A DNA stretch of 64,000 nt from Flaccisagitta enflata (lineage: Eukaryota). Below, one piece after another: positions 1 through 64,000 of the stretch (position 1 is the first letter of the stretch; the number at the start of each line of letters is the position of its first letter). Below the pieces are notes generated by a model, which saw nothing but the letters and a program-made list of their open reading frames with translations, did no database searches and was not told the DNA's origin. The translations under genes and the position numbers were made by a program. The DNA lies in NCBI GenBank assembly GCA_965153355.1, contig OZ231126.1:30752001-30816000 (forward strand). The letters run 5' to 3'.

Positions 1-17
1 ATTTCCTTCTCGCTTTA

Positions 18-55
<38 letters not shown>

Positions 56-63
56 ATCTTTAA

Positions 64-94
<31 letters not shown>

Positions 95-142
95 TATCTT
101 TCATTCTTTGTTTCTTTCCTTCTTTTTCTCTTTGTTTCTTTG

Positions 143-199
<57 letters not shown>

Positions 200-477
200 G
201 TCTTTCTGTCTTTCTTTCTTTTCAAGAAAGATCAATTTTTTTTTCAGCAACCCTGTGAAGACGAACTCCTGTTTAACACAGGGGGACTTCCATTCTTATT
301 TGTCACTCCGTTTGTATGTTTATGTGTTTATCTCCCCCCCCCCCACTTATCAAGCCTCATGCCCCTAGGCCCCTCAGGCCGGGTATTGCGGAATACATTT
401 TATGTTTGAGCAACTGGATTTTTTTCTTTCCTGCTTTTTTGCCATCCTTCTTTCCCTCCTCCCTCCATTTCTGTTTT

Positions 478-551
<74 letters not shown>

Positions 552-898
552 TTTCTTTCCCCTTTCTTATCTCTCTTCCTTTCCCTCTTTTCTTTCTGTT
601 TTTCTCTGTTTTTCTTTCTTTCTTTCCTCTTTTCTTTATTTCATTCTTTCCTCTTCTTTCTCTTTTCTTTATTTTATCTTTCCTTCTGTTTAACCTTTCT
701 TCTTGTTCTTGATCTTTTTTTTTTCTCTCTCTCTCTCTCTCTTTGAAGACAGTAGGTATGTCGGGCCCGCTGTTTTTCTGTTGGGCACGCTAAATCTGAT
801 GGGAGCGGGCCCGACTGGCCCGCTCAAAAAAATCACTAAGATCAGGGCTGTATATATATATATTTTGAAAAACACTAGCACGAATGTTAGTAATCTCA

Positions 899-937
<39 letters not shown>

Positions 938-942
<5 letters not shown>

Positions 943-1349
943 CTTGACTCAGTAAAAAAGCCAAACTTTTAAAAGGCAAATTGTTGTAGTAAATTACAAA
1001 ATAATTAATTAAAATCTTAGACCATTAGAAAGCTCTTGAAAACATCTTTTATTTGGCTCTAATCTGGTAATTCTAGCTTTATTCATTTAGAAATGGCATA
1101 AGAATGAGTGGAAACGTTGCCATTATCAGTTTGCAATCCTATTGAAAAATGAGCATTTTTGCAAATTAGAAGATAACTTTGACAAGCTCTAGCTCCTAAA
1201 CCGTTTGAGATAAAGATCTGGGATAAGTCTAGAATGAAAGAAAACTTGAAAATCTTTAAAATCACTTTAACAGAAAAATGTTCAAATGATTTTTTTTTCT
1301 CATTTTAACTACTCAAAATAGGGTGAGGCTGTTTTTTTTAGTCGAGTAG
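938..1349. mobile_element. Tc1/mariner-type MITE, copy 1
   Basis: TIRs CTACTTGACTCAGTAAAAAAGCC / GGCTGTTTTTTTTAGTCGAGTAG with TA on both sides; a closely similar copy lies at 4825-5190. Confidence 0.8.
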
Positions 1350-1352
1350 TAT

Positions 1353-2425
1353 ACCATCTTGGTCAAAATAAAAGTCCCACCTGTATAGCTAATTTGTGAT
1401 GAGACAACTTTAAAAAACCTATTAAAATCAGTGACTATTGGAAAAACCTTGAAAAAATCTTCAAAAAGGCGCCATGCAGAGCTCAGAAGCTCAATTTGTT
1501 TAGATTTTAGAGCTAAAAGAGTGAAAATGTTTACCTCAACAAAAAACAAACAAGGTCAACAAACCTTAGTCGCGTGGTAATGAGGGTAATAAAGGTAATA
1601 AAGGTAAAAAAGGTAATTAAGGTAATTAAGGTGATAAAGATAATGAAGATAACTAAATACCTATATCTTCCTATAATTACCCACATTTACCTACAACTAC
1701 CTGTAATTACCTACAATTACATTAGATTACCATAAATTATCTATAATCACCTATAATTACCCATTATATCCTATATTTCCTACAATTACCTCAATTTATA
1801 GTCCGAGACAACTTTTCTGACTTATATGATACAGATTACTAAAATACCTACATTTACCTATAATTACCTAAAATTTCCTAAAATTACCTATAATTACCAA
1901 AAATTACCTATAATTACCTTTTATAACCTTCAATAACCTTTAAAACGACTATAAAGCCTTTATTTCAAAAAAGTTACCGACCGACAGACCGACCGACCGA
2001 CATAGCGGCTTCTAGAGTCGCGTTCACGCGACTAAAAATATGCAAAAAATGAAAGGAAAAGAATTGACCTGTTTATTTTCACATTTTCTTGGCTTATTAT
2101 GTCATAATCATATAAAAATCAGTGACCATTGGAAAGAGCTTTAAAAAATCTGCCTAATGCCGCCAAGCAGATTCTTTTAGGTCAAACCATTTAGATTTTA
2201 TGAATTTATATCAAAATGAATAAACCTTGATCTGAAAGCGCTAAAGCCAAAAATTATTTAAAAAATCAAAGGACTTGTTGTACAAAATTGTTGAAAAATC
2301 CTTCATCTAAGTCTACCTTAATGATTACAAATGATATTTGGTACCAAAATTGAATTTTGTACAGGAAATAACAGCAATAAATAACTATACTGTCTTACTT
2401 GGACTTTTATTTTGGCCAAGATGGT
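1353..2425. mobile_element. Tc1/mariner-type MITE with nested HINE
   Basis: TIRs ACCATCTTGGTCAAAATAAAAGTCC / GGACTTTTATTTTGGCCAAGATGGT. Confidence 0.8.
1548..2038 (-). mobile_element. HINE/DINE-1-like (Helentron-associated) element with an internal TAATTACC-type array
   Basis: AACAAGG end, subterminal AGTCGCGTG, (GACC)n microsatellite, terminal hairpin AGTCGCGTTCACGCGACT followed by an A-run. Confidence 0.7.
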
Positions 2426-3119
2426 GCATGTATATAATATATAAATATATGAAAAAAAATCAGTGTTGCGGAAATTGTAATGAAAATTGATGCACAAATT
2501 TATCCAATTATTGATGAAGCAGAAAGAGACACAGTCATTTGACGCGTTTCATTTGAAAACTCATCAGAAATGAACTGAAACCAGCGAAAATATGATAAAA
2601 ATTAAATAATATCACAATGAAAGACAATCTGCATCAAAATAATGTATCAAAATAATAATAAAATCACATTTGTTTTGAATTTAGTAACATGAAATATGAA
2701 TTGAGTCATATCGAAAATGAATTAAGTAAAATTGAATATGCATTGAGTCACAAGGTTGAGCGAAAAAGTCCTTTGCATAAAGAGATATTGAGTTTAAAGA
2801 AATCTCTTGGGCACACAGAATGGAAGAGGATATTCGATCCTCAGTGGTCATTCAGTCAGTGTAACGGACAAGTAGAGACATCTTGCAATATATATATACT
2901 ATATACTATATAATACTTGAGGTAGTGACAACCAGCGGGCTGAAATGACACTGCCCATAGCCCCTGCCCATTGGAAATACCATCTTATTAGGGCCATTGC
3001 CACTGCCTCTGCCTGAGATCCAACTGCTAACATGATCTCAATCACTCACCACCCCTTTTCCCACTACTATACCACCCTCTCCCTTCTTCTACAATATTGA
3101 CCCTACTTAGATAGTTGTC

Positions 3120-4690
3120 AGTGCTGCTGCCACTGCCTCCGCCGCCGCCTCTGCCTCTGCCTCTGCTACAACAAATCTGTCTACATGATCTCAATCTCCC
3201 GCCGCCGCCTCCTCCATTTGTTTTGTATCATGGGTATTTTCATTGTAGAGATTACTTTCAGCTGCTACAATCTCTTTAACGACCCCGCCGCCACCTCCTC
3301 CTGCTGCTGCTGCTGCTGCTCCTCCTCCTCCTCCACCGCCGCCGCTTCCACTCCTCGTCCTTCTCCGCCGCCGCCGCCGCCGCCTCCTATCCTCCTCGTC
3401 CCTCTCCGCTGCCGCTGACGCCTCCACTCCTCCTCATCCTTCTCCTCCGCCGCCGCCGCCGCATCCACTCCTCCTCGTCTTTCTCCGCCTCCGCCGCCGC
3501 CTCCACTCCTCCTCGTCCTTCTCCGCCGCCGCCACCTCCACTCCTCCTCGTCCTTCTCCGCCGCCGCCGCCTCCTCTCCTCCTCCTCCTCCGCCGCCGCC
3601 GCAGCCTCCTCTCCTCCTTGTTCTTCTCCGCCGCCGCCGCCGCCTCCACTCCTCGTCCTTCTCTGCCAACGCCGCCGCCTCCTCTCCTCCTTGTCCTTCT
3701 CCGCCGCCGCCGCCGCCGCCGCCTCTTACCTCCTCCTTCACCGCCGCCTCCTCTCCTCATCCTCCTCCTCCTCTTCCCACTCTGCTGTCGCCGCCGCCGC
3801 TGCCGCCGCCTCCTCCTCCTCCTCTGCCGCCACTGCCTCCTCCTCCTCCTCCTCCCCAACTGCCGCTGCCGCCTCCTTTACAAAAAAAAAATAATAAAAA
3901 AATTTAAAGAACATTTTATAAAATATCAAAAAAAGAATCAAATTTAAAAGAAATCAAATAAAAGAAATGAAAAAAAACAAGGTCATTAGACCTAAGTCGC
4001 GTGCGTCGGCACTTTCAAAAAAAGTCAGACAGACAGACAGACAAACAATTTTCTGCAAATAGGCATTTGAAATGGTTATTTACTCCACAAAATTTCGTTT
4101 CTACCATCCAGATGTAAAAAGCGCTTTAAAAAGCCTTTAAAACAGTTTTGTGACCGACCGACGGACGGACTGACCGACGGACGGACGGACCGACGGACCG
4201 ACCAAAAAGTGGCTTATAGAGTCGCGTAGCACGCGACTAAAAAGAAAAAGAAAATCTAAAAAAATATTTGAAATGAATTAAAAGAATAATTAAAAAAAAA
4301 TTCAAGGAGAGGAGGCAGAGGCGGCGGCGGCGGCGGCGGCGGCTGCAGTGGAGGAGGAGGAGGAGGAGGAGGAGGCAAGCGGAGGAGGAGGAGGCTATGG
4401 CGGAGAAGGAGGAGGCGGGCAGTGGGAGGAGGAGGCGGCGTGGGGGGGAGGAGGAGGGAGAGGTTGAGGAGAGGAGGTGGTGGCAAGGGAGGAGGAGGAA
4501 TGAGGAGGCAGTGGTGGTTGAGGAGGAGGAGGATGTGGAGGTGGGAGAGAATATTTTTTTCACTTTAATGGTGAGGAAGATGAGTACTACACATTGTGTA
4601 GCAGCATGGGAGGGGGCAACAAAGCTGGTGAGGGCGGCGGTGGCAGGAGAGGGGCTATAACAGTGGAGGCAGAGGCGGCGGTGGCAGGTC
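3120..4690. repeat. GCC/TCC-rich low-complexity block and its GGC/GGA inverted counterpart flanking a HINE
   Basis: (GCC/TCC)n at 3120-3880, (GGC/GGA)n at 4305-4690. Confidence 0.7.
3975..4243 (-). mobile_element. HINE/DINE-1-like element
   Basis: AACAAGGTC...AGTCGCGTG, (GACC/GACG)n, hairpin AGTCGCGTAGCACGCGACT. Confidence 0.7.
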
Positions 4691-4824
4691 CACTGTTATT
4701 TTTGAGTCAAATTTGAGACAGACCACTGGGAGTCAATGGGTGTAATACTTTAATAGTATTGATAATAGTATTAGTAATAGTGCTCCTAAGATTAGTACAA
4801 GAGTGCAAGTCCCTGGTCATGATA

Positions 4825-5190
4825 AACTACTCGACTCAATAAAAAAGCCGCACTTTTAGATAGCAAATTGTCATGCTGAATTTCAAAAAAAACTAATCAA
4901 AATCTTGGACCGTTAAAAAGCTCTTGAAAAGATCTTTCATTTGGCTCCAATCTGCTAATTCTAGCTTTACTCTTTTAGAAATTGCATAAGAATGAGTAGA
5001 AACATTGCAATTATCAGTTTGCAATCCCATTGAAAAATGAGCATTTTTACAAATTAGAAGATAACTTTGAAAAGCTCTAGCTCCTAAACCGTTTGAGATA
5101 CCTTTGAGTACCAGAAAAATGTTCAAATGATTTCTTTTCCTTCTACATCAACTCAAAATTGGGTGCGGCTTTTTTTTTTTAGTCGAGTAG
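4825..5190. mobile_element. Tc1/mariner-type MITE, copy 2
   Basis: TIRs CTACTCGACTCAATAAAAAAGCCGCAC / GTGCGGCTTTTTTTTTTAGTCGAGTAG, TA flanks; homologous to 938-1349. Confidence 0.8.
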
Positions 5191-5699
5191 TAACTGCTCC
5201 ACGCGTGTGTTTCATGATAAGTGGAACAATATCCCTCACTATACCCAAACTAATGAATATGTCACAATGTCTGATCAAATCGTCATCATCAACGTTGTAC
5301 CTGGATCTTTTTTCTTCAGGCGAAACGGTCGTGCCCGTGGACTCGCTCAAGACGCACAAGATGTGATCATGTGACGACGCTTTTTCGACTCGTCAACCCT
5401 GATGGCTTCAGACTGTGACTTGGACTCTCATATTTTCTCGATGCTTGATACAAATGACACGACTGACTGTTCTACCTTCTCGTCGGATGCGTCAATACAT
5501 CGTCAAATAGCGGACGATTTATCGCCCCACCCTTGATCGCCTCCGCCCCCTCCACCCAACCCACCGAACTCACCAACCGAACCAGCGTCAGACTTAAATT
5601 CATACATGTTACCAATGCTTGATACGAAGGATACTTACGACGATTCTGCCATCTCGTCCAACCAGTTCATTGACTTAAGTTGCGGACTTTCAATATTCG

Positions 5700-5833
5700 C
5701 TTTGACATGTTGACATGTAGACATGTTGACATGTTGACATGTTGAAATGTTGACTGTTGACATGTTGACTTTCAATCTTCGCTTTGACATGTTCTATGTT
5801 GACATGTTGACATGTTGATGCCAAATAACAACG

Positions 5834-5921
<88 letters not shown>

Positions 5922-5960
5922 AAACAACAACAACAAAACAACAACAACAAAAACAACAAT
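5700..5960. repeat. (TGTTGACA)n 8-mer array followed by (AAC)n
   Basis: direct reading. Confidence 0.9.
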
Positions 5961-6705
5961 GCATTTCTCATTTCAAGCATTAAGTCATTTTGCACATTTC
6001 ACGAATGTTTGCCGTCTTCGCCACTGACACGTCATAGACTTAAAGAGAGCAGACGTATGAAAACTTCACATCTTACCAAAAAAGTCCAGTGGAAATAGCC
6101 TGACCGATCGTGGAGTTGAGATGTTGATTGTTGATGATCATCAATATCAAAATGACAAGGGATCTTGCTGCGTATTGCTTTTTTCGTTTTTACATCTTGA
6201 ACGTTATCATTATTTTGAGCTTCTATGTCTTTCATTCTAACGCGGTCCGGTCGATGTCTTACATTCTAGTTGCGACAGTTTGGTTTCTGAAATTTGTTTT
6301 AATTCTACGCTCAAATGTTGAAATTTTATGTGCTGCGTACGTTTTATTCTAGTTGTTACACGCTCAATATCCTGCTAATCCTTATATCAAATAAACATTG
6401 GAAATTTAATGTTTTTCTGCTGGGCAAGTGGAAATTCCGTTGAGTTCAAAATAGTGAAAGATTTGATGGGTTAACGGACCTGCTGGTTATAAACACTTGG
6501 ATGTGGTCAGTCATGCATTTATGGCCAGTCATGCTGTTGTGGTTGTTTTGGTTCCATTTGCAGTACAAGTATTTGCAACAAAAACGCGGATAGAAAACAT
6601 GAATTTTTAGTTTATAAGCGCGGCAGCGCGCTGGCAGAATTCTATTCCAAGAGCTTGTGTACACTGTACAGGGTCACCCACCTGAGTAGTTAGATTCTGT
6701 TAAGC

Positions 6706-6894
6706 TTTTTAGTCGAGTGCTACGCAACTCTACAACCCGCTTTGTCGGTCCGTCTGTCTGTTGGTCCGTCGGTCCAGCAGTCCATCACACTTTACTTTTT
6801 AGCTATACCGCTCCTGCCCAAATGCTCCACTGACTACTAATATGGCCCCTGCCCACCCGCATGTGACTGGGATAGCCGTGTATCCAGCCTTGTT
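6706..6894 (+). mobile_element. short HINE-like element
   Basis: TTTTAGTCGAGTGCTACGCAACT hairpin, GTCC/GTCT microsatellite, GCCGTGTATCCAGCCTTGTT end. Confidence 0.7.
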
Positions 6895-7107
6895 CTCAGA
6901 GATGCAAAGAATCATGGATCTGAAATTTAAAGAGTGGTGAAGAGTATAGTTTAGTATTATTGTATCAAGATTTTATCAGTGGTACTTAATAAGAATTTGA
7001 AGCAAAATCGCACTGAGCAGAACGCATGAAAAATACAAAAAATTTGCAGCTATTGATTTTCATTATTTATCGATTTTAGTAACAGATAGTGGATTGATCA
7101 CAAATGA

Positions 7108-7988
7108 TAGAACTGGCCGGATCAAGCAACATCGCATCCTGACTGTGTCCCTGCGTGTATTGACTTTGGGGCTAGACTTGGATGGATAGGCAGATGAAAA
7201 GACAATGATTTGAGAGGCTCTCAAAACATCCTAATGAGTGATTGACTTGATACGTAATACCGGGTGGACATAAAAAAGGTAGCTCTGTATCTAAATGAAA
7301 TAAAAACTGTCTTTAACTGCTGATTTTGTGAATATTTGAAAAGGTGAATTTTGGAATTTTTATGTAAGTTGGACAACATTACCACTCAAAAATATTTAAA
7401 ATAAGGACTAGAGCCTTTGGAGCTCTTGCAAATTCAAATTATGTATGATAAATAAAAATATTTTTTTTCTGAGCATTACTGCTTCTATTGAACAAAAATG
7501 ATAATTGGTGATTATTGATGTTTTAGATGTGTATTTGTTTTTTTACTAAAAATGTCTTGGTTTTTATACTTTCGTAAGACTCACTTTAATTCAACTATCT
7601 TTATTTAAAAGTAGACTTTGTTAGAATCACTGATTTTCAGTCCAATCTAAGCAAAATTCTTTAAATGGTCCCTAATTCAATTCAGTTTTTTAAAGATAAA
7701 ATGAAAAATATTGATCGTCATAAAAAATGTTTATAGTAGAACATATAGGCCAAGATCATATCTAGATAGTTAAAAAAAAATTCTTTTCTGAGGAGAAATT
7801 TTAAAATTAATGTCAAAAAAATTAAAAGCTACTTTTTAAAGACCACCCATTATCCTGGCGGCAGACAAGTGCCAAAAACTGCAATTTTTCAGGAGGTGTA
7901 ATGGACATACAGAATTACAGATAGACCGACCAACAGATGGATGGACGGATAGGCCCTCTTATAGGGATGCCTGGACGCATCAGAAAAT
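7108..7988 (-). mobile_element. HINE-like element (GATGCGTC subfamily) interrupted by a MITE
   Basis: ends match the reverse complement of 9783-10574 (CGCATCCTGACTGTGTCC; CTCTTATAGGGATGCCTGGACGCATC). Confidence 0.6.
7260..7850. mobile_element. mariner-type MITE
   Basis: TA-CCGGGTGGACATAAAAAAAGGTAGC ... GCTACTTTTTAAAGACCACCCAT-TA (degenerate TIR). Confidence 0.6.
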
Positions 7989-8395
7989 TGGTTAACACTT
8001 AAAATTACATCAACATACCTTTCATTCTAGGCCAATCATGCATCAGGGGCCCTTATTGTTCAGAAAAGATAATGAAGTGCAGTTGCATCATTTTTGGATT
8101 TCAATTAAAAATCTGCTCAACAAGGAAATATTAGCTTTAACTTCAAATCTGCATAATAAAACAATCTATTTGGCCCACAATGATGAAATCTTGATAAAAA
8201 ACATGTATCTATATTCTATAAGACCTATTCAATTTCAAATCCATAATTCTTTGCATTTTTTAGACAAAGCTTTACAGAATCCGACAACTCTGTAGGATGA
8301 CCTGGTACATTAAGTTTCAATTTTCATCAACGGTAATTTAAGTACCTCCTTGAATGGCTTATGGAATCTTTTTCCTTGCCTCATTGACTTCCTGC

Positions 8396-8444
<49 letters not shown>

Positions 8445-8709
8445 CATGGCCATGGCAAATTGAGGATGACAGGTAACCCAAAGACGTGTGCCATAACCAC
8501 ATTTATCACAAAATAAGCGGGGTAGCGACAAGCATCGGTATTGGAAGCACAACTGCTATGGTCTGACAACCGACTACCGACTACCGACATATTGAGTGAC
8601 ATTTTTTGTTTGCTTGCAAACGATACTTGAGGTGGGTAGGTTAGTCCTTCGGTGCATAACTTTTTAGATGCGTCCTCGCATCTCTATAAGAGGGTCTGTC
8701 CGTCCGTCG

Positions 8710-9668
8710 CACTGTAGGCTAAGGATTGGGCTAGGTGGCTCCTTCGGTATTTGGATGACAATTTTTATCTCTGCTACACGGCTGAAACTATGTAGAATAG
8801 TCAAAGTAACATATGAACATGCATTACCTGTCCATATGGCAGCTTTTTTGCCGTTTTTGAGTAAAAAAAAAGCGCCTAAAGTGGACTCTTTCACGAAAAT
8901 CGCAAAATTTCAACAAAAATCAGTAAATTTTTACATTATTTGTTTAGAATGAAAAAAAGCTTTTGAAATCTCCATTATTGGATTAGATTCCTTCATTGAT
9001 GTCTAAATGGCTAGAAAAGTTTTAAAAAAACATATTTTTCACATATCTGAGACAGATAAATTACCTTATTATTTTCAAATATTTGACCTAGTTTTCGTGA
9101 TTTTTTTGCCCTTTGACCAAAAAAATCGCACAAAGATGCACAACATGAAACCTATGCCAAAATGTGGCTAAAGGTGTCCTGAATTGAGAATATTATGGCT
9201 CAGGACGTACAGCTCCGTACTAACAGCGATTTTTTTGGCCTAAAATGGACAAGTAATAATGTGGATAAAAGTAAAAATCTATATTTGTTTGAATGAAAAA
9301 TGAGCAAAATGAGCTAAATGTGCAAAAAACTGATTTTTTTTGAGCACCTTATTGAGGAATCTTATTGAACAAAGACAACAATTTCATTGATTTGGTCAAA
9401 ACTTTAAACAATTTAAGCATTAAATGTAAGAGAATTTAGCAGCATTTTTCTCTTGATTTTCTTAAATTTCTCTTCTTTTGTATACTAAGCTCATAAAGCT
9501 TTTAATCCGGTAGAAATGATTCAATATGGGGTATAAATAGTTCCACAACATCTGAAAATATGCAGAAAAAGGTTTTTCACTTTGTATATTTCATAAGCGA
9601 AAACTAAATGGAAAAGTTGTAATGTTAATCCCCAATGAGCCACCTAGCGCACATTACAGCCCATAGTG
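8710..9668. mobile_element. non-autonomous Transib-type element inserted in a HINE microsatellite
   Basis: TIRs CACTGTAGGCTAAGGATTGGGCTAGGTGGCTC / rc CACTATGGGCTGTAATGTGCGCTAGGTGGCTC; perfect 5-bp TSD CGTCG (8705-8709, 9669-9673). Confidence 0.85.
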
Positions 9669-9782
9669 CGTCGGTCCGTCCGTCCGTCGGTCCGTCCGTA
9701 TGTTCCGCAGTTTTCAGCACTTCTCTGCCGTGGCGATGTCGCCTATCAAACCGAATGCTCTTTTAGATGATTTGAGCCCCTG

Positions 9783-10574
9783 TTTTAGATGCGTCCTCGC
9801 ATCTCTATAAGAGAGTTCGTCGGTCCGTCCGTCCGTCCGTAATGCCTGTGCGAAAAACGCATTTCTCAACTGTTTTTGGTCATGGCGAGATCATATACTG
9901 AATTAAACGATCGATACGCGTGTTTTGCAGTTTGTCTGTCAGTTCATCAATGCGTCAGCCCATATGTCACCCATTCGGGTGTGTCAAAATGCAAAAGTAT
10001 TTTTGATAACATCATCAACATAAGAGAGTATTAACAAAACAATTCTAAGACTTTTAGCATTCTTATTTTTTCAAATTTCATTCATCTTCCGTTTTTTTAG
10101 CGCGAGAAAAGATTGTCAAAAATATATATACTTCCAGCATCTGCACTAAGCTTTGGTGAAAATAACACCCACAACTTCTTCAAAAATGATTTATAATTGT
10201 TTCTTTTTATAACTTTGGTGATAGATAAACAACTTTTACTTTGATGCAACTAGAATAACACCAAGATATTTATGTAATTAAATTTGATTTAGTTCATGAG
10301 CAATGATACTGATATAAAATCATCAACACAGCAATATACAAATAAGCGCCTAAAAAGGGTTGTGAAAAAAATGGAAGATAAATAAGATTTGATAAAATAA
10401 AAACGCTAAAGGTCTTAAAATTTAATATGTTATGCTGTCTGATGTTGATGGTCTTATCAAAAAACCTTTTGCATATTGACACACCCGAGTCACCCATATT
10501 GTCACACGCTATCAGCGCAAATTTCGCTCCACGTAAGGACACAGTCAGGACGCATCGTTGCGCGGTCGTCTTGT
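9783..10574 (+). mobile_element. HINE-like element (GATGCGTCCTCGCATC subfamily), tandem to another copy at 8662-9785
   Basis: hairpin AGATGCGTCCTCGCATCT, (GTCC)n, 3-prime GGACGCATCGTTG...CTTGTT. Confidence 0.65.
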
Positions 10575-10611
10575 TAAATTGCGAGCGCACCCCGTAATCT
10601 GGGGTGAGATT

Positions 10612-10830
10612 AAACCCCGGGGGTTGCTTGGGATTGCTCGGGGTTGCTTGGGGTTGAACCCCAAGTAAAGCCCGAGGAAACCCCAAGCAACCCAAGCTTG
10701 GGGTTTAATCGGGGTTGCTCGGGGTTTGCTCGGGGTTGCTCGGGGTTGATCGGGTTGCATTGCTAGAAACAATGACAAATGATAGAATCAACCCCGAGCA
10801 ACCCCAAGCAACCCCAAGCAATTCCAAGCA
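10612..10830. repeat. 10-bp GGGGTTGCTY units in direct and inverted clusters
   Basis: GGGGTTGCTC/T arrays alternate with ACCCCAAGCA arrays. Confidence 0.75.
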
Positions 10831-11551
10831 ACTGGTGGAGCGGTTTTTAAATTGTCCTTATTTTGAAAATCTTCAGAATTTAGACCAAAGTAGAACATTG
10901 CGAGATGATACTGATTTACCCTATCGAAAGTATATGCTTTAGCGTTACATGGTCAGCGGTACCCATTGCCCCATCGTTCATCATTATGAATATTTCTTGT
11001 TTTCGCCAGCAAAATGAGCGACAGTACATACAATGCATCATACAGTATAAAGATAAAAAAAAATAATAATAGTGTGCACAGAAACACAGCACAGAAACTG
11101 CAGGGGAACAGAAGCAGTCTAATTTGTATCATGGGTTTGAGTCAGCGTTAAAGATCGTAATTTGACTAAGAGTGGATTGCCAGTTAAACGTAAACATTGT
11201 AGAAAGTTTCGATGTTTTTTAGCAAAGATTTCAATGATTGACTCATAGCCAGAGGGTCGCCGTAACTCCCCAACGATGAAAAGAAAATATAATTCAGTGA
11301 GAATCAGGTTAATAGGGTAGCAGCCTTGGATGGTTAATGATGTATGTTTCACACACAGTAATGTCGTTGTTGCTTCCAAATCATCAAAACTGAATTTGGA
11401 TATTAGGTCTTAGGATCTGACTTAGAGTCTGACTTAGAGCTTTATAGGGCTATTTATAGGGTTTGGAGGGTCTGGTAATAGACTTGGGGCTTGATTGATC
11501 TGACTTTGGGGGCGTGGGCTGGATTTGGAGCATGAGGGGCTTGATTAGATA

Positions 11552-12795
11552 CAGTGCGGCGCATGAATAAGTAGCCAGTACTTTAAAAGCTAATTGAGTC
11601 AATTCTGGCTATCTTAAACACTTAAAATCTGTTAGATTCTTAAAGATCATTAAAAGTTCTACAAATCTAGCTCAATGCCAGACTTTCATCTCAATTTGTT
11701 TAGAATTTATACAAGTTCAAAGAGGAGAAGTAATTTGGAAGAATCTTTCACTGAAACAATATGGACAAAAGACAAAAAGGACTTTGTTTTTCTTTGATTG
11801 ATTGAAAAAAGTCACATTAAAGATTTAAAATCCATGGGCGTTTTAAAAAGCTTCAAAAACTCTTACAAATCTAGTCCAATCAGAGATCTGTAGCAATATT
11901 TGTTTTCATATGACACCAGTATAAAGAAAACAACTCAGTTTTCTGATTGTCAAAAGGGAGCTAATTTTTTGTCCCTTTTTCCCAACGTGGTTTTGATATG
12001 CTTCTATTCAAACTAATGTCACTTCTAAACGAAAAGAGCCACAAATTTGGGATTAGTCTCAAATTAAAGAAAATTGAAAATCCTTTAACATCATCACCAA
12101 CAAATTGACCTTATCATTTCTAGAATAAGCAAAATAACACCCCTGACATAATTAAGCGAACTGGGAAATTGATCAAAATGGAGAGTAAAAATGCGATTTG
12201 AAGCTTGAAATTTGACACAGAGATAACTCAGATATGGTATTTTCACAAACCGAGGCCAAGTGGAGTACATGCTAAACGGTGTGGCCCTGGGAATGTGATA
12301 TGGCAGAAATCGGGAAGACGATTTAGTCTGATTTTGACATGGAAATTCATTTATGAGAAAACACCATGATCTATCACTTATTTTTCTGTATGAGATGAAA
12401 GAAAACTGTCATTCCCAGGTTGTTATTTAACTGCCAGGTAAAAATGAGGCAATGGCACAGAAAGTCAGTCCTAGAGTGCTTCATAAGGTGGGAGAACCCC
12501 TGATGAGAAATGGTGGTTTCTCCAGCAAATTTGTAACTTTTGATAAAAAAACATCATTCTCATATCAATAGAAAGAAGGCATTAGAAGCCTTTTGTTGAC
12601 ACGCATTGGGCATTTTTTGAAGAAAACCTACCAGAAATAGCATATTTTCAAGTTGACTTCAAACTCTGACTTTTGGTGAGCATATTTCAAGGTATTTATA
12701 GACAAACTCTTATCCCAGCTCGCCTAATTTTGTCAGGGGTGTTAGTCTATGTATGTATGTATACAAAAGTGGCAACTTATTTATGCGCCTCACTA
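11552..12795. mobile_element. Tc1-type non-autonomous element
   Basis: TA-CAGTGCGGCGCATGAATAAGTAGCCA ... TGGCAACTTATTTATGCGCCTCACTA-TA. Confidence 0.8.
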
Positions 12796-13513
12796 TATGG
12801 AGGCTTTACAGGTGGAATTTGAGGCTCGACAAGTCTGATTTGGGGTCTGATAGGCTTGATATGGGATATGGCTGGCCAGACTTAAATTTTGGGCTGGTCA
12901 GGCATTTCATGGGCCAAGAAGACATGAATGCCTTATCTTTTGCCTAACTGGCTTGATTTGAAGCTACCTAGGCCTGGTTTGGGGCTGAACTGGCCTCTAT
13001 TGGGGTGTTACAGGTCAAATTTCGGGGTTTGACAGTCCTCATTTGGGGTCTGAGAAGCCAAATTTGAGGCCTTTGAGATTTGAAGAACGGAAAATTGCCT
13101 TTTGCAGAACTAAAGGTCATCGGCCCCTTTGGTGTCGCTGCCCAAAAATAAAGTCTGGCCGAAGCCGGCTGTATGATAACGGAACCTTAAGAAGTGTCAT
13201 TTAACAAACAACATCTAACGACGGTTATGCCATCAGCAATAATGCTATCAACAAAACAACCACCAGCAACAGTTGAATCAAAATGACATTATCATTGCCA
13301 ACAAAATTTAGACCTGAGGCTGAACTTTGAAGGACGATTCTCGAATGACAAAAACAACAACAAGAGCGGAACAAGGTATACAAGTTCCCCACTCACTTGA
13401 TTCCGTCGCAGCTTCCATAATTTCATTTTCGTTGCGGGGAGGATTTGCTGATTTTTGTCCAACGGCCCCAAAGGGGACAACTTCCTGTGGAATAAAGAGG
13501 GACTATGTTTATA

Positions 13514-14290
13514 CAGGGTGTTTCAAGTGAGTTGTAACATAAAGAATCAACATATCTCTGCTTCTATGTACCCAAATTAATTTCTGAAAAAAGATTTAGA
13601 AAGATCTTGGTCCCCACTTTTTTTCATTCCAAACCTCATCATGTCTTAATGAATAGGTTGGTGTCCGTAAAATATCAAAAGAAAGGTAGTTTTTAGTGGG
13701 AATTCATCTTTTTCATACATGTACATAGCACTAACTGACTTTAACTGTTTGCTATCTGTAAACAAATTAAGCTAAAATCTTGGGATTTGTGTCAGATGAT
13801 AGATAATTGAACATAGATTGCTTATCTGCTTTGAAATAAGAAAAATTTTGGAAATTTAAGGACTTTTTTGATAGTCTTTGGCAAACATCCTTTCAGTTTT
13901 GATTGTGATTTTGAAAAAAAGTCAAAAAGAATATTTTTAAAATTCAAAAACTACCTAATTTTTTAGAACATCCAAAATCTATGACAAATTATCTGTCATT
14001 TGAGACCAATCCCGAGGTTCTAGCTCGATTTGTAAAAGAATGACGGGCAGTTTAAGATAGCTACTTTTTTGTGAAGTAAAGAAATAAAGAACAAAAAATT
14101 ATAACATTAGAAATCATATATGTTCTTTAAAGATATGTGGCTCTTAAACAAATAGACCGATCATTATGAAATTTAATATGAAAAAAGTGGGGACCAAGAT
14201 CTTCATAGATCTTTTTTCAGAAATTGATTTGGGTACTTAGAAGCAGAAATATATAGATTCTTTATGTTACAACTCACTTGAAACACCCTG
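13514..14290. mobile_element. mariner-type foldback MITE with long TIRs
   Basis: TA-CAGGGTGTTTCAAGTGAGTTGTAACATAAAGAATC ... GATTCTTTATGTTACAACTCACTTGAAACACCCTG-TA; arms extend more than 100 bp. Confidence 0.9.
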
Positions 14291-14324
14291 TATGTCTTTT
14301 CAGCTTTTCTAAGTTCTCTGGAGT

Positions 14325-15296
14325 GATGGGATTCCTGACTTTTCCAGCGATTTTTTTTGTGTTTCGTTTTGCTATGTTTACACTTTTAGCGCCAAAGGGA
14401 TTTAATAAATCATAAAGAATTGGTGATATAAATGTAGCTCTTAAAATTTGCAAGCAGCCTACGCAAATCGCGTCTGTTTAGCCCAATGCGTTTAGAAATA
14501 ATTTAAAAAAAACGAAGTGTTATCATTTGAAGATTGTTTGGAAATGGCAAATGCAATATTGAAACATTTCATTTAAAGTAGCATGGCTCATAGCATTTAA
14601 TATAAGAGGACATTTAATATTTTCCCATTGTCTGCTGACTCATTAGGTATGCATACGTCCAAACTGGGTAAAGAAAATCTGATCCATATGTCCCTCAATT
14701 AGCTAAGTTCAATTTTCTGCGTTTACGGAAGGGAACAGAAATCTGAAGGAAACTTTTCAATTCATGTAACTTCCTCAAACTCCCTACTGGGCCACAACCA
14801 CGCGATCAAAAATGCTCGACAGGGCCCTGTAGAATTAAGCATAGTTCATGAAGGAGATAAATGCGGTAAAAGTTCGGGCTGACACCTCACATAAAGCTGT
14901 ATCATATAAAGCACACAATGAAGGAGGAATCGTCATAGTGACTCCCGGGAAGGAAAAATACTCAAGCTATCATAAAAAATCGATGACGACGTCTTTCTCT
15001 TCCCCATAGCATCACAATCTTTGTCTGCAATGGGTGACGCCATGACAGGGCAAAACACACTTTTGACAGAGGGCTTTTGATGAAAAAAAACAAAAGACAA
15101 AACGCATCGCTATTTAAAGTTGAATAACTTTTTAATGGATTAGGCTAGAGAGATGCGGTTGGCGTAGATTGCTTGCAAATTTGAAGAGCTTTAATAACCT
15201 CACTGATTTTTTGATGATTTTTCTATTTTAGTTGGAGATATACATGTAAATGTGTGGAAACTTTTTTATTTCTAAGATAGTAGATCCTGACCCATC
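14325..15296. mobile_element. unclassified MITE with subterminal inverted repeats
   Basis: GATGGG...CCCATC ends; about 55-bp inverted blocks near 14436 and 15140-15190; no clear TSD. Confidence 0.45.
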
Positions 15297-15320
15297 GGGC
15301 TCGGATCCTAGCCCTCAAGA

Positions 15321-15642
15321 CAGGGGTGTATAAAATCGAGCAGCTTTTGATTTCTTTTCCCCCCCCCCCTCTGGTCTTTGATTTCCCTCCCCGCCCAGTC
15401 CAAAAAATCTTTTGATTTTCTACCCCATAGAGTTTAAATACAGTATGAATATAGTTAGAATAGTGTAAAATTGTGTTGTAGTAATCAAATACTACCTTTT
15501 GTAGCTGCCAACGGTGTAAAATCTTTTAAAATTTTGGTTTTTTTTCTTTTGCACTCTTTAATGTTCTTCCCCATCTCCAAACCCTTTGATTTTATTCCCC
15601 CCCCCCCCCATCGGGGGAGATACTCAACTATATGCACCCCTG
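15321..15642. mobile_element. hAT-type MITE
   Basis: CAGGGGTG...CACCCCTG TIR; degenerate 8-bp TSD CCTCAAGA/CCTCATGT. Confidence 0.7.
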
Positions 15643-15712
15643 CCTCATGTGTTTGGACTGTTGCAGGGGGACCCTTGGCCCCATACTCTCTATGTATGTG
15701 TATGGGTGTGTA

Positions 15713-16225
15713 CAGTAGATCTCGTCTAGACTTGAGATAACGGGGGCAAGCATCGTGGAAAGACAAATGAAAGCAGGGGAGCGATATTTGGAACATAGAC
15801 TAATCAACGGATGCTTAATTCCCCATGATAGCTGGTTGCCATGGAAACACATTTCCATGTATTCTCGCTAAAGTATCAATAATTTGAGAGATTTTTTTAG
15901 GGAACATTGCTTAAAATAAAATTTGCTACAACTTTCCCACAGTATGTTCTGTAAGAATGTTGCTCGCTTGGCTGTTGCTAGGGAGCGTATCCATGTGACA
16001 ACCCCTAGGGCTAAATGAGCTAACATTCTTAAGAACTATACTGTGGGAAAGTTATATCATTTTAACAATGTTCCCTAAATCTCTCAAAGTAATGTGCTGT
16101 AAATGGAAATGTGTTTCCATAGCATTATGGGCAGTAAGCGTATGTTGTTAGTCTATATTTGAAATATGCATGCGTTGTGCATTTGTCTTATGCATTTGCT
16201 CAGGTTATTACAAGCTGTTTCTATA
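15713..16225. mobile_element. palindromic TA-flanked MITE (copy 1, right end decayed)
   Basis: TA-CAGTAGATCTCGTCTAGACTTGAGATAACGGGGGCAAGCA; homologous to 19706-20261. Confidence 0.7.
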
Positions 16226-16264
16226 TCTCTATATATGGTACATATAGCATACTCTCTACTCTCT

Positions 16265-16331
<67 letters not shown>

Positions 16332-16881
16332 TCTATTGCCTTAAAGCCTCTTTGTACAGCTGATTCTTTTCAACGCTTTTTCATCACAAGGATCATCACT
16401 CAACGCATCAACTCTTACTCGTATCATGACTATTTGTTCAATTATTTGTAGCTCATATATCATCTTAGTCAAAACAAACTTCATAGGGACATAAGATCAA
16501 AATTTTGCCAAATATTTGCGGGACATTTGTTCGGATCTAAGCTTATGATTTTTTTTCTTTTACGCTAATTCTTATAAGGGAAAGTATAACTGTTTTTCCA
16601 CCACACATATGATGTATTCTTGATTAAAACAAGTATCAAAACAAGTATTTTTTATTGATTTTTTTAAAGAAATGTCGGAAGTCGTCACCATTCATACTTT
16701 GAAATCAAAATAGAAACTAAAAAGATGCTAAGAATTTTTCCGCATAAAATAAACAAGAATATAAGGTCGTTCCAGCCTCGGAAAAAAAAATCGATGGTAC
16801 ATTGTCCTTCTTAAAAAGAAAATATCTGTGTCTTTAAGATATAAGAGGTCCATTATTAATCCGTCATTGATACTTGAATCA

Positions 16882-17168
16882 AACCAGTCACGAGGGGTCA
16901 CACAACCCCCATCCACACCTTCGCCCACCCCACACACACTGCCACACACAGAAAATCACAATTGCAACATCAAAAATGCGCGTTTTTGCACTTTTCAACT
17001 CGATCATGACGGACAGATGGCCGGATGGATGGACGGACGGATGGATGGATGGACGGACGGGCGGACAGACGGACGGACGGACGGACAAACAGATGGATGG
17101 ATGGACGGTCGGACAGACCAACGAACGGACAGAGCCTCTTAAAGAGTTGTGTGTCCGCAACTAAAAAT
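16882..17168 (-). mobile_element. HINE-like element
   Basis: (GGAC/GGAT)n plus the AGAGTTGTGTGTCCGCAACTAAAAA hairpin end. Confidence 0.6.
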
Positions 17169-17273
17169 GGACAAGGGGGAAGTAGTTCAGTAGTTCAGTA
17201 CTTCAGCAATCGAAAATTGTTAAAGCTACTCATTAAGGTCGAGAAAACCCCTGTTTCTTTTCTATTTCTCTCT

Positions 17274-17480
17274 TTTTTTGTCGCGTGCTACGCGGCTCTA
17301 CACCCCGCTTTTTCCGTCCGTCCGTCGGTTGGTCGGTCGGTCGGTCGGTCCCCTTTTTACTTTTTCGGCGGTTTTGAGCGTTTTGGGCTCACTGCTCCTG
17401 CCCAAATGCTCCGGTGATCTTCTGCATCAATGCCCCTGCCCACCTGCATGCGACTAGGGAAGCCGTGTATCCGGCCTTGA
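17274..17480 (+). mobile_element. short HINE-like element
   Basis: GTCGCGTGCTACGCGGC hairpin, (GTCC/GTCG)n, GCCGTGTATCCGGCCTTG end. Confidence 0.7.
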
Positions 17481-17550
17481 TTCTACTTTTGTGGCCATGG
17501 CTTGCTTAGCCGAGCTCTTTTTTTACTGCCTTCTTTACTTGTTTTTATCT

Positions 17551-17649
<99 letters not shown>

Positions 17650-18253
17650 CTCTCTTTCTTTTCCTTTTTTTCTTATCTTCTAGAAGTAAAAATCTTTTTT
17701 TGTGCATTTGGTCTATATCCGATCTGAAAAGTTCAAAGAAAGGGAAAAGCAAGTTGAACTCCAAGTCCTGATCACCAGGAAAAAAAAGTTATTTATCTTT
17801 CGGAAAATTAACAAAACTGATCGACTTGAAAAGTATAAAGAACGGTAGAAAGGCCCGATCCGCGGGCGGTTGGGCAGGAGCAGTGATGTAACAAACCAAT
17901 AATCAGCTAACCAAAAAGTGTGGCAGACAGAAGGCCGGACCAAAGGACAAACGGACGGACCGACGAAGCAACATTTACAAAGACGCGTACTCAACAAAAA
18001 AGAAAGTAATCACGTTTGCGCTCACATCTGCAACTCATTTTGTTGATTCTCCTTCGAACTCCTTCAATTAAAAAAGACCAAACTGTCTGCAGACACGCCT
18101 GAAATTCATCGGTGTCTGTCCGCCTGAATGCCTGACTGTCTGCCTATCAGTCTTTCTGTTTGTTTGTCTGTCAGTCTGCCTTAATTGGATGCACCTGTAA
18201 TTCGATTTTTGTGTTTTATTGGGTTACGTATGGATGGTCGATTGTTGGTTGTA

Positions 18254-18457
18254 CCACCTAGATCATAAGTTGGTCACCTTATCCTTTTAATTTCATTTTG
18301 AACAAAATAATTTTGATTATGAAAAAGGCCATGAAATTTTGAAATTAAATAAATGTTTTTATCTCTTTTTAATTACTATGTATCTTCAAGCTTAAAAGTA
18401 CTAATACAAAATATAGGTTTAGACCTCATGAAGGTGACAAACTTTTGATCTAGATAG
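18254..18457. mobile_element. small Tc1-type MITE
   Basis: TA-CCACCTAGATCATAAGTTGGTCACCTT ... AAGGTGACAAACTTTTGATCTAGATAG-TA. Confidence 0.7.
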
Positions 18458-18575
18458 TAGACGCCAAATCCAAGCCATGTGCCAGAGAGCACAAGTCATT
18501 ACATATTTTGAAGCCTTAGTCGCTGTTACTATTACATGGTGAGGCAATGAGCGTCATTGACTTCTGCGACTATAG

Positions 18576-18765
18576 AAACAAGGCCGGATACACGGCTACC
18601 GAAGTCGCGTGCGGATGGGCAGGGGCCATATTTGAGGTCACTAGACCATTTGGGCAGGAGCAGTGAAGTCCAAAAATAAAAATCATAAAAAAAGTGACCA
18701 ACAGACCGACCGACCGACCGACCGACACAACGGGGTGTAGAGTCGCGTGCACGCGACTAAAAAAG
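18576..18765 (-). mobile_element. short HINE-like element
   Basis: AACAAGGCCGGATACACGGC ... (GACC)n ... AGTCGCGTGCACGCGACTAAAA. Confidence 0.75.
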
Positions 18766-18903
18766 TGGATTTATCATTTCAGTGCAACCACGGACAATTG
18801 TACAAAGCTTTTATTATCTCTTTTCAAATGTAAAAAATATTTAATGAATTTATGGTCGTTATTCACATAAAGGTCAAAAATAGAAAGGTTCCTCGTCACT
18901 TTA

Positions 18904-18973
<70 letters not shown>

Positions 18974-19705
18974 AAACACAATGTTTACTTGGGGCGCGTA
19001 ATGTTCATGTTGTTTTATAGCAACTAAACCGTCTGCGGAATAACATGTTGTAGCTCTAAGAAAAGGGGGGTCAAAAGGGCGAGTCCCCTGATACCTATCA
19101 TATTAGGTCTTAAAATGTGCGTATTATCTAGGGGAACACTAATCCAGGTTCATTATACCCAGTTTCAGGTGCTACTTCGTATGTCTCCAAAAAAGTGCCC
19201 AAAATGGTCAAAATTAGCCATTTTTGACCTAGCTTAAACAGTGGGTGGCATGTCATATATAGAAAACTTTTTGTAGACGAAAACTTTTTGTGGACAAAAA
19301 GTTTTCGTAAACTGAAATCCTCAGTCGACTCGAGAAAATTGTTCCTGAAAGATTGTTTTGGTAGTTCCAATCAATACCGAGAAATTGATTCTAAATCGAC
19401 TAACGTTTTGGCTTTCGAATCGCGTGAGGAGATTAATACATCGCGAATGATTCTGTTTATCATTTTTATCATCATGGCTACACTCGACATTGCCGCTTTA
19501 GATGAAACAAAGAACACACACACACGCACGCACGCACGCACGCACGCAGACAGACAGACAGACAAACAAGACCGGATACATTGTAAGGCAGTCTTGGTTG
19601 AAAAAAAATGTCGCCATTAATACAGAAAAACAGAATGAAAACAGAAGAGAGAGACCTAGAAATTTGTGCTCTGCTCCAGGCAGTCACCACAGATAAAGGA
19701 AGACA

Positions 19706-20261
19706 ATGATAGATCTCGTCTAGACTTGAATATGGGCAAGCACTGTGGAAAAGGCAGATAAAGCCAGGGGGCAATATTTGGATCATAGACTAATCAAAAG
19801 ATGTTAATTCCATGATAGTAGTTGCCATGGAAACGCATTTCCATGTATTCTCGCTAAAATATTTATATTTTGAAAGATTTTTTTAGGGAACATTGCTTAA
19901 AATCAAATTTGCTACAACTTTCCCACAGTATGTTCTGTAAGAATGTCGCTCGTTTGGCCGTTGCTAGGGAGCGTATCTATGTGTGACAACCCTTAGCAAC
20001 CGCTAAACGAGCGACATTCTTACAGAACATACTGTGGGAAAGTTATAGCAAATTTAATTTTAAAAAATGTTCCCTCAAAAAATTTCTCAAAATATTGATT
20101 CTTTAGCGTGAATACATGAAAATGTGTTTTCATGGCAACCAGCTATCATGGGCAAAAAAACATCCCTTTATAAGTCTATGTTTCAAATATCACTTGCTTT
20201 GCTTCATTTGTTTTTCTACAATGCTTGCCCCCGTTATCTCTAGTCTAGACGAGATCTACTG
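19706..20261. mobile_element. palindromic foldback MITE (copy 2)
   Basis: AGATCTCGTCTAGACT...AGTCTAGACGAGATCTACTG-TA; arms pair over most of its length. Confidence 0.8.
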
Positions 20262-20269
20262 TATAAAGT

Positions 20270-20495
20270 AGAGAATGGAAGTTTATATCAATACAATTAG
20301 CCTCATCAGAGCGATTTTGGAATTTCATTCCCAGTAAAAAATTATAACAAAAAAACTTATAAAAAATTGCACTTTTAGCATTATTTAAAAAGTGTTAATT
20401 TTGGCTAGTTTTTAAGCTGTAACTTTTTACTGAGATTGAAATTCCAAAATCGCTCTGATGAGGCTAATTGTATTGATGTAAGCTTCCATTCCCTT
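20270..20495. repeat. about 225-bp imperfect palindrome
   Basis: CAATACAATTAGCCTCATCAGAGCGATTTTGGAATTTCA / TGAAATTCCAAAATCGCTCTGATGAGGCTAATTGTATTG. Confidence 0.85.
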
Positions 20496-21410
20496 TCTTA
20501 TATGCCTTTCATCATTCAGCGACTGCGGCTGTAGGGGGGGGTGCTACAGTTTTTGGGGGGTTAACTTCTTGTACTTCACTTTCGTCTGTAAGTGTTATGG
20601 ACCGTCGGACCGACCGACCGACCAATATAGCAAGGTGTAGTCGCGACTAAAAAGAAAGATGCCCCTGCCCACCCGCACGCAACAGATTAGTCTCGCTTAC
20701 TCAATCTCATTATACATGCATATGAAGCATTCAAATTATGAATGCCCTTTTATTTCCATGTCTAAATATCTGTTTCCGTCGCTTATTAGTATCGGTCACA
20801 CAACTCTATAAGAGGCTTTGTCCGTTTGTTGGTCCATCTGTTGGTCCGTGATGATTGCGTTGAAAAGTGTGAAAACGCGAACTTATGACACTGCAGTTAT
20901 GATTGTCCATGTGTGTAAAAGAGCATGAAATGAAAAAGGGTGTGAATGGGGGTTGTATACCTCTGCTTACCAGTCAAACAAAAACAATTAAAAACATGAC
21001 ACCGTGTCAGTTGTTTAAGAAAGCATAAAAATCTTGAGAGCATTTTCAATTCGTAACAAAACGTCACTACAATCAGTACAAATTCTTTGAATGAATAAAT
21101 GGTTCATTGAATCAAATAAGTCTTTCGATGCACGTGATTCTTAATGCTTTGGGTCAGTCATTCCTCATTAGTCGTCTTCGTCGAAGGATTCGAATTGCAA
21201 GAGACTACTTCTTTTTGGTGGCGGTTGTTGCTGTTCCTTTGAGACACCCTGCGGCCCTGCTCGCTGGGATCGCATCCTAGCGTAGGTTGGTGGAACCTTA
21301 AAACAACGATTGGTTGGTAAGGGTGTGTTCCGTTGAAGCTTAACTATCTTATACACATAAATGTTTTCATCATTCCGTTGTTTCTGCGTTACACCAACTG
21401 TACAGCCGTA

Positions 21411-22336
21411 GGGTAGAGTGGGGTAAAATGGGTCAGCGGGGTAAAATGGGTCACTTAACTTTTATTTAAATTCTGAAATAATCTAGTGAAATAAAGCGAA
21501 TTTTTCATCTGTCATGAAAAGAAGGATGCCTTGTGGTACTCCAAGACAAACATTTGCCCCATTTCTTAAATGCACTGATGCGTAATGCAATACAATGTAA
21601 TATTTACAAATGAAAAATTTCGGCGTTGCTGGTCATGAAACCAACTTCTGGTTGCCGTGGAGACCAAATGGAGAAAGAAAATCATTGCCCATCACCTACA
21701 TACTACGGATGGGTGGTCAAACGTGGACAGTGATGTTTTTCAGTTTTTATCTATATTTAGCTAAAAAATTACTTTTTAGTAATGTGGGGTAAAATGGGTC
21801 ACCCTGCTAAAATCACCAAATTTTCGGCAAAAAGCTTGCTATCCCTGCTCTTTGGTTAAAGGACGTGATATAAAGCTAATTTTTCCCATTTTCATATTTT
21901 TCCATCCTTTTTTTAAAGCTTTTTAATTAAAATTTCTGAATTGATGTCAAAACATCATTTGCATATCATTTTATTCAAAACTCAACAATATTTGCCATTT
22001 GATAATACTTTTGGCTCAACTTAAGTATAAAACTATTCTTTTTTTACTAATACGTAAGAATTGATCACTTGAGATAAAAAAATTGTGGATATTACTGAAA
22101 AAAAATTAGGTGACCCACTTTACCCCACCTGGGTGAGGTAAAATGGGTTACTTACCCGTTCACAAAAAAGAGGGCTGCCCCCTACACTGATCTTTTTGGA
22201 GGCAATTTCTTTTTTCGTGGTAGTAGGGGAAACACACAACGTCCATAACCATCTGTAAAATTCTTCATTTTTTAAATAAATTACGCGATATCAAAAAAAC
22301 ATTCGAAAAAGTGACCCATTTTACCCCACTTCACCC
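21411..22336. mobile_element. pogo-type MITE
   Basis: TA-GGGTAGAGTGGGGTAAAATGGGTCA ... TGACCCATTTTACCCCACTTCACCC-TA, with internal copies of the motif. Confidence 0.85.
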
Positions 22337-22490
22337 TATTTCCTGTAATTACCGCCCGGGCGCTTTTGAAAATGAAATGAAACATTGTTATTTTCAACTT
22401 GCAATTTGCGGCCCCCATTCATATATATAATATGATTCACCTCGACTGTAACATATCATGACGGCATTTTATGATGATTGATGCCCGGGA

Positions 22491-23890
22491 TTTTTAGTCG
22501 CGTGCACGCGACTCTACAACCCGCTTTGTCGGTCAGTCGGTTGGTCGGTCGGTCCGTAAAACTTAGCTTTTTTGCGTCGTTTTTGGTCATTTTGGGTTAT
22601 CCGGAGTTATTTCGAGTCATTTTTTAAAGTCTGGTCTAAGTCTGGTCTAAGTCTGGTCTAAGTCTGGTCTAAGTCTGGTCTAAGTCTTGTCTAAGTCTGG
22701 TCTAAGTCTGGTCTAAGTCTGGTCTAAGTCTGGTCTAAGTCTGGTCTAAGTCTGGTCTTAGTCTAGTCTAAGTCTGGTCTAAGTCTGGTCTAAGTCTGGT
22801 TTAAGTCTGGTCTAAGTCTGGTCTAAGTCTGGTCTAAGTCTGGTGTAAGTCTGGTGTAAGTCTGGTCTTAGTCTGGTCTAAGTCTGGTCTAAGTCTGGTC
22901 TAAGTCTGGTCTAAGTCTGGTCTAAGTCTGGTCTAAGTCTGGTCTAAGTCTGGTCTAAGTCTGGTCTAAGTCTGGTCTAAGTCTGGTTTAAGTCTGGTCT
23001 TAGTCTGGTCTTAGTCTGGTCTTAGTCTGGTCTAAGTCTGGTCTAAGTCTGGTCTAAGTCTGGTCTTAGTCTGGTCTTAGTCTGGTCTAAGTCTGGTCTA
23101 AGTCTGGTCTAAGTCAAGTCTAAGTCTGGTCTAAGTCTGGTCTAAGTCTGGTCTTAGTCTGGTCTTAGTCTGGTCTAAGTCTGGTCTAAGTCTGGTCTAA
23201 GTCTGGTCTAAGTCTGGTCTAAGTCTGGTCTAATTCTGGTCTAAGTCTGGTCTAAGTCTGGTCTTAGTCTGGTCTTAGTCTGGTCTTAGTCTGGTCTAAG
23301 TCTGGTCTAAGTCTGGTCTAAGTCTGGTCTAAGTCTGGTCTAAGTCTGGTCTAAGTCTGGTCTAAGTCTGGTCTAAGTCTGGTCTAAGTCTGGTCTAAGT
23401 CTGGTCTTAGTCTGGTCTAAGTCTGGTCTAAGTCTGGTCTTAGTCTGGTCTAAGTCTGGTCTAAGTCTGGTCTAAGTCTGGTCTAAGTCTGGTCTAAGTC
23501 TGGTCTAAGTCTGGTCTAAGTCTGGTCTTAGTCTGGTCTAAGTCTGGTCTAAGTCTGGTCTAAGTCTGGTCTAAGTCTGTTCTAAGTCTGGTCTAAGTCT
23601 GGTCTAAGTCTGGTCTAAGTCTGGTCTAAGTCTGGTCTAAGTCTGGTCTAAGTCTGGTTTAAGTCTGGTTTAAGTCTGGTTTTAGTCTGGTTTTAGTCTG
23701 GTTTTAGTCTGGTTTTAGTCTGGTTTTAGTCTGGTTTTAGTCTAATTTAAGTCTGGTTTAAGTCTGGTTTTAGTCTGATTTAAGTCTGGTTTAAGTCTGG
23801 TAATAAGCCAATAAAGTGATACAATAAGGAGTCAGGTCAATTCAGTTATCTTTGTCTCGCACGCGACTTATAGGTGTTGGCCTTGTTTTT
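22491..23890 (+). mobile_element. HINE-like element carrying an 11-bp satellite
   Basis: AGTCGCGTGCACGCGACT hairpin, (GGTC)n, central array, CGCACGCGACTTATAGGTGTTGGCCTTGTT end. Confidence 0.8.
22627..23800. repeat. tandem array (AAGTCTGGTCT)n, roughly 105 units
   Basis: direct reading; degenerates to TTTAGTCTGGT at the right end. Confidence 0.95.
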
Positions 23891-25785
23891 AGAAAATCTA
23901 AACCCTTAAATTTTTAATGAACCAATAATCATGCTTGGCAAAAAAAGCATTTTTTTGTGACTTTATCAAAAAAATTTTTTCTTGGAATTGCTCTGATTTT
24001 CTAAAAATTTTCACTTTTTGATATCAGATAGGTCTCAAATATGAAATATATTGATGTAGTTTAAGGTAAAAGTGAGAAAAGGTGTAATTGGATACAGTTT
24101 TCCAAAAAAGAGAGAAAAATGCATAATTTGATACAAAGTCTTTTATGTGTAAAAAGTATCAAAATTTGAAAGAAAAGTCTGGGAAATAGTTTATCATAAA
24201 ATGCCAAGCAATTACTTTTCATATATTTTTTTCAGAATTGAACTGTCTCTTTTAGTTTTTGAGCAATGCTGTTGTGAAATGTTAAAGTCGAGATGGATCA
24301 TACTGTACATAAACAATTTTATAAGCTTACTCTTTCATGCCAGAGGGGGCGCTAATTAGAGAGGCGCGATAGATGCAGGAAATACACGGTAATGTACTTA
24401 CAGGGGTGTTAGTTCCTTGTCCCCCATGTGGCAAAAGACCTCGCATTGTAAAAGAGGTTAAGTGGTTGTGAAGCATGGCCAAAGCTGCAATCGAAAGACT
24501 TGTTTCCATTCGCGTGAGGCACTTCACAGACGCTGCGATGGTTAGACTGATTTCCATTTGCACGTGAACTCTGGCTGATGTTGCGATCGAATGCCGTGTT
24601 TCCATGCGTGCGTGAACCTTGACTGATGTTACGATCGAATGATGGATTTCGGTTCGCGCGAGAAGCTTTGCTGACGCATCGATCGAATGACATATATTCG
24701 TTTGCGCCAAAGAAGACTCGCTGAAATGTACAGTAAGCCAGTTAAACTTCAACTTTAACTTAAAGCCTAAAATCACATGCGGGTGAGCACTTTGTCGGCG
24801 TAACATTCAAAGGCACTTAACGTCTCAATCACAGTTAATGACCTACCTTACAGGATCTTATCTTACAAACTCCTGTTTTTTCTGCAACAATCATGTAACG
24901 CGGCGTTACAATATTGTGGCGTACACGCGCGCGCGCAAACACACATGCACCTACTCACTGACACTATCGCACAAATATACAAAAGGCAGGCAAGCATATT
25001 CTCACTTAAACGTTCACGAGCATAGACATGTGACATGCATAAGGTCTGGGCCCAAACAACCACGCACTTTGGGGTGCGCGCCCCCCCCCCCAAGGAAATC
25101 ATTGGAATGCTTAAGTGCAATTACTACAAGCAGACGTAAAGTTTTTACTGCTGTTTTTTGGGCTGCTTATCACAAATGGACGTTTTTCTCTTCTTTCTAC
25201 GTTCTTTACCCCCCCCCCCTCTTCAAGGCCCAAATCCTGGCCTTGAAGCCTTGATATGTGCGTTGAAGCCTAAATCTTTGCCTCTTTGCTCTAATTCCAG
25301 CTTTGTATCTATAATTCTAGCCTTAAAGCTTAATTTCACCCTCAAGGCCAAATAAAAGCCAAAATTTTTGCCTTTTTTACCAAAATGCTAGCCCTTTTGG
25401 GTAGCGGCCTCCAAGGGCCGAAGTAAAGTTTTTTCTGCTGTTCTTTGGGCTGCGGCCTACGTTTTCACAAATGGATATTTTATATCGAATAATATTGAAA
25501 ATAAACAAAAAATTTTTTGGAGAAAAGTCGAAGAATACCTTCGGTAGGGGATGAGCTACAACCTAAGAATTACAAGGCTGGAATCGCATCTCCGTTAGAA
25601 AAAAACTCGCCCCCTGAAGTGTCACGACAGGCGTAAATCACCACCGATCTAGACGTTCTTGGTTTTGTTTGACGGAGATACGATTTTTTTACGCGGCCCT
25701 CTTTAAGTAAGCCAAAATTTTTAAACTTCTTATGGGCCCCTAAGGGTCCCCAAAAAAGCCATCAAAGACAATTTTTTTAAAAAAA

Positions 25786-26150
25786 AATAGGGTGCAAAAG
25801 ATAGGAAATGACTTAATTCGCCTAGATCCAAAATCCTGAAATTTGACTTTTTCAAAAATACTTAGAAATTTTTGTGTCGCAACTTGGGGCCTTCGAAGAA
25901 AAATCACAAAATATTTTTTCGGAAAATGGTCTTCAAAAGTAGGGTGAAATTGATAGGAAATGACCTAATTCGCCTAGATCCAATTCCTGAAAAATACTTT
26001 TTTTTCAAAAATCTTTGAAAATTGTATTTTTGCGTCGGGCCTCTAAAAATTTTCACAAGATATTTTTTTGAAAAATGGTCCTCAATAGTGGGGTGCAATC
26101 AATAGGAAATGACTTAATTCGCTTAGATTCAATACCCAAAAAAATTGAAA
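25786..26150. repeat. three roughly 150-bp tandem units
   Basis: GGGTG..A..GATAGGAAATGACYTAATTCGCYTAGAT recurs near 25790, 25942 and 26090. Confidence 0.75.
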
Positions 26151-26314
26151 TTTGTATTGGGGGGCACTGTCGGTATTTCTTGTTTCTTGTTTGTTTTTTT
26201 TTTTTTTTTTGCGTCAAATGGCTGTTAGTCTTTCTGTCTTCCTCAATTTGTCTCCATCTATTCATATGCGTCTTTTTTCTCCGTCTTTGACTATCTTTCT
26301 CTTTCTGTCTGTTG

Positions 26315-27805
<1,491 letters not shown>

Positions 27806-27881
27806 TGCGACTTTCACTTTGTCTCAATGCCACCCTGTCTGTCTATCTGTGTCTCTCTCTCTCTCTTTGTCTGTCTCTCCC

Positions 27882-28568
27882 CCGACAATTTCTAAGCTCC
27901 TAACCCTGAATGCAAAAGGAAAATGTGATCCTGGGGTAACGAATTGACGAGCGATCTTCTCGATTTCTTCTGGCATCATTACTGTAGGAGCACCATCCGT
28001 TAAAGCTGCTACCACCATTTTGTCACCTCTATTTGGAGTATACTTGAATCCAGTTCCCTTCAAGGTATAAATGGGTTTTACGTCCGCCTGTTTGTCCCTA
28101 ACATTTTGCTTTTTTTTGGGGGGGGGGATATGAAGAGGTTTTCATGTCGTCAATCTTGACGGCCCCTATCTCATGGCCAAAATTGCTTTTAGATGTTTGC
28201 CCCTGCAAACCCGCACGCGATTGTAGGTTTTGACAAGTTTCTGATTTCATTCCATATATGTATCAAAATCTAAAATGCATGAGTGAGGAGTGATTGATTG
28301 TAATAAAAGAAACAAATGAATTACTTGCCCTAACAAAAACTGATTTTAATTCTACTATCAATTTTTGTGATGATATCAGTCACAAAGTGATGTGTCGCGT
28401 ATATTATGATTTTGTTCTTAACCTTTTCTTTACCTCATACTGCGCCATCAAACTGTTCGAAATATTCATCCAAGTCTTCTTGGTACCGATACGCCGTACA
28501 AACACGAAGGTCTCACAATCGTTGGCATTGAGATCCGCCACCTTTTGAAGCAAATGTGAATTTGCTTA

Positions 28569-28618
<50 letters not shown>

Positions 28619-28635
28619 TTCTTTCTTTCTCTTTC

Positions 28636-28727
<92 letters not shown>

Positions 28728-28911
28728 ACAATTGCATGTCCGTCTTACCGCGTCTTACCACCAACATAAGCCTTGCCCGAGCTCTGCACGCGTAAGTTGA
28801 CCGCTTCCTACTAGTGTGTCCTCAAATACTTGTCCGCTTACGTTGACTTGATATTAAGTTTCCGAGATTTTCTCCCGGTCCCTTTTTCGAAGCGCAAAAC
28901 TTGTCAGCCAT
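27882..28911 (-). pseudogene. decayed spliced gene of unknown function (exons 28911-28759, 28541-28434, 28087-about 27882)
   Basis: ATG plus phase-0 GT-AG junctions give a continuous frame MADKF...RKRSTYACRARARLMLV|VADLNANDCETFVFVRR...QYE|ADVKPIYTLKGTGF...; one TGA at 28824-28822. Confidence 0.6.
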
Positions 28912-29092
28912 TCGACTCAATCAAATTTAGACAACTGCGGCTGCGCGGATACTGAAAGACAACTTTGTATCAGACTTAACTAAAGAAGAGAGAATTCTCG
29001 AGTCGACTGAAGATTTGAGTTGACGAAAACTTTTTGTCCACAAAAAGTTTTCGTCTACAAAAAGTTTTCTATATGTGACATGCCACCCACTG

Positions 29093-31717
<2,625 letters not shown>

Positions 31718-32007
31718 AGAAAGGTTTCAGGGCCAAAAACGGTCAAAAATGGCTAATTTTGGCCATTTTGGGCACTTTTTTTGGAGACATTCAAACTAGC
31801 ACCTGAAACTGGGTATAACAAACCTGGATTACTGTTCCCCATAATGATACGCACATTTTAAGACCCAACTTCATAAGTATCAGGGGACTCGCCCTTTTTA
31901 TGAAGCCCTACAACATGTTATTCCGCAGACGGTAAAACTATTACTGCTCAGGAACTGGTCAGTCTTTCCCTGTCAGTTAGTCCGCTAATCTGCATCTGCC
32001 AACGTTG

Positions 32008-32852
32008 GTTGTTGTTAATGTTGTTGTTGTTGTTGTTGTTGTTGTTAATATAGTATAATATAAAAGTAAAGCTACCAAAGGAAGCAACCTTTTTACGAGT
32101 TGCTCATCGAGATGGTAGCTGTTCCGACAGAACAATTACAAATATGTGGCAAAGAAAAATAACCAGTCAGTAGTTCTTCAAAACCAAAAGCACGTGGCAA
32201 AGAACAAACCAGTCAGTAGTTCTTAAGAACCAAAAGCGAGCATTATTACCATGCAACTTCTAAAAATTGAAAATGCCATGTTAGAAATATTCAAAATTGA
32301 CCAGTCACTAGTTTTTAAAAATCTAAAGTATAAATCAGTGAAAAAAAAGTTGCATTTTCACCAAAATTCAACGACTTTCCAAAATATAAAAATGAAGACT
32401 ATAAATACATCCAACTAGAAAATATGATGCTTTCATAAGTGCAAATAATATCAGTGATTATTCTCTGAGCAAATACTGAGGATTTTATGATACTAAGAAA
32501 CCGTTTGTAGAGAGAAAAAAAAAGAAAATCTCTGTTTTGATCATCGTGCTCTTATGGTCGCTAAGTTAGTGAGTCATTTAATCGGAAAGCATGCTATTCT
32601 TCGCTCACGACGGCCGCCGATAACTTTGAAAAACTTGACACTTTTTTCATCCGCAGAAAGAGAATTGTTCAATTGCTCTGCATCTTGTCGTAGCTTCATC
32701 TCCCATGCTTTCTCCACTTGACATTCTAATTTTGTCATGTCGTGAGTGACAACAACCCCGTTCCATTTTTCCATCCCTTTCAGCTTCTTTGCCTTCAGGA
32801 GCATTGCATTCTTTTTTTCCAAGCATGCAAATTTAACCACCAGGGGGCGCAC
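32008..32852 (-). mobile_element. 5-prime-truncated non-LTR element: ORF1 C-terminus, AT-rich UTR and (AAC)n tail
   Basis: ORF 32574-32852 RPLVVKF...LLKAKKLK...HDMT...VIGGRRERR resembles CR1/L2/Jockey ORF1 C-termini; bounded by (GTT)n on both sides. Confidence 0.6.
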
Positions 32853-32853
32853 G

Positions 32854-32972
<119 letters not shown>

Positions 32973-33277
32973 GAGATGGTGGTGGCGGTGGTGGCGGAGA
33001 TGGTGGTGGCGGTGGTGGCGGTGTGTGTCTTTTCCTCTCTCTTCCGTTTTTTTTTTATTTTCATTTTAAATCACTTGAACTCCTCTGTGACAACGTAAAA
33101 TGTGGAATAAATAACACACTCTGTTCATTTAAAAACTCATCAAACCGGATAAAACAGTCTCCAACGCTGCCCCTCTGCAGAGACAGAGATAGAGCTCTGT
33201 CTCCAAGCAAGAGTATACTCAAACAGAGCACCTGCTCTTTTCTGTCAGGATTGTTTACAAATGGATATCTTCGATCC

Positions 33278-33512
33278 TTTTTTAGTTGCGGAAACGCAAC
33301 TCTATAAGAGGCCTTGTCCGTTCATCCGTCATCTGTCAGTCCGTCCGTCTGTCGGTCCGTTGGTCCGTAATGCACGAGTCAAAAAGTGGAAAAACGAGCG
33401 TTTTAGGTGTTTTTTTTATACATGTGTTAGTGGGGGGCATGGGGAGTGGATGGGGGTTGGATGCCCCCGCCCACCCGTCCGCAACGATATTGTGACCCCG
33501 CATCACTTGTTT
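33278..33512 (+). mobile_element. HINE-like element
   Basis: AGTTGCGGAAACGCAACT hairpin ... CCGCAACGATATTGTGACCCCGCATCACTTGTT; similar to 51181-51378. Confidence 0.7.
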
Positions 33513-34959
33513 GGGGTCGTCTTGTGTGACATAGTCAAACAAAAGCATAAAATTGAAAATTAAATCATGTCAATTTTCTATCATTCCCAGAACAGAATGT
33601 AAACAAGTTTTGTGTTCCAATGAAGAAAAACAAGGCCGGATACACGGCAATACAGTCGCGGACGATTTGGCAGGAGCACACTATGGCGCCGAACCAGCAC
33701 AGTATTATACAGGGCACAGAAGGTCAAAATTGGAGATAAAAAAAACGCCAAACCTATTCTTTAGTCTATATGCCTCATTTCAACCTGCCATAGGATCCTA
33801 TCTCGACCGGAGGTAGGTGCCCAGACTCTGGCTCTGGGAGCTGAGATGGCCAATTTAGTGAAAATTCAAAAATGAAAAAAAAATATGAAATAATCATTGG
33901 AGATGAAGTATATTGGTTAGTATGGAAGGTACCCATCATAATTTCTGATCATTTTTGGCATTTGGGGGCTCAGAGGGGTAGTAAAAATTGAGTTGTGAGG
34001 CTCACATCTCGGAAATCCTTCTAGCCTTTTCCTGGCTAAATGTAAACAATCGAAAAACTAGCTTAGAGCGTTTTTGCGCTTACCGTGTTCTGACTAAAAA
34101 AAGTGGGAGATGAAGATTTTCTTCACTCATTTTTTGTCTGTTATGTCTGGTGACAGTTGCGAATGAATCTATCATGTTAGAATTGTTTAAATACATAGAA
34201 TTCATCATTTCAAGATTCTCATGTATAAGAATTAGATCAAAAGTAAATTATAAACATCATGAAGGTCAAATCGCGTGACGAGTAACAGCGTAAGTATATG
34301 CGAGCAACATTTGATTCTACACAGGTGAAATAAACTCGAGAAAGTGAGTAGCCAAAAAAATTGTAACAGGGAAAATTTCCTTGTGCGTAATGGTGAACGG
34401 ACAGTTCGTGGTTTAAAGCGGCTTTAACAGCACTGGTTAGTATAAGAATTCGTCCTCTCCAACATCTGCAAATTCTGGTAGATCATCTCGATCTTCCAAA
34501 GGCAATGCATCGAGATCTCCTTCCAACTGATCTTCCTCACCTAAAGAGTGGAATGATGCAACATTGCAATGTCAGCGCGTAATTGACTTGGTAACCGGTA
34601 AATCAGATGGCTAGAAAGACAGGAATATAAACAATGTACAAGATCCTTAGTATCACCTGTATTGGTTCATTTGAAAACCATTTCTAAATTCATCCACGCA
34701 GCACAAAGCATTGTTTCCTAAACGTTGTTCCTGCCCAACTGTTCCCATTTATTGCCGTTTTTTTCTTACTTCGTATGATTCTCCGGTCATCACTATGGAA
34801 ATTGTTCCTGAACTCAGGGCTCTCGATTCATAAGACATCGTAATCGTTACGGCGGTTGCAACTTCCTTCTTTGTAATGTTTGACGTACACAGTTTCGCCG
34901 TCGTGAATTCCTTCCAGGACATTGACGCGACCCCCGCGCGCTTCTCTTGCCACCTAAAA

Positions 34960-35057
<98 letters not shown>

Positions 35058-35304
35058 TAGACAGACAAACAGGCTGAATTAGCTAGTATACAAGAGGTAG
35101 TGAAGCTGATAATTGAGCGAGTTTTTGATTGTTGGAATTGGTGGAAGTGGGAATGAAAAGAAAAAAAAGTTGATAACGCAGAGAAATACCTCGTTCAATT
35201 TTATTCCTATCAGCGAAAGCTGCCATTATTGGTAGTTATTTTAATTGTGGGTATCTCAAATTCTTTTGAAAGCTTTATATAAAAAGTGACATTCTTGTAA
35301 GAAA

Positions 35305-35441
35305 AAAACAAGGCCGGATACACGGCAGGACAGTTGCGGATGGTTGGGCAGGGGCATTTATACAAAAACCGCTCGTCATTCAAAATAGATGAACGGACCG
35401 CCACAAGGTGTATACGTGTATAATCTGTCCGCGACTAAAAA
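35305..35441 (-). mobile_element. short HINE-like element in a transposase intron
   Basis: AACAAGGCCGGATACACGGC ... GTCCGCGACTAAAA. Confidence 0.65.
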
Positions 35442-35949
35442 TGAATATTGATTACTAACCACGTGAATTTGAGAACATTCTTTGTTTAGCTCTTTTTCAT
35501 GGGCTTCAACGTGACTGGGCGCCGGAAATTGCCAAATTTTGTTCAACGCTGAGTAGACTCTGTCGGGAACTCGATTCTTGTCTTTCCATGATGACGCGTT
35601 CTCCACTTGACGTCTTTCTCCCGGATTGAGCTCGGCGTAGGTTTGTGGTTTTTCGGCTTAAACCTTCAGTTGACAGCCATCTCCATCACGGAGTGTAAGA
35701 GTCTCCAGGCGAAAACCTCTCGCTTCGCCGTAGTGGTTGATTTCGTTAACAAGACGTTCACGGTACGACGCTTTTGTTTTCTCAGCACCACCTTTCCCCA
35801 TTTCCGTAAGCATCTTCCGTTCAAGTACTTTCTGGCGTGACTTCTCTTTACGATTTAAACGATCATTCTCGGCTCTCAACGTGTCTAGAATGTGATGCAA
35901 AAGGAGGAAAAAACCTGACTGTCCTGAATAACTTTGCTTCAGATTTTTC

Positions 35950-36017
<68 letters not shown>

Positions 36018-36342
36018 TTTCTTCCTTTCTTTCTTTCAGTCTGTGTTTGTCAATTAAATCAATTTTGACGGATCATGGGCCAAGTCATTTTGCCTGGCAA
36101 TTTTCACAAGCATGGGGAACTAACAGACCAACAGTCCGGGCCTCAGAGGAAATTATGAAAAAGCGCCAAAAAAAAGAAGTTTTACCGGGAGTGTTCCTTT
36201 CTTGTCGACGGTGCGCTCAGCGACGACAACGTCAACGTCGGGTGCAGATTCCAAAACCGCAACTTCTTTACTGATGACGATTTCAATGTAAGGTGCGGGT
36301 TCGACGACGGCATCTTCCGCGATGACAACTTCAACGTGAGGC

Positions 36343-36856
36343 TTGGGTGCTTCACATAGCAAAAGTTGGGAGTATCTCTCACCCTACTGGGAGAATATGG
36401 AGGAACAAAAATCATGAAGATGTCTATTTTCTTTTTTTTCAAAATTCGTTCATCTTCCGTTTTTGTTTTAGCCTTAAAGTTTCCACAGATTTCCCAGAAT
36501 TCAGCATAATCCTGTGTAGTTTTGGTACTAAAAGGGCAACAATTTATTTCAGAAAATTATGATATTTGTGAAAATAAACTAAAATTTCAGATCATAAGCT
36601 ATGAAAGAGCTTATGAACAGGCAGACCAACAATTCTTTGAAGAGCAGAAATTAGTACAAGCTAATTTAAAGAATGTCAGTAATTGTTTTATCCCTCTGCC
36701 TTATGCAAATTAGGTCTTAAAAAACAATTTTTTAAAAAACAGAAGATGAACAATTTATGATAAAAGAAAAATGATATGGGTCCTAAAATTGACCACTCCA
36801 TATTAAGTAAAGAGGGTGAAAAGAAATAACTAACTTTTGCTATGTGAAGCACCCAA
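36343..36856. mobile_element. Mutator-like MITE (9-bp TSD), copy 1
   Basis: TIR TTGGGTGCTTCACATAGCAAAAGTT perfect at both ends; TSD ACGTGAGGC/ATGTGAGGT. Confidence 0.8.
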
Positions 36857-36956
36857 ATGTGAGGTTTGGGGTCGTCAATGGCAATTTTGATGTGAGACGC
36901 AGGGTAGACAACCGCATCTTCTTCGTCAATGACAAGTTCGACATGAGACATGGGGT

Positions 36957-39260
36957 TTGGGTGCTTCACAAAGCAAAAGTTCGGAGTATCCCTCTACCCT
37001 ACTTGGGTAATGTGAGGGAGCAAAAATCTTGAAGATAACCATTTTTCTTTTTTTAAATTTCCATTATCCTCCGTTTTTGTTATGGATCTAAAGTTTCTAC
37101 AGATTTACCAGAATTCAGTAAAATCTTATGTAATTTTGTTACAAAAAAATAATTATTCATTTTAGAAAATCACAATTTTTATAAAAACAAACTAAAATAT
37201 CAAAACATAAGCTATGGAAGAACTATGGAAAAAGCAGATTAGCAATTCAATGAAGAGTAGAATTTTGTAAAAGCTAATTTAAAGAATATCAGTATACTGT
37301 TTTATGCCACTGCATTATGCAAATTAGGTCCTTAAAATCAATATTTTAAAAACGGAAGATGAATGATTTTTAATAAACAAGGCCAACACCTATAAGTCGC
37401 GTGCGAGACTTACTTACATAATCGCCTGATTATTTAAGTACGTTATTTCCTGTAATGATGATAATGACTATAATTACCCATTCACCTATAATTGCCTATA
37501 ATGACCTATGATTACCCATAATTACCTATGATTACCTATAATTACCCATAATCAAATAATGACCTATAAGTACCTATAAAGACCTGTGATTACCTATAAT
37601 TACATATGGACCAATAATTACCTATAATGAGGTATGATTACCCAAAATTACCGACAATTACCTACAATAACATAATGATCTATAATTACCTATAATGACC
37701 TATGATTACCTATAGTTACCTATAATTACCCATAATTAAATAATGACCTATAAGTACCTATAAAGACCTATGATTACCTATAATTACATATGGACCAATA
37801 ATCACCTATTATGACCTATGATTACCCATAACTACCCATAACTACCTTTAAAAACATAATGACCTTTAATGGCCTATGATTACCTATATTTAACTGTAAT
37901 TGCATAATGACCTATAATTACCTATAATTACTTATGATTAGCTATAATTACCTTAAATTGAATATTGACCTATAATTACCTATAATTGTCTATTTACATA
38001 ATTACCTATAATGACCTATGATTACCTATAATTACCTATTATGACATAATGACCTATAATTACCTTTAATGACCTTTGATTACCTATGATTACCCATAAT
38101 TTCATAATGACCTATGATTACCTATAATTATCTAAAATGACCTATAATTTCCTATTATTACATAATGACCTATAATTACCTATAATGATCTATAATTACC
38201 TTTAATTACCTATGATTATCTATTATTACATAATGACCTATAATTACCAATAATGACCTATAATGACCTATAATGACCTATATTGACCTTATAATGACCT
38301 ATAATGACCTATGATTATATAATGACCTATAATTACCTGTAATTACCTATAATTACCTATAATCACCTATAATTACCTATAATTACCTATGATTACATAC
38401 TGACCTATGATTACCAATAATGACCTATAATTGCATAATAACCTATAATTACCTATAATGACCTATAATTACCTATAATTACATAATGACCTATAATTAC
38501 CTATAATTACCTACAATGACCTATGATTACCTATAATGACCTATATTACCTGTAATTGCATAGTGACCTTTAATGACCTATAATTACCTATGATTACCCA
38601 AAATTGCATAATGACCTATAATTACCTATAATTATGTAAATAAAAAGTGAAATGACTATATTGACTAAAATGACTGAGAATGACTTAGAATGACTAAAAA
38701 TGACTTAAAATGATGTATAATGACTTATAATGACATAAAATGACTTCGAATGACTTAAAATGACTTAAAATGATGAAAAGGATTATATTGACTAAAATGA
38801 CAATAATGACTTAAAATAACTTGGAATGACTTAAAATGCCTTTAAATCACTTGAAATGACTTAAAATCACTTTAAATGACTTAAAATAACTTTAAATGAC
38901 TTAGAATGACTTAAAATGATGAAAAGGACTATATTGACTAAAATGACAATAATGACTTAAAATGAATTAAAATGACTTAGAATGACTTAGAATGACTTAG
39001 AATGACTTAAAATGACTTAGAATGACTTAGAATGACTTAAAATGACTAAAAATGACTTAAAGAAATAAAATTTATAAAAAAAGTAAAGTGTGACCGACCG
39101 ACCAACCGACCGACCGACCGACCGACCGACCGACGGACAAAGCGGGTTGTAGAGTCGCGTGCACGCGACTAAAAATGGTAAAGGTCCTAAAATTAGCAAC
39201 TCCGTATTAGGTAGAGAGGGTGAAAAGAAGTAACCAACTTTTGCTATGTGATGCACTCAA
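36957..39260. mobile_element. Mutator-like MITE, copy 2, with nested HINE
   Basis: same TIR; TSD ACATGGGGT/ACGTGGGGT. Confidence 0.8.
37375..39175 (-). mobile_element. HINE-like element carrying ATAATTACCT/AATGACTTA satellite arrays
   Basis: ends are the reverse complement of those of 22491-23890; the central array is different. Confidence 0.8.
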
Positions 39261-39437
39261 ACGTGGGGTTGACGACTGCATCGTCTTCGTCGACGATGCT
39301 CTCAGCTAAGGCGCAAGTATGATATTCTTCAGATACCGAGTACGTAAGATCTGATGCGAATTGTGAGGAGGTCAAAATTTGTCCTATTATCTCTGCTACA
39401 GTTCAAGAGAGATTCAGAGGGAGAGAATAAGGACAGA

Positions 39438-39487
<50 letters not shown>

Positions 39488-40270
39488 TATTTCCGTTTGC
39501 AAAATTAGTGTCGTAGAGAGATGGACCAATGGATGGATGGTCAAGGGATGAGCTAACTTATGGAGGGTTGGACTGAAGAACATTTAAAACCTCTTATGCA
39601 ATGCAGGGAGCTATTTAGATCCAACTATTGGCCTTATTTTCGCAGGAAGAAATAATGCGTCAACTGCGAATGTTGTTCTTAACAATATCTTTTTAACCTA
39701 CCGACGACTTCACTTGTATTCGCGTAACTGTTGTTATTTTTCATCACTGCAACAACACTCGCGCAGATTTTTTCTGCTCGACTGAGAAAAAAAATCGTAA
39801 AGAAAGAAAGAATTTTCAGTTGCTCTCTGAGCCAAGAGCTCGATAACTGCCGATTTGACGCTCAACTTCTTTGGAGGTGTTTAGTTTCAGATGCTTTTGC
39901 TTAAAATAGAGGAGGTAAGTAATCTTATTTATTTTTTAAGCACTGATCAAAAAAACATTAAAACCATATGATTGTTGAAATATGTAGAGGAGACTATGAG
40001 GTTTCATAATCAGGTTTCCACATATTGGTACAACTCCTAGTTTTTGCATAATACTGTAAAACGTATTTTTTAAAAATCAATGAGCAACTTCCTATTATAA
40101 TCCTATGGATGGAGGAAGAGCAAAAATTTCAGTTTTTTTTTTTAAGCTATGATTACCAAAACATTAAGAACATTTTCTATGGCAATTATTACTCCTTAGT
40201 GATGGTCTATCAAGGACTGGTTTTCATATAATGGTACACCTCACTAATTTGGAGAAATAGCACTTTGCTA

Positions 40271-41054
40271 CAGGGAATACCGCGCCAAATGAAACAAAAG
40301 AAAACGACATAACTTTGCTTCTAGAGATAGAAGATCAATTTTGTAAAAAGATCCAGAGAGTTCTTAAAAAACGATTTTTTACTGTTCAGTTCAGAGTCTA
40401 TGAGGAAGAACTACTTAGTGCTCACATCTTTTTAAAAAACTACAGCTTTTTTCAATGTTCTAAAGGAAAATTGTGGATTTTTAACGGTTTTGAACATGAA
40501 ATTAGTGGTTCCCATTAAAATATAGAGCAAAAATTGTAGGATTTTACCAAACTTGATTCAAATTCAATTTAAATTTTAGATATGCTCACTTTGTTTTAAA
40601 AATTAGACATTTGGACTGATGAAGACAACTCAGAGAATCCATCTTCTTTGAGCAACATATTGGAAGTGGTGAAAAAAACCAGTTTTCTTGATTTGAAATG
40701 TCCCCATAGTACCTGTTCAGACAATTTCATAAAAAAATTTGAATTGTCTTTAATATGAGCCCAATCTCATGTATTTAGCTCAATTCGTTTGGAAATGATA
40801 TTGAATTAAAGATGAAAGGTTTAGCTGCTTTGAATGAGAGAAATTTGATAAAATGATTTTTTTTCAAAATGAATGTTTTTAAAACACATTCTATGGTCTA
40901 TGGAGGGTCAAAACCATTAGGAGGTTGGAATGTATCAGAACAGGACAAAATCGTTTTTACAGTGCTTTCTAACATTTTTTTCAGAGTTGAAATATCTTTT
41001 TCCAATGCAGAATTATGTCGTTTTCTTTTGTTTCTTTTGGCGGGGTATTCCCTG
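40271..41054. mobile_element. mariner-type MITE
   Basis: TA-CAGGGAATACCGCGCCAAATGAAACAAAAGAAAACGACATAA ... TTATGTCGTTTTCTTTTGTTTCTTTTGGCGGGGTATTCCCTG-TA. Confidence 0.85.
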
Positions 41055-42184
41055 TATTTTACCAACTCTCACAAAGAGGATTCTAGATCAGCTCTATTGT
41101 AAATTTTTCTCTTTAAGCCACCTTCTTTTGATATGTTGTTTATTATTCAAACATATTCTTGTTGATGGTGGATAAAAAGAATGTACATTGTATGACTAGG
41201 TGGTGGTAGTGGTGGTGATGTGGGGGGAGGAGGAAGAGGAGGAGGAGGCGGCGGTAGAGGGAGTAATTTTGCATATTGATATGATAGACCAAGTTTATTT
41301 GCATATTCTTGTTGATAGTGGGCAAGATGAATGTGCAGTGTATGACAAGGTGGTGGTGGTGGAACACATGTAGAGTAAAAGGAGGAGGAGGAGGAGGAGG
41401 AGAAGAAGGCGGTTGATGGAAAAAATGTGCAAATTGATAAGGTAGAATAAGATCACTATCACATCTTTTGTAAAAAGTAGGTAAGAAGAATATGCTGTGT
41501 ATGACAAGGTGGTGGTTGAGGTGGTGGTGGTGAAGGAGGAGAGGGCAGCGGTTATGGGAAAAATCATGTAAACTGATGACTTTTGACTAGATTCTTGTTG
41601 ATAGTGCGTAAGAAGATTGAGCTATGTATGACAAGGGGGTGGTGGTAGTGGTGGAGCTGTAGGGGAGGAGGAGGAGTAGGAGAGGGCGGCGATAAAAGGA
41701 AAAATTGCACATATTTTTGTTGCACATATCATATTCTTGTTGATAGTGGGTAAGCAGAATGTGCATTCTAAAACTTGGTGGAGGTGGTGGAGGAGGAGAA
41801 GGAGGAGAAGGAGGAGGAGGAGTAAGAGGTGGTTGAGCGTGGTTGAGGGAAATATTGCCAATGGACCAACTGACAGACCAACAAGCAGTTGCATGCATAC
41901 AAGCAGTCTCCCACATTATTAGTCTTGAGCCATGTTTAGAATCCCTCTCCTACATCCCTCCCCAACTCAAGAGAGCCACAGTGAAGCCTCAGGCACATGT
42001 ACAAACATCAAACACTGTAGTCATTTTGAAAATTGAATTGCTGTGGCCATGTGGCCATGTATTAGTAGGGAGAACAAGGCCATATACAAGGTAGCATTAA
42101 TCAATGGGTGGGCAGGAATAGATATCCTGATAAAGCGACTTTGTGATGGACAGACTGACAAACAGACTGACAAACGGACAAATT

Positions 42185-42875
42185 TGGGGCCCTTTAAGGC
42201 CCATGGAGCCCGCAAATTGACATGATATTGCTTGCCAGGGCTAGCTTGGCCCAAGCAAGGTTGAACACAAGCATGAACATATAATTTTTTTTAAAATGGG
42301 CATAAAAGCTTATTTCCTTCAAAATCGCTATTTTTGGACCAATTTTGGGCCCAAAGGGCCTTCTGGGACTTGTAAAACTCCAAGATATTGCTTGTCAGGG
42401 CTAGCTTGACCCAAGCAAGGTTGTACATAGGCATAAAGATATCAATTGACTTTAGAAATTGAGAAAAAAAGCTTATTTTCCTAAAAATAACCATTTTTTG
42501 GCCATTTTTTGGCCATTTTTGGGCTCGTAGGGCCCTCTAGGGCTCATAAAGCTCTGCAATATTGCTTACCAGGACTAGCTTGACCCAAGCAAGGTAGTAC
42601 GTAGGCATGAAGATATCATTTTAGTCTAAGAAATGGGCAAAAAAACTTATTTTCCTCAAAATCGCCATTAATGGGCCATTTTTGGGCCTGTAGAGTCCTG
42701 CGGAGCCTGTAAAATGCCATGAAATTGCTTGCCAGGGTTAGCTGGACCCGAGCAAGGATGTACATAGGCTCAAAGATAACATTTAAGTATGAAAAATGGG
42801 CAAAAAAGCTCATTTTCCTCAAAATTGACATTTTGGGACTCATAGGGCCCTCTGGGGCCCGTAAAGCTGGATATT
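42185..42875. repeat. four roughly 165-175 bp subterminal tandem repeats of the CACTATG element
   Basis: ATTGCTTGCCAGGGCTAGCTTGACCCAAGCAAGG-like core near 42227, 42387, 42561 and 42724. Confidence 0.8.
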
Positions 42876-43545
42876 TTTTCTTGTTTTAGCTTCTAGTTCT
42901 AACACACTCCTAGGATTGTGTTGTACAAAAAAAAAAAGTGACCAAAATAATTTTGTGCTGGTATCGCCCAAAACGCGCATAGTGGAGCAGTGATGCGAAA
43001 ACCGATCGCGATTCAGAAATGTGACGGGCCGACGGACCGACGGACCGACGGACGGACCGACGGACGGACCGACGGACGGACCGACGGACGGACTGATACG
43101 GCAAGGTGTAGAGTCACGTGTCCGCGACTAAAAATATAACTTGGAGATTGAGAGGAAATGGGATTGAACAAGCAAAGGACGTTTGTCATATTAACACATC
43201 TTGTTTGTTCCTGTACACTGTACAGGCCCAAATACGCCGCTTGTTGTTTCGAAAACTTATTGAACATAAACAGATTGTGAGTGCTTTCAGAATGTCCCGC
43301 CTTGCTTTCCGTATTGTCTTTTATTGTCTCTGCAAAAGTAATCCTATTCTCGACGAATCTCGTTCTTAAGTTACTCAAATACTTTTCTTACTCGTTGTTT
43401 CTCCCCCGTAAAATACGTTTCATTCTTAGCTCGGGAAAGGAGAATCAAGACAGACCTGGTCCACAGCCAACATCTGTCGCGTGTTATTGTCATGAGAAAA
43501 ATTGAGTGAATCGCAGAAATGGTAAAAACATGTGGACGGACGGAC

Positions 43546-43584
<39 letters not shown>

Positions 43585-43618
43585 AAACACACAAACACAC
43601 ACAAACACACACATACAT

Positions 43619-43672
<54 letters not shown>

Positions 43673-43769
43673 CTTGAAGCACACACACACACAGCTGGAT
43701 TCTCGAAGAATCGATAACCGCATGGGTCGATCGACGTGCACAACGCGTTGCACTCTTTCCGACTCACCC

Positions 43770-43845
<76 letters not shown>

Positions 43846-43955
43846 TCCTGCTTTTCCTCACCCCTTTTATCTGCCCTGCTCTCTTTCTTTCCTCTGTTTG
43901 TTTCTTGCCTCTATTTTTTTCTTTCCTCTCTTTCTTTCTTTCCTCATTTTCTTTC

Positions 43956-44053
<98 letters not shown>

Positions 44054-44499
44054 TAATCGCCATCGCGCATTCTCTCACAGACTGTCAGACTCATCTACAC
44101 AATCAACGTTTTCTAGTCAGTTCAATGACAAACGTTGGTTTACATATATGCGAACTCATCGACACATTTACTCACCAGCTAATCGTTGCAATTTTGCAAA
44201 CGAGAATTGAATACATGACCAACAAGTGACGCGGGGTCACAATATCGTTGCGGACGGGTGGGCAGGGGCATCCAAATTTGGATGACGCGAAATCGTCTGA
44301 AATACTGATTTCTGAGCATTAGGACCCCTCCCCGGCCATATTACAGCCCCGACAATCTACTGATTGCCCCTGCCCACCCGCATTACTGCCCCTGCCCATC
44401 CGCCAGCGACTACTTATTGGCCGTGTATCCGGCCTTGTTGCTGTAGTAAAATATTTTGAAATAAACCAACAGTATGTCTTTCTCTTGCTTGCTTGATTC

Positions 44500-44602
<103 letters not shown>

Positions 44603-44717
44603 CACACACGTATAGTCACTGGTATTCAAGCTAAAGCTCTGCGTTTTAACCCAAGGTTACTTTTTCGTTACGAAAGTTTTTAGTCCCAGTTTTCAATCGA
44701 ATTTTTTTTTCAAAAAA

Positions 44718-44817
<100 letters not shown>

Positions 44818-44976
44818 CAATATATGTTTGTTGGTTTGTTTGTTTGTTTGTTTGTTTGTTTGTTTGTTTGTTTCTTGTCTTTCGATTTTTCAATGTTTCT
44901 GTCATTTCTTTTTCAGTCTGTCTCCGTCTGTTTGTATCTGCTTCTCTGTCTATCTCTTTCTCTCTTTTCTTTTCTG

Positions 44977-45068
<92 letters not shown>

Positions 45069-45579
45069 AACCCAAGAGCGCATTTCACTAAAATCCTTTA
45101 TCTCTCCCTGGCTTTCGCTTAACACATAACATCCACTCATTTTTCTTTTTTTTTTCTCTCAAAGCCAACTCCTATCTCCTTCTTCTCCCGATCATCAACA
45201 TCCTCCCTCTACTACCGCTTCGCCTCCTCCTCTTCCTCCTCCTCCTCATCTTCAATCTCATCCTCATCCTTCAACCAACTCTTCATCGTCAGCATCCCTT
45301 GGATAGCTGTCCGTCCACCCGCCCGCCGATCCCCCGATCCGGTCCGGTCGAAGCCCATGAGGCAAAACTTAATGACCGCAAAAAAAAAAAAAATATGAAG
45401 AATTAACTTGATTTGAAAAAAAAAATAAAGAATACGTGAAAATCGAATTTTGCCTGAGAAAATAAGAGAAAAGAAAATTCTTCATTCAATCTTTCATTAG
45501 AGGGCAAACTAGGCCTCTTGAAATAAGTCAAACTTCGAATTTTGGATTTTTTTGTTTCGTTTTTTCCTCGAATGCCTCA

Positions 45580-45705
45580 AGGACAATTGTAACAAGTATA
45601 AGGACAATTGCTACAAGTATAAGGACAATTGCTACAAGTATAAGGACAGTTGCAACAACTACAAGTATATATTTGCCACAAGGAGAAGGACAATTGCTAC
45701 AAGGA
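45580..45705. repeat. 21-bp tandem repeat just upstream of the SEC14L1-like ATG
   Basis: AGGACAATTGCTACAAGTATA x3-4. Confidence 0.85.
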
Positions 45706-45754
45706 GATAAACTTTCCATATTTTGCTCATCTTGAATGGACTAATGAGGTCAAA

Positions 45755-45792
45755 ATGGTGCAAACTTACCAAAGTCCTGTCAGAGTTTACAA
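45755..45792 (+). CDS. SEC14L1: SEC14-like protein 1 / retm-like, coding exon 1 of 6 (gene 45755-53329, 856 aa)
   Basis: MVQTYQSPVRVYK matches the conserved SEC14L1 N-terminus; donor AA|GTAAGT; upstream in-frame stop. Confidence 0.9.
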
Positions 45793-46328
45793 GTAAGTGA
45801 CAATTATCATTATCATCTTTATACCTCGCAGTGAAAGGTCGTTGGTCCCTCAATCCGTTCGTCAGTGAGTCACGACAGCCTCTTTCCAGCGTGAATGAGC
45901 TTTTTTGGCATTACTGGCCCTGCCCTAACAGTTGTACACCGTCAGTGGCCCTCTATTCACCCCATCATGACAATAGATGCGGATAGGGATTATCGGGTAT
46001 CATACAGATAAGTGCATACACATACATCGCTCATACACATCAAATAAGCCCAAACCCGTTTTACTTTACGAACAGACAGAAGGACGGACTGACGGACTGA
46101 CCGATCGATCGACTTGCCTTCTTGAAGATTCAGGAGGTTGTGCAGAAAAACAACGTGGGAGAAGAAGAATCCGAACGAAAAGTCGGCTGATCTTTTTTTC
46201 GAAGTAAATCTGAGACTCTAAAAATCATTCATTTAATGAACCGAGGAGGATTCAGTGAAAAGCCACAGCAAGTAGAAAACTACCGGCAAATTCAGATTGG
46301 GCACTGAGTAGAGATCATAATGCACATT

Positions 46329-46454
<126 letters not shown>

Positions 46455-46596
46455 TTCTTAACCGGGGAGCCTACCCGGGCTTGATGAGCATGACTCGGCA
46501 TCTGATTTTCAGAGAGGCCATGCGATCCACCACATTGGGCCATGTCACTGGATCCACATTGTCTAGTAGGCATTGACGGCAGCAGACACAATTGCC

Positions 46597-46869
46597 GGTA
46601 TTCTTCGAAGAACCTTCGACGTCTTTTGTTTTTAAGTCTTTATACGCGGTTTATTGATTTAGGGGTGGGGTTAGGATTAGGGATGGGGTGGGGATTAATA
46701 TTAGGGTTAGGGGTAGGGTTAGCGTAAGGGATAGGGTGGGTTAAGTTTTACAGTCCGAATGAGCTCGAATTAAAACTTCGCGCTGGCGGAGGATTCCGAA
46801 AAAGATAAAAAAAAAAAGACAAAAGATAAAAAAAAGACAAAAGACGTCAAATGTTTTGTGAAGATTTCC
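46597..46869. mobile_element. Merlin-like MITE with internal TTAGGG-like repeats (intronic)
   Basis: TIR GGTATTCTTCGAAGAACCTTCGACGTCTTTTGT vs rc GGAAATCTTCACAAAACATTTGACGTCTTTTGT; weak 8-bp TSD CAATTGCC/CTTCTGCC. Confidence 0.55.
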
Positions 46870-47449
46870 CTTCTGCCCTTCCCTTTGGATATGCCGATTG
46901 CCGAACTAGGACAAGCCCGTCTTGTAGCGATATTCGTTCAGTTGATACGGCTGTTTATGCTACATCCTAGAAAATAAATTATTACAGGATACAGGATACA
47001 AAATACAGGATACAGGATACAGGATAATCTTCTTTCTAGAAAACGTTTAATGAGGCCAAAAGATGTCCAATAGATATATAGATGCGTCCTCTTTGGGTAC
47101 GAGGTAATATAAGAGATCCCAGAAGTTAGGGAAAAACCTCAAAATCGCGTCTAAAGGACGCGCTTCCTTTAGACGAACCGACAGGCGGACACACCCTTTT
47201 ATAGAAATACGAGGACGCATCTTATAATGCATCGATCCTGTTTTTAGGTGCGGCAAAGCTCCTCTATAACTGGCTGTGTCTGTCGGTTGGTCGGTTGGTC
47301 GGGTAACGCGTTCGTTCAACGATCCACGCGTCGCACCTTTTTGGCCTACTTGACCTTGTTTTTCTTTTCTCTGTCTGTGTATCTATCTACTTTATCCTCT
47401 GTCTATCTGTCTATCTGTCTCTCTGTGTGTCTCTCTCTCCACTCCACAG

Positions 47450-47603
47450 AATCCCGTTCGAGTTGTTGATGAAGGCGTACGAGCGTCGATTCCCGACTTC
47501 GCCTTTGATTCCGATTTTCCTGGAATGTGACGTCACCAAAGAAAGCCAAACAGAAGATGGCGCTGTCCATATCGTAGAAAGAAAATGCAAATTAGCTATC
47601 GAT
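47450..47603 (+). CDS. SEC14L1: SEC14L1-like exon 2 (PRELI/MSF1 domain)
   Basis: CAG|A IPFELLMKAYERRFPT...ERKCKLAID|GTAAGC. Confidence 0.92.
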
Positions 47604-47820
47604 GTAAGCTTTTGATTGTTTAGTTTTTGTTGTTGTTGTTGCTGTTGTTGTTGTTGTTGTTGTTGTTGTTGCTGATGGTTGTTGTTAATGGATATTGTTT
47701 TTGTTGTTGTTGTTGACTTGTTGTTGTTTGTTGTTGTAGATGGTTGTTGTAGATGGTTGTTGTTATTGTTGATGGTTTTTGTTGATGTTGTTGATGTTGA
47801 TGTTTTTTGGTTGTTGTTGC

Positions 47821-47904
<84 letters not shown>

Positions 47905-47912
47905 GGTTGTGG

Positions 47913-47954
<42 letters not shown>

Positions 47955-48867
47955 TTGATGGTGGTGGTGGTGGTTATGGTGGTTATGGTGGTGGTGGTGG
48001 TTGTTGTTGTTGTTGTTGAGTTCTTGGTTGTTGTTGCTGCTGCATCTGCCAGTGCGAATACGACTAAGCCGTATGCATTCACTTATTCATATTGACCCAT
48101 TGACACAAACTCTGCATCTCTTTTCATTCCTTCAAGCTTTCTACATCGTGTTTCTACCTAAAGCGAAGAGCCTAAAAGTTTGTGTCAATGAGTCAATAAG
48201 AAAAAGTGAATCTGTACAAACGGCTTTGTCGTCATCATACTGGCAGGCAAAGGATTTTTTTTTTTTTGCTTTGTAACTCCATCTAATCTCCATCATAATC
48301 AAATTCGAATCAAAATTCTTATTGTATTTTGCTACGCTAACACCCCTATAGATGTGAGAGGCTCTTTACATTGGTGGTTGTCATCGGGGTTGTTTCCGGG
48401 GAGTGACCTGCTCCGGGAGATGAAATGGACGTGAGGAACACAAAAAAGTCGATAAGTTGTGAATTGGACAGCAGTTCAAGCGATTTTACCATCCATAACT
48501 TAATTTGCATAATGGAGATTTAAGGTTTCTGTTTTTTTCAAACTGACAAACATTTGAATTCCACTCAACTATAATAAAAGGGGGATATCAATAGTTTTTC
48601 AATACGCTACTTCAGCGAAGTTAGAGAAAATATCAACTGTTTCTATGTGCAAAAAATCATTCTAGTTCTATTTGTCATTATGTCCCAAAAAGAAGATGTT
48701 TATAACCTGTTTTATGAAAGCTGGAAAAAATCGCTCACACTGGACTAAATCATTTATTTTCACTCCACACTTGGGACTCGCGTCGGGGGACAGGACCGCG
48801 GGCCTGGGTGCCGAGAGCCTCAACCCACTAGTCAGTCGACCCACCAGTCGGTCCACTAGCTGACCAG

Positions 48868-49050
48868 CAACAAGGCCGGGTACACGGCCATCAGTCGAGG
48901 ACGGTGGGCAGGGACGGAAATGCAATTGTCCGCAACTAAAAATGTTCTAAAACACTCACTTCCTCACTTTTCGACTCGTGTCCACGGACCAACGGACCGA
49001 CCGACGGACAGACAAAGCCTCTTATAGAGTTGCGTATCCGCAACTAAAAA
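48868..49050 (-). mobile_element. intronic HINE-like element
   Basis: AACAAGGCCGGGTACACGGC ... AGAGTTGCGTATCCGCAACTAAAAA. Confidence 0.65.
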
Positions 49051-49230
49051 CCAAACCCATTGCTTGTTGGAAAATGTATCGGACACTTAGCGTGTGAAAT
49101 TTTTGCTCCCTGTAAGGTTTGAATAATCTGCACGTCTGCAATGCAGACTCTGCAATGTACCCTCTGTGATTGTTGATGTTGTCATTGTGCTTTTCGACAT
49201 GAATTTAGTTCCTTTTCCCCATCGACTCAG

Positions 49231-49422
49231 GTTCCCTGGATGTTGAAGAAGTTGGTCGGCATCGACTACGCGGTTTTCTTCCAAAAGAACGCTTTAGACC
49301 GCAAAAATCGTCGGCTTTTGATCGAAGCCAGAAATGAGTCTTTCATCTCGAGGGTCTCCATTTATGAAAGATGCGTTTACAGCGCTCATCCAGATAATCC
49401 AGACTGGACTTGTTTCGAGCAG
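49231..49422 (+). CDS. SEC14L1: SEC14L1-like exon 3 (PRELI/MSF1 domain)
   Basis: CAG|VPWMLKKLVGIDY...HPDNPDWTCFEQ|GTAAGA. Confidence 0.92.
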
Positions 49423-49689
49423 GTAAGAGTTTGCGATAAATGAATGAATGAATGAATGAATGAATGAATGAATGAATGAATGAATGAATGTATAAAGGAA
49501 AGAAGGAAGGAAGGAAGAGAGGAAGAAAGGAAGGAAGGAAGGAAGGAAGGAAGGAAGGAAGGAAGGAAGGAAGGAAGGAAGGAAGGAGGAAGGAAGAAAG
49601 GAAGGAAGGAAGGAAGCCGAAAGGAAGGAATCAATAAATGAACAGGAAGTGAAAAAGCCGTTGGCTGGATGAGTTGACGAATGACGAGC

Positions 49690-49756
<67 letters not shown>

Positions 49757-49784
49757 ATTTGTACATACACAACCCCAACCACAG

Positions 49785-50727
49785 GAAGCTTCCTTAGACG
49801 TGAAAAGCTTCTTCGGCTTCGAGTCCACCGTGGAGAAAATCGCCGTCAAGACATATTCCACGGAAATCGCGCGAGCCAAAGAAACTCTGATGATCTTCTT
49901 GAAGCAGTTAGAAGAAGAAGGCGTCAATCACGTGGAAAAATGGACGCCACCGGGCAAGAGAGAGCCCATGTGGGGCCCACCGGAAGCCGAAATAGCGCCA
50001 ACGGCGTGGGGAGATGAGGAGGGGGTTGAGAAGGGTGAAGGAGAGCAGGATGACGCGGACGAGGTGAAGTATAAGGATACAGGAGATGCAACAACGGTCG
50101 TAAAAGAAACCACCGAATCAGTACAGCAACAATCAGCCCCCAATAACAATAACAACATCAACGTCGCTACCAAAGAATCCTCATCGTCTAACAGCAATAA
50201 CAAAAGCAATAACAAAAACAATAACAACAACAGTAAAAAACTAGAAACGGACTACATCGAGCGTTGCCTCGGCTCGTTGAACGATTCTCAAGCGAGCGCT
50301 TTGGTGCAGTTAAAAGACCGATTGCAACGACGTCATCAGGGCAAAATGCCGAGTGACGCGCACGCGTTACGCTTCCTCCGCGCTCGGGAATTCAACGTCG
50401 ACAAAGCGGAAGACATGATCCTGAAGACGCTGTTGTGGCGCAAAGAATTCAGCGTCGACTCGTTGATTCACTCTTACGTGGCGCCGGAGTTGGTCGTCAA
50501 CCATTTGCCGGGCGTTTGGTTTCGCCACGACGTCGACGGAAGACCCGTGTATCACTTCCGGTTAGGCAGCGCCGATGTGAAAGGCGTCATGAAAGCGTCT
50601 GGAGGCGACGAGCCGTTGCTGCGTCATTTGGCGTGGTTGATCGAGGAAGGGATGAGGCGGTGTTTGGAGGCGACCGCAGAGCGAGGAGCGCCCGTGTCAA
50701 CGGTCACTTGCGTGCTAGATTTGGAAG
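49785..50727 (+). CDS. SEC14L1: SEC14L1-like exon 4 (end of PRELI, linker, CRAL-TRIO N-terminus and start of SEC14)
   Basis: EASLDVKSFFGFESTVEKIA...LRFLRAREFNVDKA...VLDLE G|GTAGGT. Confidence 0.92.
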
Positions 50728-50990
50728 GTAGGTTTTTTGTTTCAATATCTGTTGTTAGTGCACAAGTGGTTGTGTCTCTCGTGAAAAATTTCTGTTAGTC
50801 TTATATTCATGGATACTTCTGTTTTGTTTTGTTTTGCTCTGTTTTGTTTTGTTTTGTTTTGTTTTGTTTTGTTTTGTTTTGTTTTGTTTTGTTTTGTTTT
50901 GTTTTGTTTTGTTTTGTTTTGTTTTGTTCTGTTTTGTTTGTTTGTCGTTTTGTTGTTTTGTTTTGTTTTGTTTTGTTTTGTTTTGTTTTG

Positions 50991-51021
<31 letters not shown>

Positions 51022-51057
51022 CTTTGTTTTGTTTCTTTGGTTTTTTCTTTCTTATTC

Positions 51058-51136
<79 letters not shown>

Positions 51137-51180
51137 CTCTTTCTTTCTTTCTTTCTCTCTGTGCTTAATTTGTATGTTCT

Positions 51181-51378
51181 TCTTAGTTGCGGACACGCAA
51201 CTCTATACGAGGCTTTGTCCGTCCGTCGGTTGGTCCGTGGACATGGGTCGAAAAGTAAGGAAACGAGTGTTTTAGATGCTTTTTGTGCATGTGAGTTGGG
51301 GACTTAGGGTATGGATAGGGGTTGGATGCCCCTGCCCACCCATCCGCAACGATATTTTGACCCCGCGTCACTTGTTTG
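51181..51378 (+). mobile_element. intronic HINE-like element
   Basis: AGTTGCGGACACGCAACT ... GACCCCGCGTCACTTGTT. Confidence 0.7.
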
Positions 51379-51386
51379 TTTGATAG

Positions 51387-51962
<576 letters not shown>

Positions 51963-52148
51963 TGATGCGCAGATAGAGAGAGAAGTAGACGAATAGACGG
52001 ACAAATGGACAGACCGATAATTCTACGGACAAACAGAAAGATAGACAGCTGACGGGAGTCATAGGTTGACAGATTGCTAGATAGATACACAGATAGAAAC
52101 ATAGATTAACTCATTGATAGATAGGTACAGATGGATAGGTAGATAAGT

Positions 52149-52179
<31 letters not shown>

Positions 52180-52316
52180 CAGAGAGACAGAGACAGAGAG
52201 GGAGAGAGACAGAGACAGAGAGATACTCAGACCGACAGACACCGAGAAACAAACACTGACATCCCAGTATATATACTTCTGATTCTCCTCATTTATTTCC
52301 TCTTGCTTATCAACAG

Positions 52317-53329
52317 GCAAACATCTCGACGACGAAAGCTTCGTACCTGAATTTCTCGGCGGCACCGGCGTCGTCGACATCCCCGCCGGCGGCATCATCG
52401 CCAAGGAAGTCGTGCTGCAGATGCAGCAACAGCAGCAACAACAGCAGACTGACGGCGTTGAAGGCGGCGGCGGTGACGAGGAGAATCTGTTGTTTCCCGC
52501 GACCGGATTTTACTCAGTTTACGATCGAGTAACTTTAGTCAAAGGATTTCCTCACGAGGTCGCCCACGTCCTGATCGATGACGATGACGATAAAGACGAC
52601 GATAATGACGATGATGGCGATAACGATGGTGATAACAGCGGCGATGATGAAAAGAAAAAAGCCGCCCCAACTATGAAACGCGCCTCCGTTCTCACTTGGG
52701 ATTTCGACGTCATTAAAGGCGATGTCAGTTTCGTTGTTTATTTCGCGCCGAAACAAAACAATAAATTGGAAACAGGAAGAGCGAGAGGAAGTATTATTCC
52801 CGGTAGAGAGAATGCCAACGAGGATGACGAAGAGGATACAGCCGCGTTGGGATGCGGGTCGATTATCGGCAGTTACGGAGAGATGATGTTGGAGAATCGA
52901 AACGTGGGATCACCCGGAGAAGGATCCAAACAAATCATATCCAAATTAAGGCGCGGGAGCCTCGGTGGTGGTGGAGGCGGTGGTGGAGGCGGTGGTGGCG
53001 GCGATGATGTTAATGCGGGTAGTTGCGCCTGCGCTGTTCTCGCCGGTTACGTCGGCGTCGCCACCGAGTGGAGGCGTCTCGAAGAAACGGCGCGAATCTA
53101 CCGCGAGCGTGACAGTATTCAAGGAAGTTTGGAGGTCACCGAACCCGGATGTTACGTCCTCCAGTGGGAAAATTACGAAAAACAAAAGACGCCTTTGGGC
53201 CCTTTTGAATTCCCGGCGTTGGCCGCGGCTGCCAAAGCCAAAGTCATGACTTTCACGGAACTCATTCCAGCCTCGAAGGAAATCGAAGGATCCATTTCTA
53301 GTTTCTCGCTCACCAAACTCACGGTCTAG
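52317..53329 (+). CDS. SEC14L1: SEC14L1-like exon 6 (GOLD domain, stop)
   Basis: VPEFLGG...KGFPHEV...LTWDFDV...SIQGS...PGCYVLQW...TAG. Confidence 0.92.
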
Positions 53330-53629
53330 GGCTTAAGGGCTCTGGGGCTCTAGGGCTCTAGGGCTCAAGGGCTTTAGGACTCTAGGGCTCTAGGGCTCCA
53401 GGGCTCTATAGACTTTCTAGAGGAATTTCTAGGGATCATCAGGGATCATCTTGAGGATATATTACTCGGCAATGTATTATCGCTAACAAAAAACAAAGAC
53501 TACTAACCCTAAAACTGGGGCGAAGATGACCGGACTTCAATGAAAGCCAGAGTCGCAGTCAATTCATATCAACTGCGACTGGGTGCTTAGTGCTTCTGAT
53601 ATTAGATGCGGAAGCGGAAGCGGTAGAGG

Positions 53630-55687
53630 CTGAGGCGGATCAACAATGCGCGGGGCCCTAGGCTTGGCTAAGGCGCGGGGCCCCCCTTCCCCCTTATCAG
53701 CCTAAGGCAGACAGGTATTTCGTCATCGATCTTATTGCGTTTTTGTCCCAAATAGGGGAACGACGTCTCAAAACTTCTAGTATGCAACAGTTTCAGAACG
53801 ACCAAAAAACCAGTTATGCATACAACAATGTCCTTTAGTGGCAGTTATCTGGGGTTTCAAAACGCAGGCATACTTGCTGTTTTAAAACAGCTTTTTTTGG
53901 GTGTATCAAAACTGCATAAAAAGGGCTATTGAGAACATGTCTAAAATATCATTTTTTTCTCACCTCAAGCCAGCTAGTTTTTACTGTTTTGGAACTGGGA
54001 AAAAGTGGCAATGAAATTATGAAATATGAAATAGCCGTTTCTTAGCTTCAATTTCTTGCGGTTTCAGAACTTCAATTTTTGCAAAAAACTTCATTTTTTG
54101 CAGTTTCAAAACTTCATTTTTCAGTTTCAAAACTTCATTTTTGCAGTTTCAAAACTGTTTTGCAGTTTCAAAACTGTAAAAAGTAACCTTTTTGGCACAA
54201 ACACACAAAGAGATTATCACAACTGCAATTTCATTTAAGAATGTGCATTTTTGTACATTTAACTCAAGCATAATGGATGAACCGATGGAGGACAGACAGA
54301 CTAAGCCTCTTTCAGAGTTTTGAGGATGGGATCTGGGTCTCTTGGGTGGGATTGGGACCTCGAGGCTAAGATTTGGGCTTCAAGGCGGGGATCTGGGCCT
54401 CCAGGCAAGGATTTGGGCCTACAGGCTAAAATTTGGGCCTCAAGACTGTAATTTGAGGAGAAAACTCCCCATGTGTAAAAGCATAGGTCATCAACCCCTT
54501 TGGAGCTGCTGCCCAAAAGGATGTCTTTCAGTTTCAGTGTTATGGAAAACCAAGAGTGGCGTGTGTATAAGCCAGTCAGTTTGGGTAAAGTCAGCTAGCA
54601 TATAACCATATTTCAATTTTTAAACACACTTTTTCTTAGTTTCAATGCTTCAATTTTTTGCATTTTCAAAACGGTAACAAAGGTGATAAGATTACAAAGA
54701 TGAATAGATTTTTTCCCTTGCTGGCCGTTACTTTAGCGCTGTTTTCAAGCGTTTTGAAATGCAAAAATCTCATGGTTTTAGAACTTTAGAATTGCTAAGT
54801 TTTGATACGTCAACTATGCCTCAATATTCGTTTCAAAAGTTGCGCATACTTGTGGTTTTGAAACGACAATATAAGATTGTTTTGAAACTGCATAAGAACG
54901 CCCGTTTCAAAACGGCCTTTTCCAGCATTTTTGTGACAAAAATTCATAATTTTTGTCACAATAATCCATTTTTTTGTATTTTTGAAACGATGTTAGGCGG
55001 TTTAATACGCTATAGTAGAACGCCACAGAATATCTCAAGGCAGATCAATAAAGTGCAAGGCTTAAGGCTTGACTGAAAGGTGGACCTTCCATCTCTTTTT
55101 TAGATCCCCTTGCCGCTTATATATCATTTTCCTTTTTTTACAGTTAGATTTGTCATACATCATTCAATGTTTCTGTTTGTTGATTTGAAATATTTAAATA
55201 TTCTTTCACTGATTAATTATAAAGCATAAAACAAACTACAACATTTACTTTTAATTAAATTTATAAAGAATTTAAAAAAAGAAATTTTCTAGCTTTAAAA
55301 ATCTAAAAATTGTTTTCAAAGCTGATAATGCCATTTATGTTATTTTTTTCTTTAAAAAAAGTACAAGATATTTGTTAATGATCTTTTATAAGTTTCTATT
55401 TTGAATAATACCTTTGCAATTGTTTACCATCTCATGCAGATCACAATTCTTAATGATCTTTTTTTTGTTCTTTTACTCTTTTTTTCTTTTCATTTTTTTT
55501 TCTTCTACTCTTTTTTTTCTTCTTTTTCTTTCCTCTTTTCTTTAGTTACTCTCTTGTCTTTTTTTTTTGTTTTTTTTTTCTCTTTGTTTTCTTTTTTTTC
55601 ATTTTTTTTTTTGGCAGGCGCGGGGCCCCCCTGAGGCGCGGGGCCCTAGGCTTAAGCCTATTAAGCCTATTGGGTGATCCGCCTCAG
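53630..55687. mobile_element. hAT-type non-autonomous element
   Basis: TIR CTGAGGCGGATCA / TGATCCGCCTCAG; perfect 8-bp TSD GGTAGAGG; subterminal GCGCGGGGCCCC repeats. Confidence 0.85.
53712..55036. mobile_element. nested element with an 8-bp TSD (P- or hAT-like)
   Basis: TSD AAGGCAGA (53704-53711, 55037-55044); degenerate TIR CAGGTATTTCGT/GAGATATTCTGT; many GTTTCAAAAC motifs. Confidence 0.6.
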
Positions 55688-56568
55688 GGTAGAGGTGACA
55701 TGAAATTCCATCTCTTTTGCATCCTTGGATTACCCATGATGTCATATAGTGGTCTTATAAGCAGATTTCTTTCAATTGTGGGAGAAGCATTCGCATAGAT
55801 GTCGGGGTTTGTGTGCATCCACAGGCTGCTGTAGGTTTTTTTTTCTTCTCCTTCTTCTTCTTTGGTCTTTCATGCCCATCATGCAACTTCATGGAGATTT
55901 TATCACTGCCACTACCTCCTAACAGATTTTAACAAGGTCCACCGGCTCAACATTGTAAAATCACTATGTGCTGTAGAACCATGCACTTTATTATGCACTA
56001 ATTGTACTTAAGAACTAAAGACAGAATTTTTAGTTTGAAACATAAGTCGGTAGTCCATCAAATGGATGGCTTCATTGAATTTCATTTCTTCTTTTGTCTT
56101 TTTTTTGTTGATTGATGAAGATGTTTTCAAAGAAAGAAAACTACTGAAAATAGATGCCTCAGGTATACCCAAAAATACTTTTATAGTTTTTTATACAAAA
56201 CGCACAAAACTATTCATATTCGATTATTTTTTTGTAATTCTGCCCATCTTCTTGTCAATGCGTCATGTCGCAAGGGCTATGGTAGAAATTGAGTCGTACG
56301 GCTCATTGATGCTAGATCAAAGACAAACTTGCAGACCGACTGACTAACCTACGGACAGAAAGAATCTCTTTTCTAGTTATAGATGCAATCTAAGGCGTTG
56401 GTAATTGCAGTTGTTAATTACTTTTTCTGCAGCAACTAGTCTAATCAATTATCAATGCCCACTGTGATAAACTAATGTCTTCTAAAACATACTGAATCAA
56501 TTTTGCAATATTTCTTCATCATTTTGCAATTGTACAGTCATTATTTCTCAGACTCAAGGACATAAACT

Positions 56569-56611
56569 ATGGGCGATAGAAATCTTTTTGGTGTCTCTGT
56601 CAATGATGAAG
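56569..56611 (+). CDS. SMYD-family methyltransferase, probable coding exon 1
   Basis: ATG MGDRNLFGVSVNDE G|GTGAGT; the phase-1 donor fits the phase-1 acceptor at 57473; acceptor TTATTTCTCAG ends at 56551. Confidence 0.65.
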
Positions 56612-56676
56612 GTGAGTCTGATTTTTCTATCGTTGTAGAACAGATAGTATTGAAATTATCCTATTCTCTCTCTCGC

Positions 56677-56707
<31 letters not shown>

Positions 56708-56731
56708 TTCTCTTTCTCTTTCTCTTTCTCT

Positions 56732-56792
<61 letters not shown>

Positions 56793-57472
56793 CTCCAAAA
56801 AAAAAACGGAGGGAATCACTGCCAACTGTTACAATGGTTTACATACTCTATAGTCCCTTAGTCATGGTTTTAGTTTTTTTAGAATTACCAGGTTGTTACG
56901 TTATCTCCAGTTTTCCATTTCGGTCCGTTATTTTCTATGCTCGCCATACACCGCCATGCCTATCAAGTATAATTTCCGTTTATGCTCTTATCTATGCAGC
57001 CTCGTACTTACGGTTTACTACATTTATAAAACAATGTTTACTCTGTTCATTGTTATACAATTTTGAAAAAAATACAATATTACCCAAAAACTATCGGCTC
57101 AGAAACGATGACTAACTATGGCGTCAATTAAAGTGTGTCACAGGAAGAAGTTAGATATGGAATAAAAAGAAAAAAATAGTTTGAATTCCTTCATTTTTGA
57201 TAAAGTTAACTCCACTATTCAACTTCAAATTTGTTTGAGTCGTATCGCAGTTTGCTTATCAATCATGCTTCATCGTACATCTTCTTATCATTGTCGATCG
57301 CATTTTGATGCCATGGTTAAAAAAAGATAGAGAAATTTCGATGTCTATCATTCGCATTCTCGTTATTTGTTTATTGACAAGAATCTTCATGTCTGCCTGT
57401 CTGTCTGTTTCTCCTTCTCCTATTCTCCGCCTCATACACACACAAACACACACATTTTTTACTCTCCAACAG

Positions 57473-59106
57473 TTTTCTCTGATCGACTGAAGCGTTTAAA
57501 GATGGATTCCCCGAAACCCGAACCCACTTCCAATTGGATGACTTTAATTCGTCAAGCCGTGTCTCGAGAATGCGCCGCGCACGATGTCGAGGAATTGGCG
57601 GAAATGGAAACCTGCCCCGAAGACTGGATGCACTTCGTCCACGAAAACATGGACTGGAGTCCGTTTGAAAAGTCCGTCCAGTTGGTTTGGGACGAATGGT
57701 ATGATCATCAGGGCGTCTCTGAGGCGACTTCCATGAATCCCCGTAAAGACGATTTCCATCAACTTGGCCTTCCGCCGCAAATCAACTACAAAGTCAAAAT
57801 CACGGAAAAGGCCGCGATTCAGCCGCGAAAGTCGAGCGTCCGCGGCCGGTACATGGTCGCCAGCGAGGAAATCCCCGCCGGCAGCGTCGTGCTGCAGGAA
57901 AAGCCCTTCGCCTTCGTCCTCAACGGCGAGTTTAAACTGACTCATTGCAGTAACTGTTTCTGTCGACTCGAAGGCGACGATTTTAAAGTCTGCGACAAAT
58001 GCGAGGAAACTTACTTTTGTTCGGACAAATGCGCTCGTCAAGGACTGCAGAGTTTTCATCGTTACGAATGCCCGTTTATGAAAGGCTTACGGAGTTTGAA
58101 GCTGTATCCGTTGGCTTTCCGGATGTTTCTCCACGGATGGACCAACGCCATGCAGATTTATTTGGCCTCCAAGATGATTTCGTTGCAGGCTTTCCTCGAT
58201 CGCGGCCACAGTCTTCCGTCGCCGTCGGAGTTGGATCTGCTCTCCAACTGGCACGTCATTCCCGGCGAGCATTGTCTCAAACACGCCGTCATCGCCAAAC
58301 TCTTCGTCGAAATCCTCAAAGGCGGCGGCCTGTTCCGCGGGCTGCAGAATTACGTCCGCACGGCGGCGAAGGAGAAAGACGGCGTTGATTTGAGTCTGGA
58401 CGACGAATTGTTAAACGAAGACTTGGAACATTTCCTCGGCACGTATCTCTTGGACAATATTCAACGCGTCAAATTCAACTCTTTCGAAATGTCCGAATTC
58501 GTCATGTTGAGGAAAAACCCGATTCACACTTCGGAACCGCTGACGGACAATCAGGATCGACTTTACCGCGTGATCAGCGATTACAACACCACCGGCGCCG
58601 CGACTTACTTGAATACCAGTCAATTTAACCACAGTTGCAAACCCAACTGCAATTTCTATTTCATCAACAACGAGATTGTGGTGAGATCCAACCAGAAAAT
58701 CCCGGCGGGCGGGGAGATTAAAATCAGCTACGGACCGAATGTGATGAACACCAAATCGAAGAAGAAGAGAAAGCGACAACTGGCGGAAAGCTACGGATTC
58801 AATTGTCTCTGCGAACAATGCAACGGGAAATCCATCCGGTCGCAGATCGTGGAAGAAGAGGAGAGAGATAGAAAGATCGAGGCGGGAGTTTGGGACGAGG
58901 AGGAAGAGGAGGAGGCGGCGGCGAGGGCGGCGGCGGAGGAGGAGGAGGCGGCCGCGAGGGAGGAGAATGAGGAAGAGGATGATTTCGAGGATTTGCTGAA
59001 TGACGAACCGATGATTAATCGGAATAAGGAAGCCAGAATCGTGGAAGGGCAAGTTTGTTACAAATTGGCGGAAGCGAATTCGGCGTTTGAGGTCAGTGGA
59101 GGATGA
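57473..59106 (+). CDS. SMYD-family (SMYD4-like) split-SET/MYND lysine methyltransferase, main exon
   Basis: GRYMVASEEIPAG (SET-N), CSNC..CDKC..FCSDKC..HRYEC (MYND), FNHSCKPN..EIKISYG (SET-C), FNCLCEQC (post-SET), acidic tail. Confidence 0.93.
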
Positions 59107-59443
59107 TGACGGTAGTGATGGTGATTTTGAAAAAAGTCGAAGAGACGAAGTCCCTTTGGTCTTTTGGAGTCCTGCAGAGAAAAACAGATTTCTCTTTGTT
59201 TTATGAAGCGTTGGGGCAAGTTGGTGCATTTTGGGGGCAGAATGGGACTACGCATGAAATTAATAGCTAAGAAAGAGCTCATTCTCCTCTTTCAGATGAC
59301 GCCAAGCAGAATTCTGTGCGATCGATAGTTTTGGAGCTATGATTTTTTAAATCTTTTTTTATTTTTTCGCATTTTTCGCATTTTTCCCAAAAACGCGGAA
59401 TCAAGTTAATTGAAGTCTCTCTCTCTCTCTTGGTCTGTCTGTC

Positions 59444-59606
<163 letters not shown>

Positions 59607-59607
59607 G

Positions 59608-59758
<151 letters not shown>

Positions 59759-59809
59759 CTCCCAGCATTTACGACTTTTTTCCTACGGCGATTAGCCGCC
59801 TTTATTGGT

Positions 59810-59831
59810 AGTGATGATGATGATGATGATT

Positions 59832-59875
<44 letters not shown>

Positions 59876-59944
59876 AGGAATGAATATTGAGTAGGTGCAA
59901 GATAGTGATGATCATGATGATGGGAACGAGTAGGTGTTAGATAT

Positions 59945-59987
<43 letters not shown>

Positions 59988-59993
59988 ATTGAA

Positions 59994-60050
<57 letters not shown>

Positions 60051-60169
60051 ATTGATGATGATGATGATGATAAAGTCATTTATGATGATGATGATGATGA
60101 TGGAATGAATATTGAGTAGGTGCAAGATAGTGATGATCATGATGATGGGAACGAGTAGGTGTTAGATAT

Positions 60170-60261
<92 letters not shown>

Positions 60262-60463
60262 AGTGGGTGGACGTTGGTGACGATGACAATGACGATGATG
60301 ATCATGACCATGATGATGATAACGATGACGATGACGGTGACGATGATGACAATGACGATAATGATGATAATGATGATGATGATGATGATGATGACGACGA
60401 TGATGACAATGACAATGATGATGATTCTGATGATCATGATGACAATACTGATGAAGATGACGA

Positions 60464-60532
<69 letters not shown>

Positions 60533-60575
60533 CGTTGTCGTTGTCGTTGTTGTTGTTGTTGTTGTTGTTGACGAT
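59810..60575. repeat. (GAT)n/(GTT)n field with a duplicated 70-bp spacer
   Basis: GGAATGAATATTGAGTAGGTGCAAG...GTTAGATATTG near 59877 and 60102. Confidence 0.9.
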
Positions 60576-60819
60576 AACTGTGATGAATGTAGATTATGGA
60601 GTAGCGGGTAGCGCCGCTACTATACTCGGCAAGACAGAGGCTTTGTCGGCAGCTTAAAGTAGAAGAAGAAGGAGAAAAAAAAGAAGAAGAAGAAGAGGCA
60701 GAAGAAGAGAGAAGAGAGGAAAGAGAGGAAAGAAAGGAAAGAGAGGAAAGAAAGGAAAGAAAGGAAAGAGAGGAAAGAGAGCAAAGAAGAAAGTCGGGAT
60801 AGAAAGAAAGGAAGAAAAA

Positions 60820-60867
<48 letters not shown>

Positions 60868-61755
60868 AATGAAGAAATAAGGGAGTACGAGAATAGGTCA
60901 CCAAAACGAAATGAGCTTGCTACCCTTTTTTTGGCTCAGTAGACTCAAAATATATGGGTTTGTACCAATTTGGGGGCTGTGGCTTGAAAAAAAAACCTCA
61001 GAAGGCCCAAAAAACAAAAACGACCCTATTTTTGACATTTTTAGAGCATTTTTGAGTGAAAATATTAGTTCTTAAGTGAAAATACTAAACTTACTTAAGT
61101 TTTCATGTACCATTTCATGCATCAAAATGCATAGACTCTACATTTCCTCATGATAAGTAGCTTCTTTGCCCTTGAAAAGAATTGGTCAATATCATACAAA
61201 TACGGTATGATTCTTGAGCATTTCAAGTAGTACTGTTTTTCTAGCCTGAGTTGATTTGATCACAACCTCACCAATTGAAAGAAGATATAAGAAAAGTTCA
61301 GATATTTTCTTCAGTACATGTATATATCTGTAATCACATCAACCGTTATTTAGAAATTGAAATTGCATAAAACAATGAATGTGATACCAAACACAATTAA
61401 GTAAGAATCTTGAATAAGAAATCCAATGATCAAGCAGACAATTTGGATGAGCAAAAATAGGAAGTATGAGTTTTAGTCGGTGTGATTATCAAAAAATTGC
61501 ACCTATGTGGAAATGCTATGTGAAAGAAATCATGGGGAAGATCAGTGAGTAGAGTGTGGGAGACAGGAAGAGGGACATAAATAGAATGACCATTTCATAC
61601 GCCAGTTTTTTTTTGATGCAACATGACTACAAATGATTGTTCACCCACAATGATTTTGAAACTCATAAGCTCTCTCTGTGTGTGTAGATGGCACTTTTAA
61701 CCATTATTCTGCCCCATCTGAGCCAATCAGTTGTCTCCACATGGACTGAATGATC

Positions 61756-63580
61756 TCACAGTTGAGAAGGGCAAAAACCAAATCTTTTTTTTTTTACATT
61801 TTTAGTCAAGGTTACTAAAGGCCTGATTTCAAGTATGTGTCTCCTTTCAAAGTCATCCAAAACTTCATCATTGGGATAGATCCTATATGTTTTTCCTTGA
61901 TCATCCTTTGCTCTTGTTTTCAGAGCAGTGAGAGCTTGCACACAAATGCTATCTTGTTGCTGATTGTAAGATTGCACAGATCCAAGGTTCCAGCCATCTT
62001 CTTGCAATGTGATAACAAATTCTTCTTCCTGTAATGGCCAATTGAAGTCTTTTAGAGGCTCCTCCACAGGTACCCTAGACCTCTTTGCTTGCTTATTGGC
62101 AGACTGAGGGGATGTTTCTAGTGAAAGCGTTAAACGCGTTCTGATCGCGTTTTAAGCCAAACGCGTTTTTAGTAGTGGGACCATTGAAAAAAAGTTTCAT
62201 GCCTTCCAAAAATCGAACTCCCAAACCCAAAAATGAGAATTAAGTGACTTACCAGTTCGCCACAAAGCGCTGCACAATCGTGGGGTATGGGATTGGACTT
62301 ATTTCAAAAGTGATTGGCAAGTTATTGCCCAAATGTAGTTTGAGACCGGTGCAAGATTTGCTTGTTCCAAAGATCGCTCTAGTTGCAAAGCAAAAAGGCA
62401 TTCAAATTTTAAAAAAGTCTATACCGGGGTGGCGAACATGCAGAGAGCGAGACTGCAAATTAAAAGTTGCAAGATCGAATCCTGCAATCCCCGAGACTTT
62501 TTTTCAATGGCGTTACTGCCTAAAACGCGTTATTCTTGAAATGCGAATGAAACGCGTTTCAGGCTTTCACTAGAAACATCCCCTAAGTACCTACTGACTC
62601 AGAAGCCACATAGACATCTTCTACAGTAATGACCTCTTGGTCAGATGGGTCAACTGTGTGCAAAGCAAGCAGATTTTCATACATCTGTTTGGCTGTGATA
62701 TTGCACTGTTTGAAATAAACAAAATCATTGGGCATTTCTGAAAACAAAGCCTTTTTCAACTTAACTTCTCTGCTCAGAATAGCCAACTGATCTGCCTCAC
62801 TCAGCTTTTTGATTCTGTCATAGCACTTTTTAACACATAAAGAAATCAGTAAATTTTTGGCCAAATCTCTTGTCAGCTTGTCTGCTTCACTGTCTGTCAA
62901 GGCCAACTTTGCTTTCATGATCTCTTTCTGAGACTTTGAAAAACCTGCTTCAATTTGATGAACTTCTTTCTGTTTGGCCTTTAGCTCCTTGTCCTTCAAC
63001 ATGTTGACTCCCTCATTACCAAAGGCAAGATCTAAACTTGTTTTTAGCACAAGTCTGTCACTGATAGCTTGGAAAGCAGAGCCTCCCTTGCTTCTTAACT
63101 GTTGAGAAAAATGTCCAAAATAATTTTCTCCAATTTTGTTGTCCACAGGGATGGTCTTAAGCTGTTCTTCAGTGAAGATTTCTGACAGAGGCTTTAAGTG
63201 TGTCTCTCCCTGGCTGCTTTCTTTGCTGAGTATTCCAGATATTCTGGACCAAATTCATACTGAATTCTTCGTTGCCTTGACAGAGTTGCAGCAAGCTGTT
63301 TCATCAAGACTTGCATTGCAGTTTATTGACATCACTGCTCAAGATGCTTGCAAAAGACTCCATCCATTCTTGTTTGTACTTTCTTCCAAATCATCCTCAA
63401 GAGCTGGAAGAGCATGCCTCTCAACTGAGCTGAATTTTAAACCTGGGATTGGTTCCATCATTTGTTTGTACAAATTTTGAAGGATACTTCGAAGAGCCAA
63501 ATGAGTTGGTCAAGGTTGCTGATCCAACAGAATACCAAGAAGTGGCTCCATCAAATGATAGCCAACCTCTACAGTTCATT
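61756..63580 (-). pseudogene. C-terminal half of a transposase-like gene with stops, split by a MITE
   Basis: GYHLMEPLL...LSRQRRIQYEFG...IPVDNKIGENYFGHFSQQLRSKGG; removing 62108-62583 and one TSD fuses ORFs 62583-63146 and 61756-62067 in frame. Confidence 0.65.
62108..62583. mobile_element. PIF/Harbinger-type MITE
   Basis: TIR GGGGATGTTTCTAGTGAAAG / CTTTCACTAGAAACATCCCC; 3-bp TSD TGA/TAA. Confidence 0.85.
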
Positions 63581-64000
63581 CATAATGAGAGATGGGACAG
63601 TGATAGTGGAGAAAGGTGAGAGGGGAGTAAAAGTAAAAGAGGAGAGAAAAGAGTGAAACAGAAAGAGGCAAACAGAGTCACAGAAAAAATTTTAAGCACA
63701 ATAACACTTTTATGTGTTTAAAAGATCCATTTTTTGCGAAAAAATGATTTTTTTTTGTCGAATTCTTTGACTAGCAGGGTCTTTTCACTATTTCAGGCAC
63801 ACTTTCTAGTTTTAAAGTTGAAATATAGCTTAGGAATTAGATTAGAACACTTTTTTGCCAAAAATAGCAAGCAAAAATGCTTAAAATCATAGAAAAATCG
63901 ATTTTTTAAGCGATCCGAGGGTTTTTTTTCAACCGATCGAGCTGAAAAAAGTTTCTAACATCTTATCTAAGCCCTACTCACATGTTAATCTGGTAGCAAG

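Follow-up and report, generated by a model that had tools for sequence, protein, structure and literature searches.

Do the unequal ends of a 9.3-kb insertion record a natively asymmetric pair of RSS-like termini, of a kind that would bear on the origin of the 12/23 rule, or does the insertion belong to an ordinary family of DNA transposons? The insertion lies in the window, by which we mean the whole stretch of 64,000 nucleotides that was analysed. A sequence-only reading had favored the former, describing a RAG1/Transib-lineage element whose 13- and 21-nt spacers correspond roughly to one and two turns of the helix. We favor the latter, as follows.

The element, 9,306 bp in length, is a single insertion, and its target was a short interspersed repeat of very high abundance (Table 1). 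The two copies of a perfect 5-bp duplication, GAGCA, were located at its borders, as the sequence-only reading had stated. That reading also held that a host repeat, which it named a HINE, was split by the insertion, and this is borne out by the empty site. When reconstructed, the empty site has three junction-spanning matches in the window, at 35304-35385, 44379-44439, and 17861-17965, and in three of the five aligned paralogues a single GAGCA or GGGCA runs uninterrupted across the junction. The same arrangement, with one pentamer, is the consensus of the run contigs. That is, in four sequencing runs, 350, 354, 90, and 128 host-repeat contigs cease to match the window at 33678 and go on as GTAATGCAAAAACCGCTCG..., a sequence with 24/30 identity (counted by eye) to the right flank past 42989. 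Neither Rfam nor a tRNA scan gave any match in the window, the host repeat included.

Table 1. Features of the insertion and its surroundings, in window coordinates.
Feature	Position	Strand	Evidence or remark
Left half of host short interspersed repeat, AACAAGGCCGGATACACGGC...GGCAGGAGCA	33629..33678	+	interrupted by the insertion; window paralogues and run contigs
Left 5-bp target site duplication, GAGCA	33674..33678	.	read from sequence
Inserted element, entire	33679..42984	+	36% G+C, without coding capacity
Left terminal heptamer, CACTATG	33679..33685	+	sequence
Left linker GCGCCGA, 7 nt, 8 nt less than right	33686..33692	+	P0010/P0011 spacing equal
Left subterminal region, common to a high-copy family of the host species	33688..33881	+	run contigs
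Left inner TIR block, ACCAGCACAGTATTATACAGGGCAC, containing the "nonamer" of the sequence-only reading	33693..33717	+	19/25 to right block
Nested fragment of host short interspersed repeat	35304..35385	+	paralogue alignment
Pair of tandem arrays, period 10 bp (37461-38634, 38650-39061)	37461..39061	.	repeat analysis
Nested tail of host short interspersed repeat, (GACC)n and GTAGAGTCGCGTGCACGCGACTAAAAAT	39078..39176	+	repeat analysis
Nested MITE, 784 bp, 50-nt inverted ends 92% complementary, TA each side	40271..41054	.	
Subterminal tandem repeats, ~150 bp (41150-41850) and 160-174 bp (42173-42880)	41150..42880	.	
Right inner TIR block, ACCAGCACAAAATTATTTTGGTCAC	42938..42962	-	sequence
Right linker, CGCGTTTTGGGCGAT, 15 nt	42963..42977	-	P0006 has an equal long linker before a left-type interior
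Right terminal heptamer, CACTATG (+ strand CATAGTG)	42978..42984	-	sequence
Right 5-bp target site duplication, GAGCA	42985..42989	.	read from sequence
Right half of host short interspersed repeat, including its (GACGGACC)n tract; tail conserved	42990..43135	+	paralogues, run contigs

The layout of the two ends is also as had been described. The left end reads CACTATG-GCGCCGAACCAGC-ACAGTATTA, with a spacer of 13 nt, and the right end, in reverse complement, reads CACTATG-CGCGTTTTGGGCGATACCAGC-ACAAAATTA, with a spacer of 21 nt. The ends share an inner 25-nt block, identical at 19 of the 25 positions, which is separated from the heptamer by 7 nt at the left end and by 15 nt at the right. The spacer pair thus depends on the register chosen: 13/21 in the sequence-only reading, 7/15 if the count stops at the conserved block, and 15/23 by the register of Kapitonov and Jurka. 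The linker lengths of 7 and 15 nt are counted to the ACCAGCACA block. Exact matches to the 15-mer ACCAGCACARWATTA occur in the 64 kb solely at the element's two ends; allowing up to two mismatches, there are three matches against 0.64 expected. By itself, the heptamer pattern is not significant (four matches in the window against 3.19 expected).

No transposase gene or remnant is present in any of the six frames of the element. The longest stop-to-stop ORF encodes 154 residues and is of low complexity, and a Pfam search of the six read-through frames returned no family above the cut-off. The copy is therefore non-autonomous and decayed, and the transposase gene that had been placed downstream of the 21-bp end was found neither in the ORF list nor by Pfam. 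Nested repeats make up part of the interior (Table 1); an array similar to the 10-bp-period arrays is also found at window 1654-1954. An LTR element is ruled out by the absence of terminal direct repeats, and two independent elements by the single target site duplication and single split host repeat that enclose all 9.3 kb. CACTA/EnSpm (CMC) transposons have CACTA termini with a 3-bp duplication. The termini here do begin CACTA, but the duplication is of 5 bp, not 3.

Since no transposase was found, it is the length of the duplication and the structure of the ends that carry the assignment to a superfamily. Transib has been called, in PMC1131882, the sole DNA transposon superfamily of eukaryotes whose duplications are 5 bp long, and the 5-bp length is certified here by the empty-site paralogues and by the run-contig consensus with one copy of the pentamer. 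The termini are 5′-CAC...GTG-3′ with a 7-mer like the RSS heptamer, CACTATG, that matches the Transib consensus CACAATG at six of seven positions. As described in PMC1131882, Transib ends extend over about 38 bp, the heptamer being followed some 23 bp further on by an A/T-rich 9-mer. The right end, CACTATG-23-AAAATTATT, may be compared with the consensus CACAATG-23-AAAAAAATC, the 9-mers agreeing at six of nine positions; at the left end the block is 8 bp closer. Thus, of the earlier proposal, the RAG1/Transib lineage is supported, on the strength of the 5-bp duplication, the CAC...GTG termini, and the bipartite inverted ends, but the native asymmetric design is not, given the end P0006 described below.

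The left subterminal 200 bp are high-copy in the runs of the host species, while the deeper interior is repeated only a few-fold, as judged from reads over 33150-34950. In run X1, the summed contig depth ranges from 16,784 to 54,932 over three bins in 33699-33881, a summed depth that is not a copy number; window-identical contigs of the left subterminal region have a depth of about 89-134. The family contigs differ from the window at 14-21 of the ~133-137 aligned positions of this region. They lose the match at 33687/33688, with 5 to 11 contig letters unaligned past it, and so the outermost 8-9 nt of the window are not the majority form. Within the window, BLAST of both terminal regions found only the regions themselves and internal tandem repeats, and there is no additional pair of heptamer and block. 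A search of metagenome contigs with CACTATG-N{5,25}-ACCAGCACANNATTA gave 12 loci, about the number expected, and these are chance matches; 0/12 have more similarity to the element, and 0/12 have an inverted partner. Viral contigs, scanned both exactly and with IUPAC codes, gave no match, and neither did a first scan of prokaryote genome contigs (0 matches). The single match of a later prokaryote scan, in a Bacteroidales MAG, is without the heptamer and is also a chance match.

The ends of other copies come from public protein libraries, where they are present as protein translations rather than DNA, and all are left-type ends. When the left end was translated and first searched against the protein libraries, within the "near" length band, there was no match. 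The comparison is a small one, of four independent left-type ends, this copy included: two are short (this copy and P0010/P0011), one is long (P0006), and one, P0009, is ambiguous, fitting neither form clearly. P0010/P0011 reads ...NT-LWRQTSTVLYRAQKVKIGEKKTPNLFFSLYAS where the window, in the same frame, reads ...ST-LWRRTSTVLYRAQKVKIG. The number of codons from heptamer to inner block equals that of the window, and so the P0010/P0011 spacer is short; LWRQ-TSTV versus LWRR-TSTV shows the same short spacing in P0010/P0011 and in the window's left end. P0006, ...P-LLAFWAIPAQYDTGHRRSKLEKKKTPNLFFSLYAS, has a long linker like that of the window's right end (LCAFWAIPAQ), fused to a left-type interior. 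None of these three proteins has a flank related to the window locus, the alignment scores lying on or close to the median of the shuffles and under their 95% point; the P0010/P0011 flank has a score of 20, equal to the shuffle median. Two further candidates were set aside: P0008 is an unrelated repeat protein rather than another copy's end, and P0007 has the internal module only, twice in tandem, with no end.

These translated ends thus suggest that left ends with either spacer length occur in the one family. We consider it likely that the insertion is a decayed, non-autonomous Transib-superfamily copy (RAG1 lineage, broadly taken), with ends that were ancestrally symmetric and a short-left asymmetry that is heritable, derived, and tolerated. 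Because P0006 has a left-type interior behind a long spacer, the asymmetry is not a fixed design of the family. It follows from this hybrid end that the ancestral ends were probably symmetric, and that copies with the short left end form a derived subfamily. The long form is probably the ancestral one, to judge from the way P0006 mirrors the right end, and the clipping of the contigs at 33687/33688 is, if indirectly, consistent with this polarity; alternatively, P0006 could be a recombinant between end types.

It had been proposed instead that the RSS-like ends (13/21) are natively asymmetric, with a putative preference or requirement of the transposase for pairing them, as a forerunner of the 12/23 rule or a parallel to it. 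The short left end recurs at the unrelated P0010/P0011 locus and is therefore transposition-competent or at least inherited, and in the window it is paired with a long end within an intact duplication. In addition, ProtoRAG is reported to have a functional preference for asymmetric ends (PMC8289069), and length differences of 9-11 bp are on record for AanRAGL, PflRAGL-A, and some Transibs. The proposal is nonetheless unlikely in view of P0006, and since the 13/21 spacing is register-dependent, being 7/15 or 15/23 otherwise. Moreover, 8 bp turns the inner block to another face of the helix, unlike 11 bp. Spacers of the 12/23 type are about one helical turn apart (12 ± 1 versus 23 ± 1); here the difference is 8 bp in every register, about 0.76 turn, so that the "roughly one-turn/two-turn" description fails. 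Nor is an end-specific spacer length kept among the four left-type ends known as translations. The opposite proposal is that 8 bp were lost from this copy alone, after insertion, in a family with symmetric ends, and that the asymmetry was never mobile. This fits the age of the copy, indicated by its divergence from the family contigs, the minority form of its outermost nucleotides, and the long linker of P0006. It is, however, quite improbable: exactly the same spacing is found in P0010/P0011, whose flank is unrelated to the window locus, so that the deletion is not private, and an identical deletion is unlikely to have arisen twice.

Descent from a RAG-like transposon of the ProtoRAG type, with RAG1L and RAG2L, rather than from a classical Transib is suggested by CACTATG, which is the TR1 heptamer of ProtoRAG (PMC8289069), by the 5-bp duplication, and by bipartite unequal ends that recall the 27/31 spacers of ProtoRAG. 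Yet the six frames are without a RAG1L or RAG2L remnant, and no convergent RAG1-like and RAG2-like genes were found by Pfam in the read-through frames, though a non-autonomous derivative may lack both. Positions 8-10, directly after the heptamer, are GCG at the left end and CGC at the right, against the A-rich TR2 that is described there for RAGL-B ends (PMC7204232, PMC10462144), and the right end matches the 7-23-9 layout of Transib. We regard this origin as very improbable.

The preferred reading, a Transib copy with a derived short left end, implies the following history. The family's ends would probably have been symmetric at first, with a 15-nt linker at either end. The left linker would then have lost a net 8 bp, a change from long to short, in a subfamily that still spread and to which this copy would belong; because that subfamily spread, the asymmetry is better described as heritable but derived and tolerated than as a rule-like design. 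A Transib-type DDE transposase acting in trans would have excised the element at the CAC of each heptamer, as the chemistry of the family suggests, and reinsertion at a staggered 5-bp cut in the abundant short interspersed repeat would have produced the GAGCA duplication. After insertion, the element would have expanded to 9.3 kb while decaying, by way of nested repeats, the MITE, and the growth of tandem arrays. One may go further and propose that one 8-bp deletion made a symmetric Transib family short/long, that the transposase mobilises the resulting subfamily at least as well as the symmetric form or in preference to it, and that both forms coexist in one genome. Should this improbable proposal be true, the family would be a living example of 12/23-like asymmetry arising de novo from symmetric inverted repeats.

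As the evidence stands, the locus is a commonplace relic, in a marine eukaryote, of a transposon superfamily already known. The 12/23 question is not reopened by it, since publications on unequal ends in the RAG1/Transib lineage go back to 2005; nor is the idea itself a new one. Length-asymmetric ends (12/23) are reported for several Transib families in PMC1131882, spacers of 27/31 with a functional preference for asymmetric ends for ProtoRAG in PMC8289069, a spacer asymmetry of 10 bp for PflRAGL-A in PMC10462144, and spacers of 4/13 bp for AanRAGL in PMC9435367, which describes the Subgroup I Transibs as likewise length-asymmetric. Given the genome and a cognate transposase, the two left-end lengths would provide a natural series of substrates, short/long and long/long, for the tolerance of a Transib transposase to block spacing.

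Among known systems, the element may be set beside Transib5 of D. melanogaster and Transib2_AG and TransibN1-3_AG of A. gambiae, with which it shares the 5-bp duplication, the CAC-heptamer termini, and a second inner block, as well as unequal 5′ and 3′ ends and non-autonomous members (Kapitonov and Jurka 2005, PMC1131882). The length difference is 8 bp here (15/23 in the Kapitonov-Jurka register) against 11 in the RSS12/RSS23-like Transibs published there, and the heptamer is CACTATG against CACAATG. Unlike those Transibs, this family has left ends of both lengths and is known here without a transposase. With amphioxus ProtoRAG, as described in PMC8289069, it has in common the identical heptamer (TR1, CACTATG), the 5-bp duplication, and bipartite unequal ends, but RAG1L/RAG2L genes and an A-rich TR2 after the heptamer are absent here, the linkers are far shorter, and they differ by 8 bp rather than by the 4 bp of ProtoRAG. 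PflRAGL-A (PMC10462144) and AanRAGL (PMC9435367) are similar in having two conserved end elements whose spacers are unequal, by about 8-10 bp, from one end to the other. According to these sources, both are autonomous, with RAG1L and RAG2L, and their asymmetry is conserved, whereas in the gene-less element described here the asymmetry varies among copies.

This element is a Transib-type transposon, old and without genes; its ends are unequal, a variant that is heritable but probably derived. It sits where one short interspersed repeat, here called the host repeat, has been split in two. The left junction (33674-33685) reads ...GGCAG-GAGCA-CACTATG... and the right junction (42978-42995) ...CATAGTG-GAGCA-GTGATG..., as claimed by the sequence-only reading, which had CACTATG at both ends within a perfect GAGCA duplication. 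The empty site was rebuilt by slicing the element out of the window sequence and was searched by BLAST; three matches (35304-35385, 44379-44439, and 17861-17965) span the junction. Three of five aligned host-repeat paralogues cross it uninterrupted, with a single GAGCA or GGGCA, and the other two diverge there. Contigs of four public sequencing runs, X1 to X4, were aligned to 33150-34950. Host-repeat contigs whose match ends exactly at 33678 number 350, 354, 90, and 128, respectively; past that point, they read GTAATGCAAAAACCGCTCG..., identical to the window after 42989 at 24 of 30 positions (counted by eye). Together, the junction-spanning paralogues and the run contigs point to a single insertion with a 5-bp duplication, in agreement with the earlier proposal.

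The host repeat occupies 33272-33678, 42990-43135, 17861-17965, 18576-18763, 44379-44439, and 48869-49050, and its summed contig depth in the host's runs is in the millions. Its tail combines a (GACC/GACG)n tract with a conserved ...GTAGAGTCGCGTGCACGCGACTAAAAA box after it. Neither Rfam nor a tRNA scan matched the host repeat or anything else in the window.

The left end of the element is CACTATG-GCGCCGA-ACCAGCACAGTATTATACAGGGCAC, and the right end, as reverse complement, is CACTATG-CGCGTTTTGGGCGAT-ACCAGCACAAAATTATTTTGGTCAC. The two heptamers are the same, and the inner blocks (25 nt) agree at 19 positions. The linker from heptamer to inner block is 7 nt at the left vs 15 nt at the right, which corresponds to spacers of 13 and 21 in the register first proposed; the latter figures vary with the placement of the "nonamer" boundary. 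Counted as Kapitonov and Jurka do, with a heptamer followed by 23 nt and an A/T-rich 9-mer, the ends become 7-23-AAAATTATT (right) and 7-15-AGTATTATA (left). Alignment of the two ends hints at more than one small event behind the linker difference. The heptamer pattern by itself is ordinary (4 matches vs 3.19 expected in the window). The exact 15-mer ACCAGCACARWATTA is confined, within the 64 kb, to the two element ends; with up to two mismatches, it has 3 matches vs 0.64 expected.

Features of the element and neighbouring genes (window positions)
Feature	Position	Details
Element	33679-42984	9,306 bp, 36% G+C; bounded by the GAGCA duplication
Host-repeat fragments nested in element	35304-35385; 39078-39176	
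Tandem array	37461-38634	10-bp period
Tandem array	38650-39061	10-bp period
Nested MITE	40271-41054	784 bp; TA on both sides (40269-41056 incl. TA)
Tandem array	41150-41850	about 150 bp period
Tandem array	42173-42880	160-174 bp period
PRELI-CRAL/TRIO-GOLD (SEC14-like) gene	49653-53329	several exons
SET-MYND protein	57502-59103	single ORF

A transposase gene had been placed downstream of the 21-bp end, and it is absent. Between stops, no ORF in the element exceeds 154 aa, and the longest is built of simple repeats. A Pfam scan of all six frames, translated through stops with X at each stop, gave low-complexity noise only (best E-value 0.01, all far below cut-off), with no RAG1L or RAG2L remnant. 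No further end pair was found inside the element. It is a non-autonomous, decayed copy.

The nested MITE, presumably Tc1/mariner-like from its appearance, has 50-nt inverted ends that are 92% complementary and begin CAGGGAATACC. Arrays of a CTATAATTAC-like 10-bp unit, organised in 48/58-bp higher-order periods, occur at 37461-38634 inside the element and, 36 kb apart, at 1654-1954; they look like a dispersed satellite. Among the neighbouring genes, the SET-MYND ORF has relatives in public assemblies at 86, 85, and 74% identity, and its domain architecture points to an animal. The window sequence itself is present in sequencing runs of a single organism and in marine metagenomes. On the minus strand, 61756-63254 holds two ORFs (131 and 223 aa) without a convincing Pfam family, the sole match being a weak NPC1_N (E = 0.008, below cut-off); these ORFs could belong to a gene or to a further mobile element.

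BLAST of the end regions found no other copy in the 64-kb window. End-pattern scans yielded 12 loci in metagenome contigs, all chance matches unrelated to the element, none in viral contigs, and none and then one chance match in prokaryote genome contigs. According to the run contigs, about 200 bp of left subterminal sequence are part of a high-copy family. In X1, summed contig depth, which is not copy number, is 16,784-54,932 across three bins of 33699-33881, whereas contigs that match the window perfectly have about 89-134; past 34126, depth drops to few-fold. Family contigs of records 10, 18, and 28 carry 14-21 differences from the element over about 133-137 positions, which marks the copy as old. 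Their match breaks off at 33687/33688, with 5-11 letters per record unaligned beyond; therefore, the window's outermost 8-9 nt are not the majority form.

Further left ends came from public protein libraries, including ORFs of short metagenome contigs, searched with the 45-residue translation of the left end (33679-33813). Nothing matched in the "near" length band; an exhaustive representative search yielded four proteins, and the "longer" band two (P0006 to P0011). P0008 is unrelated to the element, and P0007, an unrelated metagenome ORF, holds only the internal module (33730-33813; translated KKTPNLFFSLYAS.QPAI.SYLDR), twice in tandem at 48-49% identity; the module itself may be an independent mobile or repeated unit. 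Scores of the N-terminal flanks of P0006, P0009, and P0010 against both flanks of this locus lie at or near the shuffle median, below the 95% point, which places these proteins at different loci. Counting this copy, the independent left-type ends are two short, one long, and one ambiguous, the others being read from translations, not DNA. The ambiguous one, P0009 (RGSTVGRTSTVLYRAQ...), is readable as short or long.

Was the asymmetry native, as the sequence-only reading had it, or private to this copy? A deletion after insertion is rejected, since the short left end recurs at an unrelated site: P0010 and P0011, one locus, read ...ALLGNT-LWRQTSTVLYRAQKVKIGEKKTPNLFFSLYAS... vs ...GRST-LWRRTSTVLYRAQKVKIG in the corresponding frame of the window, and the same codon count from heptamer to inner block indicates the same short linker. 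Nor is the asymmetry a fixed design of the family, because a long-linker left end exists in P0006. This protein reads ...RPVP-LLAFWAIPAQYDTGHRRSKLEKKKTPNLFFSLYAS...; by tblastn, its first part matches LCAFWAIPAQ of the window's right end (residues 37-52 to 42985-42938) and the remainder the left interior (residues 41-84 to 33682-33813, 82%). As translated, it appears as a left-type interior preceded by a long linker, which mirrors the right end at nearly every base through ACCAGCACA. P0006 may instead be a recombinant between end types. We infer that the linker changed from long to short. In the simplest history, the family ends would at first have been symmetric, with a long linker on both sides, and one lineage, which went on spreading, would then have lost a net 8 bp from its left linker.

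CACTA/EnSpm elements begin with CACTA and make 3-bp duplications. Their termini resemble those of the element, but its duplication is 5 bp, not 3. An LTR element is ruled out, there being no terminal direct repeats. On end structure and TSD length, the element is filed as a probable member of the Transib superfamily in the wide sense. According to the 2005 paper that defined the group (PMC1131882), no other superfamily of eukaryotic DNA transposons then known makes 5-bp TSDs, and Transib ends consist of the heptamer CACAATG, 23 bp of variable spacer, and the 9-mer AAAAAAATC; the right end fits this layout, CACTATG matching CACAATG at 6/7. In the excerpts of PMC8289069, amphioxus ProtoRAG TR1 is CACTATG, exactly the element's heptamer; a full-text literature search for Transib with CACTATG matched this paper only. 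Among the article texts consulted, no published Transib family with a CACTATG heptamer and a GC-rich linker was found. RAGL-B ends, in the portions of PMC7204232 and PMC10462144 consulted, carry an A-rich TR2 directly after the heptamer, where the element has GCG/CGC.

The ends had also been likened to roughly one-turn/two-turn ends, relevant to the 12/23 rule; a difference of 8 bp amounts to roughly three quarters of a helical turn and is not that geometry. Length-asymmetric ends in the Transib/RAG lineage are already in print. Transib5, Transib2_AG, and TransibN1-3_AG have RSS12- and RSS23-like ends (PMC1131882), as restated in an extract of PMC8355894. From partial texts, ProtoRAG has 27/31 ends and functionally prefers the asymmetric pair (PMC8289069), PflRAGL-A has a 10-bp end asymmetry (PMC10462144), AanRAGL has 4/13 ends, and Subgroup I Transibs are all asymmetric (both PMC9435367).

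Follow-up and report, generated by a model that had tools for sequence, protein, structure and literature searches.

A decayed two-exon remnant in Flaccisagitta enflata from a transposase-like family, putatively of the RAG1/Transib/Chapaev assemblage

A split coding remnant on the minus strand

We analysed a 64,000-nt stretch of the Flaccisagitta enflata contig OZ231126.1 (hereafter, the window). On its minus strand lie two exons, A and B, separated by an intron of GT–AG type and followed by an acidic reading frame (Table 1). The reading frames, GT–AG borders, in-frame TAA and frameshift quoted in a first-pass annotation of this DNA were all found in place on the minus strand. Two points of that annotation are corrected below, concerning the starting phase of exon A and the acceptor of the acidic frame.

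Table 1 Features of the locus, in positions of the window
Feature	Position	Strand	Remarks
Acceptor AG of exon A	35885..35886	(-)	Pyrimidine tract precedes
Exon A	35460..35884	(-)	425 nt; start phase 1, end phase 0
In-frame TAA nonsense codon, exon A	35658..35660	(-)	Polymorphic; Asn in relatives
Intron A-B	34954..35459	(-)	~500 nt; GT 35459-35458, AG 34955-34954
Exon B	34770..34953	(-)	184 nt, against 243 nt (81 codons) in intact relatives
Exon B frameshift junction	34878..34881	(-)	Site of relatives' LAMDGTN motif
Putative acidic terminal exon	34437..34535	(-)	EDQLEG...EDEFLY; stop 34439-34437

The exon A peptide ends in ...QIHV, after which the donor reads GTTAGT at 35459. As exon A lies behind an acceptor and starts in phase 1, it is not a first exon. 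Comparison leads to the same view, since family similarity is lost upstream of the acceptor in both the window and the closest relative, P0003, while most relatives continue further upstream. Exon B is bordered by ...TTTTAG/GTGGCA at its start and GAA/GTAAGA at its end.

Within the intron are (CT)n/(CTGT)n microsatellites at about 34960-35080 and one copy of a high-copy interspersed repeat (core 35303-35356). The window contains this repeat 7 times, where the expected number is 0. Read depth on this repeat reaches ~1.6 million, compared with ~200 beside it. No Rfam match was obtained over 33000-37000, and megablast against a phage collection returned none. The wider window has a eukaryotic, microsatellite-rich character with intron-split genes for PRELI/CRAL-TRIO/GOLD and SET-MYND proteins.

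For the acidic reading frame, a phase-0 join requires the AG at 34537-34536; a better AG, at 34542-34541, yields another frame that is not acidic. No relative covers the acidic frame, no RNA read fell on it among those sampled, and 4 of the 5 variants listed for it change a residue. With nothing tying this frame to exons A and B, we did not accept it as an established exon of the gene.

The two exons belong to one protein family

Searching exon A against 1.84 billion representative proteins returned 38 matches at E≤1e-3, including 30 at E≤1e-10 and 3 at E≤1e-30. The best match, P0003, shares 80% identity with it (E 4.7e-63), and tblastn of P0003 against the window returned exon A at 78.5% identity (E 9e-76). 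The exon B query was read through the break by a four-letter step, with an X at the break, and all 6 of its candidates matched (P0043-P0048; 63-92% identity, E 4.5e-13 to 1.1e-8). The E-values obtained with both exons rule out chance ORFs.

Nearly all exon A matches come from ENA and Logan assemblies, as short ORFs 58-310 aa in length. Twenty of the 38 were aligned in one alignment (A1) and 25 in a second (A2), while P0027, P0029-P0035, P0038 and P0040 were considered from the match table only. One protein, P0036 (1194 aa, with 7 short repeated stretches), was discarded as a repeat-protein artefact. A cluster look-up gave names for none of 8 proteins. The cluster of P0003 was present on 32 contigs and that of P0046 on 12.

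The relatives also mark the exon borders. In A1, 17 of the 18 short ORF-type relatives have Val (GTN) in the column just past the end of exon A and cannot be aligned beyond it; the 18th stops earlier. This is the pattern of an ORF caller reading into a conserved intron, and the exon A donor is thus supported by comparison. Likewise, all 6 exon B relatives become unalignable right after GESYE (or GESYA), where Val follows, which marks the exon B donor.

Two longer relatives, P0037 and P0041, connect the exons. Each spans the exon A domain, then the exon B region (VKAGIDATR), and then a segment LMGGD...PCEFC, or GGD-x18-CxxC. BLASTP aligned the exon B relative P0044 colinearly with P0041 over residues 275-349 (E 1e-07), and hhalign of the alignment A4 against P0037 gave E 2.6e-4; we joined the exon B ORFs with both longer relatives in the alignment A5. 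By sequence comparison, exons A and B are shown to be members of one real protein family. The first-pass annotation had described a split, decayed remnant of such a family, and the 38 matches to exon A and 6 to exon B bear this out.

Most relatives extend upstream of the exon A domain by 100-170 residues of coiled coil. At the other end, all are truncated before the region of the third catalytic Glu and the His pair. A search for longer proteins containing exon A found none among 305 candidates, and the core of P0037, used as a query, recovered only P0037 and P0041. In metagenome contigs, 274 pattern matches for P0003 and 71 for P0037 yielded no confirmed occurrence, and P0037 was not found in viral contigs. 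The family behind the remnant is intron-bearing, moderately repeated and unannotated, and its intact members are known solely from ORFs without names, in assemblies of marine metagenomes and sequencing runs.

Lesions of the window copy

Besides the in-frame nonsense codon in exon A, the window copy carries two deletions in exon B, where the frame changes after ...GETVYVK. The first, of ~39 nt near 34912/34911, is in frame and removes 13 residues (EAKKLISHQLKVG) that are present in P0043 and P0044. The second, of ~20 nt near 34879/34878, removes the LAMDGTN motif found in the same two proteins. This second loss accounts for the frameshift, and the two together (39+20) make up the 59 nt by which exon B falls short of its intact length (243 - 184).

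At this junction, the relatives read VKLAMDGTN and the window VK/ITKK. The Asp of the LAMDGTN motif is invariant in all 8 sequences of A5 and is the putative first catalytic Asp. This agrees with the first-pass annotation, which had located the frameshift where such a residue would be expected. It had also described the downstream catalytic region as missing, and this held: tblastn of the longer relatives against the window (E≤10) detected no downstream core, and no D-x16-21-CxxC pattern turned up in the vicinity of the locus. Similarly, a coiled-coil exon upstream of exon A was not detected in the window by tblastn. Neither terminal inverted repeats nor target-site duplications were found. 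The object in the window is a dead two-exon fragment of a transposase-like family, most likely of the RAG1/Transib/Chapaev assemblage.

Profile, language-model and structural evidence for a transposase

We next consider what kind of protein the family encodes. HMMER gave no answer. Using hmmscan with the window pieces and with P0037, P0041, P0003, P0004, P0011 and P0039, no Pfam family was obtained, with RAG1 families absent at E≤1 or 10, and P0037 and P0041 showed no Pfam DUF1280, Transposase_21 or DUF1258 match at E≤10. Against PDB sequences (E≤10), phmmer with P0037 returned no chain, and hmmsearch with the A5 profile returned none of RAG1, Transib or RAGL. The first-pass annotation had named a profile match to RAG1 or Transib as the test of its reading; HMMER produced none in Pfam or the PDB.

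Three weaker lines of evidence agree with one another, namely D-19-CxxC motifs, language-model neighbours and the structure of the exon A domain. In the first, both long relatives have their candidate second Asp 76 residues after the first and 19 residues before the Cys; this second Asp is seen in P0037 and P0041 only.

The second line comes from ESM. The neighbours of P0037 residues 235-487 are clusters that in part bear DUF1280 (0.97) and clusters bearing RAG1_RNase_H, ZnC2 and ZnH2 (0.96), followed more weakly by Transposase_21/DUF1258 clusters (0.93). DUF1280 is carried by 15% and 45% of the members of the top clusters, and 5 of the 10 best matches share the top family, which the tool warns is probably the wrong one. 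Members of known phylum in the top clusters are mostly from sponges and cnidarians. For P0003, the ESM Atlas gave no usable feature match, and its own model was poor (pLDDT 0.49), which leaves its structure rows meaningless.

The third line is structural. An AlphaFold2 model of P0003, built from 26 rows, reached a pLDDT of 87.4. In this model, the exon A product is a basic helix and a β-hairpin followed by a three-helix module resembling the DDBD. Compared with 48,161 PDB representatives, the model placed RAG1, Transib or RAGL DDBDs at ranks 1, 3, 5, 6 and 9, with an rmsd of 1.6-2.2 Å over 41-47 residues. The five chains are HzTransib (6PQN), mouse RAG1 (4WWX and 6CIJ), zebrafish RAG1 (6DBI) and BbRAGL (6B40). 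In all five, model residues 101-147 fall on one domain, corresponding to mouse RAG1 461-510; the RAG1 DDBD is given as residues 459-515 in PMC13056857. This placement agrees with the first-pass annotation, whose RAG1 parallel for the exon A motif implies the region just before the preR. Foldseek with the same model returned nothing at E≤0.001.

The model of P0037 (22 rows) was confident only in the coiled coil and the exon A domain, with pLDDT >90 along the helix at 44-123. Its core stayed below a pLDDT of 50 and gave no confident RNase H fold, which we counted against the transposase reading; for this model, Foldseek returned nothing at E≤0.001 and VIA-align only coiled coils. We read exon B as a short pre-RNase-H stretch and the first three β-strands of the core.

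From this evidence, we infer that the family is of transposase nature with affinity to RAG1, Transib and Chapaev. The RAG1-core likeness put forward in the first-pass annotation has weak support: D-19-CxxC, the ESM neighbours and the DDBD match speak for it, and the missing HMMER matches in Pfam and the PDB against it.

Comparison with known transposases

In the longer relatives, the modules follow the RAG1 order, with a DDBD-like module, ~45 residues, a putative strand with a conserved Asp, a candidate second Asp and a CxxC. As in Transib, RAG1 and RAGL, the three-helix module that superposes on the DDBD lies just upstream of the putative nuclease core, and the conserved Asp would lie on a strand after it. 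The catalytic triad of mouse RAG1 is reported as D600/D708/E962 (10.1101/698332), and for pig RAG1 the corresponding account names C730/C733 and E965, the latter against E962 in mouse (PMC13056857). On these published positions, D708 and C727 of RAG1 are 19 apart, the same distance as between the candidate second Asp and the CxxC in P0037 and P0041.

Other features set the family apart. The two Asp residues are 108 residues apart in RAG1 and 76 in the longer relatives. The RAG1 preR covers 515-588, whereas in the relatives ~45 residues separate the DDBD-like module from the first Asp. Unlike RAG1 and Transib, the relatives have a long N-terminal coiled coil with no NBD or zinc-finger region seen, and HMMER matched them neither to the RAG1 domains of Pfam nor to any solved chain.

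Chapaev is described as an animal lineage whose similarity to the RAG1/Transib core is only distant (PMC4411706, PMC3985635), and DUF1280 (PF06918) as representing Chapaev transposases and clustering with RAG1 (PMC3985635). The nearest ESM clusters (0.97), being partly DUF1280, link our family to this lineage, but no PF06918 match was found for P0037 or P0041 at E≤10. A Chapa zinc finger is reported to mark the N-termini of Chapaev and RAG1L (PMC4411706; bioRxiv 10.64898/2026.01.24.700457). In contrast, the relatives' N-termini have none, although their ORFs may miss exons further upstream; those of P0004, P0006, P0007, P0011, P0013, P0020, P0024, P0037 and P0041 are Cys-poor and helical or coiled-coil.

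CACTA/Mirage transposases (Transposase_21, PF02992; DUF1258, PF06869) appear among the ESM neighbours (0.93), but below DUF1280 and RAG1 and with no Pfam match. The CACTA/Mirage group has a CxxC after the second Asp too.

Taken together, we consider it probable that the window, from 35884 to 34770 on the minus strand, holds a non-functional fragment of two internal exons, and that the intact family putatively encodes a RAG1/Transib/Chapaev-type transposase. Intact members would begin with a long N-terminal coiled coil, followed by a small DNA-binding and dimerisation module whose last three helices resemble the RAG1/Transib DDBD. After ~45 residues would come a nuclease core of RNase H type whose first strand bears an Asp (VK-x3-D-G/A-T) and, as in the longer relatives, a candidate second Asp with a CxxC 19 residues later. 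DDE cut-and-paste transposases of the RAG1/Transib/Chapaev assemblage have this predicted layout. An enzyme so built would form dimers, bind the ends of its element and cut DNA with an acidic triad. The window copy would be incapable of this, having a nonsense codon, a 39-nt in-frame loss and a 20-nt loss that takes the first Asp motif and shifts the frame; its upstream coiled-coil exons and the rest of its core are undetectable.

The strongest competing explanation would place the family in the CMC group, within another DDE lineage with a CxxC, either CACTA/Mirage or Chapaev in its CMC sense, and would have the resemblance to RAG1 and Transib reflect only features common to these superfamilies. 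The ESM ranking leaves room for this, with DUF1280 in the top clusters (0.97) and Transposase_21/DUF1258 at 0.93. We know of no Chapaev or CACTA structure in the PDB, and the DDBD match cannot discriminate between the two readings without one. The placement of Chapaev itself differs among authors, some of whom assign it to CMC (bioRxiv 10.64898/2026.01.24.700457; 10.1101/2021.09.26.461848) and others to the Transib superfamily (PMC4411706). Nonetheless, the relatives have none of the three Pfam domains of this group at E≤10 and no Chapa zinc finger in their N-termini, and Transib, RAG1 and RAGL provide the best structural rows. We regard a CMC affiliation as an unlikely alternative to membership of the RAG1/Transib/Chapaev assemblage.

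It is less probable still that the family consists of host coiled-coil DNA-binding proteins in which a three-helix bundle and short motifs resemble RAG1 by chance. Such proteins would fit the lack of sequence or profile matches to any transposase family, a core that could not be folded from a shallow alignment, conserved intron positions and a low copy number at high identity. However, two independent approaches, ESM for the core and structure comparison for the other domain, converge on a family that had been named beforehand. The order of DDBD-like module, Asp strand and D-19-CxxC is colinear with RAG1, and many diverged and decayed copies occur in the same sources. These points argue for the transposase reading over a host protein.

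State of the locus

Four sequencing runs were compared with the locus, including DNA contigs of organism A (X1 and X2) and a marine-metagenome contig (X3). The X3 contig, of 648 nt, differs from the window at 14 positions over 35324-35940. One of these, A>T at 35660, gives AAA (Lys) in place of the TAA that X1 and X2 retain. X3 shows no gap relative to the window over 34845-34945, so the exon B frameshift is common to it. A further stop, TAC>TAG at 34773, is present in one X2 contig.

Residues of the family consensus appear in the other runs through W>G at 35534, F>L at 35712 and Q>R at 35608 and 35644. Among the exon A differences listed, 5 of 11 are synonymous; of the 6 that change a residue (the stop included), 5 restore the residue of the relatives or the consensus at a site where that of the window is odd.

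At ≥90% likeness, read depth on the exons is about that of the unique flanks. This indicates a single or low-copy locus at that level of likeness, with paralogues that are more diverged. In a sample of ~12.2 million polyA RNA reads (~6% of run X11), 2 reads mapped. These came from the interspersed repeat, and the exons received none; the locus may be silent, and overall it looks dead.

That the locus is instead a working spliced gene for a shortened, non-catalytic protein, made from the allele with AAA, by skipping an exon or in a different frame, is very improbable: its intact GT-AG borders, the stop-free allele in X3 and the 5 of 11 synonymous differences would suit such a gene, but the 20-nt frameshifting deletion recurs in X3, an extra stop segregates in X2, 5 of the 6 listed residue changes put back a consensus or relatives' residue, no upstream exons were found in the window and no exon-covering read occurred in the ~12.2 million RNA reads sampled.

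Discussion

The remnant itself is ordinary genomic debris and of little importance. Its value lies in the family to which it leads, which escapes Pfam and HMMER searches yet has a RAG1-type order of modules. The case also illustrates that a eukaryotic transposase gene, here a putative one, can be pieced together by homology from the short ORFs that represent its single exons in protein sets of metagenomes.

We tentatively raise the possibility, which we hold to be less likely than not, that the relatives represent a deep branch of the RAG1/Transib/Chapaev assemblage that is as yet undescribed. Its proteins would have a coiled coil where others have the NBD or Chapa zinc finger, followed by a DDBD of RAG1 type and a compact core with DDE and CxxC. 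If true, such a branch would serve as a further outgroup in reconstructing the assembly of the RAG1 core modules. Should full-length members confirm it, the family would be a new reference for the disputed relation of Transib/RAG1 to Chapaev/CMC, and would bear on which of the RAG1 core modules are ancestral.

Repeats at the probable transposase fragment

An interspersed repeat of very high copy number has one of its copies in the intron between the two exons of the decayed RAG1/Transib-like transposase gene fragment. Its 21-nt core occurs 7 times in the window, compared with 0 expected, and the depth of contig words across it reached ~1.6 million, against ~200 in the flanks, in the organism A sequencing runs. 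Depth over the repeat was high in a marine metagenome too. In the RNA sample (about 12.2 million polyA reads, about 6% of run X11), only 2 reads were placed on the locus, both of them on this repeat. Searching positions 33000-37000 against Rfam returned zero matches.

Just upstream of exon A are ~300-nt repeated units with perfect 25-nt inverted repeats; in appearance they match an element of the foldback or MITE type.

Features of the window outside the probable transposase exons
Feature	Window positions	Strand	Description
Interspersed repeat	35303-35356, 33626-33678, 6874-6894, 17461-17481, 18577-18597, 44419-44439, 48869-48889		copies
~300-nt units	36320-37380, 39171-39283		repeated regions
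~300-nt units	36428-36738, 37042-37352, 39171-39270		copies
Inverted repeats	36343-36367 / 36832-36856		25 nt, perfect
Satellite	37380-39120		10-nt periodicity; ATAATTACCT-like units; higher-order blocks; families D1, D2, D4
Open frame	32574-32855	minus	adjoins long (AAC)n run
Intron-split gene	49653-53329	plus	PRELI, CRAL_TRIO_N, CRAL_TRIO, GOLD-like
Single open frame	57331-59106	plus	591 aa; SET, MYND
Long open frame	61756-62151	minus	131 aa
Long open frame	62583-63254	minus	223 aa

Other genes and open frames

On the basis of their domains, the intron-split gene encodes a SEC14-like lipid-transfer protein and the 591-aa frame is a SMYD-type methyltransferase. The open frame beside the (AAC)n run gave nothing in Pfam at E ≤ 0.1; its sequence may resemble a retrotransposon ORF1 RNA-binding domain. 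Zero Pfam families scored above threshold for the 131-aa and 223-aa frames, and their sole match, a weak one to NPC1_N (E = 0.008) whose 16.3 bits fall short of the 27-bit cutoff, was taken as spurious. The 223-aa frame, which is Lys/Glu-rich and helical, was unrelated to the RAG1/Transib-like fragment by tblastn and may belong to a different mobile-element protein.
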